The notes under the pieces were generated by a model, which did not search any database, had not been told where the DNA came from, and saw nothing but the letters and a program-made list of their open reading frames with translations. A DNA stretch of 64,000 nucleotides, from NCBI GenBank assembly GCA_002269645.1, contig NIVC01001967.1, positions 62,001 through 126,000 of the forward strand, written 5' to 3'. Of the stretch, positions 1-64,000 are shown one piece after another. Numbering within the stretch: position 1 is the stretch's first letter; each line of letters opens with the position of its first letter. The DNA comes from Macrostomum lignano. Lineage: Eukaryota. Made by a program: the position numbers and the translations under genes.

Positions 1-31
1 TTTGCTAGTTCATAAACGGTAGAAACAGCGT

Positions 32-332
32 GAACAGCATGAACAGCATGAACAGCATGAACAGCATGAACAGCATGAACAGCATGGACAGCATGGACAA
101 CATGAACAGCATGAACAGCATGAACAGCATGAACAGCATGAACAGCATGGACAGCATGGACAACATGAACAGCATGGACAACATGAACAGCATGAACAGC
201 ATGGACAACATGAACAGCATGGACAGCATGAACAGCATGGACAACATAAAAAACATGGCCAACATGAACAGCATGAACAGCATGAACAGCATGAACAGCA
301 CGAACAGCATGAACAGCATGAACAGCCTGAAC
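32..332. repeat. 9-bp minisatellite (GAACAGCAT)n
   Basis: Roughly 30 tandem GAACAGCAT/GGACAGCAT/GGACAACAT units; this explains the NSM and MLF ORFs in the track. Confidence 0.95.
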
Positions 333-582
333 AGTATAATTGCCCCAGATTTCAAGTCAAACTGCTGCAATTCGTCAACACAACACACCATCAGCTTCCA
401 TTGGTCGAATAGTTGCCGCCCTTGAATTCAGCGGCTTCAATCCTATTGGCTGAGGCCACCGCCAACAGGGAGTTGCCCATTTATTAATGAGATCGCCTGC
501 AAAAAAAACTCGCAACAATTGAAGCAAGGCGCAAACTCGCAGCACTGCAGCTCGATTCCCTGATTTCTGAGTCCCTTCGCCA

Positions 583-2988
583 ATGCTGACTCTCCTAGAC
601 GCAGAAGGTTGCCAGCAGCTGTTGTGTCCCGACAGCCAGTCGCAGTCGTCCGTCGTCACGTCGTTTCAGTCGCGTCAGAACTGCTCCGGCTGTGGCGAAG
701 AAATCCGCGAGCGCTACTTTCTGCAGACTGGTGACAGCGGCTTCTGGCACGCCGAGTGCCTGCGCTGCGCCGCCTGCCAGACACCGCTGGCTCACGAGGT
801 CACGTGCTACTGCAAGCACGGACTGGTGTACTGCAAGCAGGACTATGCTCGGTGAGTGCTTGTCTGCCAATATAGATCAAGCTGATGTGTGCGATGTCAT
901 TTATCATGCAAATATCGGGCCATGCCAGAAGAGCCAACAAGAGAGTCAGGAGTGTCGTGTCAGGAGAGCTGACTACAGAGTCAGGAGTGTCGTGTCAGGA
1001 GAGCTAACTACAGAGTCAGGAGTGTCGTGTCAGGAGAGCTGACTACAGAGTCAGGAGTTTAATGTCAGGAGAGCTGACTACAGAGTCAGGAGTTTAGTGT
1101 CAGGAGAGCTGACTACAGAGTCAGGAGTGTCGTGTCAGGAGAGCTGACTACAGAGAGTCAGAAGCATAGTTTCAGGAGAGCTGACTATAGAGAGTCAGGA
1201 GTATAGTGTCAGGAGAGCTGACTATAGAGAGTCAGGAGTATAGTGTCAGGAGAGCTGACTACAGAGAGTCAGGAGCATAGTGTCAGGAGAGCTGACTATA
1301 GAGAGTCAGGAGTATAGTTTCAGGAGAGCTGACTATAGAGAGTCAGGAGTATAGTGTCAGGAGAGCTGACTATAGAGAGTCAGGAGTATAGTGTCAGGAG
1401 AGCTGACTACAGAGAGTCAGGAGCATAGTGTCAGGAGAGCTGACTATAGAGAGTCAGGAGTATAGTTTCAGGAGAGCTGACTATAGAGAGTCAGGAGCAT
1501 AGTTTCAGGAGAGCTGACTATAGAGAGTCAGGAGTATAGTGTCAGGAGAGCTGACTATAGAGAGTCAGGAGCATAGTTTCAGGAGAGCTGACTATAGAGA
1601 GTCAGGAGCATAGTTTCAGGAGAGCTGACTATAGAGAGTCAGGAGCATAGTGTCAGGAGAGCTGACTATAGAGAGTCAGGAGCATAGTTTCAGGAGAGCT
1701 GACTATAGAGAGTCAGGAGCATAGTGTCAGGAGAGCTGACTATAGAGAGTCAGGAGTATAGTTTCAGGAGAGCTGACTATAGAGAGTCAGGAGTATAGTT
1801 TCAGGAGAGCTGACTATAGAGAGTCAGGAGCATAGTGTCAGGAGAGCTGACTATAGAGAGTCAGGAGTATAGTTTCAGGAGAGCTGACTATAGAGAGTCA
1901 GGAGTATAGTTTCAGGAGAGCTGACTATAGAGAGTCAGGAGTATAGTTTCAGGAGAGCTGACTATAGAGAGTCAGGAGCATAGTTTCAGGAGAGCTGACT
2001 ATAGAGAGTCAGGAGTATAGTGTCAGGAGAGCTGACTATAGAGAGTCAGGAGCATAGTTTCAGGAGAGCTGACTATAGAGAGTCAGGAGCATAGTGTCAG
2101 GAGAGCTGACTATAGAGAGTCAGGAGCATAGTGTCAGGAGAGCTGACTATAGAGAGTCAGGAGTATAGTTTCAGGAGAGCTGACTATAGAGAGTCAGGAG
2201 CATAGTTTCAGGAGAGCTACGAGCATAGCTCTCCTGAAATAGCTCTTCATAGCTCTCCTGTCAGAAGCATAGTTTCGTAACTATAGAGAGTCAGGAACAT
2301 AGTGTCAGGAGAGCTGACTACAGAGTCAGGAGTATAGTGTCAGGAGAGCTGACTACAGAGTCAGGAGTTTAGTGTCAGGAGAGCTAACTACGAGTATAGA
2401 GTCAGGAGTACTTTATAATTAGAATGAAGCATTGTTCAAATCGATGACAATAAACGCCATACATTCAGTAAACAGTAAGGCAGTCAATCATAAATAAATG
2501 CTGAACAATGCCTGCAGGCAAGTTTACCGATCTGCCGTTAAAGTTTTAGTCAAAAGCAGAGCAGAGAGAGTTTCAAGGACTATATATACGAGCTATTATA
2601 TATAGGCGACTTAAATCGCCTGCGGTAGGTTCAGAGTTCAAGCTGTATCGAGTAGAAGTTGAAGAGCGATCGGCTCCTTCAAAGTGGCACCCTGCGGTGC
2701 GGTGTGAACCTCCGGAGGTGTTGGTGGGGGTTGGAAGACCACTGCATATAATGGAGCGAAGACAGACTGGTGGGGGTCTGCAGTTGCTATCGGGGGTCTG
2801 TAGCCCAGTATATTATCCGTCCCCAGTTCTTCCTAAAATAGCTCTTAGGCGAATCGCCATTCCAACAATTGAAAAGCTCTCCAAGTGGCATCGGGGGGGG
2901 GGGGGTGCTTCAGGCAAAAAATCCTCAAAGCGGTGTGGGCTGCGGTTGCGAATTTCATTTGAGGGCATTGGACGCGCTCACACACACA

Positions 2989-3022
<34 letters not shown>

Positions 3023-6000
3023 TAAAATCTTTCGCAACAAAGCTTGAAGGAACAGGGGGGAAGAAGCAGAGGCGGCCGTGATAAAAGAGGCCGCACATCT
3101 GCCGCAGTCGATGGAGTTTCCTCTGCATACACTGCAGAGCCAAGCACGCCTGGATTCAGCATAGTATAGGAACAATCCCGACCCCCGCTGAGACCCCACT
3201 GGTCTAAGGAGCGCCCCATGCTGAGCAGACAAGCTGCCGCTCTCCTTTTCGGCGCTCTTCCTGCCCGCAGCAGCCTCTGTCTTCGAGTAGACTAAAAGTA
3301 TTTAGATGTCGATCTTTCTGCGAGCGACTTCTGTACAAGACTTTGCGTTGACACTGTCCTCTGTTGAATCTGCAGCCTCAAATTATTACCGTGGCTGGCT
3401 ATATGCAGCAGTTTTAGTTTCACTTCATTAGTGAAGTGAAATCTGTGCAATCTGTGCAAAGTCTACAAATAAACCCATGGGAGCTATTGATTCGAATCGA
3501 GGATGACAACAAAATCACAAATCCTGCGCACCGTACCGCCTCGGGTGATTGGGTGCTTGCTTGCAAGGTGTAACAGGAGAGTTAGTTGATTTTGCAGTAT
3601 AAGATCGAACCCCTATGGCGCATGTTTGCTGGCAGACTGAGGCTCAGGCGGTCGCAAAAATGAGCAAAACGAGACTGGATCTATACTATGGCTAGAGGAA
3701 ATCAGCTAGCGTCATGCGCGTCAGCCCCTTGCTTCTTTTTCTGCATGCCTCGAGGCTATATAATATAGAATTCTACGTTGAGCTAACCTCAGCGGAAGCT
3801 GTTCCAGTATAGGATTTCACCACACTGGCAGTCTCCGTAGCCGTGTGCGCATTGACACTCTCTACATCAGGCTAAATGCCCATAGGCGGCAGCAGCTCAG
3901 TCAGAGTGAATCTCTGACGGATGCGTTTCAAAACTGCTTGACAAAGGCGGAGCCAACTGTGGATGAGAGAGTCTGTTTCCTTTGAAGGTGCCTCCTCCCC
4001 CGGCTCTACGTGCTTGATAGAAAAAAGGGGTAAAAGGCATTGAAATATTGCAAAGATAAAGTGTTCACTCAAGCGGGGTCAACAAAGGAATTCGAATAAT
4101 ATGCAACCCGCCGAGCGACCGCGTGCCTGCTTGCCTTTCATCACTGAGCAGGAGCAACTCGCTAGATAGATGATGAGTTTGCCTCTTTGAGACCAATTAT
4201 AAATAGCCGCATTTTCTCCATTTCCGGATCAATAAACTGATGCCGAATGGCACTGCGTCAAGATTGATGCGACTCGATAAAAAAACGCTTCTTAGAGCGC
4301 TGTTGCTAAATCTGTTGACCATGGACCATTTGAAGCAGTCACTGTCGTTAAACTTGGTTCATTCTTATAAGGAGTCTTTGTTTTTAACTCTGACAAACTC
4401 ACCTGTTGGAAATTGCAGGTATAGGAAGGACTTTTCTTTCAGGGAAGATTCCTGTAAATCACGATACGATACTCTCTAAGTGTACTTTGATGCGAAACTT
4501 CGACATCACAGAGTTACTCTTCAGTCCCCCGTTCTATCAGGAAAAGTAACCCTCATTTCAACACATTTTCAACAAATACTCGTCACTTCTTCAGCATCTT
4601 CAAGTGCGGCACCTGCGCCAGATGCGGGCAGAAGATCGACACGAACGAGCTGGTGATGCGAGTGCCCGGCCTGGTGTTCCATTTGGACTGCTTCGCCTGC
4701 GCCACGTGCAGCCGGCGTTTGAGAACCGGTGAGCTCTTCGGCCTGCAGGAGGGCATCGTGTACTGTCGAGACGACTACGAGATACTGTTGCACACGTTGC
4801 GGCATCGCCGACTGTCGGAGGCCTCGTCGACGTCTTTCTGCGCCCAGGCTCCGGCCTTCTACAACGGGACCGGCGCTGTGCAGAAGGGCCGGCCAAGAAA
4901 GAAACGGATCGATGAGGTGGCTTGTGAGTTCAAGCGTTTGGGAACCAGGGGCTGCAACTGTGGATCTGTGCAGTTCCGTGTTCTGCTGGTTTCTAAGAAT
5001 CAGGGGTTGGAATATGAATCTGTGCAGTTCCGTGTTCTGCTGGCTTCTAAGAATCAGGGGCTGCACTGTGGATCTGTGCAGTTTCGTGTTCTGCCGGTTT
5101 CTAAGAATCAGGGGCTGGAATGTGAATCTGGAAAGTTCTGTGTTCTGCTGGTTTCTAAGAATCAGGGGCTGGAATGTGAATCTGGAAAGTTCTGTGTTCT
5201 GCTGGTTTCTAAGAATCAGGGGCTGGAATGTGAATCTGGAAAGTTCCGTGTTCTGCTGGTTTCTAAGAATCAGGGGGCTGCACTGTGGATCTGCGCTGGT
5301 TCCGGGAAGCACATACGAAATTGTCTCTACAAGCTTCTGTGCAGGGCTGCTTTGAAACTTCAAACATTTTTCTTGTTTTTTTTCAACTCACTTCATTCTC
5401 CATCTTCCCTCTCTACCTCTCCTCAAGTGCTGCCTAAAAACCTGTTGAGCACTAAATCTTTTTGAGCTTCCTTTTCTGCTCGTTGGAGAATTTGTTGAGC
5501 CAATCTGATCAGTGATATTTAATTACAGATGAAGAGGCTCTTGAATTGAAAAAAAAATGCTCTCATGACCAAAATGTATTAGATAATGCATTTCATAGAC
5601 CTGACCGCCATCTTGCATGTTTAGAATGTATCGAAAGCCGAAAGCTCCAGCAACAAGTTGAGAGGCACGATTCAATTCTTGTCGGGTCTCCCCATCTCTG
5701 TCTCAGCTGAGCATCACAAACTTTTTATTTACAGCTCGTAGCTTCACATTTTAAGCTTAATATCAAAATTAATAAAATGGCAATAAAACTTGGATTCCAG
5801 TGGAGGACTTCGACCATCGCTCGGAGGAGTACAGCCTCAATAGTCCGCCAAGACAGAAGCGAATGCGAACTTCGTTCAAGCACCACCAGATTCGCACTAT
5901 GAAAGCCTACTTCGGTCTCAACCATAATCCAGATGCTAAAGATCTCAAACAGCTGGCTGAGAAGACTGGCCTATCGAAACGGGTGCTTCAGGTGAGGCTT

Positions 6001-8141
6001 GAAAATTTCTAAGGATATGGGGGCACTGCCCCCTTCCTAGCATTTGAAATTGTTGTTTAACTGCAATTAGGGGAACCATCTAGGGGAGGTCAGTGGGGTC
6101 AGATGCCCTTCTAGTGAATATGGGGGTCATACGAGCTATTCTCTCAAAAAATCTTGCCTCCATCGCTAAAAATTGGCGCTAAAATCTCACCTGCGGCTAG
6201 CGCTAAATTGGCGCTAAAATCTCACCAGCGGCTAGCGCTAAATTGGCGCTAAAATCTCACCTGAGGCTAGCGCTAAATTGGCGCTAAAATCTCACCTGAG
6301 GCTAGCGCTAAATTGGCGCTAAAATCTCACCTGAGGCTAGCGCTAATTAATTGGCGCTAAAATCTCACCTGAGGCTAGCGCTAAATTGGCGCTAAAATCT
6401 CACCTGAGGCTAGCGTTAAATTGGCGCTAAAATCTCACCTGCGGCTAGCGCTAATTAATTGGTGCTAAAATCTCACAAGCGGCTAGCGCTAAATTGGCGC
6501 TAAAATCTCACCTGAGGCTAGCGCTGAATTGGCGCTAAAATCTCACCTAAGGCTAGCGCTAAATTGGCGCTAAAATCTCACCTGCGGCTAGCGCTAAATT
6601 GGCGCTAAAATCTCACCTAAGGCTAGCGCTAAATTGGCGCTAAAATCTCACCTGAGGCTAGCGCTAATTAATTGGCGCTAAAATCTCACCTGAGGCTAGC
6701 GCTAATTAATTGGCGCTAAAATCTCACCTGAGGCTAGCGCTAGTTAATTGGCGCTAAAATCTCACCTGAGGCTAGCGCTAGTTAATTGGCACTAAAATCT
6801 CACCTGAGGCTAGCGCTAGTTAATTGGCGCTAAAATCTCACTTGTGATGCTAAAATAGCCTACAAATATCACGGCTTAAGTCATATTCTACAAAAATAAA
6901 ATTTTAATTTTTAATGCATAAAATTCGCTCATTAGTTGCCTCACCTAAGCCACTGACTCTCCAACTCACCCATACCTCACACTCGCACCCAGAAGCCTCC
7001 CAGAGGCCCAAGTGCCGGTGGCTCAGACCATGTCAGTGGGCACACCAGACTCTCTTGTTCGCCTCCAGTAAGCAAGTTAATGGGACATTTGCACGCAACA
7101 TTTCTCTGCTTCTCTCTCTTCATCTTGAGAGATTTTCTACCTTTTTGCTTTGTCTTATCTTTCTATCGATTTGGTGGCGGCGGGAACTGCAGATCGATTT
7201 GGTTGATTAATCCATACCTGGGAGATTAGCAGGTAAATCCTGAAAAAAAACTAGCACTTTTTTCTGCTATAAAGTCGCTGCTAGTCTGTTGGAAATCTTC
7301 TCCAGAGCTTGTGAGTCACGTGACTATACAGATAATTCGAAAATGCACGCAAAATCAGAAATTACATATTTAAGACAGTGTTCGAATCGCTTTTTGCTTG
7401 CATTTTGCAAAAAATGGTGAGCAAAGTTAAGCAGGATTTGGTCACGGTTAGAAAGCTCAAATTATTAAATACGATGCATGTTCAGTGACAAATTAATTTG
7501 AAGTCCAGCTTATTCAGATTATTCCACATAATCTGATTCTTATTCTTATTCCACACTCACATTGTCCACTCTCCCAATGTCCACTCTCACATTGTCTACT
7601 CTCACATTGTCAACTCTCACATTGTCCACTCTCACATTGTCAACTCTCACATTGTCTACACTCGCATTGTCCACTCTCACGATGTCACTCTCACATCGTC
7701 CACTCTCACACTGTCCACACTCGCATTGTTCACTCTCACATTGTCCACACTCACATTTCCACTCTCACATTGTCTCTCCCACAACAGGTCTGGTTTCAAA
7801 ACGCCAGAGCCAAGTTCCGTCGCAGTCTGCTGAGACAGGAGGTGACGCCAGGTAATCCGGACTCTACTTCTGCTGCCGCTGTGGCCGCCGCCGCCGCCGC
7901 CGCCGCCGCCGCCTCCGACTGCCCAGCAGAGGCCGCAGACGAGTCTGCCACCGTTGGCGTAGCCGACCTGGACCTTCTGGCTGCCAGCAGAGTCGACTCC
8001 ATCTCGGACACTAGCTCCGATTACCTGGAGCTTCGCCTGACGAATGGCGCAGCCGAATACTCTGACTCGGTGCTCGACGACAACTCGAGCTCGGCGATGC
8101 AGCCTGCAGATGCCTGCTGCTCGTCAGGGCTATCGAGCTGA
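583..8141 (+). CDS. Lhx2/9: LIM-homeobox transcription factor, Lhx2/9 (apterous) class; 4 exons visible, 5' end uncertain
   Basis: Exons 599(or ATG 583)-851, 4595-4923, 5801-5991, 7788-8141, with GT-AG ends and matching phases. LIM1 CSGC...WHAECLRCAAC...YCKQDY; LIM2 CARC...FHLDCFACATC...YCRDDY; Lhx2/9 linker NGTGAVQKGRPRKK; homeodomain KRMRTSFKHHQIRTMKAYFGLNHNPDAKDLKQLAEKTGLSKRVLQ|VWFQNARAKFRR. Position 598 is a plausible acceptor (ctgac...tctcctag), so an upstream exon may exist. Confidence 0.95.
940..2410. repeat. 35-37 bp minisatellite in Lhx2/9 intron
   Basis: Unit GTCAGGAGAGCTGACTATAGAGAGTCAGGAGTATAGT (37 bp; 35-bp variants at the ends), about 40 copies; each unit has the inverted repeat CTGACT-N6-AGTCAG. 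Confidence 0.95.
2978..3019. repeat. (CA)n microsatellite
   Basis: Direct reading. Confidence 0.95.
4955..5290. repeat. 54-bp minisatellite in Lhx2/9 intron
   Basis: About 6 copies of ...TTCCGTGTTCTGCTGGTTTCTAAGAATCAGGGGCTGGAATGTGAATCT...; 18-aa periodicity in the overlapping ORFs. Confidence 0.9.
6170..6842. repeat. 35-bp (some 39-bp) minisatellite in Lhx2/9 intron
   Basis: Unit AAATTGGCGCTAAAATCTCACCTGAGGCTAGCGCT, about 18 copies. Confidence 0.95.
7553..7775. repeat. 15-bp minisatellite abutting the last Lhx2/9 splice acceptor
   Basis: Unit CTCACATTGTCCACT, running up to the pyrimidine tract before the AG at 7786-7787. Confidence 0.9.
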
Positions 8142-8271
8142 GCAGCACATCGAGCAGTCAGACACTGTTTACACTCTGTTTTGGTGATACTTTACTGTTT
8201 GTAGTCTCTTCCAAACTCGTTTCATTGACTATCTGATTTTTTTTCTATCGGCCTAGAGAATTAAGAAGCAG

Positions 8272-8690
8272 TTGCTTCTTGCACGGGTCTCTTCTGTCAA
8301 GCCGTCATGTCTTGCACGGGTCTCTTCTTTCAAGCAGTCATGTCTTGCACGGGTCTCTTCTATCAAGCACTTATGTCTTGCACGGGTCTTTTCTATCAAG
8401 CAGTCATGTCTTGCACGGGTCTTTTCTATCAAGCAGTCATGTCTTGCACGGGTCTCTTCTATCAAGCAGTCATGTCTTGCACGGGTCTCTTCTGTCAAGC
8501 AGTCATGTCTTGCACGGGTCTCTTCTATCAAGCAGTCATGTCTTGCACGGGTATCTTCTGTCAAGCAGTCATGTCTTGCACGGGTATCTTCTGTCAAGCA
8601 GTCATGTCTTGCACGGATCTCTTCTATCAAGCAGTCATGTCTTGCACGGGTCTCTTTTATCAAGCAGTCATGTCTTGCACGGGTATCTTT
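8272..8690. repeat. 33-bp minisatellite downstream of the Lhx2/9 stop
   Basis: Unit GTCATGTCTTGCACGGGTCTCTTCTATCAAGCA, about 12 copies. Confidence 0.95.
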
Positions 8691-11600
8691 ATTTACTCGC
8701 TTTTGTCGTACTCAATTAAGTTTTTGTGTAGTGCTGATTAAAAAAATTATATAATGGATGCTTTACCCAGCCACTGCTACAAGAGTCCATCGGTTTCTCT
8801 GTCGTACTCAACTTACCACTCGAACAATATCAATCATAACCGTGCATAGCTCTAAACTAGCGCGCCCGGCAGCAGATGCACCCAAGGACAATTCGAAATA
8901 AATTCGATTCTCTCTCTATAGCTGTACCGCAGTTGCCAATGCACTAGCTATTGAACCAATATTGCACCCTGGCACCACATTTTGCACCTTCTGTAATTAC
9001 TTGTTAATTAGCACAATTAGGAACTACATTATCTATCTAGCCGCAGTTTATTAGCTCAGCAACAATACTACACGGGGATTTCTAAGATTCAGCCTGAAAT
9101 GAACTTATTAGGAACCAAGTGACTGTTTTGCTTAAATGACTTAGTTTTTATTAGTTCAGTGCAAAATTGGTTTCCAATTGAGTTAGCTATTGAAATACAT
9201 ATATATCTGTGCATCGAATGTAAATATTGGACTGTGGCTAGTTATATAAAGAAACGAATTTGATCAAAAAATTTATTCTTTGCTTTTGTTGCTTTTAAAA
9301 GCCGGATTGTTAGAAGCCAATAAAACTCTTAAAAATCTTTACAGTTAAATCCACCAAGAAACTGTCAGGGAAACCGCTGGTGAAAAACTTACACAGGAAA
9401 ACATTTAACTCGAGTGAGTCTAGTCATCGAACTCAAGGGTTCCCCTCTGGTTGAGAAGTGGCCAATGGCAGCTCAAGAGTTCCAAGATTTGCCGCCGCGC
9501 ACTGAAGAACTGATGGTGGCATCCCGCTGTGCCAGCGCCATTCAAGATGAAGAATGCAGAATTAATGGCAAAAAAAGATTGAGCCGGAGAAACATTGCAG
9601 ATGAAAACATCCTCTTGACGCTGCGTGCTTCGATTTGAAATCCGACACCAGCAGTTCCACCGGCTTCTGGGTGACAGTTCAGCTCACAGTAGGCCTCTCC
9701 ACTGGACTCCGGTTTCCTCTCGAGTCCGCCTGGCTAATCCTATTGTTAAGCCTTGTTGATATAAGAGGTCGCCGTTGCATGACGTCATTTGATCCGTTTT
9801 GACTCGGCCTCTCCTTGGTCGGTGCTGGGGCCCAAGGTTGCCGATATCATTAGACACACAGTTACCTGAGTAGACATTTAGGCACTGGCTTGTTGCTAAA
9901 ATATTTTATTTATGTAGATACCTGCTTAAACACATAGTTTCACAAGTCCTAAAATTAGAACTCAAAATGTATGCTCTTGATTTTATGGGCTGCATTGTCT
10001 TAGACATAAACCACAGGGATACATCATTTTCTTTTGCTTTCTAAGAAACATGACATCAAGCCTGACTTAATGGTCCAAGCAAAAACTGATTTCAAAGCTA
10101 CTAACTCCCATCTGTTGTGGTTCTACAAGTTGAAACAGACGCCATCGCAGTCTCATCCAGTTGCAATTCGTAAATGACTGCATAGAAACTTTTTAATTAG
10201 TGAAAAAGGCATCTTCAACTACAGGCCTACCTACTGTGGCAGTGTCGCCAAAAAGCATACAATCAGCGAGGACGCACAACTCGATACAGACACCCCCCCA
10301 AAGTGATCTGTCTGACTGCTTGTGAACAGCCAATCCCCCTGTTTTGTAACGAACAGCCTCCGAAAATGCCAGGTCAGTGCAGCTGCGCAAGTTGCGCCAG
10401 ATTTGCGAAGCTGTGCTAACGAGCAAAAAGCGATCGATGTAGAAAACCGGTTTAAGAAGACGACACCGAAGGTGCAAAAATATGGCTTTAGTGTCGCATA
10501 TTGCAGATACAACACCGAATCAGTTGAATTTATACGCTATAGCCTATCCAGTTTCTGTTGTTGAAATTTTTTTCTCGCGAATCTTGAAAAGCTAAAAAGC
10601 AGATATTCATTCATGCATGGGATCCCGCTCTAGAAGATCTGTAGGACAGTGGGGAAAAAGTTTTTTGAACGCATCTTATGGGATTGCATAATCTATCTGG
10701 CTGCCTGTCCCTCAGAGGGGAACTCAGCCGCTCCCGGCTCTGTTCCCCTCTCTGAGCATCCCTACTGCAAAGAATCAAGCCACAATAAGTGGCCTCGTTA
10801 ATCCGTAACAAGGCTGAAAGACAACTTTGTGTCTTCGCGGGGGTGCTTTTCCGATGTCTTCACCCAAAGATCTTCATTTTATTCCCATGCATCCACATAT
10901 TGACTTTGACTGGAACATTTTTCTCTAAGAATCAGATCCGTCTCACTCGCCCACCTTTTTATACCTCGAGGGCAGGTAGCGAGCCCTGTTCCGGCATTAC
11001 TGCTACTCATTTATTCGCTGGTTCGAGTTGGAAACCAGATCAGACAGACGGACTGACAGACTAAAATTCCCTGTGCTTCTCCTTATCTGGGGAAGGACAT
11101 CACAGAAGGATTAATCCGTGATGAAAAAAATTATCTTCGCATATCTCTCTCTCTCTCATTTGTCTTTGACTGACTATGCCTAAAGTGAATAAGATTATTT
11201 CCGGAACTGTAATAGGGACATAGACTTAGCTCTAGATGGCATTTTGACTGTTTGCCTCCGGGGCTAAGAACCATTAGCCGGTCAGTGGCTGCTGTGCTGG
11301 CATCCCTATTTGTGCTGATGTCTATGATCAAATTATCTACTTGGTTCTCTTAACTATCAACTTGGCTGACAAAAGCAATAGTATTCTTTTATAAGTATGT
11401 AAGCTGACAATATCCGTTCCCGCCGGGATGGTCATCAGGACTGGCCATAGACTATAGCTGCCCCCATACAGTTGACTGGGCTGTACATTGCACTGTACAT
11501 TGCTTATTGCTTATCAACTCATTTCATTACTTTTACCATAGACAATCCAGAGTGAAACGAAAAACTGTCTAAATAAAAACTTTAAATGGTTTCCATTTAC

Positions 11601-12984
11601 ATAAGAATGCTTTAAATAGGAAAATGAAAAACGAAAATTTAATATGCATGTCGGTTTTCTTGAAAATAGACTGAGAAAGTTGTTAAGGCTTTATACGCAA
11701 TTTGAAGCGCATGACAGTTTCAATTTCTTTATGGAATTCAAAATATTTGCCTAAAGTAGAAGTATTTTATATATTTATATCCAGGCTCGCAAAGCAAGTA
11801 TTTAGAGCTTTCAAAAGACGCCTGTAAACTGTACAGGAGAAAGCCCTAATTACATCGTCAGCAATCCAGCCAAGGCGACTCGCTGTGAACATTGGACTCA
11901 TTTTAACGCAAAAATTACAACATTTAGATTGTTGTCATGCATGTAGAAAAGCAAGTTTTTAATGGGGTAAAACTACCTAATTAAAGCTCAATAATTAGCG
12001 CGCCAAGCCAACAGGACTTGGCTACACAGCATATTTTAATCTGTTTGCTGTAGCCGTATGCGAATGTTTGCTCGTCTCAGACGCCCAAGCGGCCAGACAA
12101 TGCGACGCCTCCGAAGTGTCCACAGGCGCACCTTGCAAGCTAAATGTAATTGGCGGGCGCCTCGGTGTCCGCCGCCTGATCACCTGGCATGAACTGATGC
12201 AGAAAAATTACACGGAAAAACTCTCTAAAGATGATTAGATTTTTCCTTTCAAAACTTTTTCAAAATCAGTCGAGCAACAACAAATTTAGCTAAAGCTGGT
12301 TTGTTTTATCGGAGACAAAACACCGGAGAAGCAGTCGATAATAGTGGCGCCATCTGCCCACCCTGTCGCCATACGACGCCTGATAATTTAATGGAGCGAT
12401 TCCAATCTCCTTAGTTGCAGTATAGACTTTCAATGAATCAGCATCATTCCCCGACTTCATAGATAGGCAACACCTCCCGGCAGGTCTTCATCAATGCTAG
12501 CCATATAGCTACCTGTTGAGGTGCCTCTCTTTGATTTTTATCGTTTCTCCTTAACAACGAGAAAGAGGAAACCAGCGGTCAGTTACTAAAAAAATCCGAG
12601 GATCCTTAGCTTCTTGCGTCCCTTCAATATCTGCTGTTCTAATCTTAGGGACCGAGGACAGAAGCTTTTAGGGGTAGAACAATCACCTGCTTATCTGATG
12701 TCCCCTGCGGCATGCGGAATAGCACCGACCTTATCTAAGGAAAACTTATCTAAGTCATGCTGCCAAGAGTATAATTGAGGATATTTTTTACAGAACTTTA
12801 CTAACAGCAAGATTTGCAGAATTCATTATTTTTTAAAACTTAAAGATTTTAACTTTCAAAAAGAGGTGCGCTTTTACATTTTACAGAGCCGTTCCTGCCT
12901 AACATGGCCAGAATAACAGTAGCCGCAGTTCTTTTTATGCGGAAATGAAACTGCACTAGTACACACATTCTTGAGTTTTGAGAC

Positions 12985-13497
12985 TCATTAGCTTCAGAGT
13001 CGGGACTCATTAGCTACAGGATCGGGAATCATTAGCTTCAGCATCGGGACTCATTAGCTTCAGCATCGGGACTCATAGCTTCAGAATCGGGACTCATTAG
13101 CTTCAGAATCGGGACTCATTAGCTTCAGCATCGGGACTCATTAGCTTCTAAATCCGGACTCATTAGCTTCTGGATCGGGACTCATTAGCTTCAGCATCGG
13201 GACTCATTAGCTTCAGCATCGGGACTCATTAGCTTCAGCATCGGGACTCATTAGCTTCAGCATCGGGACTCATTAGCTTCAGCATCGGGACTCATTAGCT
13301 TCAGCATCGGGACTCATTAGCTTATAAATCCGGACTCATTAGCTTCTGGATCGGGACTCATTAGCTTCAGCATCGGGACTCATTAGCTTCAGCATCGGGA
13401 CTCATTAGCTTCTGGATCCGGACTCATTAGCTTCTGGATCGGGACTCATTAGCTTCAGCATGGGGACTCATTAGCTTCAGCATCGGGACTCATTACC
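12985..13497. repeat. 22-bp minisatellite
   Basis: Unit GGGACTCATTAGCTTCAGCATC, about 22 copies. Confidence 0.95.
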
Positions 13498-15399
13498 GGT
13501 GTACATCTTGCTTCTTTTGTCTGAGCTAATCGAACTGCTGGCAAATTTCACATTTCACTGTCGCAGTTACAGTGCAAAAAGGCCACTTTTGAAGTCACTT
13601 GGTTCACATTCGAGATTGAAAAGGGTATAATAAAATATAGTAATCAGCTATTCACAGGCCCTTTAATTCAAAGTTAAAACGCACGCTTCTTACTACTTTA
13701 TTAAGTAGTTAAGTTACTAAAAATCGTTTGTCGAACGAATTCTTAAGATTGTTAAGCATTAAAACCCTGCTGTTATTGAGCAAAATTTACCAATAAACAA
13801 CTGCTGTAGCTACACTTGATTTTATTAGAAATGAGCTGGGAGGTCGGTAAGGAACGCACGTTCGTATTTGTATTTTAAATATAACCCCCGACAAATTCTG
13901 GTTATATGGAAAATAAAGTCCGAGACTGCATATAGTTATATCTGGTCGAGGATTTTAGACCATAGAACCGGATATCGGCGGGTATTACGAGTATATACGC
14001 TCGTAAAATTATATTAAATAGTATTGTATAGCTATGACAATTACTAAGACTATGGCTATTTCGATTGTTTTTATTCCCATTCCTACTTACTCCAGGTCTT
14101 TATTTGAGATATTCAACTATGTTTTACGACTTAAAATGTACAGTTCTTTGTTCACCTCAAATTTCACAAGAAAATCTTGTTGCAAACCGTTTGGTTCATT
14201 CAGAGAGAATGGCGTTAATATAATTGGCTTCGTTTTTAGGCCCGTTATAGCACTTAATTTATTAGTTCATTTTAACACTCACAACAGTGCGAGAAAAAAT
14301 GCTTAGCTGATATTGTTCGAGAGAACTCTATGTTGCTACTAATAGTAGAGTACTAGTACATAGAGGTCGCGAGGCACGAAGAAGCACAGAATACTAAGAA
14401 GCACACAGTATTCTGTGCTAAGAAAAGGAAGAGAATAAAAGACCGATAAAATGCTCGAAAATGAGTAGTGCTCGGTAAATGAGTTTGTGAATCATTGTCT
14501 CGACTTCCAGATTTTTTACTCTTGGTTTTATGCGAATTTCTTCGAGACAGGAAATCTGCTTACAGCCAAATGACGAACGAACTCATTAAAGTCAAGCAAT
14601 ACAGCAATATCTGCAGCACAAATACACTCGAACTCCCATATTCCTATATAAGGAGACTCGAATGAAAAGAATCGAATCGAATATTTCTGATCGAATTCCC
14701 GGGGGGCAAGCCAACAGCAGCACCAATAGAAAACGGGGATGAGAGAAAAAATCAATAAAAAACATGCGGGGCCCTCTCGAGTGCAATTCACCTCAGCAGG
14801 CGCGTCTTCGTTAAATCAAGGCCAAGAAAGCCTCAATTGAGTCTAAAGTGCGCCCCCACTTTTCCTTCTCCTGTTTCCCGAACTGAGTTCCCGAGCTCCC
14901 CCCCCCCGCCTTTATCATAAATCTAATCCTCTGGGGCGGGCGAACTTCTCAAATTACTTGAAACGCAAACAGATGACGCTGCTTAGCCGCAGTTCAGGCG
15001 CAGACACACTGTTTTAAGTTCTCTGTTTATCATACCTCAGTTGCTCGGCTACAACTCTGTTTGAGACGAGATGAAAGCAAACACAAGCTGAAAATCGAGA
15101 CCGTTAATGGATTTTCATAAGCCCGCACTAAAATAAAGTCAAACGAGCAAAACCCGAAGCTTACTGACCCGACGCTAAACACGACATCAAGCCGCTGCTG
15201 GACAAATATTGTGTTTTTTTACTTGAGACAAAGTTCATTTGACATGATTGAGACAATGATAGTGTGGAATGTGGTTCCTATTTCCTGTGGCATCAGTACA
15301 TGAATTGAAAAAAGGAAATCAAACAAATAACAAAAAGGCAGAAACAATAATATTTGTTTCGAGAATACTCTACGAAAAAATATCTCAACCTTCCAGAGA

Positions 15400-16340
15400 A
15401 TAACTCACCCTACGAGAGAATATCTCACACCACGAGAGAATATCTCACTCTACGAGAGAATATCTCACACTACGAGAGAATATCTCACCCTACGACAGAA
15501 TATCTCACCCTACGAGAGAATATCTCACACTACGAGAGAATATCTCACCCTACGAGAGAATATCTCACACCACGAGAGAATATCTCACCCTACAAGAGAA
15601 TATCTCATACTACGACAGAATATCTCACCCTACGAGAGTACATGTATTCTCACCCTAAGAGTGAACATCTCACCATATACGAGAGTATTCTTACCCTAAG
15701 AGTGAATATCTCACCCTATACGAGAGTATTCTCACCCTAAGAGTGAATATCTCACCCTATACGAGAGTATTCTCACCCTACGAGAGAATATCTCACCATA
15801 TACGAGAGTATTCTCACCCTAAGAGTGAATATCTCACCCTATACGAGAGTATTCTCACCCTAAGAGTGAATATCTCACCCTATACGAGAGTATTCTCACC
15901 CTAAGAGTGAACATCCCACAATATACGAGAGTATTCTCACCCTAAGAGTGAACATCCCACAATATACGAGAGTATTCTCACCCTAAGAGTGAATATCTCA
16001 CCCTATACGAGAGTATTCTCACCCTAAGAGTGAATATCTCACCCTATACGAGAGTATTCTCACCCTGAGAGTGAATATCTCACCATATACAAGAGTATTC
16101 TCACCCTGAGAGTGAATATCTCACAAAATACGAGAGTATTCTCACCCTGAGAGTGAATATCTCACCCTATACAAGAGTATTCTCACCCTGAGAGTGAACA
16201 TCTCACCCCAACGAGAGTATTCTCACCCTGAGAGTGAACATCTCACCCCAACGAGAGTATTCTCACCCTAAGAGTGAATATCTCACCATATACGAGAGTA
16301 TTCTCACCCTGAGAGTGAACATCTCACCCCAACGAGAGAA
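15400..16340. repeat. 20-bp / 41-bp compound minisatellite
   Basis: GAGAGAATATCTCACCCTAC (20 bp) up to about 15640, then a 41-bp unit GAGAGTATTCTCACCCTAAGAGTGAATATCTCACCCTATAC. Confidence 0.93.
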
Positions 16341-16980
16341 ATGTCTGGCTGCGCTGCCATTTCACCCGTACAGGAGTTGACAGATCGAAGCGGAAGAAAT
16401 TCAATAACATCCCGAACTGCAGAACTGTTCCATGCCATCACTAATCTCTCTCTCTAAGCTTCAGGTCTGGCAATTTTGTGGCGCTATTGATAAGCAGGGC
16501 AAATAACTGCGGACTCGCTAAAACTGGAAACTGTAAGGCTCAGGACGCAGCGGGGGGATGCAAGAATTTTTCCCACAATCTTCGAATGGCTGAAACGCTT
16601 GAGATGGGGAGGAGGGAGAATGAGCTGAGAGAGGAAGCTGGGAACACAGGCCAGCGGGGGGGCATTAGGGACTCGGAAGGCCACTCCAAAAGTCAATTTG
16701 GTGAAGTTGGCTGTGGGAGTTTTTCCTCATGGTCCAGCGTCATCAGACAGGAGCCAGCCATGCGTGCAGGCAGCGTCCCCAGCCTATGGCGGTGAAGTTG
16801 GGAAGGCCAGCGACTCGCCCCAGTCGGTTTGGCCGCACGGATTGGGTGGCCGGCGCGAGGAAAGCGGCGTGTCGGTGTGGATAAAATGCGCAATCACGGC
16901 CAGAGCCAGAGAGGCGGCCTGGAGAAAGTGAGAGAGAGGGCAATTAAGGTCAAATATCACTCGCGAGCAGCTCCAGCTCA

Positions 16981-31003
<14,023 letters not shown>

Positions 31004-31819
31004 GGAACACTGCATAGATTTTAACCCACGAGTGTTTAATTTGCAATTAACTGCTAATTAGAGCAGGAGTCATAGATTTTAGTCATTAAAAAAAACGCCG
31101 CGATCAACCTTTAACTTGCTTGTTTTTTAAACATTTGCCATAGCGTGCAGGACCCATATTTAACTTATTTTCAGTACAATCGAGCTGATGTAAAAAAACA
31201 TGATAACCTTAATCTGCTAGTGCTCGAATGCACTGTAGATTTATCTGACTAACTTGACAGTGATGTTCGTCTGTCATAAATAAAACGCCGCATAAAATAC
31301 TAGTTGCAATTAGCACTCGAAACTACTCACTTTGAAGACATTAGCATCTCCAATTCTTCGCGTATGTACGTAATTACTCCTGACTCTCTTAGTCATACAA
31401 AGTTTCTATTAAACTGTTCACGATTATTTTGTCTATTTTTCTGAATAGGAGCGGTTAAAGTAGTAGTAAAACAGCTAAGACTTTATTTTGAAATTTCTGT
31501 GATTGGAAGGATGTTTCAGCTTTTGTTACCATAGAAAACTTGTAACTTAGCATTATTAAATTACACAGAACAACTCAAACCTTAGAATTATTTCTTCGAT
31601 CATGTCCATTGACCAATATGAAACCTTTTTTTACTGTAATTTACAGATGCGAGCAAACTGAATATTGAATAAGCGGATTTACAAGTCGTACATTATACCC
31701 ACAAAAGAAAGGGTATATTATTTTCGATTCAGACAGAGAAGAGCCAAGTTATTAAAGTGACAATAGAATATGAAAACAAGGAGCAGTCTTAATCCAAACG
31801 AGCAGTCTTAATCAACAAT

Positions 31820-32520
31820 CCAAAACCAACAGTCCAACCAGTCCTAGCGAACAGTTTAACCAACAGTCCAACCAACGACAGTCCTAGCGAACAGTTTAAC
31901 CAACAGTCTAACCAACGACAGTCCTAGCGAACAGTTTAACCAACAGTCTAACCAACGACAGTCCTAGCGAACAGTTTAACCAACAGTCTAACCAACGACA
32001 GTCCTAGCGAACAGTTTAACCAACAGTCTAACCAACGACAGTCCTAGCGAACAGTTTAACCAACAGTCTAACCAACGACAGTCCTAACGAACAGTTTAAC
32101 CCAGTTTAACCAAAATTCCAACCAACGACAGTCCTAGCGAACAGTCTAACCAACAGTCTAACAACAGTCCAACCAACGACAGTCCTAGCGAACAGTCTAA
32201 CCAACAGTCTAACAACAGTCCAACCAACGACAGTCCTAGCGAACAGTCTAACCAACGACAGTCATAGCCAACAGTCAGAGCCAACAGTCTAACCAAAAGT
32301 CTAACAACAGTCCAACCAACGACAGTCCTAGCGAACAGTCTAACCAACAGTCTAACCAACAGTCTAACCAACAGTCTAACCAACGACAGTCCTAGCGAAC
32401 AGTCTAACCAACAGTCTAACCAACGACAGTCATAGCCAACAGTCAGAGCCAACAGTCTAACCAACAGTCTAACCAACGACAGTCATAGCCAACAGTCAGA
32501 GTCAACAGTCTAACCAACGG
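31820..32520. repeat. About 40-bp modular minisatellite built from AACAGTC blocks
   Basis: Unit CAACAGTCTAACCAACGACAGTCCTAGCGAACAGTTTAAC with shuffled variants. Confidence 0.9.
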
Positions 32521-33802
32521 TCCTAACCGGTTCGAATGACGAATACTCGTAGCTTTCTTGTCTACCATTTGAAGTACTGATAACCCATTGATACGCCTAG
32601 AGTAAATCACAGCAAAGTAAAGTGCACGCTTGCTATCCGAATGTAGGTGTGGGACTTAGCAAATTTTATTAAGCTACAACACACTGCGCGTAGTATATTG
32701 TTAGCAATCAGAAGTTAGTTAAGCAAGTGAAAAAAGTACACATGAATATGCTAATAAAATGGACATGGATAATAAGTATTAAAATGGCATGCAATACAAG
32801 CATGATGAAGAGAAATTTCACCCGTAGTTTGAAGTAAATTATCTGTTGAATTTTTGGGAAACGCAAGCTTTACAAATAAGCCAATAAAAAGCACAGGTAT
32901 TTACTGGTAGATATGAATATGAAGGGTGCAGAATCTATAGGCTGAGAAAATACTAACTTAAAGTAAAAAATCGAGATAAGCAAAACAAAGAGTTTAAAGT
33001 GCCGCAATGTACAGGTAGAATTTTGAGTTCCTCGAAGCGCTGGCAGTATATAAAAAATAGACGGATAGCCGAGCAGGCTCGGAACTCTTAGCTGCCGAAC
33101 AGGTAAACAGGTTTGCAAGTTGAAACTCGACTTGGGACAGTCAATTAGAATTCAAGTAGCTAAATAAGACCACTTTTAATGAAGCAGCTAATGTTGCACT
33201 TCATTGGCGTAGCTTTTTCACGCAGCACTCAATAACATAAAAATTAGGTATTAATTTTCAATATTATTCAATATTAAAGCCTATACAATGCTCAAATATG
33301 AGACGCATCAAACTGACCAAAATGTATATGAACTCAATAGGACCGAAACAACAATATTAATCAGCAGAAATTTAATCAGACAGCATAAATTACAAATTCA
33401 ACGGCCGTGAAAATACAGTAAATAAGCTAAATTTCAATTGCCACTCCTCCCCCTTAGTAGAAATATGGAAAAGGTAGTCAAATAGCTTACTATCGATAGA
33501 ATACATGTAGAAAATCGAGCTGCAGGTGATAATAGCTCGTATGTTCTGATGAAACTATAATTGAGTAGTAAATAACCTAACTAATTTGCTGCACTTGGTC
33601 CCCATAACTTACACAGGTCTTCAAAACAAGTTCATGCTTTTAGCCTACTCTCATCAGACATCAGACATCAGAACCGAGATTTCTTGTGGAGGACAAATTT
33701 TTCTCCCCGTGACTTAGTACCACTTTTTTACCCGAAATTTTGAACAAAGTCACATCTTTTTTGGTATCAATCAGCAAAAAGGTGTGTGATCTGTGCTCAG
33801 AG

Positions 33803-35983
33803 CTAGGCTGTTCCCTCAGCGGTTGTAGACGTGACCGGGCACCGAGGCGACTCGCCCTGGTGCGGCGGCTGGTGCTGCTCGTGATGGAAATGATGATGGT
33901 GCTGATGCAGCGGATTGTGATGCGAATCGGAGGCCAGAAGGCTGGAGGAGTGCTGCTGCTGCTGCTGATACTGATGCTGGTGTGCCTCATCAAAGCGCAC
34001 TGAAGTGGCCTCAGCAGTCGCAGCAGGAGGTCCCACAGACCCGGCCCGAGTGGCAGCAGCGGCAGCAGCGGCGGCAAGAGCAGCCATGGCAGCCTCAGCT
34101 TGAGCCTCGGCTTCGGCTCGCTGACGCCGCAGGCTGTCAAGAAATTCGCGGCCTCTCCGTGTGGCCTTCCATCGGTAATAGCCAGCCACAACCTGGCCAA
34201 CGGTGAGCGCAGGGAGTCGCTGCTGCCTAATCAGGCCAAACTGCTTGCCGTGCTCGGCCAGGCCGCTCTCCAGCGCGTCCAGATCTTCGCTAGTCCACGT
34301 TGCTTCATCCGCCTCAGCCTCCGACGATGAGGAAGCTTCGGGCTCGGGCGAAGCTGAGGTAGCAGCCGGGCTGCGGATGTAGCGAGTTCCGGCACTTCCG
34401 CCTGTAAATTTGAGCGCAGCAGCGATGCATTCAATTGGGAAATTCAAAACGCAACAGGTAGGAAATTATTTAATACTGGCTGGTTAATTGCGCTGTGGAA
34501 TCGTAGCTTCGGTTTGGTGAAACTTCGATGCTATGAAGTTGGAATTTGGAGATCTATAGCTGTTAAATCTCAGGTTTACTAAATAAACAAATTAACATAC
34601 TAGTTTGATTTAAAATGCTTTTGATTCAGAAACAACACTGAATTCATTCTGAATTAACAAAAATTAACTCATACAGGCGCAACAGTCGGCCGAGTCGGCC
34701 GATCAGGCCGACCGATTTGGCAGCCAATCCAGGAAGTCGCAAAAATGCCCACCCGAAAAAATACCAAAGTAGTATTACTAAGTAGCTGACGAGACATTTT
34801 GACCTAATAAGACAGTCATAGTTACTCCCGCCGTTTACCCAAAGTTGCGTTAATTTTGCTTTAGGGTTTTTATTATATGTAAGTTGCATTTTTGGCCAAA
34901 AACTACGTCGCATTTTTGTTAAAACTAAGTCGCATGGCCGACCGAATTTTGGAGGTTGCGCATGTATGAATTAACTAGAAGCTTTTATGGGAGTTCTTAT
35001 CCAACTGACAGAGTGGAACATTTCTGCACACAATTATAAGAGATTAGCAAGAAATTCCTGCCTTACTACTTAAAGGTAGGCAAATCAGCTGCAGTATATA
35101 CCCTGCACAGGCATTAATAAAAATAATTTAAGCTATTTTTGTCATACTTTACTACTGATGGTTGATGACTTCAGTCTGAGTGGTCACTATTTTCGAAGCT
35201 GTAAGCTTTAGCGATTCATGTCGGGGTAACATCTTCTAAATATACTAATTTACTAATTTTGCGCTGTCTGTGTCATTGAAAACTAATAAAATATCAGAAA
35301 TGAAGCCGATATGTATCGAAATAACACAGAAACCCTGTGATGAAAAATTCGATCTGGAAGTGCTGGGTCAAACATTATGAATTTGAATGCCTCCCATGGG
35401 GGGCTTAGAGAGCTAGTTATCAACTACAGTTGAAAGAACTTGCGCATACCTGAAACTCCGGCCCAAGCCGGGGCTCCTTCGGTCTCCAGTTAGTCGGGCA
35501 GGCATAGTCGGGATCGTCTTCCTCTTCCTCATCATCCTCTTCTTCTACCTCAGCCTGGTTGAAATTGCCGCCGTCGGCCTGACCGGCAGCCGGTGCCTCC
35601 TCGCGTCCACCGCCATAGCCGTAGCGAGCCATCAGCTGCTCCAGCGGCAGCTCCGCCTCAGCCTCCAGATTGGCCAGCTCGTCAGCGTCGCCCAGGCCGC
35701 CAGATTCGGCCGCCTCGGCTGCCTCCTCCTCGGCCAGGGTCTCCTCTTCGTCCTCTCCGTCGTCCGCTTCGTCATCGTAAAAGTACTCATCCTCCTCTTC
35801 CGCCTCTTCATTCTCTCCATTACCTGAACAATCGGCTTGTACAGCGTTCTCTTCGACGCTTTTATCGACTGCCTCAGCTGGCGGCGGTGCTGGCTGCTGC
35901 TGCTTATCCTCGCTGCTGCAGCCGGATGCGTCAGTCGGCGACTCAGAGCTGTCAGCGGCGGCGGCCATTTCCGATGAAGGCAT
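33803..35983 (-). CDS. MIER: MIER-family ELM2/SANT chromatin co-repressor; 2 exons, one-base frameshift in exon 2
   Basis: Exon 1 35983-35450 (acidic region, ELANLEAEAELPLEQLMARYGY, then WRPKEPRLGPEFQ); exon 2 34401-33803 begins AEVP, completing the ELM2 start FQ|AEVP. The SANT domain WTSEDLDALESGLAEHGKQFGLIRQQRLPALTVGQVVAGYYRWK lies in another frame; exon 2 is 599 nt, one short of 600. Confidence 0.8.
34670..34968. mobile_element. hAT-type MITE (299 bp) in the MIER intron
   Basis: TIR CATACAGGCGCAAC / GTTGCGCATGTATG; perfect 8-bp TSD AATTAACT; homologous to the copy at 55355-55635. Confidence 0.88.
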
Positions 35984-37042
35984 CAAATGAAGTATAATTT
36001 TAGGCTTTTGCAGTAGAAGCAGAAATCCTATGCTATCGCAATCAAATTAGACAGGTGCAGAATCTAACAATTATTATAGCAAACAGTTACAATGAAATGG
36101 AAGAACAGATAATAATGCTATTCAAATTTATTACAGGCAGTTAGCGGGATAGCATTGAGATGCACAAATCATGTACTACTACAGCACAGAGTTAAGGACC
36201 CCTAAAATCAGGACGAGAGACTTCATTTCTTGGAAATTTTTGTAACAGGCATTTATCGAGAAAAACACACCTTTTCGAGTTAAGAAATTCGGAATTCTAA
36301 AGCTTTGTACATAGCAACAACAAAGACACGAGCCTTCAAAATATTTCCAAGAAATAAAGCGTTTTTACTTCCGTCTAACTTGATTCCAGCGAATAACAGG
36401 TCAGAAAAAAGACTAGTAAATGTGACGATAGAGGCATAAGGAAAAAATGATTGTTAATTTAGAAAATAAACATTACACTGTGTCTATGCAGTTATCTTAA
36501 TTCTAAAATTTATAAAGTTCGATGTCAGTTTATTGATTCAACATCCATTATGCATTTCAAAAATCGTTGTACCAAGAAGGCGGATTCTATTTGAGAACAG
36601 ACATTATGGTATTTTATTAAACAGATCTCATTCTTAGATTCTATAATATGGCCTAAGAGAGCCAACGCAATTTTGGACACTCTAGATTTTGCCATAGAAA
36701 TCATGCAAGCTAATAGATTTTATCATACACAAAACCAACCCTGTACGCTGCGGAGAGATTTTAATCATATGAAAAACCAATAATCTTGTACGTTGTGGGA
36801 AGATTTTTTCATACAGACGTAACCATAGACACCCTGCAAGCTACTGAGATTTTACCATAGACAAAACTAATCCCGTACTCTGTGTGGAGATCTTGCCAAA
36901 GACAAAAACAATCCTGCAAAGTCCGCAGAGAATTCACCATAGACATAATAAAACTTGCACGTAGAGTTAAGTAACGTTAAGTCTGAAAGAGATTTATACA
37001 AGCATGCAATACTACAATGAAACAAGCGAAATTGGCAAATAA

Positions 37043-37468
37043 TTAAAACCTGGGTCGCATATGCCGCGAGCAAAAGGCAAAGAACAGATGCAAATGAATG
37101 AGCACAAACAAGGGTATGAACACCTCAGAGTAATGGTAGGACCTGTGCTTAGACAGCTTCTGAGCAAGCATCAGCTCGAATATAAACAGAAAAACAGAGT
37201 TCAACAGCCGTAGAGCCAGGAAGAACGTGAACTTGCGCTTGACTTCAGTCTCGCGAATGAATCTGCCTATAATAATAATATTGAAGTATAGGACCAGTCC
37301 GTTAGCGACAAACAGAGGGGAGAAGACCAAGTACCAGCTGGCACTCAAGGAACCGTCCACCTTTGCGCATAGCAGTAGAAAGAATGACAAAAGTCCACAG
37401 CTGTAAATCAGCAGGTCCAGCACTGATGCGTGCAGGTAGTGCAGCAGATTCTGCAGAGGCAAGAACAT
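37043..37468 (-). CDS. TMEM203: Transmembrane protein 203-like, single exon, 141 aa
   Basis: MFLPLQNLLHYL...LLLCAKVDG...SWYLVFSPLFVANGLVLYF...FIFELMLAQKL...PLFVL follows the TMEM203 pattern (VDG, W..VF.P.F...GL..YF, F.FE.LL.QKL) as recalled. Confidence 0.85.
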   Translation of the reverse strand: MFLPLQNLLHYLHASVLDLLIYSCGLLSFFLLLCAKVDGSLSASWYLVFSPLFVANGLVLYFNIIIIGRFIRETEVKRKFTFFLALRLLNSVFLFIFELMLAQKLSKHRSYHYSEVFIPLFVLIHLHLFFAFCSRHMRPRF

Positions 37469-39121
37469 TGCTGCTGCTTGTCAAGCAATAGCCTTAAAAC
37501 ACCTGGTCGTCTGCTCTTTGTCCGAGTCAGGGCATGCAAAATTGCAATATGAAGCATAGGTCAAGCACTGCTAAAATCTATTTTTAAACTATTTTAAATA
37601 AGGTGCCTATTTATGATTCTAAGTTGACACTACTAAGGGTAAAGAATAAAGCAGTAAAGCTTATCGCCTACCTGGCCTGAAGTTTTACACTGTCCTGTTT
37701 TACCTTGTCTTATCCTGTCTAATTGGCTAACACAATAAAAAATGAAGAATCTATCTCAAGCAAAAAATTGGAAAAAAAACTTTTATTTTTACCAAACAAT
37801 AGTGGCAGTTGAACAAGAAAGCCTACCAAATTTAATGATTAACCAAGATAAAAATGACAATGGTTAAACAACACAAATAAAACTGGCAAAAAGTCCGACC
37901 AGAGCTATTAAAGACATTGAATTGAAAAGTGAACACAATAAAAACCCAAATATGTAATCGAATGTTTCTCTCAAGACTCAAGAGGCAAAGAAATTGAGCT
38001 AATACTCGCACGGCAATAGCATTTCAATAGTTAATGATAGAAACTCTAATGGGTAAGGAAGCATTTGATGGACCCAACCCGATGAGAACGGTACCTAGCG
38101 ACCAAGAAGCGTCGCCCCAGAGTCGTTGCAGGTAATACAGGTAAAATAGGGAATACTGAATCTAGACGACTCTATATGGAATGACGAGATTTCACAATAT
38201 AAGTCGCCAAAGAGTCAATTTAAGGCGTCTTTAGTCTGCGACTCTGGGGCCGAAGAGTCGTAACTGAGACGTGCCAGTCGCTGTAGAATCACTGAGTTGC
38301 GTCTAAAGCGCATCTGTGTCACTTTATGAATTAGAATTGCATTTCGCATTTATAACTCTATTTAGTCTACTTGAGCCAGTAGAAAGTTAAGTGCTATCAC
38401 AACGACACTTAGACGACTTTTTCGGGACTCTGACGATTCTACAGCTTTGAGTCGTTAAAGTCAAACAGTCACTAGAGTAACTAGTGAGTTGCTTGCAATG
38501 ACTCGAGCGATCCTTGTCACGGTAACATTTTCAACGGGCAGATTTTTCATACTATGAATTCGAATTAATAAGCGGCATCTTTTTGGCTTACATTTTCAAG
38601 GGAAGCAGAGCTAGAGTTTAAACAATATGATTAAATGAAAACAATAATACAAACGTAGATTTTCTTTCAATCGCATTGAACATCGAATCAAGGATCACTA
38701 GATGTAGAATAAGTACTTCTCGTACTTATATTGGTCCTTGCATAGAAACATAGAGACAAGCGATTACAATTAAAAAATTGATTCGCTAACAAAATCACCA
38801 GGTGAGACGAATGAATACAACAACAGCATAAACCATAATATCTGATTATTTTATTTATACACTACTACTTTTATTATAGCCAACCACCAGAAACCCTATT
38901 GAATCATAATAGAACACATTTAACATCAACACTGACATTGTGATTGTTTTTGCCATTGACAAGTAAAGTTTAGACATCTTGAGCCACCGCGGGGCACGTG
39001 CCTCTACTGAAACCATCGCCATCAAAACGACAGTTGTGTACACGTAAAACTTGTCACTTTTTCAGCCATTTTCCCGCACAATTAAGTCAGTGGCAAAATC
39101 CCTGCATTAAGCTCGGTTGAT

Positions 39122-39760
39122 TCACACCTCAATCTGGGTCTGCTTTCCGCGCACAACCCTAGTAACATAGACGTAGAAGAAATCAGCATACAGAACTGTC
39201 TGCAGACAGCCGGCTATCACGGCTATGGCCTCAAAGTAGTCGTCAACAAAGTAGCGGTATATCCAATTAATAATGTAAAACGCTCGATAAGAGCCAAGAG
39301 CGAACAGGTAGTGCGATGTGATGGTATCAGCTGATCCAGTTTTGCTAATCAGAAACAGTTGCGGCAGGATAGCAACAGACTCCAGGTAGATACTGTAAGT
39401 CCAGAGAACCTCAACAACTGTTAGCTGGTGGTTCACTAGCACAGCCAATCCAGCTGCTGTAATTACCAGCCACTCGGCTCTGAAGCTGTCATGATTGCCA
39501 TCATAAGTAGCCCGATATTTGCAATAGACTAAGAACACTGTTAACCAAGTTAGCAAAACAAAGGCAATCTTCATTGTTGTGTTATATGCCGATATGTAAA
39601 CCGTGAAGAGGTCCAAGTAGCGCGTGGTAAAAACCAGGCCAAATAGAAACTGCGACTTGCCGGAAATGCCACTTACTGAGCGGGTTTGCCAGATTTTTGC
39701 CAGCAGAATAACAATGGCAAACAGATGGCTCATGTCGCCAATTAGTCGGAAAATGTTCAT
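39122..39760 (-). CDS. KDELR: ER lumen protein-retaining (KDEL) receptor, intronless, 212 aa
   Basis: MNIFRLIGDMSHL...GISGKSQ...FTTRYLDLF...WTYSIYLESVAILPQL...HYLFALGSYRAFYIINWIYRY...QTVLYADFFY. Confidence 0.97.
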   Translation of the reverse strand: MNIFRLIGDMSHLFAIVILLAKIWQTRSVSGISGKSQFLFGLVFTTRYLDLFTVYISAYNTTMKIAFVLLTWLTVFLVYCKYRATYDGNHDSFRAEWLVITAAGLAVLVNHQLTVVEVLWTYSIYLESVAILPQLFLISKTGSADTITSHYLFALGSYRAFYIINWIYRYFVDDYFEAIAVIAGCLQTVLYADFFYVYVTRVVRGKQTQIEV

Positions 39761-41290
39761 GATTTAGGCACTTTTAATAGCAGAGCTAGCAAGTTTAAAA
39801 CATGAAAATACAGAGTACAAATCATTATAAAAGAGCTGACACTGAGGGTTTAAAATTCCTAACTCAATTGCTAATTTATTTATAGTTGCTAACTGACAAC
39901 TGTCCATCTGCAAACTCCAAACTAAACTAGTGGTTTGCTATAATTACAGCTACAGAATACCACTAATCATAGCAACTATACTGCTCATACAGCAAAAATA
40001 TGGTAATTTGAAGTTGTAGTTAAATTGTTCCATAGATTTCCATAGTTTTAGTTTAGTTTGCAAAAGCTGCTACAACACTGAACCCTCAAAATCATTGACA
40101 CCCAAAAACAAGAATTCAAGTTGAACATCCTGGGAACTAAGAACATTAAGCCCATCAAAGGCCATAAGCTATGGCTATCAAACCAAGCTAAAATATTTAA
40201 TTAAGTAGGGAATAGAGAATAGAGCCAGAAAACAATGTCACCTATCAATATTATAAGTTTAGAATGAGCTACTAGTGATAAGATAACAAAGAGAGATAGG
40301 ACAAAAAATGAACAAAATCAATTTGATTTGAATATTTGACAGAACCAATTCAAATACCAAATAATATTGAATATGAATACTTCAGCCAATAATATTCCTA
40401 CCTCACTACTACTCATTAATCACTTGTCAGTAGTGCAAATTGATGGTTAAATAAATTCATTCTATATAAATTACTATCAAAATGATTATAAATGTAAAAT
40501 GACTTTCATTCTTCCATTTGTAAGTAGAATATACTTAGAGGAATGGTGATGAAAAAATTAAGTACTATAAGTGCTACTAGTTTGGACAGTTTTGGTTATA
40601 TCAGTTGCTTAGTACCTATTACTAAAACCTACCCAAAAGTACAATAATAATTTTCTTGTCTAGTGCAATAATCCTTTCTTATATAGTACAATAATCCCTC
40701 TCTAAGCTAGTGCAATAATCTATGTTTTAGCTAGTACAATAATCCCTTTTCAGCCAATGTAATAATCCTTTTATTATCTAATATAACCATCTTTTAGTCA
40801 TCAAGTGCAATGACCATTTTTATCTGTTGCAATAATCCTTGTCTTTAATAAATTCTTTAATAAAACCTTTTAATAAAAAAGTTAGACTATTAAAATTTGA
40901 ACCAAGGTTCCTGCGATAGCAGTTCAATTCGTTCATATCTAGGCTAGCTCCTATTGAACTTATAAAATGAATAGTCACACTTATAATTAAACATTCTTAT
41001 TATGTTGGTTGCAGTAAAAGTCATAGGAAGAAGTTATGATATACTCACTTTTTTAAGCAATTTAGTATCAGACTCAATTATAATAAACAATACAGTTACA
41101 TAATCTAGATCAATTTTAGTGGTTCCATGCTTCTATATTATGTTTTTAATACTGTGATATAATTTAATTCAATGTCAATATTTAGCCAATATTGAGACAA
41201 TAAATAAAAAGCCTAGTGTAGTACTATCTTTAACAGAATCAGAATTCAGCTAGTTAGTTTTTATTTTGCATTTTTATAATGCATTTCAAG

Positions 41291-41462
41291 CATACATGCG
41301 CAACCTTGGGAATCACTTGGCCGTTTCTATTGGCAACACACACATATAAGTCGCTATTGGCTGAGAACACTCACGTGACTACTATTCCGTCCAATAGCGA
41401 CTTACATGTCTATGTTGCCAATAGAAACGGCCAGGTGAATCCCTAGGTTGCGCCCAAGCATG
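41291..41462. mobile_element. hAT-type palindromic MITE (172 bp)
   Basis: Starts CATACATGCGCAAC; about 63-bp near-perfect inverted arms (41298-41363 vs 41391-41453); perfect 8-bp TSD ATTTCAAG. Confidence 0.88.
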
Positions 41463-41655
41463 ATTTCAAGTCAAAAAGTTTGCTTGACTTTTGCAAAAAG
41501 CATTATTTTTTAAATAAGTAATCAAATTGGCATTGAGAAATTTCTTAGCCAAGCTAAGACACATAAACCATTGGAAATTTTTTGATTAAATAGGGCCTAT
41601 TGCAAGTTTAAAGAAAATTGGTTATTCCAGTTTTGCTAAAATCAATCATATACTA

Positions 41656-41686
<31 letters not shown>

Positions 41687-41816
41687 CTGACAAAGCATTT
41701 TTAGTATAAGGATATAATATAATATAGATCTATTCATATGTAGCAAAATGCCATATCTATAAATTAAGTTAATAATAGTTTTTATATAAATGACAAATTG
41801 ACCAAAAATTTTTAAG

Positions 41817-42238
41817 GAAGTGCTTATCCCCACAGTCCTATGCCAATAATTCCAATTTTAACCACACAGATCTGCATTGATAATTTCTAGCTTATCCTCA
41901 TGGCAGCTTATTGAAATAGCTACTACCATTTAAGTCTATGGGCCACGTCAATAATTCTAATTTTATCTACATGGATCAATGTTAATAATTTTCAGCTTAT
42001 TAGAATAGAGAACCTTAAAGGAATCTGTTTAAAATTGTATTTTTGTTCACACTGTTTTACAAATCTTCCAAATAAACTATTGAATACTAAATAGTATTGA
42101 GTAACTTTGTTAAAACTTTTTTATTATTAAAACTTAAAAGGGTTAATTTTAAATAGTTGCTTAGCTGCTAGCTTTGCTTAGAATGACCAAACAACCCTAA
42201 GATTGAGGCAAATAAGACTTGCAAAATTCAAAATGTAA

Positions 42239-42269
<31 letters not shown>

Positions 42270-42526
42270 GACAATATCAACTTAACATTAGTAGGCCTAC
42301 ATAAAACTAAACACAAACAACTGCACAATCTTAGCCATGGGGATAAGCTGAAAATTATTGACATGGATTCATGTGGATAAAATTGGAATTATTGACATGG
42401 CCTATAGACTTGAATAGTAGCAGCTATTTAAATAGGCTGCCATGAGGATAAGCTAGAAATTATCAACATAGATCTGTATGGATAAAATTGGAATTATCAA
42501 CATAGGATCATAGGGATAAGCACTTC
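41817..42526. mobile_element. Degenerate foldback/MITE-like element with about 185-bp inverted arms
   Basis: 41817-42000 is visibly the reverse complement of about 42340-42526 (GAAGTGCTTATCCC...GGGATAAGCACTTC) with scattered substitutions; no clean TSD found. Confidence 0.7.
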
Positions 42527-45480
42527 TTTTTTTAAAGCTTGCCAATTAATTAGGCCTAGTTAGATATCAGATTCAAAGTATCTTATCTTCAAAATAGGTA
42601 GGCCTCTAACTACCTAACAAAAGTGTAAGATAACAAAGTGTTTAGGAAATATATATCTAACAAGCTACTAGAAATTTTATGGATCCAAAAATGACTAAAA
42701 TTAGACCTGAAAACTGTAAAAAAGATAGGTTTTACTGATTTAGCATATCCATACAAAATACAAAAATTTATTTGAGCTTAGATCAAATAAAAGTAATACT
42801 ACTAGTATATAGTAGGCCTATTAATAACAGATATAGGCCGACAGATTCCAGGTTATTTTGTCTAATGACTTTTCGTCTAATGCCATATTGCTTAAGAGTT
42901 TTTTTCAGAGTTGTTTCATCTAACAGAAATGTGAAACAACTAGGAAGCAAGATAATGATTATTATGTGATGGAGAAGTAAGTTTACAGGCTATTCATCAG
43001 TGAGATATGATATATTAATGTATGCCTCCTTTTAACTTGTCCGACTTGGAATATTCTGACCATTATTCCAAGTTCTAACTTGTAATATGGGCATTCCTTC
43101 GTCTTACGATGCCTGCTATGCATTTCAATAGGATGGCCCCCATTTGTTTTACGATGCCTATAGAGAGCATATGGCATAGGCGTGATAGTGTAGTTTCTGT
43201 ATAATTTTCATTTTATGGCTATACATGTATTTTGTATTTCATATACTTGATGGATTATTGTTTATAAATGAAAGTCAAGCTATATATTCCATTTCGTTTT
43301 ACAATGCATTTGGTATAATTCAGTCTATTATTATAGGCATCGCAAAACGAAAGTGAGGGGGGGTTACTTTGGGTCCTTAAATTGGTTTACCACTTTTGTC
43401 TCCTCTTCTTTGGAGCAATTTTGGGAGTCTGTTGAACTTAGGCCTACTTGACTATTCTTTTCAAGCATTACAAATTGACTTCTGTGTTGCTTAATATTTA
43501 CTAGCTAGCTATAATATCTGTTTCATTTCGCGATGCCCCAGACATTGTAATTATTCATAAGGCATCGTAAAACGAAATGGTTTATAATGGCGCAATAGCT
43601 TCAGTTGCTAATGAGGGCGGCACAATGTTAAAGTGCGTGAGTCATGACATTTCTGTGGAAATACAGCCAGAAGTACAAACCAACTGTGTGGCTGAATTTA
43701 AGACCTCTGAAACACTGCACTCTTCCGTCGTAAAGTATACATTTTTAAAGCCTTCTTGCTTATTTAACATGGGCATCATAAGACAAAACAGATACTTTTT
43801 TGGGCATTGTAAGACGAAAGAATGCCATAATATGGTTAAATTATGAGTTGGAATATAATGGTTGGAATATTCTGATTGATTATTAAATACATTGCAAGGG
43901 TCTAAATATCATTCCAACTCTAATTTCAACTGGTGGTTATTTAGTACATTGCAAGAGTCTAAATGCCATTCCAACTCTTAATTCTGGCTGATTAGGCCTA
44001 TTTAATACGTTGCAAGAGTCTAAATATCATTCCAACCTAATTCACGTATGAAACATTCGCCGACACTTATTCAGACACTTCTACAGACACTTTAGTTTCT
44101 GTTGTACGGTTAGGAACAAGCATTAAATTTGTCTAGAACACTTCCTAATTCATATTTAATGAAATAAAGCAGTCCATGCATAGTTTTAATTTCGCAATTT
44201 TGTTTTTGTGCACTCGTTCCAGACTTTCAAATTATGGCTTTTATCGCGTAGTGTGCACATGCATCGTGTACAACGATTAGCTGCAGCGTGCTAAATAGTT
44301 CAATGAGGTATTAAAAGCGTACAAGGAGACGAACCTCAAGTATTTGTACATTTTAGTTGAAGTTAAAAGTTCAAGCTTTTAGTGAATCATTGGAAAATAA
44401 AACTATCCGTTTTAAATCGTGCAACATATTGTTTTGTCTCGGACATTTGTGACACTGTCACTTAGGGTTGCAAGGTTTTTTAAAAGAGAAACTGTTGCTT
44501 TTCCAATGCTGAAGTATTTGTGTTGTATGGATCAGGGTTTTTCGTCAAAATTTGGATGCATGTATACATCTAAACATGTATATGCAGATGGAAATATAAT
44601 AATCAAGATGCCATATATGTATATTTGCCAACATTTTCAGATTTTGTATAAAAATGATCAAGGTTGAAGATTACCCTATGGTATAACTGTTTTCTCCATT
44701 TTACTATTTCAAAGTGCCCACGTGAAGTTAGATTTAGCATGCCAGCCTTAAAAAATAAAAGAATCTACATAGTGTAGAATTGTATACTCTTTTATTTAAG
44801 GCTATATTATATTCCCAATATATTTGCTTAGATAAATCGAAAAGTATTTACTTTACTTGAAAAAAATAATGTTCACTACAAATATTTCTATGTAGAAACC
44901 AGGAAACATAAGCCTATCAAGTGTTATATAGAAATAAAGGATAAAGATATGGATAGAATATAATAAAGCCATTGTGGGCATTAAATATAAAACAAAAGAA
45001 TCATTTAAGGCAAAATTTGACAAAAAAGTGAATTTTTGGCATGCTCCAAGAAAAGAGGCTTATAATTTGAAATATTTTTGCTTTTGTTTGACAAAAAATA
45101 TGTATAGATTTATACTTTTGGGCAAGGTTTATTTTCCCTTAAAATTCTAATTGTAAATTTGCCAGTAAGCTTAAATATTGTTGTAAGTTGAAGCTCAAAT
45201 AAAATTAGTCTTAACTCCAATCTGACTTTCCAAAGTAAATCCTTAAATTATTTGTTACAATTGCTTTTAAAAACTTGCCATTTCATTCATTCATCAATCA
45301 AAATTTTGTTCTAGAAACTGATACCTATAGAAGGTTTATAGTTTTTAAGAAATCTGGTAACTAATGTCAGAGAAATATGTTTATGTAGGTTTTATATATA
45401 TCAACCTTATATATAAAAAAGGTTGCACACTGAGATTTAAATACAGCTTCTAACATGTGTGTCCAGAGGTGAGATTGTGG

Positions 45481-45893
45481 CCAACTGCACACCAATAGCA
45501 TACCAACTCTATACCAACTCCATACCAACTGCATACCAACTCCATACCAACATGCCAACTGCATACCAACTACATACCAACTGCATGCCAACTGCATACC
45601 AACTATATACCAACACCATACCAACTCCATACCAACTGCATACCAACTCCATACCAACATGCCAACTGCATACCAACACCATACCAACTCCATACCAACT
45701 GCATACCAACTCCATACCAACATGCCAACTGCATACCAACACCATACCAACTCCATACCAACTCCATACCAACATGCCAACTGCATACCAACACCATACC
45801 AACTCCATACCAACTGCATACCAACTCCATACCAACATTCCAACTGCATACCAACTCCATACCAACATACCAACTACATACCAACATGCCAAC
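45481..45893. repeat. CCAAC-core 8/11-bp tandem array in the left arm
   Basis: Units CCAACTGCATA, CCAACTCCATA, CCAACACCATA, CCAACATG. Confidence 0.95.
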
Positions 45894-45963
45894 TTATATT
45901 ATGCCACACTAAACGAAAACATGGCAAATTCATACCATTGTTTCATGTTTCAGGCTTCTTTGC

Positions 45964-46584
45964 ATGGCAGCGAAGATAAGTGTGAACGACACTTCTGAAG
46001 CCATTAGCGGTGACCAGTCAGGTGCTGCTGGTGCACAAGTTTTCTCTGCTGGAGGTGTTTTTGTGGAATCATGCATATCAACTAATCTCTTCGTGAATCA
46101 CTTTGATACAAGAACTTGTAAACTTAAGCCTTCTTGGTTCGATGAAGTCATTTATCCACTGTTAAGACAGCATGGTGAGTATTGTCAGTTCTCAGTTAAT
46201 AAGGTTAGACTGCGTGCATTTAAGCGCCATCGGAAGGCCTGCAGTTTTCTTTGGATGCGCCTAGTCTGTGCCGAAGGCTCTGGTTGCAGTATGGCATTCG
46301 TCGTCACCTTAAACAAGGCGCCGACTGATGGGCAGTCCTCTACACTGACGCTACGAAGAATCTCAGAGCACTCGGGGCATGATGTTCCATCAAGTTGTTC
46401 CTCTTATCGCTATCTGTGGCAACGAGGTTCACAAGAGTGCCGTAACTTTGTTTTATCTCAGGCCACCAACCCTGCTGCCAAGCCAACGCAGATCTATGTG
46501 AAAGCAATCGAGCTGTTTGGTAGCGAAGCACGCTCTCTATCTGCTGTCCGTACAACTATAATAAATAGTTGGATAGTAGGATAG
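45964..46584 (+). CDS. Truncated inverted copy of the transposase N-terminus (198 identical aa + 8 new aa)
   Basis: Translation matches ORF 48047-49831 through ...SAVRTT, then IINSWIVG*. It keeps the C102-x5-C108-x27-H136-x2-H139 zinc finger but none of the catalytic motifs. Expression is unknown. Confidence 0.6.
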   Translation: MAAKISVNDTSEAISGDQSGAAGAQVFSAGGVFVESCISTNLFVNHFDTRTCKLKPSWFDEVIYPLLRQHGEYCQFSVNKVRLRAFKRHRKACSFLWMRLVCAEGSGCSMAFVVTLNKAPTDGQSSTLTLRRISEHSGHDVPSSCSSYRYLWQRGSQECRNFVLSQATNPAAKPTQIYVKAIELFGSEARSLSAVRTTIINSWIVG

Positions 46585-47335
46585 AATATAATAAAGCCAT
46601 TGTGGGCATTAAATATAAAACAAAAGAATCATTTAAGGCAAAATTTGACAAAAAAGTGAATTTTTGGCATGCTCCAAGAAAAGAGGCTTATAATTTGAAA
46701 TATTTTTGCTTTTGTTTGACAAAAAATATGTATAGATTTATACTTTTGGGCAAGGTCTATTTTCTCTTAAAGTTCTAATTGTAAATTTGCCAGTAACAGA
46801 ATGTCTTTGCCTGTCATTAGGCAGTTAAGGAACAGCGCAAGTGGTGAATCTGCATCACACGATAGTGCGCTCGTTAATGTTGCAACCAAGCATTGACTGG
46901 CGGCATTGAAAGCACAATACGTGCCCGTCGGATTCGGTAGCCCCTCTGGCGACCGTGGCGATAGTGCAGGAAATGACACCGCAGTATCGGCGCGTCCTAA
47001 TAAAATTGGCGGTTAGGAACGAATTTACCATCAAAATGTCCCAGTGAACAGCCCAGTCACATCCATTTAACAACAAAAAATGGCGCCTCGACGTAAGCAA
47101 AAGAAACGAAACTTAAAAGTACAAATACTTATGGAAAGCAACATGTTGAATGCTAATTCATGGAAATTAGTAAAACTTAAAAGGGCATAATCGGTGACAC
47201 GAAAAGCAAAAAAATGATAGAATCATAAACTTTAGATCTCTAATCAGAGAACAATCACGCAACAGAAACGTGCATCATACGGAACATGTTGGATTGTGCA
47301 ATATAAATACCTGTGCCAGTCGAGACGGAGGAGGC

Positions 47336-49831
47336 CTACAAAGAGAGTTGATTTATAAGGTTGCACCTTACCCACAAGTTGCTGAGACATGGCACATACA
47401 TTACTACGACAGATCTAGTGGGAGACGCAAATTGTGGCGGAGTGAGTGTACGGCGCATACACAATACGTAAACCAATACAAGGGTTGACTGAAGGTATTT
47501 ATAAACTGAAAAAAATGCAATTTCATCACTCACAATTTGCTCATCTGGTAGGCTGTGACAGGTGGTATTCTGTGCTGTTGGTGCAGGTGAAATGACCGAG
47601 CGAGACCCACTTGCAGCAGGCGCAGCTAGAGTACAGGTCGTGGGTGCAATAGCAGGCCGAACCTGGACAATGACGGGCTGGCTGCCCGAGCGAGACCCAC
47701 TTGCAGCAGGCGCAGCTAGAGTACAGGTCGTGGGTGCAATAGCAGGCCGAACCTGGACAATGACGGGCTGGCTGCCCGAGCGAGACCCACTTGCAGCAGG
47801 CGCAGCTAGAGTACAGGTCGTGGGTGCAACGGCTGGCGGAATTGATAATGCCGATTGAATGAAGCTGGTTCTTCGTCTTTTTGAGGCTCCTGACCTATTC
47901 CAGGGATCTCCAGGTGGGTTTAACGGAGCATCAAAGCCACATTTGCGTCCTCTAGCACGCTTCGGGGGGCGAATTGGATGTTGCTCGTGCTGCAACCGCT
48001 TCAGTTGCAGTTTTACGGTTGTTAGTTGCGCACGGACAAATCTTGGTCACCTGAGCCGAGAACTTGGAGAAGGCAGTGCTTCGCTTTTGCACCAGCTGAA
48101 CCATGATTCAACAGCGGCGTTGGTCACGTGTGCGCTACGATTTCCTCCAAACACTGCCACACTCCAAAGAGGAAACAGTGGCATCCACTTTCGCAATACA
48201 ACCTGAACAGCCTGAGGGTAGAAAAGATTGTTCAGCACGCCATTGCCATCGCTTGCTGTCACTTCACTTGTCAAATCGTTGAAGTACTTCGCAAAAGGTG
48301 ATGAGGCTCGTAGTCCAGTCTCCAATTCAGCCAATGCGACGTCTTCTTGCACTGCATTTGAGACATTAGCAGAATCTTCAGCCACTTGGTTTTCATCAGG
48401 AATCTCCAACGAACTGAAGTCGAACCTACCATGTAGAATTTGTAAAGCCTTCAAAGTGGCAGGACCTACCCGCCTGGAGGTAAACACCTCGACCATTGCC
48501 TTCCAAACAGCTTGGGCGCAACGCAAAGTTTTCGACGTCACTAATAGTGCAAAAGAGAGCATGAACTCGCGATAAGTAACCTTATCGATTTTATCTGATG
48601 ACTTCAAAGTCCTGGCAACAGCGCGCAGCAAATGCGAGCTACAGATAAACACAACAGGAGATTCAGGTGGCTTCAGATCAGCACTCCGAAGTCGATTGTA
48701 CTGTACACGCAGGTAGTCTGTAACACAGGTCGTACATGCGGCTCGGAGAATACCATGAATGAAAACCCAGCTAAAGTCAGACACGTAGATTTGCGGACCT
48801 TTCTTGGGTAGTTCCCACAGTCCTATGTTGCAGTGACGAGCGAAATCTGCTAAAAAATGCATTAGCCAACTGGACACATTTTCCGAGCGCGTGACCTCCA
48901 TGATGCTTTCTGATACAGCTGTTCTCTTTATATCCGGGGTTGCAACAACAGCACTGCACAGAAGTACAGTGCTCGGCACGTTCTGGGTCTGTCGCACAAT
49001 TCCGCCGGTGGCGTCTAAGTGGAGAGGAGCAAGCTGATTGCCTTTCAGCACGTCGCGAAGCAAATCCAACTGCATGGAGGCACGGAGAATCACACCAACT
49101 GGTGCAACGTCAATCTTTTGGATATAGCCGCTAATGACTCCATCCTCGTTTATAGTCAACTTCCAGTCTTTCATTTGGAGTCTTAAATCTCTTATGTCGT
49201 CTGGAGACTTGTCGTCGGCAGCTTTTGTCCGACTAACAGTTGTACGGACAGCAGATAGAGAGCGTGCTTCGCTACCAAACAGCTCGATTGCTTTCACATA
49301 GATCTGCGTTGGCTTGGCAGCAGGGTTGGTGGCCTGAGATAAAACAAAGTTACGGCACTCTTGTGAACCTCGTTGCCACAGATAGCGATAAGAGGAACAA
49401 CTTGATGGAACATCATGCCCCGAGTGCTCTGAGATTCTTCGTAGCGTCAGTGTAGAGGACTGCCCATCAGTCGGCGCCTTGTTTAAGGTGACGACGAATG
49501 CCATACTGCAACCAGAGCCTTCGGCACAGACTAGGCGCATCCAAAGAAAACTGCAGGCCTTCCGATGGCGCTTAAATGCACGCAGTCTAACCTTATTAAC
49601 TGAGAACTGACAATACTCACCATGCTGTCTTAACAGTGGATAAATGACTTCATCGAACCAAGAAGGCTTAAGTTTACAAGTTCTTGTATCAAAGTGATTC
49701 ACGAAGAGATTAGTTGATATGCATGATTCCACAAAAACACCTCCAGCAGAGAAAACTTGTGCACCAGCAGCACCTGACTGGTCACCGCTAATGGCTTCAG
49801 AAGTGTCGTTCACACTTATCTTCGCTGCCAT
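47336..49831 (-). CDS. Mutator/NOF-like DDE transposase, 831 codons, interrupted by one in-frame TGA at 48047-48049
   Basis: N-terminal C-x5-C-x27-H-x2-H finger; LHLDATGG (D1), VSDFSW (D2), ICSSH (CxxH), TNAAVESWF (E). The frame stays open after the TGA (PRFVRAQL...) and joins ORF 47336-47995. Family assignment is from recalled motifs. Confidence 0.85.
47596..47829. repeat. 90-bp tandem repeat (2.6 copies) inside the transposase C-terminal frame
   Basis: Period 90 (47596, 47686, 47776), encoding APTTCTLAAPAASGSRSGSQPVIVQVRPAI. Confidence 0.92.
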
Positions 49832-49901
49832 GCAAAGAAGCCTGAAACATGAAACAATGGTATGAATTTGCCATGTTTTCGTTTAGTGTGGCATAATATA
49901 A

Positions 49902-50642
49902 GTTGGCATGTTGGTATGTAGTTGGTATGTTGGTATGGAGTTGGTATGCAGTTGGAATGTTGGTATGGAGTTGGTATGCAGTTGGTATGGAGTTGGTATG
50001 GTGTTGGTATGCAGTTGGCATGTTGGTATGGAGTTGGTATGGAGTTGGTATGGTGTTGGTATGCAGTTGGCATGTTGGTATGGAGTTGGTATGCAGTTGG
50101 TATGGAGTTGGTATGGTGTTGGTATGCAGTTGGCATGTTGGTATGGAGTTGGTATGCAGTTGGTATGGAGTTGGTATGGTGTTGGTATGCAGTTGGCATG
50201 TTGGTATGAAGTTGGTATGCAGTTGGCATGTTGGTATGGAGTTGGTATGCAGTTGGCATGTTGGTATGGAGTTGGTATGGAGTTGGTATGGTGTTGGTAT
50301 GCAGTTGGCATGTTGGTATGGAGTTGGTATGGTGTTGGTATGCAGTTGGCATGTTGGTATGGAGTTGGTATGCAGTTGGCATATAGTTGGTATGGAGTTG
50401 GTATGCAGTTGGCATGTTGGTATGGAGTTGGTATGCAGTTGGTATACAGTTGGCATGTTGGAATATAGTTCGTATGGAGTTGGTATGCAGTTGGTATACA
50501 GTTGGCATATTGGTATATAGTTGGTATGCAGTTGGCATGCAGTTGGTATGTAGTTGGTATGCAGTTGGCATGTTGGTATGGAGTTGGTATGCAGTTGGTA
50601 TGGAGTTGGTATAGAGTTGGTATGCTATTGGTGTGCAGTTGG
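49902..50642. repeat. GTTGG-core tandem array in the right arm (328 bp longer than its left counterpart)
   Basis: Reverse complement of the 45481-45893 array; 741 bp vs 413 bp. Confidence 0.95.
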
Positions 50643-52276
50643 CCACAATCTCACCTCTGGACACACATGTTAGAAGCTGTATTTAAATCTCAGTGTGCAA
50701 CCTTTTTTATATATAAGGTTGATATATATAAAACCTACATAAACATATTTCTCTGACATTAGTTACCAGATTTCTTAAAAACTATAAACCTTCTATAGGT
50801 ATCAGTTTCTAGAACAAAATTTTGATTGATGAATGAATGAAATGGCAAGTTTTTAAAAGCAATTGTAACAAATAATTTAAGGATTTACTTTGGAAAGTCA
50901 GATTGGAGTTAAGACTAATTTTATTTGAGCTTCAACTTACAACAATATTTAAGCTTACTGGCAAATTTACAATTAGAATTTTAAGGGAAAATAAACCTTG
51001 CCCAAAAGTATAAATCTATACATATTTTTTGTCAAACAAAAGCAAAAATATTTCAAATTATAAGCCTCTTTTCTTGGAGCATGCCAAAAATTCACTTTTT
51101 TGTCAAATTTTGCCTTAAATGATTCTTTTGTTTTATATTTAATGCCCACAATGGCTTTATTATATTCTATCCATATCTTTATCCTTTATTTCTATATAAC
51201 ACTTGATAGGCTTATGTTTCCTGGTTTCTACATAGAAATATTTGTAGTGAACATTATTTTTTTCAAGTAAAGTAAATACTTTTCGATTTATCTAAGCAAA
51301 TATATTGGGAATATAATATAGCCTTAAATAAAAGAGTATACAATTCTACACTATGTAGATTCTTTTATTTTTTAAGGCTGGCATGCTAAATCTAACTTCA
51401 CGTGGGCACTTTGAAATAGTAAAATGGAGAAAACAGTTATACCATAGGGTAATCTTCAACCTTGATCATTTTTATACAAAATCTGAAAATGTTGGCAAAT
51501 ATACATATATGGCATCTTGATTATTATATTTCCATCTGCATATACATGTTTAGATGTATACATGCATCCAAATTTTGACGAAAAACCCTGATCCATACAA
51601 CACAAATACTTCAGCATTGGAAAAGCAACAGTTTCTCTTTTAAAAAACCTTGCAACCCTAAGTGACAGTGTCACAAATGTCCGAGACAAAACAATATGTT
51701 GCACGATTTAAAACGGATAGTTTTATTTTCCAATGATTCACTAAAAGCTTGAACTTTTAACTTCAACTAAAATGTACAAATACTTGAGGTTCGTCTCCTT
51801 GTACGCTTTTAATACCTCATTGAACTATTTAGCACGCTGCAGCTAATCGTTGTACACGATGCATGTGCACACTACGCGATAAAAGCCATAATTTGAAAGT
51901 CTGGAACGAGTGCACAAAAACAAAATTGCGAAATTAAAACTATGCATGGACTGCTTTATTTCATTAAATATGAATTAGGAAGTGTTCTAGACAAATTTAA
52001 TGCTTGTTCCTAACCGTACAACAGAAACTAAAGTGTCTGTAGAAGTGTCTGAATAAGTGTCGGCGAATGTTTCATACGTGTCTAATTTAGCGACCTTCGT
52101 AACATTTAAAATGTTACCTACGTTCCAGGAAAGTTAGTTTTAACAAAACTAATTGCAAATAGTGCAATTATATTATAAAATTAGCGTTGCAATGTAAATT
52201 AGTAAGGTTGGTTTGTTTGCTCAAACCTTTCTTTCTTTACTGAGTTTTGTGTCGTTTCGTCTAAGGATTAGACGAA

Positions 52277-53739
52277 GGCCCTCGTTATTTGTCGGCTGGC
52301 AGTTTTCGGCTGGCAGTTGTCGGCTGGCAGTTGTCGGCTGGCAGTTGTCGGCTGGCAGTTGTCGGCTGGCAGTTGTCGGCTGGCAGTTTTCCGGCTGGCA
52401 GTTGGGGTGCTCCCGGACAAAACATTACATGGCAAAAACGACAGCAACAGGTGTATGCACCTCTTTAAGGGGTGCCAGACTATATGGAAGGCATCTGCAC
52501 CTCTTCAAGGGGTGCCAGACTAGATGTACAGCATCTGCACCTCTTCAAGGGGTGCCAGACTAGATAGACAGCATTTGCACATTTTGTCGGGGCATGTAAG
52601 CCTAAGATAAACAGCATGTGTTCTTTTTTTAAAATTGTACAATATATAAATATATACTCATATATAAGAGGAAATGAAGACGAAAAGTATATTTTTATAT
52701 ATATTTTTTCATTTATAGTATATGCAAAAAAATAAAATACAGGTGTATTAAAATAATGAATGAAATATAAAATTCTCCATGGCAGTGACAACACCATAGC
52801 CTAGCTATTTGTGAATGCCAAAATTTTGCCTAAAAATTCATGCAATCTATGGGGCGCATATATAGCTACATGTAGTATGGATCTCATTGAAACCTTTGAC
52901 CTAGTATATACATGTATATGTAGATGCTGAAATTACTTTCAGAAAAATTTTCCATATGAAAATTTGTGTTGGTATACTTGCATGAGTTGGTATAATTTAA
53001 TTTGCCATTGCAACGTCACGTCAACGCCTTCACGCGGGCCAGACTCACTTACCTCGGGCCACACACATCTATTACTGAAGCGTGCAAACCCGAAAACTTT
53101 AATCAGCTCATGCGCTACCTTCGGGCCACCCGCAGGGCTGAACTCTCCTTTCCAGAGAGCACCATAGCTGCTGGCGACACTGGGGGACCTCCCTGGGCGG
53201 CGCCAACCCTCCGTCCATAGCGACGCGTCGGCCGTTCAGGGACTAGCGGAATGGGCGCCCGCGCCTTCCCGCTGTGTCCCCTCCGGGACAGCCCTGCAGC
53301 TAAGTCAAGTAAGTCAAGAGCATAAACAATAAGTAAAATGTAGTTTAAAATGTGTGAAACTGAGGACCTATATACTAGAAGTTTGATTCTCCACTATTCA
53401 GATTAGTTTCTGGTCTTAAGCGTACATTATGATAGAATTTTCGAACTGTCTCTTAAATACTTTGCTGCTGCTAATTCTAATTTTAAACAATGTAGCAATA
53501 AAAACTGTAATAAGCGGTTTCCGCTTTTGCTTTTCAATAAAATATTAAATTTGGTCTAAGTCACTTATTTTTTTCCTTTGGCTTTAGGCGCAGCTATATG
53601 CCGACCAACCTGATAAATTACCGTTAGAGCCATTAGGCTATTTTTGGTATACCGGAGGAATAACGCCAGTGTTATTTATCCGGCGCCGGACAAATAACGC
53701 AAACGTTATATCTCCGGTACCGGACAAATAACGAGGGCC
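52277..53739. mobile_element. Non-autonomous Mutator-type element (1463 bp)
   Basis: 17-bp perfect TIR GGCCCTCGTTATTTGTC / GACAAATAACGAGGGCC; perfect 9-bp TSD TTAGACGAA (52268-52276, 53740-53748); internal 14-bp (GTCGGCTGGCAGTT) and about 40-bp tandem repeats. Confidence 0.9.
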
Positions 53740-54555
53740 TTAGACGAAAGGCATTCGACGAAACAACAGGATACCGATACACAATATATTAAGCCTAAGT
53801 TATTTTAGATTAGTGAGGCAAAATGAGATTAAAAATGAGTTTTTTTGTTAATTGTCTAATAAAATGGCAATCAATGCATTGCTTAGCTTAGTTAGGATTA
53901 GACGATTAGCAAGCCTAAAAATATTTTTATGTTCTGTTTTCACTGCCAAAATATACTAGCGGCCTACTACTGTTTTTTGCTTGATAATATCTTGGGCTAG
54001 GCCTACTTCTATTTAATTTCTACTTTACAATTTGAACTGTGACTGTAAGTAATCAAATTACCTAGTCTAGCTAGGTAAAATATAAAAATTCCCTGAAAAT
54101 CCCGCACGAAACGACCTTCGCCCGTGACGGAATATCGTTGCGACTATTTGGAAGAGTATAACGAAAGTTTTGTTTTCCACTACAAATTTTGAGTCTAAAA
54201 ACTCATTAGAGATTTAATTGTGTTCTTATGTAATTTTTATTTGCAAAATTTATATACTAAGTCTATTGTAAAGGTTCTATTGTTTATGCCCCTTCTTTAA
54301 CTTTTAACTTAAGCCATTGTCGCCCATTTAACTATATTAAAGCATAGAGCTTACTGATTATTGATACTGATACTGATTGAGCGTAAATCACATTGAATAA
54401 AACTAACGCTTTGTTGGTAATATTAGTGGATAAAATACCGTTTTTTATAACCAATACATTCATTTATGGCCTAGCTTATAATTCATTCTCTCTCTCTCTC
54501 TCTCTTCTATGCCATTTAACAAAATACTAATAGGGCAGTGAAATTATTTTTGGAA

Positions 54556-57500
54556 ATGAAGCAGAAAGATGCCGTCACAATACCAGTTCTTCCATGGTAC
54601 TACGGACCATTATCAAGGCAAGATGCTGAAGGACTTCTGAAAGAGTCTAATATTGGAACATTTTTGATCCGCGAAAGTGTAAATTTTCCAGGTGACTATA
54701 CTTTGTGCATTTCGCACAATGGCAGTGTTGAGCACTATAGAATACTTCATGTTGTAAGTATATTGATTACCTTTCAGTCGTTTTAAAATATGTATTTGAT
54801 TATTTTATTTTATTTTTATTTCAAACTGATCTTTAATTATCACACACACAAAACATAATACATACTATATACACCATGTTGTCTTGTTGATAAATATATT
54901 TATTTGCTTGTTTGCATAGCTATCTTGCTTTTTATACTAAGCTAAATACTTGTAACTAATTAGGCCCTATAATTAAAATATCCATGTCACCTTTATTTGA
55001 AGAGCTAATAAAGGCTAAAAAGGTAACAATTTTCTTAAAACATTTTGATTAAGCCTTCAAGGATTTTATTTCTTAAGTTTTAAAGAGCTTTCATTTTCAA
55101 TATTTCATTCTCTGCAATCTCCTAGACCAACTATGACAAAGAAATCAACTTTTTAACCAAAATTTTTCTTATAAAATGGTTATCTTCAAGCTTTTATCCA
55201 TTCAACAATCTATAGGCCTAAATTGATTTCTGTTAAAGTTAATCAAAAATAAACTAAAAAGTTTTTTTAATATAATGCATTCATAATTCGTTATATATAA
55301 ACAATTGAGTACTGTTTTTCTAAACTTTGTAGCAAATATAATAAAGGGTATTGCCATACATGCACAATAGTCGGCTGAGTCAGCCAATCTGGCCAACCAA
55401 GGAAGTCGCAAAAATGCCCACCCAAAAAAACACCCAAGTAGTAGTACTAAGTAGCTGATGAGGCATTTTGCTTAATAAGACAGTCATAGTTACTCCTGCC
55501 ATTTACCCAAAGTTTTGTTAATTTTGCTTTAGGGTTTCTTTACATGTAAGTCACATTTTTGACCAAAAACTACATTGCATTTTTGTTAAAACTAAGTTGC
55601 ATGGCTGACCGAATTTTGGAGATTGTGCATGTATGGGTATTGCAAAAGTTCCAAACTATATTCATTATGCATAATAGGATTGTCTAAATAAGATAAAGTT
55701 TTATCAATTGATTTTTCATATTTGTTTTATTGAGTATAACATTTCATAGCAAGTCAACAATACTATTTGCTTGCCAAAGTGATTAGCAATAAAAAACTAT
55801 ACCTAATATTTTTTAACACAAATTTAAAGTTTGCACTTTTTATATAAGCAAAACAGCATATTGGTATTAAAAAGTATTGTGGGTATATCTTTAAATGACA
55901 GTTTAATTAGCTAATAAGTGAATAAATTATTGAATTATATTTATTGCTTTTCCTTTGCTTCTTTATATAATGTTACATGCATGCATTTGGGCCATTGACA
56001 AAAATAATAGACAAAGCCATAGACCCCTTAGCAAACTTTCAAACTCATGTTAAAATTCTCTTGGGTAGGCCTTAAATTTTGGTAGGCAAATGGTATTGCT
56101 ATAAAATTTTATATTTGAATAAAAATGTAAAATAAGATATAGATAAAATTCTAACTTATTTAAATAATCCTATTGTTCTCAATAAACACAGTCTAAAAAA
56201 ACTTTTGCAATAACTATCATACTGATGTAGCTGATTCATGTATAGTTTAAAAAGAGTTATAAAATCAAAATTATCAACTAAAATTGGATTCTTTCAATAT
56301 TTAAGTATATATAAACTATAGAATTCAAAGGCCACTAGTATTAAAAATTGATACTAAAATATTTTTATAGAATAAGTATTTTCTTTAGATACAAAAACCT
56401 GAAATGTATGGTTTGATATTAGCTATAAATATATATCAGAAATAAGCCAATAACCATAGAACAGGGAATGGCAAAGGAGACAGCGCTTGACATTTGAATT
56501 TATTGCTTTATTACACTTTAGAAGCTATATAGAAAGTAATTTTCCCACAAAATTTTTTTATTTACTATGTTTATATGTTATAGTCAATGGAATTCTTGTC
56601 TACTTAGCAAAATTTCAGTGTCTTATATAAGATAAGAATTATTGACTTGAAGCCATTTTGGAGTGACTTAGTTATCAAGTTTAATAATGGCTCCATTCAA
56701 TAATATGCAAACTCCTGCCTACAGGCCATATTCAGTCTGCAAAGCCTCTCTATTAAGCCATCAGGTCCTGTTGACACTTCATAATAACAATCCAGCCTCC
56801 TGGAGGTCTGTCTCTTCTCAGCTCTCTTTTCTCCCCTATTTCCTTTTAGCTCTCGTCCCATCTATCCTATCATTTCGTCTCTCTTCTCTCTTAGCCAGAG
56901 GTGCTGAACACGTATAGTTTTGCATAGCAGCATTCGCGCGCATAGTTATTTCAATATAATGAAAATTCTCATAATCTCCCGCCGACAAAATGGCATGCAG
57001 AACAATTCCTACACATTGGATGAGGAGGAACTGTTTGACACTCTGGAGGCGCTGGTGCAGCACTATTCGAGGCGGGACGATGGACTCTGCTGTACACTGC
57101 GCTCGCCTTTGGAGAAACTCGGGCCGCTGGTGTCGCCAGGTGGCATCGAATGCTTTCAGAGCACCGGCTGGCTCATTGAGGGTGCCGAACTCACAATCGA
57201 GGGCTCCATTGGGCGCGGCGATTTTGCCGAAGTTTGCAAGGTTTGAATGGCATCAACGCCTTTGAATTCTTTTTGCACAAAGCTATCAAATAAGTGGGAT
57301 TGTGGCGCACACTGAAAGACACCTGGTACTTTGTCTATTTGGGTTTTACATAAAATAATAGTAATACTTGAAGTACTTGGATTACAGGGCAGTTGCAACT
57401 AAGTCTTTGACACCTAAAATGAAATGTGAGCAGAGTTCTTTAGACTGTCCAATGACTCAAAGCTTCGAACCATTTTGAATAGCGAGACAAGCCTTGGAAA

Positions 57501-58748
57501 AATAGTTTATCTCAGGGGCCAAGTTAGAAATCCAACTCATGGTTGTAGGTCTGATGAGAGAGGAGAGGAGAAAAATAGGAATGAGGAGGTGAGAAAAGAG
57601 AGTAGAAAAAATATAATAGGAGATATGAGAGAAGAGAGAAGGGAGATGACAAGATAAATGAGATAAATGAAAGGAGAGAAAACGGGAGAGAGGAGAGAAG
57701 AGAAGAGAGAAGGGGCAGCAAGGAGAGAACAGAGCAGAGGGCAGAAGATAGAAGAGATAAGATTGGAGATAGGACAGAGCAGAGAAGAGGAGAGAGGAGA
57801 AAAGAGGGGAGAGAACAGAGAAGAAGAGAGGAGAGAGAGGAGGAAGCAGAAGGAGAGAAGAGAGAAAGAAGCCGAGAAGAGGCATCAACCTTGAGCGAGT
57901 CGCATTGCTATTGTGAAGTCTCCAAAGACCTGAAGGCTTATAGTGGCTTTGCCGACCCCTGAGTTATACGATAAATTCTTCTAACTGAACCTGCGCAGGC
58001 CAAACTGAACGGCTCCTCAGTGGCAGCCAAGGTGATCAAGCAGCTCAGCGAGTCCTCGGTGCTCGGTCTGCACGAAGCCTCGGCCATGACCATAGCCGGC
58101 ATTCACCCAAACCTGGTGCGCTTCATCGGCCTTGTCAGCGAGCCGGCTGCTGAGTGCCTGTACCTGCTCACCGAGTTCTGCCCGGGCGGCTGCCTGCTGA
58201 ACTGGCTGCGCACCCGCGGCCAGGCCCAGCTCGACCAGCGCCAGCAGCTCAGCTTGGCTATCAACATTGCCAGCGCTGTGCAGTACCTGCAGCTCCGCCA
58301 GCTTATTCACCGAGACATCGCCTGTTGCAACGTGTTCATCACTGGTGAGCCGGGCATCGCCAAGCTGGGCGACTTCGGCATGAGCCGCCGCGTTGACCAG
58401 TGCGAGCGCACCGGCCGACTACCCGTGAAGTGGACGGCGCCCGAGGCCATTCTGAACAGCGAGTTCAGCTTCGCCTCGGACATCTGGTCTCTGGGCGTGT
58501 TTCTCTGGGAACTGTACTCGTTTGGCCGCCTGCCTTACCCGGGCATCCGCGTCAAGGATGTGGTCAGCGAGGTGGAGTCCGGCTACCAGCTGCCGCCGCC
58601 CAAAGACTGTCCGGTGCCCGTGTACGAGTGCATGCGGCGCACCTGGCAGCTCGACCCGCAGCAGCGCCCGTCCGCAGACGATGTCCTGGTGACTCTGAAT
58701 AGGGAGTACAATTTGCTGCTAGGCCGAGGCTGTTCTGCGGACAATTGA
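54556..58748 (+). CDS. CSK: Csk-like non-receptor tyrosine kinase (SH2 + kinase; no SH3 found), 3 exons, about 395 aa
   Basis: Exons 54556(acceptor 54534)-54753, 57001-57240, 57999-58748, all phase 0. SH2 PWYYG...FLIRESVNFPGDYTLCISHNGSVEHYRI; LDEEELFDTLEALVQHY...DGLC; IGRGDFAEV; VAAK; HRDIACCN; DFG; GRLPVKWTAPEA. Confidence 0.88.
55355..55635. mobile_element. hAT-type MITE (281 bp) in Csk intron 1
   Basis: Perfect 14-bp TIR CATACATGCACAAT; perfect 8-bp TSD GGTATTGC; homologous to 34670-34968. Confidence 0.9.
57560..57890. repeat. Purine-rich (AG) low-complexity tract in Csk intron 2
   Basis: About 330 bp almost entirely A/G on the + strand. Confidence 0.85.
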
Positions 58749-60400
58749 AGTACGCTCGTACTTTAATCTGGTGACTCAATCTGATCTAAACAGACATGAT
58801 TGCTTCATTGGTGACAGTGAAGTTTACAATTATGTGAATAGTAACTGTTAGAGCAGTAGCTATTTGTGCATATCCTTGAACTTTTGTTTCTTTTTCGGTG
58901 TGCGAATGGGTTCTGTCTGAATTTTTGGAATCTGTCTCAAAGCAGCCACGAGTGCTTGCCACTGTTGATTTAATTGTTGCTACCGTGTGCGGCTATCTCT
59001 CTCTTACTAATTATTTTAACCTCTGCTTGTTCCTGCCCACTAGGAATTTCCCACCTGTGTCAATTCATGTGCGTCCTGGCGTATTCAAGTGTGCAAATTC
59101 AGTGAACTGCGCAATTGCGTAAAGTTTTTAACCGTTTTCGATATTGCCTTGTGTGACTTTCATTAAATTTTTAGTCTGCGTTGCTATGCTATCCAGCCAT
59201 ATGCGATTCCGAAGATTGATTTCTAAGTGCTGCTATATGATTCAAGGAACACTTTTTCTGCCATAAGTATGTTCAAGTTAGTTTTACATGAAAAGAATGT
59301 ACATACGATCTTGAGCTAAATCATTGAGCTAAATTTGATGGTTCATTTCTATTAAGAACTGCTGGTCCGCTTTGAGCCATTATTCTGTCGCGTGCTTACT
59401 GTACTCTGCGAGTCGAATTTTAATAAGCGCATCATTCGTTCTTCCATTGTAAATTTGCTTCTAAAATAGGCGTAAAACTGAATGATTTTTTTGCTTTCGA
59501 GAACAAACCCTGTAGTTGAATTGCTTTCTGTCTGTTGTGCACATATCTCAGGATTATTATCCACGAGTTTTTGCACGCCAATACGACCGTTCTAAACATT
59601 CCGTTATAACAAACCAATGCATTAATTTTATACGCGTGCTATTTAATTACCGACACGTTAACCAAGCTAGAAGCGTTTGTTTATATTTTTCTGTATCAGT
59701 CTTCAAATTGACTTTGGTCGCATCATTCCCACAAGCACCGTTGCTTGCAAACTGAGTCCAGTCTATTCAAGTGTCCAAATGCCGGTTTCACATTACCGAC
59801 AGTAGTTAGGCGAGCCCAAAGATTTCTCTAATCTCTATTTGACCCGTCTATATGCTATGTACTTTTATTTTCATTATTTTGTAAGCCGATTGATACATGA
59901 GCCATAGATTTTAGCTGCTAGGCTGGATGACCCATTGCCCCCCAGTATGCAGCGGGAGAAAAGATACGAACCTCCTTCCTGTACTGCTGTCCGATTTTAG
60001 TGCCAATAAATTATAACAAAAACCACTCTCAAATTTGCGAGTACTTTTATTCGCCACCTTTTTTCGTTGATTAATAAATAACAGTGAATTTTTTATAATT
60101 TGAAAGAACTAAGACAATCGGCCGATGAGCAGTGTTTCAAATTTGCTAATTTATATTTTGTTAAAAAACTAATTATGAACTTTAGGCGCAAGTGCGCAAC
60201 TGAGGAACCATATTTAATTTTTGCTAGAAAGTTGTGAGCTTTCGGCGACATCGTCCCACATCCGGCGCTGAGGCAATTCTGCCCATTTCGCTAGCTTCTG
60301 AGCGCATACATACAAGCGTGCCAATGCTGTACCATGATGTTGACAACTGTACTACACTTAGAAATCTTAGAAATGAGCTGGAGGCCGCGGTAAGAACGTA

Positions 60401-61035
60401 TATACTCAGCAACAGTCAAAAGTTCCACCCTCCAAATTGCGAAAACTTCACACTCACAATTCAACCCTCAAGTTACGCAACTAAGCCGCCGCGAGGAAGG
60501 GAAAGTTGATTGACTATCAATAATAGTAGTAAAATCATAAATTTTTTATGCAATATTCAGTTAGAATCGTGATGCGTGTGGGATCCCCTCGCACGCAGAA
60601 GTGCGACGACTCTGCGGGGCATCCCAATTATGAGGCGGCGCAGAAAGTCCTGAGGGAGTCGCTCCCAAGCGTTTTCAATGGCATGACGCAGAGCTCTCCG
60701 CAACATTATAAGGTGGATTCTCTTTTCGAATGCTACGTTTTAGGAAGTCCCAGACATGCTCGATGGGATTCATGTCTGGGGACCGGGAAGGCCAGCGCAG
60801 AGTGCGCAGCTGTAGCTGTTCCTTCAGTTGACTAACAGCATCGGCTTGGTGTGGCGGGGCGTTGTTCCTGGGCTTGAGTCTGCTTAATGTCCATGCAGGC
60901 CTTGGACCATTAAGCAGACCCAAGCCACCCCCAAGCGGCAATAAGCTTTGCGCGTGCCGTAGGTTGCGTCACTCGCAATAAGTGAAAAAATCATCTCGCT
61001 TAGTGGGGTGGAACTTTTGACTGCTGCTGAGTATA
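60401..61035 (-). mobile_element. Internally deleted Tc1/mariner element
   Basis: TIR TATACTCAGCAACAGTCAAAAGTTCCACC / GGTGGAACTTTTGACTGCTGCTGAGTATA with TA at both ends. The minus-strand remnant NNAPPH...WPSRSPDMNPIEHVWD matches the Tc1 catalytic-E motif. Confidence 0.9.
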
Positions 61036-61200
61036 TTTCTCCTATTACATGTGCTAGTGAATTTTTTGCAATAAAATGCGCTCGAGGACGCATAGAGCTG
61101 AAAGGGGTTTTGCCATAGACAAATTTGGTCGAGAAAAAACTGCACCACAAAATATCCGGTTTCTCTAAGGCATACTAAATGCACTAGCAATACGACAATT

Positions 61201-61296
61201 TACTCAGCAACATTGAAAAGCTGAGTAAATCTCAAAAGTGGCGACCACAGGTAGAATCTGAAGTCTGTGATGGCGACTTTTCGATGTTGCTGAGTA
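61201..61296. mobile_element. 96-bp Tc1-type micro-MITE
   Basis: 20-bp TIR TACTCAGCAACATTGAAAAG / CTTTTCGATGTTGCTGAGTA (one mismatch), sharing the terminus TACTCAGCAAC with the neighbouring Tc1 derivative. Confidence 0.8.
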
Positions 61297-62302
61297 TACG
61301 TTATATAGTTTTAACGACCTACTTCACGACCTTGTCCACGTACTGTACGCACGCTCACCACACAGGGTGTACAGCGGCCCCGACTTTCTAATCATCAGGC
61401 ATGTACAATCCCTGTCCCGGGGGGGTTACATCCTTGTGGGTGTGAATCGCACGACAGCCCCTACCAAATTTTCGTGCAAAAATTCAAAATTCTTTTTTTC
61501 AACTCCTAACCACAGTTAATACGGCTCATTTGAGTTTTTGCTTGTAAGTGACGTAAACTAAGAGCCATAAAATTAAGCAATCAATTTTCATTTTTGGCCA
61601 TCAATTCTAAACCTCAGTAGCTAGCCTGTACTGTGTCATAATAAAGTTATCAGATTTTTGCCGTCGCTCAAAACTGTCTGCACACATTTTCTCTTCCCTC
61701 TTCCCTCTCCTCTATTCCCTTTACTTTCCTCTCACCTGGCCCGCAGCCAAGTGAGCTGAATTCTTTATCTGGCCCTTCAGGCTAATAAAGAATCCATTTT
61801 TCTGTAGGAATATGTTCAGAAAGTCGCGTCTAGAAGGATTTAATCTAGCTCCTATATTTACTCAGCTAGTACGGTCTTTTGACTGATACCAGAGAAATGT
61901 ATAGCAGCTAGTGTAATCCATGCATTTATGAATTCTCGGGTTCAGATCGAATTACAACAACAACCAGCAGGTCAACTCTTAACTGACAATCTGACATTAC
62001 CATTTTTCACAAATTTTAAACGTCATTAAATTACAAAATCAAAACAATTACGAGTACCTAGGTACCTATCAAATAGTACAATTGAGGTCGTCAAGTTACA
62101 AAAGGTGACAGATGCCATTGCAACTATAGTTACTCGTAACTTTTAATAAATAATACCGCTAAGAACACAGCCAAAAAATAAAATATTTATTAAAAAATAC
62201 ATACATAGACGAACCTTTAAAGATCAACCAACAAAAATGCACTCGACATGCAGGGTTCTTACCGATACCTGCTTCGAAAGTTTAATTATATCAAGCACTG
62301 CT

Positions 62303-63625
62303 CTACCTAGGATCCAGGGAGAAGACAACCGCAGCATTCTTCAGCTGTTTCAGGGTCCTCACCAGAGCAGTCGTCCAGTAACACTCGTCGTACTCAATCC
62401 CGAGTCGAGCGCACACAGCCTTTATGTGTTTGCTCGCTTCCCTGAACCGGTGTCTTGGCATCAGCGGGAACAGGTGGTGCTCGATGTGGAAGTTCAGCCC
62501 GCCATGAAACCAGTCCATCCACACGGGGTTCTTTATGTTGATGTTGCACTCAACCTGCATTCGGTACCAGTTGGTCTCCTCGCAGACCTCCTTGCGCTCG
62601 TAGAAAGGCTTGCAGTAGTGATTTACCAATAGCTGGACATGGAGAATTCCTTCGAGCATCGACGCCAAAGAGTAAGTTACAAACACTTGAGTCCAAGTTG
62701 GAAGTTGGCACAAGAGAACGCTCACCCAGATAATGTGCAAAATCAGAGCCAGCCACACAATAGGTCTTCTTTCACTCACAATTGCTGCTATAACGATGTA
62801 TGGTCTTCCCACAATGATGCAGATGGGAAGGAACGTCCAATGCTGAATTGCAATCAGCGCGCGCTGCAGTCTCGTTGTAAAGAATGGGAACAGCTTTTTG
62901 TTTTGCGCCCACGATTCCTCTTTCATCTGCGGGTCGAAAAACCCATTCTCATAGTCGACCGTATTGGTGAGTGCGTGGTGGACGTAGTGCTCTTCCTGCC
63001 ACCAGAAGCTGTTGATGCCCACACCGAGCGTTCCACACGCGAGGCCGATCCAGTTGTCAATCTTGCGCTCGTGGAAGCCTTGGCTGTGCATGAAGTCGTG
63101 CATGAAGAATCCGCATTGCTGCCAAAACAGAGCGAGGCTGCAGCTGGCCAGACAGTGCCAGTACCAAGAGCTGCAGCCCACAACCAGAAACAACGTGAGA
63201 GCCAACAAAGAGGCTGCAAACGCCATCTTGCCGGCATACCACACTGCACTGGTTTGAAAGAAGCCCTGCTTGATGAAGAACTGGTGCAGCTCTGCGAACG
63301 CCTCAGCGGCAGGGTCGTCTTCGCTCAGTCTGTAGGTGGCTACAGGCCGCATGTGTTTGAGCACATCCTTGGTATGCAGCCCTTTGAACACGGGAGTAGC
63401 GTCTTTGCCAACAAACTGAGCAATCACAGAGCCGCCTGGGTGGTGCGGGATGAATTTGGAAATGTCGTACCATCCACCGTTGATTCCGATGAGCTTGGCA
63501 GTCGGATGGGAACTCATGTAAGCCTTGTACGCTTCGGTCCTCGTTGGAAGAATAAACTTTTTTGATTTTCGGTCTCTACAGACGCTTTGCGGCTCTGGAT
63601 AACCTCCGGAATCTCCATTGTCCAT
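62303..63625 (-). CDS. Cytochrome b5-fused membrane fatty-acid/sphingolipid desaturase, intronless, 440 aa
   Basis: b5 motif HPGG; His boxes HDFMH, HYVHH and HIEHH (WMDWFHGGLNFHIEHHLFPLMPRH). Confidence 0.93.
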   Translation of the reverse strand: MDNGDSGGYPEPQSVCRDRKSKKFILPTRTEAYKAYMSSHPTAKLIGINGGWYDISKFIPHHPGGSVIAQFVGKDATPVFKGLHTKDVLKHMRPVATYRLSEDDPAAEAFAELHQFFIKQGFFQTSAVWYAGKMAFAASLLALTLFLVVGCSSWYWHCLASCSLALFWQQCGFFMHDFMHSQGFHERKIDNWIGLACGTLGVGINSFWWQEEHYVHHALTNTVDYENGFFDPQMKEESWAQNKKLFPFFTTRLQRALIAIQHWTFLPICIIVGRPYIVIAAIVSERRPIVWLALILHIIWVSVLLCQLPTWTQVFVTYSLASMLEGILHVQLLVNHYCKPFYERKEVCEETNWYRMQVECNINIKNPVWMDWFHGGLNFHIEHHLFPLMPRHRFREASKHIKAVCARLGIEYDECYWTTALVRTLKQLKNAAVVFSLDPR

Positions 63626-64000
63626 TTTGGATCTTGTGTCACTTCTGCCCGTAAGCTATCTGGATATTTCTCAAGCAACGTTCGGTGAGAGTTTAGTGTA
63701 GATGCAGTCTAAAATAATTTTCGCATGAACTAATTTTAGTTCTGGCAAAAAGGAAATAATTTCTTAGCCGTGAATTTATAGAAATAATAGGTGCATATGT
63801 CACGGCCATAGACTTCGTGGGTTTATTAGCTCGACATTTGCGAGTAACCCATGCAAGGACAGCTTAATAAATCAGGACTGAAAAAGAGACAAAAATAAGA
63901 ACTACGCACCATGCGATCATAATATTGCTTTTGTCAAGTTAAGTTAAGTTTGTCAAGCCAAGTTAAGTATTCCCATTTGGTAGCAGTAGATTTGATCTTA

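What the first reader, a model, noticed from the sequence alone, without database searches (positions are those of the whole stretch)
44043..52080. Foldback transposon whose inverted arms contain its own transposase 5' end: a possible built-in self-silencing module
Seen: the arms do not stop at ordinary TIR sequence. They include the upstream region, ATG and first 594 nt of the transposase (45964-46557 = reverse complement of 49238-49831), so two identical start regions face each other across a 2.7-kb spacer. Established: in maize, Mu killer is an inverted duplication of the MuDR 5' region whose hairpin transcript triggers heritable silencing of the family. Inference: convergent transcription, or read-through from either arm, would give a hairpin or duplex of at least 600 bp against the transposase, so one insertion could be both a transposase source and its own family-wide silencer.
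Basis: partly seen in the sequence, partly recalled or inferred. Interest (0 to 1): 0.85.

Follow-up and report, generated by a model that had tools for sequence, protein, structure and literature searches.

The report
Rearranged flatworm Mutator-like foldback transposon copy
This is one damaged, rearranged copy of an active Mutator-like "foldback" transposon of the flatworm Macrostomum lignano. DNA-break repair copied the transposase start region into the opposite arm, giving a maize Mu killer-like layout that could make silencing RNA, though nothing here shows that it does.

Summary
Arms 44043-46557 and 49238-52080 are perfectly complementary except for one 328-nt block inside an 11-nt tandem array. 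The left arm holds the leader, ATG and first 594 nt of the transposase CDS.

The window is Macrostomum lignano contig NIVC01001967.1. The protein is a Mutator/IS256-like DDE transposase with a WRKY-type zinc finger, judged by fold, motifs and 8-9-bp TSDs. It has no Pfam hit.

Six other copies share a 12.3-13.5-kb layout. Their long TIRs and arrays flank two convergent genes, the transposase and ORF2. None has the inverted CDS piece.

The window copy is a derived dead end:
- It lacks 4.3 kb, including ORF2.
- It has TTA>TGA at codon 595.
- Its TSD is degenerate.
- Its junctions fit repair: a 1,628-nt insertion with a 21-nt templated-looking filler, flanked by a 218-nt direct repeat.

The best explanation is a break in the left arm repaired by copying the opposite arm past the TIR boundary. 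This is the same arm-to-arm copying that keeps the TIRs identical in every copy.

"Built-in self-silencing module" is not supported as a family design. A Mu killer-like by-product (antisense or hairpin RNA, or a truncated DNA-binding protein) remains possible but untested.

The parts
44035..44043 (.). Left flank, degenerate target-site duplication (ACCTAATTC). The insertion sits at the end of a 57-61-nt tandem repeat.
   Evidence: 6/9 in-register matches to 52080-52088. The other copies have perfect 8- or 9-bp TSDs; tandem repeat at 43877-44045.
44044..45480 (+). Left arm, outer non-repetitive TIR part. The terminus reads ACGTATGAAACATTCGCC.
   Evidence: 100% identical to the right arm, and 25-33 mismatches to the arms of the six other copies.
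45481..45885 (+). Left-arm 11-nt tandem array (unit CCAACTCCATA, about 38 units). It is 328 nt shorter than the right array.
45896..45963 (+). Inverted copy of the 68-nt transposase leader (inner edge of array to ATG).
45964..46557 (+). Inverted duplicate of transposase codons 1-198, which include the WRKY-type zinc-finger DNA-binding domain. The ORF runs on to 46584 (206 aa, tail IINSWIVG, then stop).
46558..46578 (.). 21-nt junction filler ATAATAAATAGTTGGATAGTA. It is made of short motifs (ATAATAAA, GGATAG) that recur in the adjacent sequence.
   Evidence: It matches neither the CDS nor the arm, which fits templated-insertion end joining.
46579..46796 (+). 218-nt remnant of the old left arm. 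It is a direct repeat of 44951-45168 with 3 mismatches and carries window-lineage variants.
   Evidence: (D4, spacing 1628; I7).
46797..47335 (-). 3' region downstream of the transposase ORF. Its left edge (46796/46797) is the deletion junction J3, with an AA microhomology. It corresponds to canonical position L001:13214.
47336..49831 (-). Transposase gene. The ORF reaches codon 594, then in-frame TGA (48047-48049), then open to 47336. Catalytic residues are D273 (49013-49015), D352 (48776-48778) and E575 (48107-48109). C397xxH400 is also present.
47593..47862 (-). In-frame 90-nt (30-aa) coding minisatellite, about 3 units here. It has 5 units in L001/L002, 6 in L004, and at least 8 in L005 within the 900 residues printed (its 988-codon ORF implies about 9).
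   Evidence: (D5).
49832..49899 (-). Transposase leader (right arm).
49901..50642 (-). Right-arm 11-nt tandem array (about 70 units).
50643..52079 (-). Right arm, outer non-repetitive TIR part and terminus.
52080..52088 (.). Right flank, degenerate TSD partner (GTCTAATTT).

Best explanation
This is an 8,036-bp, non-autonomous, rearranged copy of a roughly 13-kb Mutator-like (IS256/MULE-type DDE, WRKY zinc finger) foldback element of Macrostomum lignano.

The canonical element has two long arms. Each arm is 1.33 kb of unique TIR plus a 0.6-2.9-kb array of 11-nt repeats. Each arm abuts a short leader and an inward-reading gene: the transposase on one side and ORF2 on the other. This is a MuDR-like convergent layout.

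The window copy arose in two steps.
- Step 1: an internal deletion of about 4.3 kb joined position 45168 of the distal arm to the transposase 3' region (junction 46796/46797, AA microhomology). It removed ORF2, a UCH-like fragment, the distal array and the inner TIR.
- Step 2: a double-strand break occurred at about 44950/44951 in that shortened arm. The outer end invaded the homologous opposite arm and was extended inward for 1,607 nt. Synthesis ran past the end of arm homology, through the array and leader into the first 594 nt of the transposase CDS. The end was then released and joined to the other break end with a 21-nt templated-looking filler.

This predicts a 1,628-nt insertion flanked by a 218-nt direct repeat, which is what is seen. 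The same arm-to-arm copying keeps the two TIRs of every copy identical. Here the tract overshot the boundary.

Consequences are inferred, not shown. The left arm now carries a second copy of whatever promoter drives the transposase, pointing inward. It should therefore give a short mRNA for a 206-aa DNA-binding-only protein and/or read-through RNA antisense to the transposase gene. A transcript that crosses both arms would fold into a perfect stem of at least 594 bp. These are accidental by-products of repair. They could feed siRNA or piRNA silencing as Mu killer does, but they are not a designed feature of the family.
For: Organism and locus: P0001 is 98% identical and from M. lignano. L007 is 100% identical to window 29122-49760 on NIVC01001967.1.

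Canonical layout: six copies share it and none has an inverted CDS piece. ORF2 and a UCH fragment sit where the window has the deletion. In canonical copies, arm homology stops at the inner edge of the arrays.

Repair scars:
- The 218-nt direct repeat has a spacing of 1628, which equals the 1607 new nt plus the 21-nt filler.
- The filler is built from motifs that recur in the adjacent sequence.
- Junction J3 has an AA microhomology.
- The left arm equals the right arm minus one 328-nt block inside the array.

Lineage: the 218-nt remnant shares window-specific variants, so it comes from this copy's own lineage. At one site it keeps the ancestral T where both arms now carry C. That means the arms were homogenised after the remnant was separated from them.

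Concerted arms: there are 0-2 mismatches per 1.33 kb within every element, against 18-33 between lineages. Copy-specific substitutions and indels are shared by both arms.

Degeneracy: TTA>TGA at codon 595 occurs only in the window copy. The ORF is intact over 868-988 codons in L001, L002, L004 and L005. TSDs are perfect in all six others and 6/9 in the window.

Transposase class:
- 629 relatives were found, with invariant or near-invariant D, D, E, CxxH and N..E......K positions.
- The AF2 model has pLDDT 76.7.
- The best Foldseek PDB hit is the IS256-family ISCth4 transposase (E 3.5e-4, prob 1.0). The N-terminal domain matches the WRKY18 DNA-binding domain (prob 0.99).

Precedents: Galileo extends its TIRs by recruiting adjacent internal sequence in inverted orientation (PMC3573991). 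Mu killer has both TIRs from the mudrA end plus inverted mudrA 5' sequence (PMC3440606).
Against: The order and number of repair events is inferred from one end product. A single complex gap-repair event with several template switches, or aberrant transposition between sister chromatids, would give the same sequence.

The 6/9 TSD is more decayed than the roughly 1-2% divergence seen elsewhere in the copy, and the model does not explain this.

Perfect arm identity could be inflated by consensus polishing of a repeat in a long-read assembly.

No read data, RNA data or second assembly was available. Promoter location is inferred only from the logic that an autonomous element must carry its promoter between terminus and ATG.

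AATAAA motifs at 46560 and 46590 lie at the end of the 206-aa ORF. They may stop left-arm transcripts early and limit any antisense or hairpin RNA.

Membership of the Mutator superfamily rests on fold and motifs. No Pfam MULE or Transposase_mut model matched.
Confidence: 0.72

Rival explanations
1. Mu killer-like trans-silencer. Convergent or read-through transcription of this copy yields hairpin or duplex RNA of at least 594 bp. This is processed into siRNAs or piRNAs that repress the intact family copies.
For: The structure meets the two sequence-level hallmarks of Mu killer: both TIRs come from the transposase-proximal end, and the transposase 5' end is duplicated in inverted orientation (PMC3440606). 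Inverted Ac fragments made by aberrant transposition are transcribed into dsRNA and siRNAs that silence Ac (bioRxiv 10.1101/2020.01.07.897926). M. lignano has an active piRNA pathway that targets transposons (PMC4604429). The family has targets worth silencing: four copies with intact ORFs and perfect TSDs. The duplicated CDS segment is about 98.5% identical to those copies.
Against: There are no transcription or small-RNA data. AATAAA motifs lie directly after the left-arm ORF. The family looks recently active despite this locus: L001-L005 differ by 0-4 nt per 1.33 kb and have perfect TSDs. Canonical copies already have convergent genes, so convergent transcription alone is evidently tolerated. 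No gene model is annotated on this copy, whereas all six others have one.
Confidence: 0.15
2. Built-in, selected self-limiting module. The extended arm is an evolved design of the element that couples transposase supply to family-wide silencing.
For: Only the structure itself supports this. Arm identity has been maintained after the rearrangement, shown by one derived substitution present in both arms.
Against: Only 1 of 7 copies has it. That copy has a nonsense codon, a 4.3-kb deletion and a degenerate TSD. The junctions are typical repair scars. Arm identity is maintained in all copies regardless of content.
Confidence: 0.03
3. Truncated-transposase repressor (P-element KP-like). The left arm expresses a 206-aa protein made of the N-terminal WRKY-type DNA-binding region only. 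It occupies the transposase binding sites in the arms and inhibits transposition at the protein level.
For: The intact ORF 45964-46584 has the same leader and upstream arm as the real gene. Residues 74-132 model as a WRKY-like sheet, and the catalytic domain starts at about residue 235. AATAAA lies 8 nt after the stop codon. DNA-binding-only transposase fragments are known repressors of P elements; this last point is my own background knowledge and was not checked here.
Against: There is no expression or binding evidence. The binding sites are unknown. The ORF end is an accident of the filler sequence. One copy among several intact ones would have to compete with full-length protein.
Confidence: 0.08
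4. Assembly artefact: a chimeric long read or a mis-join between family copies created the inverted CDS segment.
For: The element is repeat-rich with 100% identical arms in a long-read assembly of a highly repetitive genome. Only one assembly of the locus is available.
Against: It is not a simple palindrome around one point. There is a 2.7-kb unique centre, a 21-nt filler, a diverged 218-nt remnant, and unequal arrays. All parts carry the same private lineage variants, which differ from the six other copies. The locus lies more than 100 kb inside a 217-kb contig.
Confidence: 0.07
5. Two head-to-head insertions of the same lineage were fused by a deletion, or the structure came from alternative (sister-chromatid) transposition, rather than from break repair within one element.
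For: The imperfect TSD (6/9; my estimate is roughly a 2-4% chance match in AT-rich DNA) would be expected if the two ends came from different insertions. Alternative transposition is known to create inverted transposon duplications (bioRxiv 10.1101/2020.01.07.897926).
Against: This needs more events. The 218-nt direct repeat and the exact 1,628-nt arithmetic are predicted by the single-break model. The left flank continues the local tandem-repeat unit up to the insertion point, and the central 6 bp of the TSD match.
Confidence: 0.1

Closest known systems
Mu killer (Muk) of maize, a rearranged MuDR
   Same: It belongs to the same transposon superfamily. Both TIRs derive from the transposase-proximal end, and the 5' part of the transposase gene is present in inverted duplicate (PMC3440606). 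It is a one-off rearranged derivative, not the canonical element.
   Different: Muk has about 1.3 kb of mudrA on both halves and no complete gene. Here one half is a nearly full-length (nonsense-mutated) gene and the other holds 594 nt. Muk's silencing activity is shown genetically, with associated transcripts characterised (PMC3440606) and hairpin-derived siRNAs proposed (Slotkin 2005, cited there). Nothing functional is shown here. The host is an animal, with piRNA and RNAi pathways rather than plant RdDM.
Galileo (P superfamily, Drosophila) copies with extended or recombinant TIRs
   Same: Both are foldback-like elements with long, internally repetitive TIRs. In some Galileo copies, sequence lying just inside one TIR reappears in inverted orientation next to the other TIR and lengthens the TIR. 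This is attributed to recombination or DSB repair between close inverted repeats (PMC3573991).
   Different: Galileo belongs to a different superfamily. The Galileo examples quoted recruit the non-coding F1/F2 regions. Here the recruited piece includes the start codon and 198 codons of the transposase.
Mutator/Foldback-type elements: Drosophila FB, Tm1 of root-knot nematodes, Rehavkus
   Same: They share composite long TIRs made of variable numbers of short tandem repeats, TSDs of 8-10 bp, and a Mutator-like transposase (Tm1: PMC3169594). Rehavkus has a 9-bp TSD, a minisatellite near the transposase C-terminus and a PHD finger (PMC6446971). This family has a 90-nt C-terminal minisatellite, and 9 of 50 relatives carry PHD fingers.
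   Different: The M. lignano protein itself has no detectable PHD finger and no Pfam MULE match. The arms here are much longer (2.0-4.3 kb including arrays). There is a second convergent gene (ORF2). The family's phylogenetic position was not determined.
Ac/Ds composite insertions made by alternative transposition (maize)
   Same: In both, aberrant transposon-associated repair or replication creates inverted duplications of transposon sequence. In maize, these are transcribed from the element's own or a flanking promoter into dsRNA and siRNAs that silence the family (bioRxiv 10.1101/2020.01.07.897926).
   Different: These are hAT elements in plants. Their structure arises from two separate elements and re-replication, and it is functionally demonstrated.

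Membership tests
Mutator-like / IS256 superfamily DDE transposase | RNase-H-fold catalytic core with a D, D, E triad and a C/DxxH motif after the second D | tested here: met
   D273, D352, E575 and C397xxH400 are invariant or near-invariant across 50 relatives. The best structural match is the ISCth4 (IS256 family) transposase, E 3.5e-4, prob 1.0.
Mutator-like / IS256 superfamily DDE transposase | Sequence match to curated MULE or Transposase_mut profiles | tested here: not met
   There was no Pfam hit for the window ORF, for P0001, or for any of 50 relatives at E<=0.01. A PDB sequence search was also negative.
Mutator-like / IS256 superfamily DDE transposase | N-terminal WRKY/GCM1-type (FLYWCH-like) zinc-finger DNA-binding domain | tested here: met
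   Foldseek matched the AtWRKY18 DNA-binding domain (prob 0.99, TM-target 0.62). The pattern C102-x5-C108...H136-x2-H139 is present.
Mutator-like / IS256 superfamily DDE transposase | Long TIRs and TSDs of 8-11 bp | tested here: met
   TSDs are perfect 8 bp in four copies and perfect 9 bp in two. The TIRs have at least 1.33 kb of unique sequence. The window copy itself shows only a 6/9 match.
Foldback-type element | Very long TIRs built largely of short tandem repeats whose number varies between copies and between arms | tested here: met
   The 11-nt arrays span about 400 and 740 nt in the window and 0.6-2.9 kb in the other copies. They are unequal between the arms of each copy.
Rehavkus group | 9-bp TSD, PHD finger in the transposase, and a minisatellite near the C-terminus or before the 3' TIR | tested here: inconclusive
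   A 90-nt in-frame minisatellite is present. TSDs are 8-9 bp. PHD fingers occur in 9 of 50 relatives but not in this protein. No phylogeny against Repbase Rehavkus was possible.
Mu killer-type silencer locus | Both TIRs from the transposase-proximal end, plus an inverted duplication of the transposase 5' region | tested here: met
   The comparison is with PMC3440606.
Mu killer-type silencer locus | Transcription into hairpin or antisense RNA, and derived small RNAs | not testable with these tools
   No RNA-seq or small-RNA data were accessible. There is only the inference that the arm carries the promoter.
Mu killer-type silencer locus | Dominant, heritable trans-silencing of active family members | not testable with these tools
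   This needs genetics. Indirectly, the family shows signs of very recent activity.
Autonomous element (transposase source) | Uninterrupted full-length transposase ORF and complete gene complement of the family | tested here: not met
   TGA at codon 595 replaces TTA, and the intact ORFs elsewhere run 868-988 codons. ORF2 and the adjacent 3 kb are deleted.

The most novel reading that the evidence does not exclude
This locus is a natural, animal counterpart of maize Mu killer. A repair-generated inverted duplication of the transposase 5' end inside a Mutator-like element makes hairpin or antisense RNA from its own duplicated promoter. That RNA seeds siRNA/piRNA silencing of a still-active family in a flatworm. 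More generally, the arm-to-arm copying that keeps foldback TIRs identical would now and then overshoot and produce the family's own silencer. That would be an intrinsic route from activity to silencing for long-TIR transposons.
Probability: 0.12. Interest if true: 0.65.

Novelty: new member of a known kind. Interest (0 to 1): 0.38.

Why it matters
How a host first recognises an active DNA transposon is still known from only a few cases, chiefly Mu killer and the Ac composite insertions, both in maize. This locus has the same architecture in an animal that has experimental piRNA and knockdown data. It sits beside at least four apparently intact, recently transposed copies of the family. The idea is therefore directly testable with existing kinds of data: small-RNA and stranded RNA libraries, and SNPs private to this copy.

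Two further points stand on their own. The family is a well-preserved Mutator-like foldback element with a MuDR-like two-gene layout and strong concerted evolution of its arms. The window copy also gives a nucleotide-level picture of how TIRs can be extended by repair synthesis.

If the locus turns out to be transcriptionally silent, it is simply one more rearranged dead transposon.

Tried and rejected
- Pfam scans of the 594-aa ORF, the downstream ORF and P0001 gave nothing relevant ([error], 7, 27).
- PDB sequence searches with the protein and with a 50-sequence profile gave only noise.
- The word-indexed protein search found only P0001 and one JGI protein. Repeating it with the profile found only P0001.
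- Names of the ten best relatives were uninformative: 'hypothetical' proteins from M. lignano and Mytilus, plus unnamed metagenome or Logan proteins.
- Exact-product look-ups of the window's 594-aa and 206-aa ORFs found no called gene. No second assembly of this locus could be reached. The flanking KDEL-receptor look-up returned only the window's own contig.
- A 7-bp TSD reading (CCTAATT/TCTAATT with termini CACG...CGTG) was considered and dropped. The other copies fix the termini at ACGT...ACGT with 8-9-bp TSDs.
- The idea that the 218-nt repeat came from another family copy was rejected because it carries this lineage's private variants.
- The ACCAAC-rich array at 31824-32528 was checked. 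It is an unrelated 12/40-nt satellite.
- The sigma-70 promoter and terminator scan, the Rfam search and the prokaryote, phage and plasmid collections were not used. The sequence is from an animal genome.

Full report
OBSERVATION

The inverted arms are real. One search reports two perfectly complementary arm pairs: 44043-45613 with 50510-52080 (1571 nt), and 45595-46557 with 49238-50200 (963 nt). One search shows the 2515-nt left arm equals the reverse complement of the 2843-nt right arm, apart from one 328-nt block (about 50189-50509). That block lies inside a tandem array of 11-nt units.

The minus-strand ORF 49831..48047 (594 aa) and the plus-strand ORF 45964..46584 (206 aa) share their first 198 codons. 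The 24-nt terminus occurs only at the two ends, with 0 matches expected by chance.

ORGANISM AND LOCUS

The protein is 98% identical to Macrostomum lignano BOX15_Mlig004567g1. A look-up of the flanking KDEL-receptor gene (39122-39760) returned a locus 100% identical to window 29122-49760, on contig NIVC01001967.1 of GCA_002269645.1. The window corresponds to about 62,001-126,000 of that 217-kb contig. No other assembly of the locus was reachable.

WHAT THE PROTEIN IS

Pfam and PDB sequence searches gave nothing. An exhaustive HMMER search found 629 relatives at E<=1e-3. In an alignment of 50 of them, the following positions are invariant or near-invariant: the D of LHLDATGG, the D of YVSDFSW, C..H in CSSHLL, and N..E......K in TNAAVESWFSWCK. 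In window numbering these are D273, D352, C397/H400 and E575.

An AlphaFold model built from that alignment is confident in the core (mean pLDDT 76.7, most of residues 30-620 above 90). Its best PDB match is the IS256-family ISCth4 transposase (E 3.5e-4, prob 1.0), followed by Hermes. The N-terminal sheet matches a WRKY DNA-binding domain (prob 0.99).

IS256 is the prokaryotic counterpart of eukaryotic Mutator-like elements, and WRKY/GCM1-type fingers are typical of MULE transposases. Both statements are my own background knowledge. Some relatives carry PHD fingers (9/50), Ulp1 (6/50), UCH, OTU or YqaJ domains. I therefore call the protein a Mutator/IS256-like DDE transposase on fold, motifs, TSD and TIR evidence. 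The failure to match the curated MULE profiles remains a caveat.

THE FAMILY

The 90% cluster of P0001 has five members on six contigs. I fetched all six loci. All share one layout, given here in gene orientation:
- terminus ACGTATGAAAC...;
- 1.33 kb of unique TIR;
- an 11-nt array of 0.6-2.9 kb;
- a 68-nt leader;
- a single-exon transposase ORF;
- about 3 kb holding a UCH-like fragment (Pfam UCH 5.5e-8) and a minus-strand, repeat-rich ORF2 of 299-379 aa;
- a second 11-nt array (about 0.9-1.6 kb);
- the other TIR.

Arm homology ends at the inner edge of the arrays. Each array abuts a different leader and an inward-reading gene. This is the convergent two-gene layout known from MuDR.

The elements are 12.3-13.5 kb long. 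TSDs are perfect: 8 bp in four copies and 9 bp in two. The ORF is intact in L001, L002, L004 and L005 (868-988 codons, differing in the number of an in-frame 30-aa repeat) and frameshifted in L003 and L006. L001-L005 differ by only 0-4 substitutions per 1.33 kb of TIR, so the family has been active very recently. None of the six has an inverted copy of the CDS 5' end.

CONCERTED ARMS

Within each of the seven copies the two arms differ by 0-2 substitutions per 1.33 kb. Between lineages the difference is much larger: L006 differs from L001-L005 by 18-21, and the window copy differs from all others by 25-33.

Copy-specific substitutions and indels are present in both arms. Examples are L004's two substitutions, L006's 7-nt insertion, and the window's extra segment of about 66 nt at 44578-44646, mirrored in the right arm. 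The arms are therefore continually homogenised against each other. Perfect arm identity is a property of the family, not of this copy.

HOW THE WINDOW COPY DIFFERS

- The window copy lacks canonical positions 13215-17535 in L001 numbering. This covers the UCH fragment, ORF2, the distal array and the inner roughly 200 nt of the distal unique TIR. Position 45168-equivalent of the arm is joined to the transposase 3' region at 46796/46797, with an AA microhomology.
- Codon 595 is TGA, where the five copies compared at that codon (L001-L005) read TTA. The stop falls 20 codons after the catalytic E and removes about 240 C-terminal residues, which include basic, NLS-like stretches.
- The 9-mers flanking the element match at only 6 of 9 positions.
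- Between 45168 and 46797 lie the arm extension (45169-46557), a 21-nt filler (ATAATAAATAGTTGGATAGTA, built of motifs that recur in the adjacent sequence), and a 218-nt direct repeat of 44951-45168 (family D4, spacing 1628).

The 218-nt repeat carries this lineage's private variants but differs from the present arms at three sites. At one of these it keeps the ancestral T where both arms now have C.

MECHANISM OF ORIGIN (INFERRED)

The arithmetic fits a simple model. A copy already shortened by the J3 deletion suffered a double-strand break at about 44950/44951. The outer end, still holding 908 nt of TIR, invaded the homologous opposite arm. It was extended inward for 1,607 nt, across the array and leader and into CDS nt 594. 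It was then released and joined to the other break end with 21 nt of templated-looking filler.

This predicts a 1,628-nt insertion bounded by a direct repeat running from the break point to J3 (218 nt), and that is exactly what is seen. The 328-nt difference between the arrays is a single slippage event.

The derived C shared by both arms, against the T in the remnant, shows that arm homogenisation continued after the event, or that the arm was re-copied later. So the extended palindrome is not necessarily brand new. A one-step gap repair with several template switches, or aberrant sister-chromatid transposition, cannot be excluded.

TIR extension by recruitment of adjacent internal sequence has been described for Galileo and was attributed there to recombination or DSB repair between the close inverted repeats (PMC3573991).

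WHAT IT LIKELY DOES (INFERRED)

An autonomous element must carry its transposase promoter between terminus and ATG. The left arm duplicates that whole interval, so it should fire inward.

One possible product is a short mRNA for a 206-aa protein that contains only the WRKY-type DNA-binding region. AATAAA motifs sit at 46560 and 46590, at the end of that ORF.

The other possibility is read-through RNA antisense to the whole transposase gene. A transcript that crosses both arms would fold into a perfect stem of at least 594 bp.

This is the architecture of Mu killer, which has both TIRs from the mudrA end and about 1.3 kb of mudrA inverted (PMC3440606). It also resembles the Ac composite insertions, whose inverted repeats are transcribed into dsRNA and siRNAs (bioRxiv 10.1101/2020.01.07.897926). 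M. lignano has a piRNA pathway directed at transposons (PMC4604429).

None of this could be tested here. Three observations weigh against a strong effect:
- the family looks recently active;
- canonical copies already tolerate convergent genes;
- this copy has no annotated gene model, whereas the six others have one.

VERDICT

The label 'foldback transposon with the transposase 5' end in its arms' is correct. The reading as a built-in self-silencing module, and as a simultaneous transposase source, is not supported. This is one degenerate, repair-scarred derivative of a family whose canonical members lack the feature.

A Mu killer-like or KP-like side effect remains an open and testable possibility. 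I put it at roughly 0.1-0.2.

In kind, this is a new member of known classes: rearranged inverted-duplication transposon derivatives and TIR extension in foldback-like elements. It occurs in a Mutator-like family that appears to be uncharacterised, since every source names these proteins only as hypothetical.

One point remains unexplained. The 6/9 TSD is far more decayed than the rest of the copy.

Noticed in passing
L001:13574-14089 (+) and L001:14932-16071 (-); same positions in L002-L005: Canonical copies carry about 3 kb that the window copy lacks. It holds a ubiquitin C-terminal hydrolase (UCH/USP) fragment (Pfam UCH 5.5e-8) downstream of the transposase, and a convergent, repeat-rich ORF2 of 299-379 aa with no recognisable domain. 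Some distant relatives of the transposase are fused to UCH, Ulp1 or OTU protease domains.
   Followed up: partly
window 44044-45439 / 50666-52079 and both arms of L001-L006: There is strong concerted evolution of the two arms. Arms differ by 0-2 nt within an element but by 18-33 nt between lineages. Copy-specific substitutions and indels are shared by both arms. Consensus polishing could inflate this effect, but the shared indels argue that it is real.
   Followed up: partly
window 47593-47862 (minus-strand coding); L001-L005 about 11985-12770: An in-frame 90-nt (30-aa) minisatellite lies in the transposase C-terminal region. It has about 3 units in the window, 5 in L001/L002, 6 in L004, and at least 8 in L005 within the printed 900 residues (about 9 implied by its 988-codon ORF). 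A C-terminal minisatellite is listed as a Rehavkus trait (PMC6446971).
   Followed up: partly
window 44035-44043 and 52080-52088: The flanking 9-mers (ACCTAATTC / GTCTAATTT) match at only 6/9 positions, with the mismatches at the edges. The six other copies have perfect TSDs. This is unexplained. The insertion lies at the end of a 57-61-nt tandem repeat (43877-44045).
   Followed up: partly
window 44578-44646 and mirrored 51477-51545: A segment of about 66-69 nt is present in both arms of the window copy and absent from both arms of all six other copies (BLAST breaks).
   Followed up: no
window 52289-52404 and 52456-52580: Directly right of the element there are 8 copies of a 14-nt unit (TTGTCGGCTGGCAG) and about 3 copies of a 40-nt unit. 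They may be the subterminal repeats of another element.
   Followed up: no
window 31824-32528: A 12/40/51-nt satellite (AACCAACAGTCT-type), about 700 bp long, is unrelated to the element's 11-nt array despite a shared CCAAC motif.
   Followed up: yes
P0007 / P0155-P0157 (M. lignano); P0020 (Mytilus coruscus): A second, 40%-identical family of the same transposase type exists in M. lignano. Relatives also occur in a mussel and in many unnamed metagenome or Logan assemblies.
   Followed up: no
window 39122-39760 (-), 58020-58748 (+), 62303-63625 (-): Flanking host genes include a single-exon KDEL receptor (PF00810), a protein-kinase-like exon, and a 440-aa ORF. By eye the 440-aa ORF looks like a cytochrome-b5-fused fatty-acid desaturase. 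The last two were not tested.
   Followed up: no
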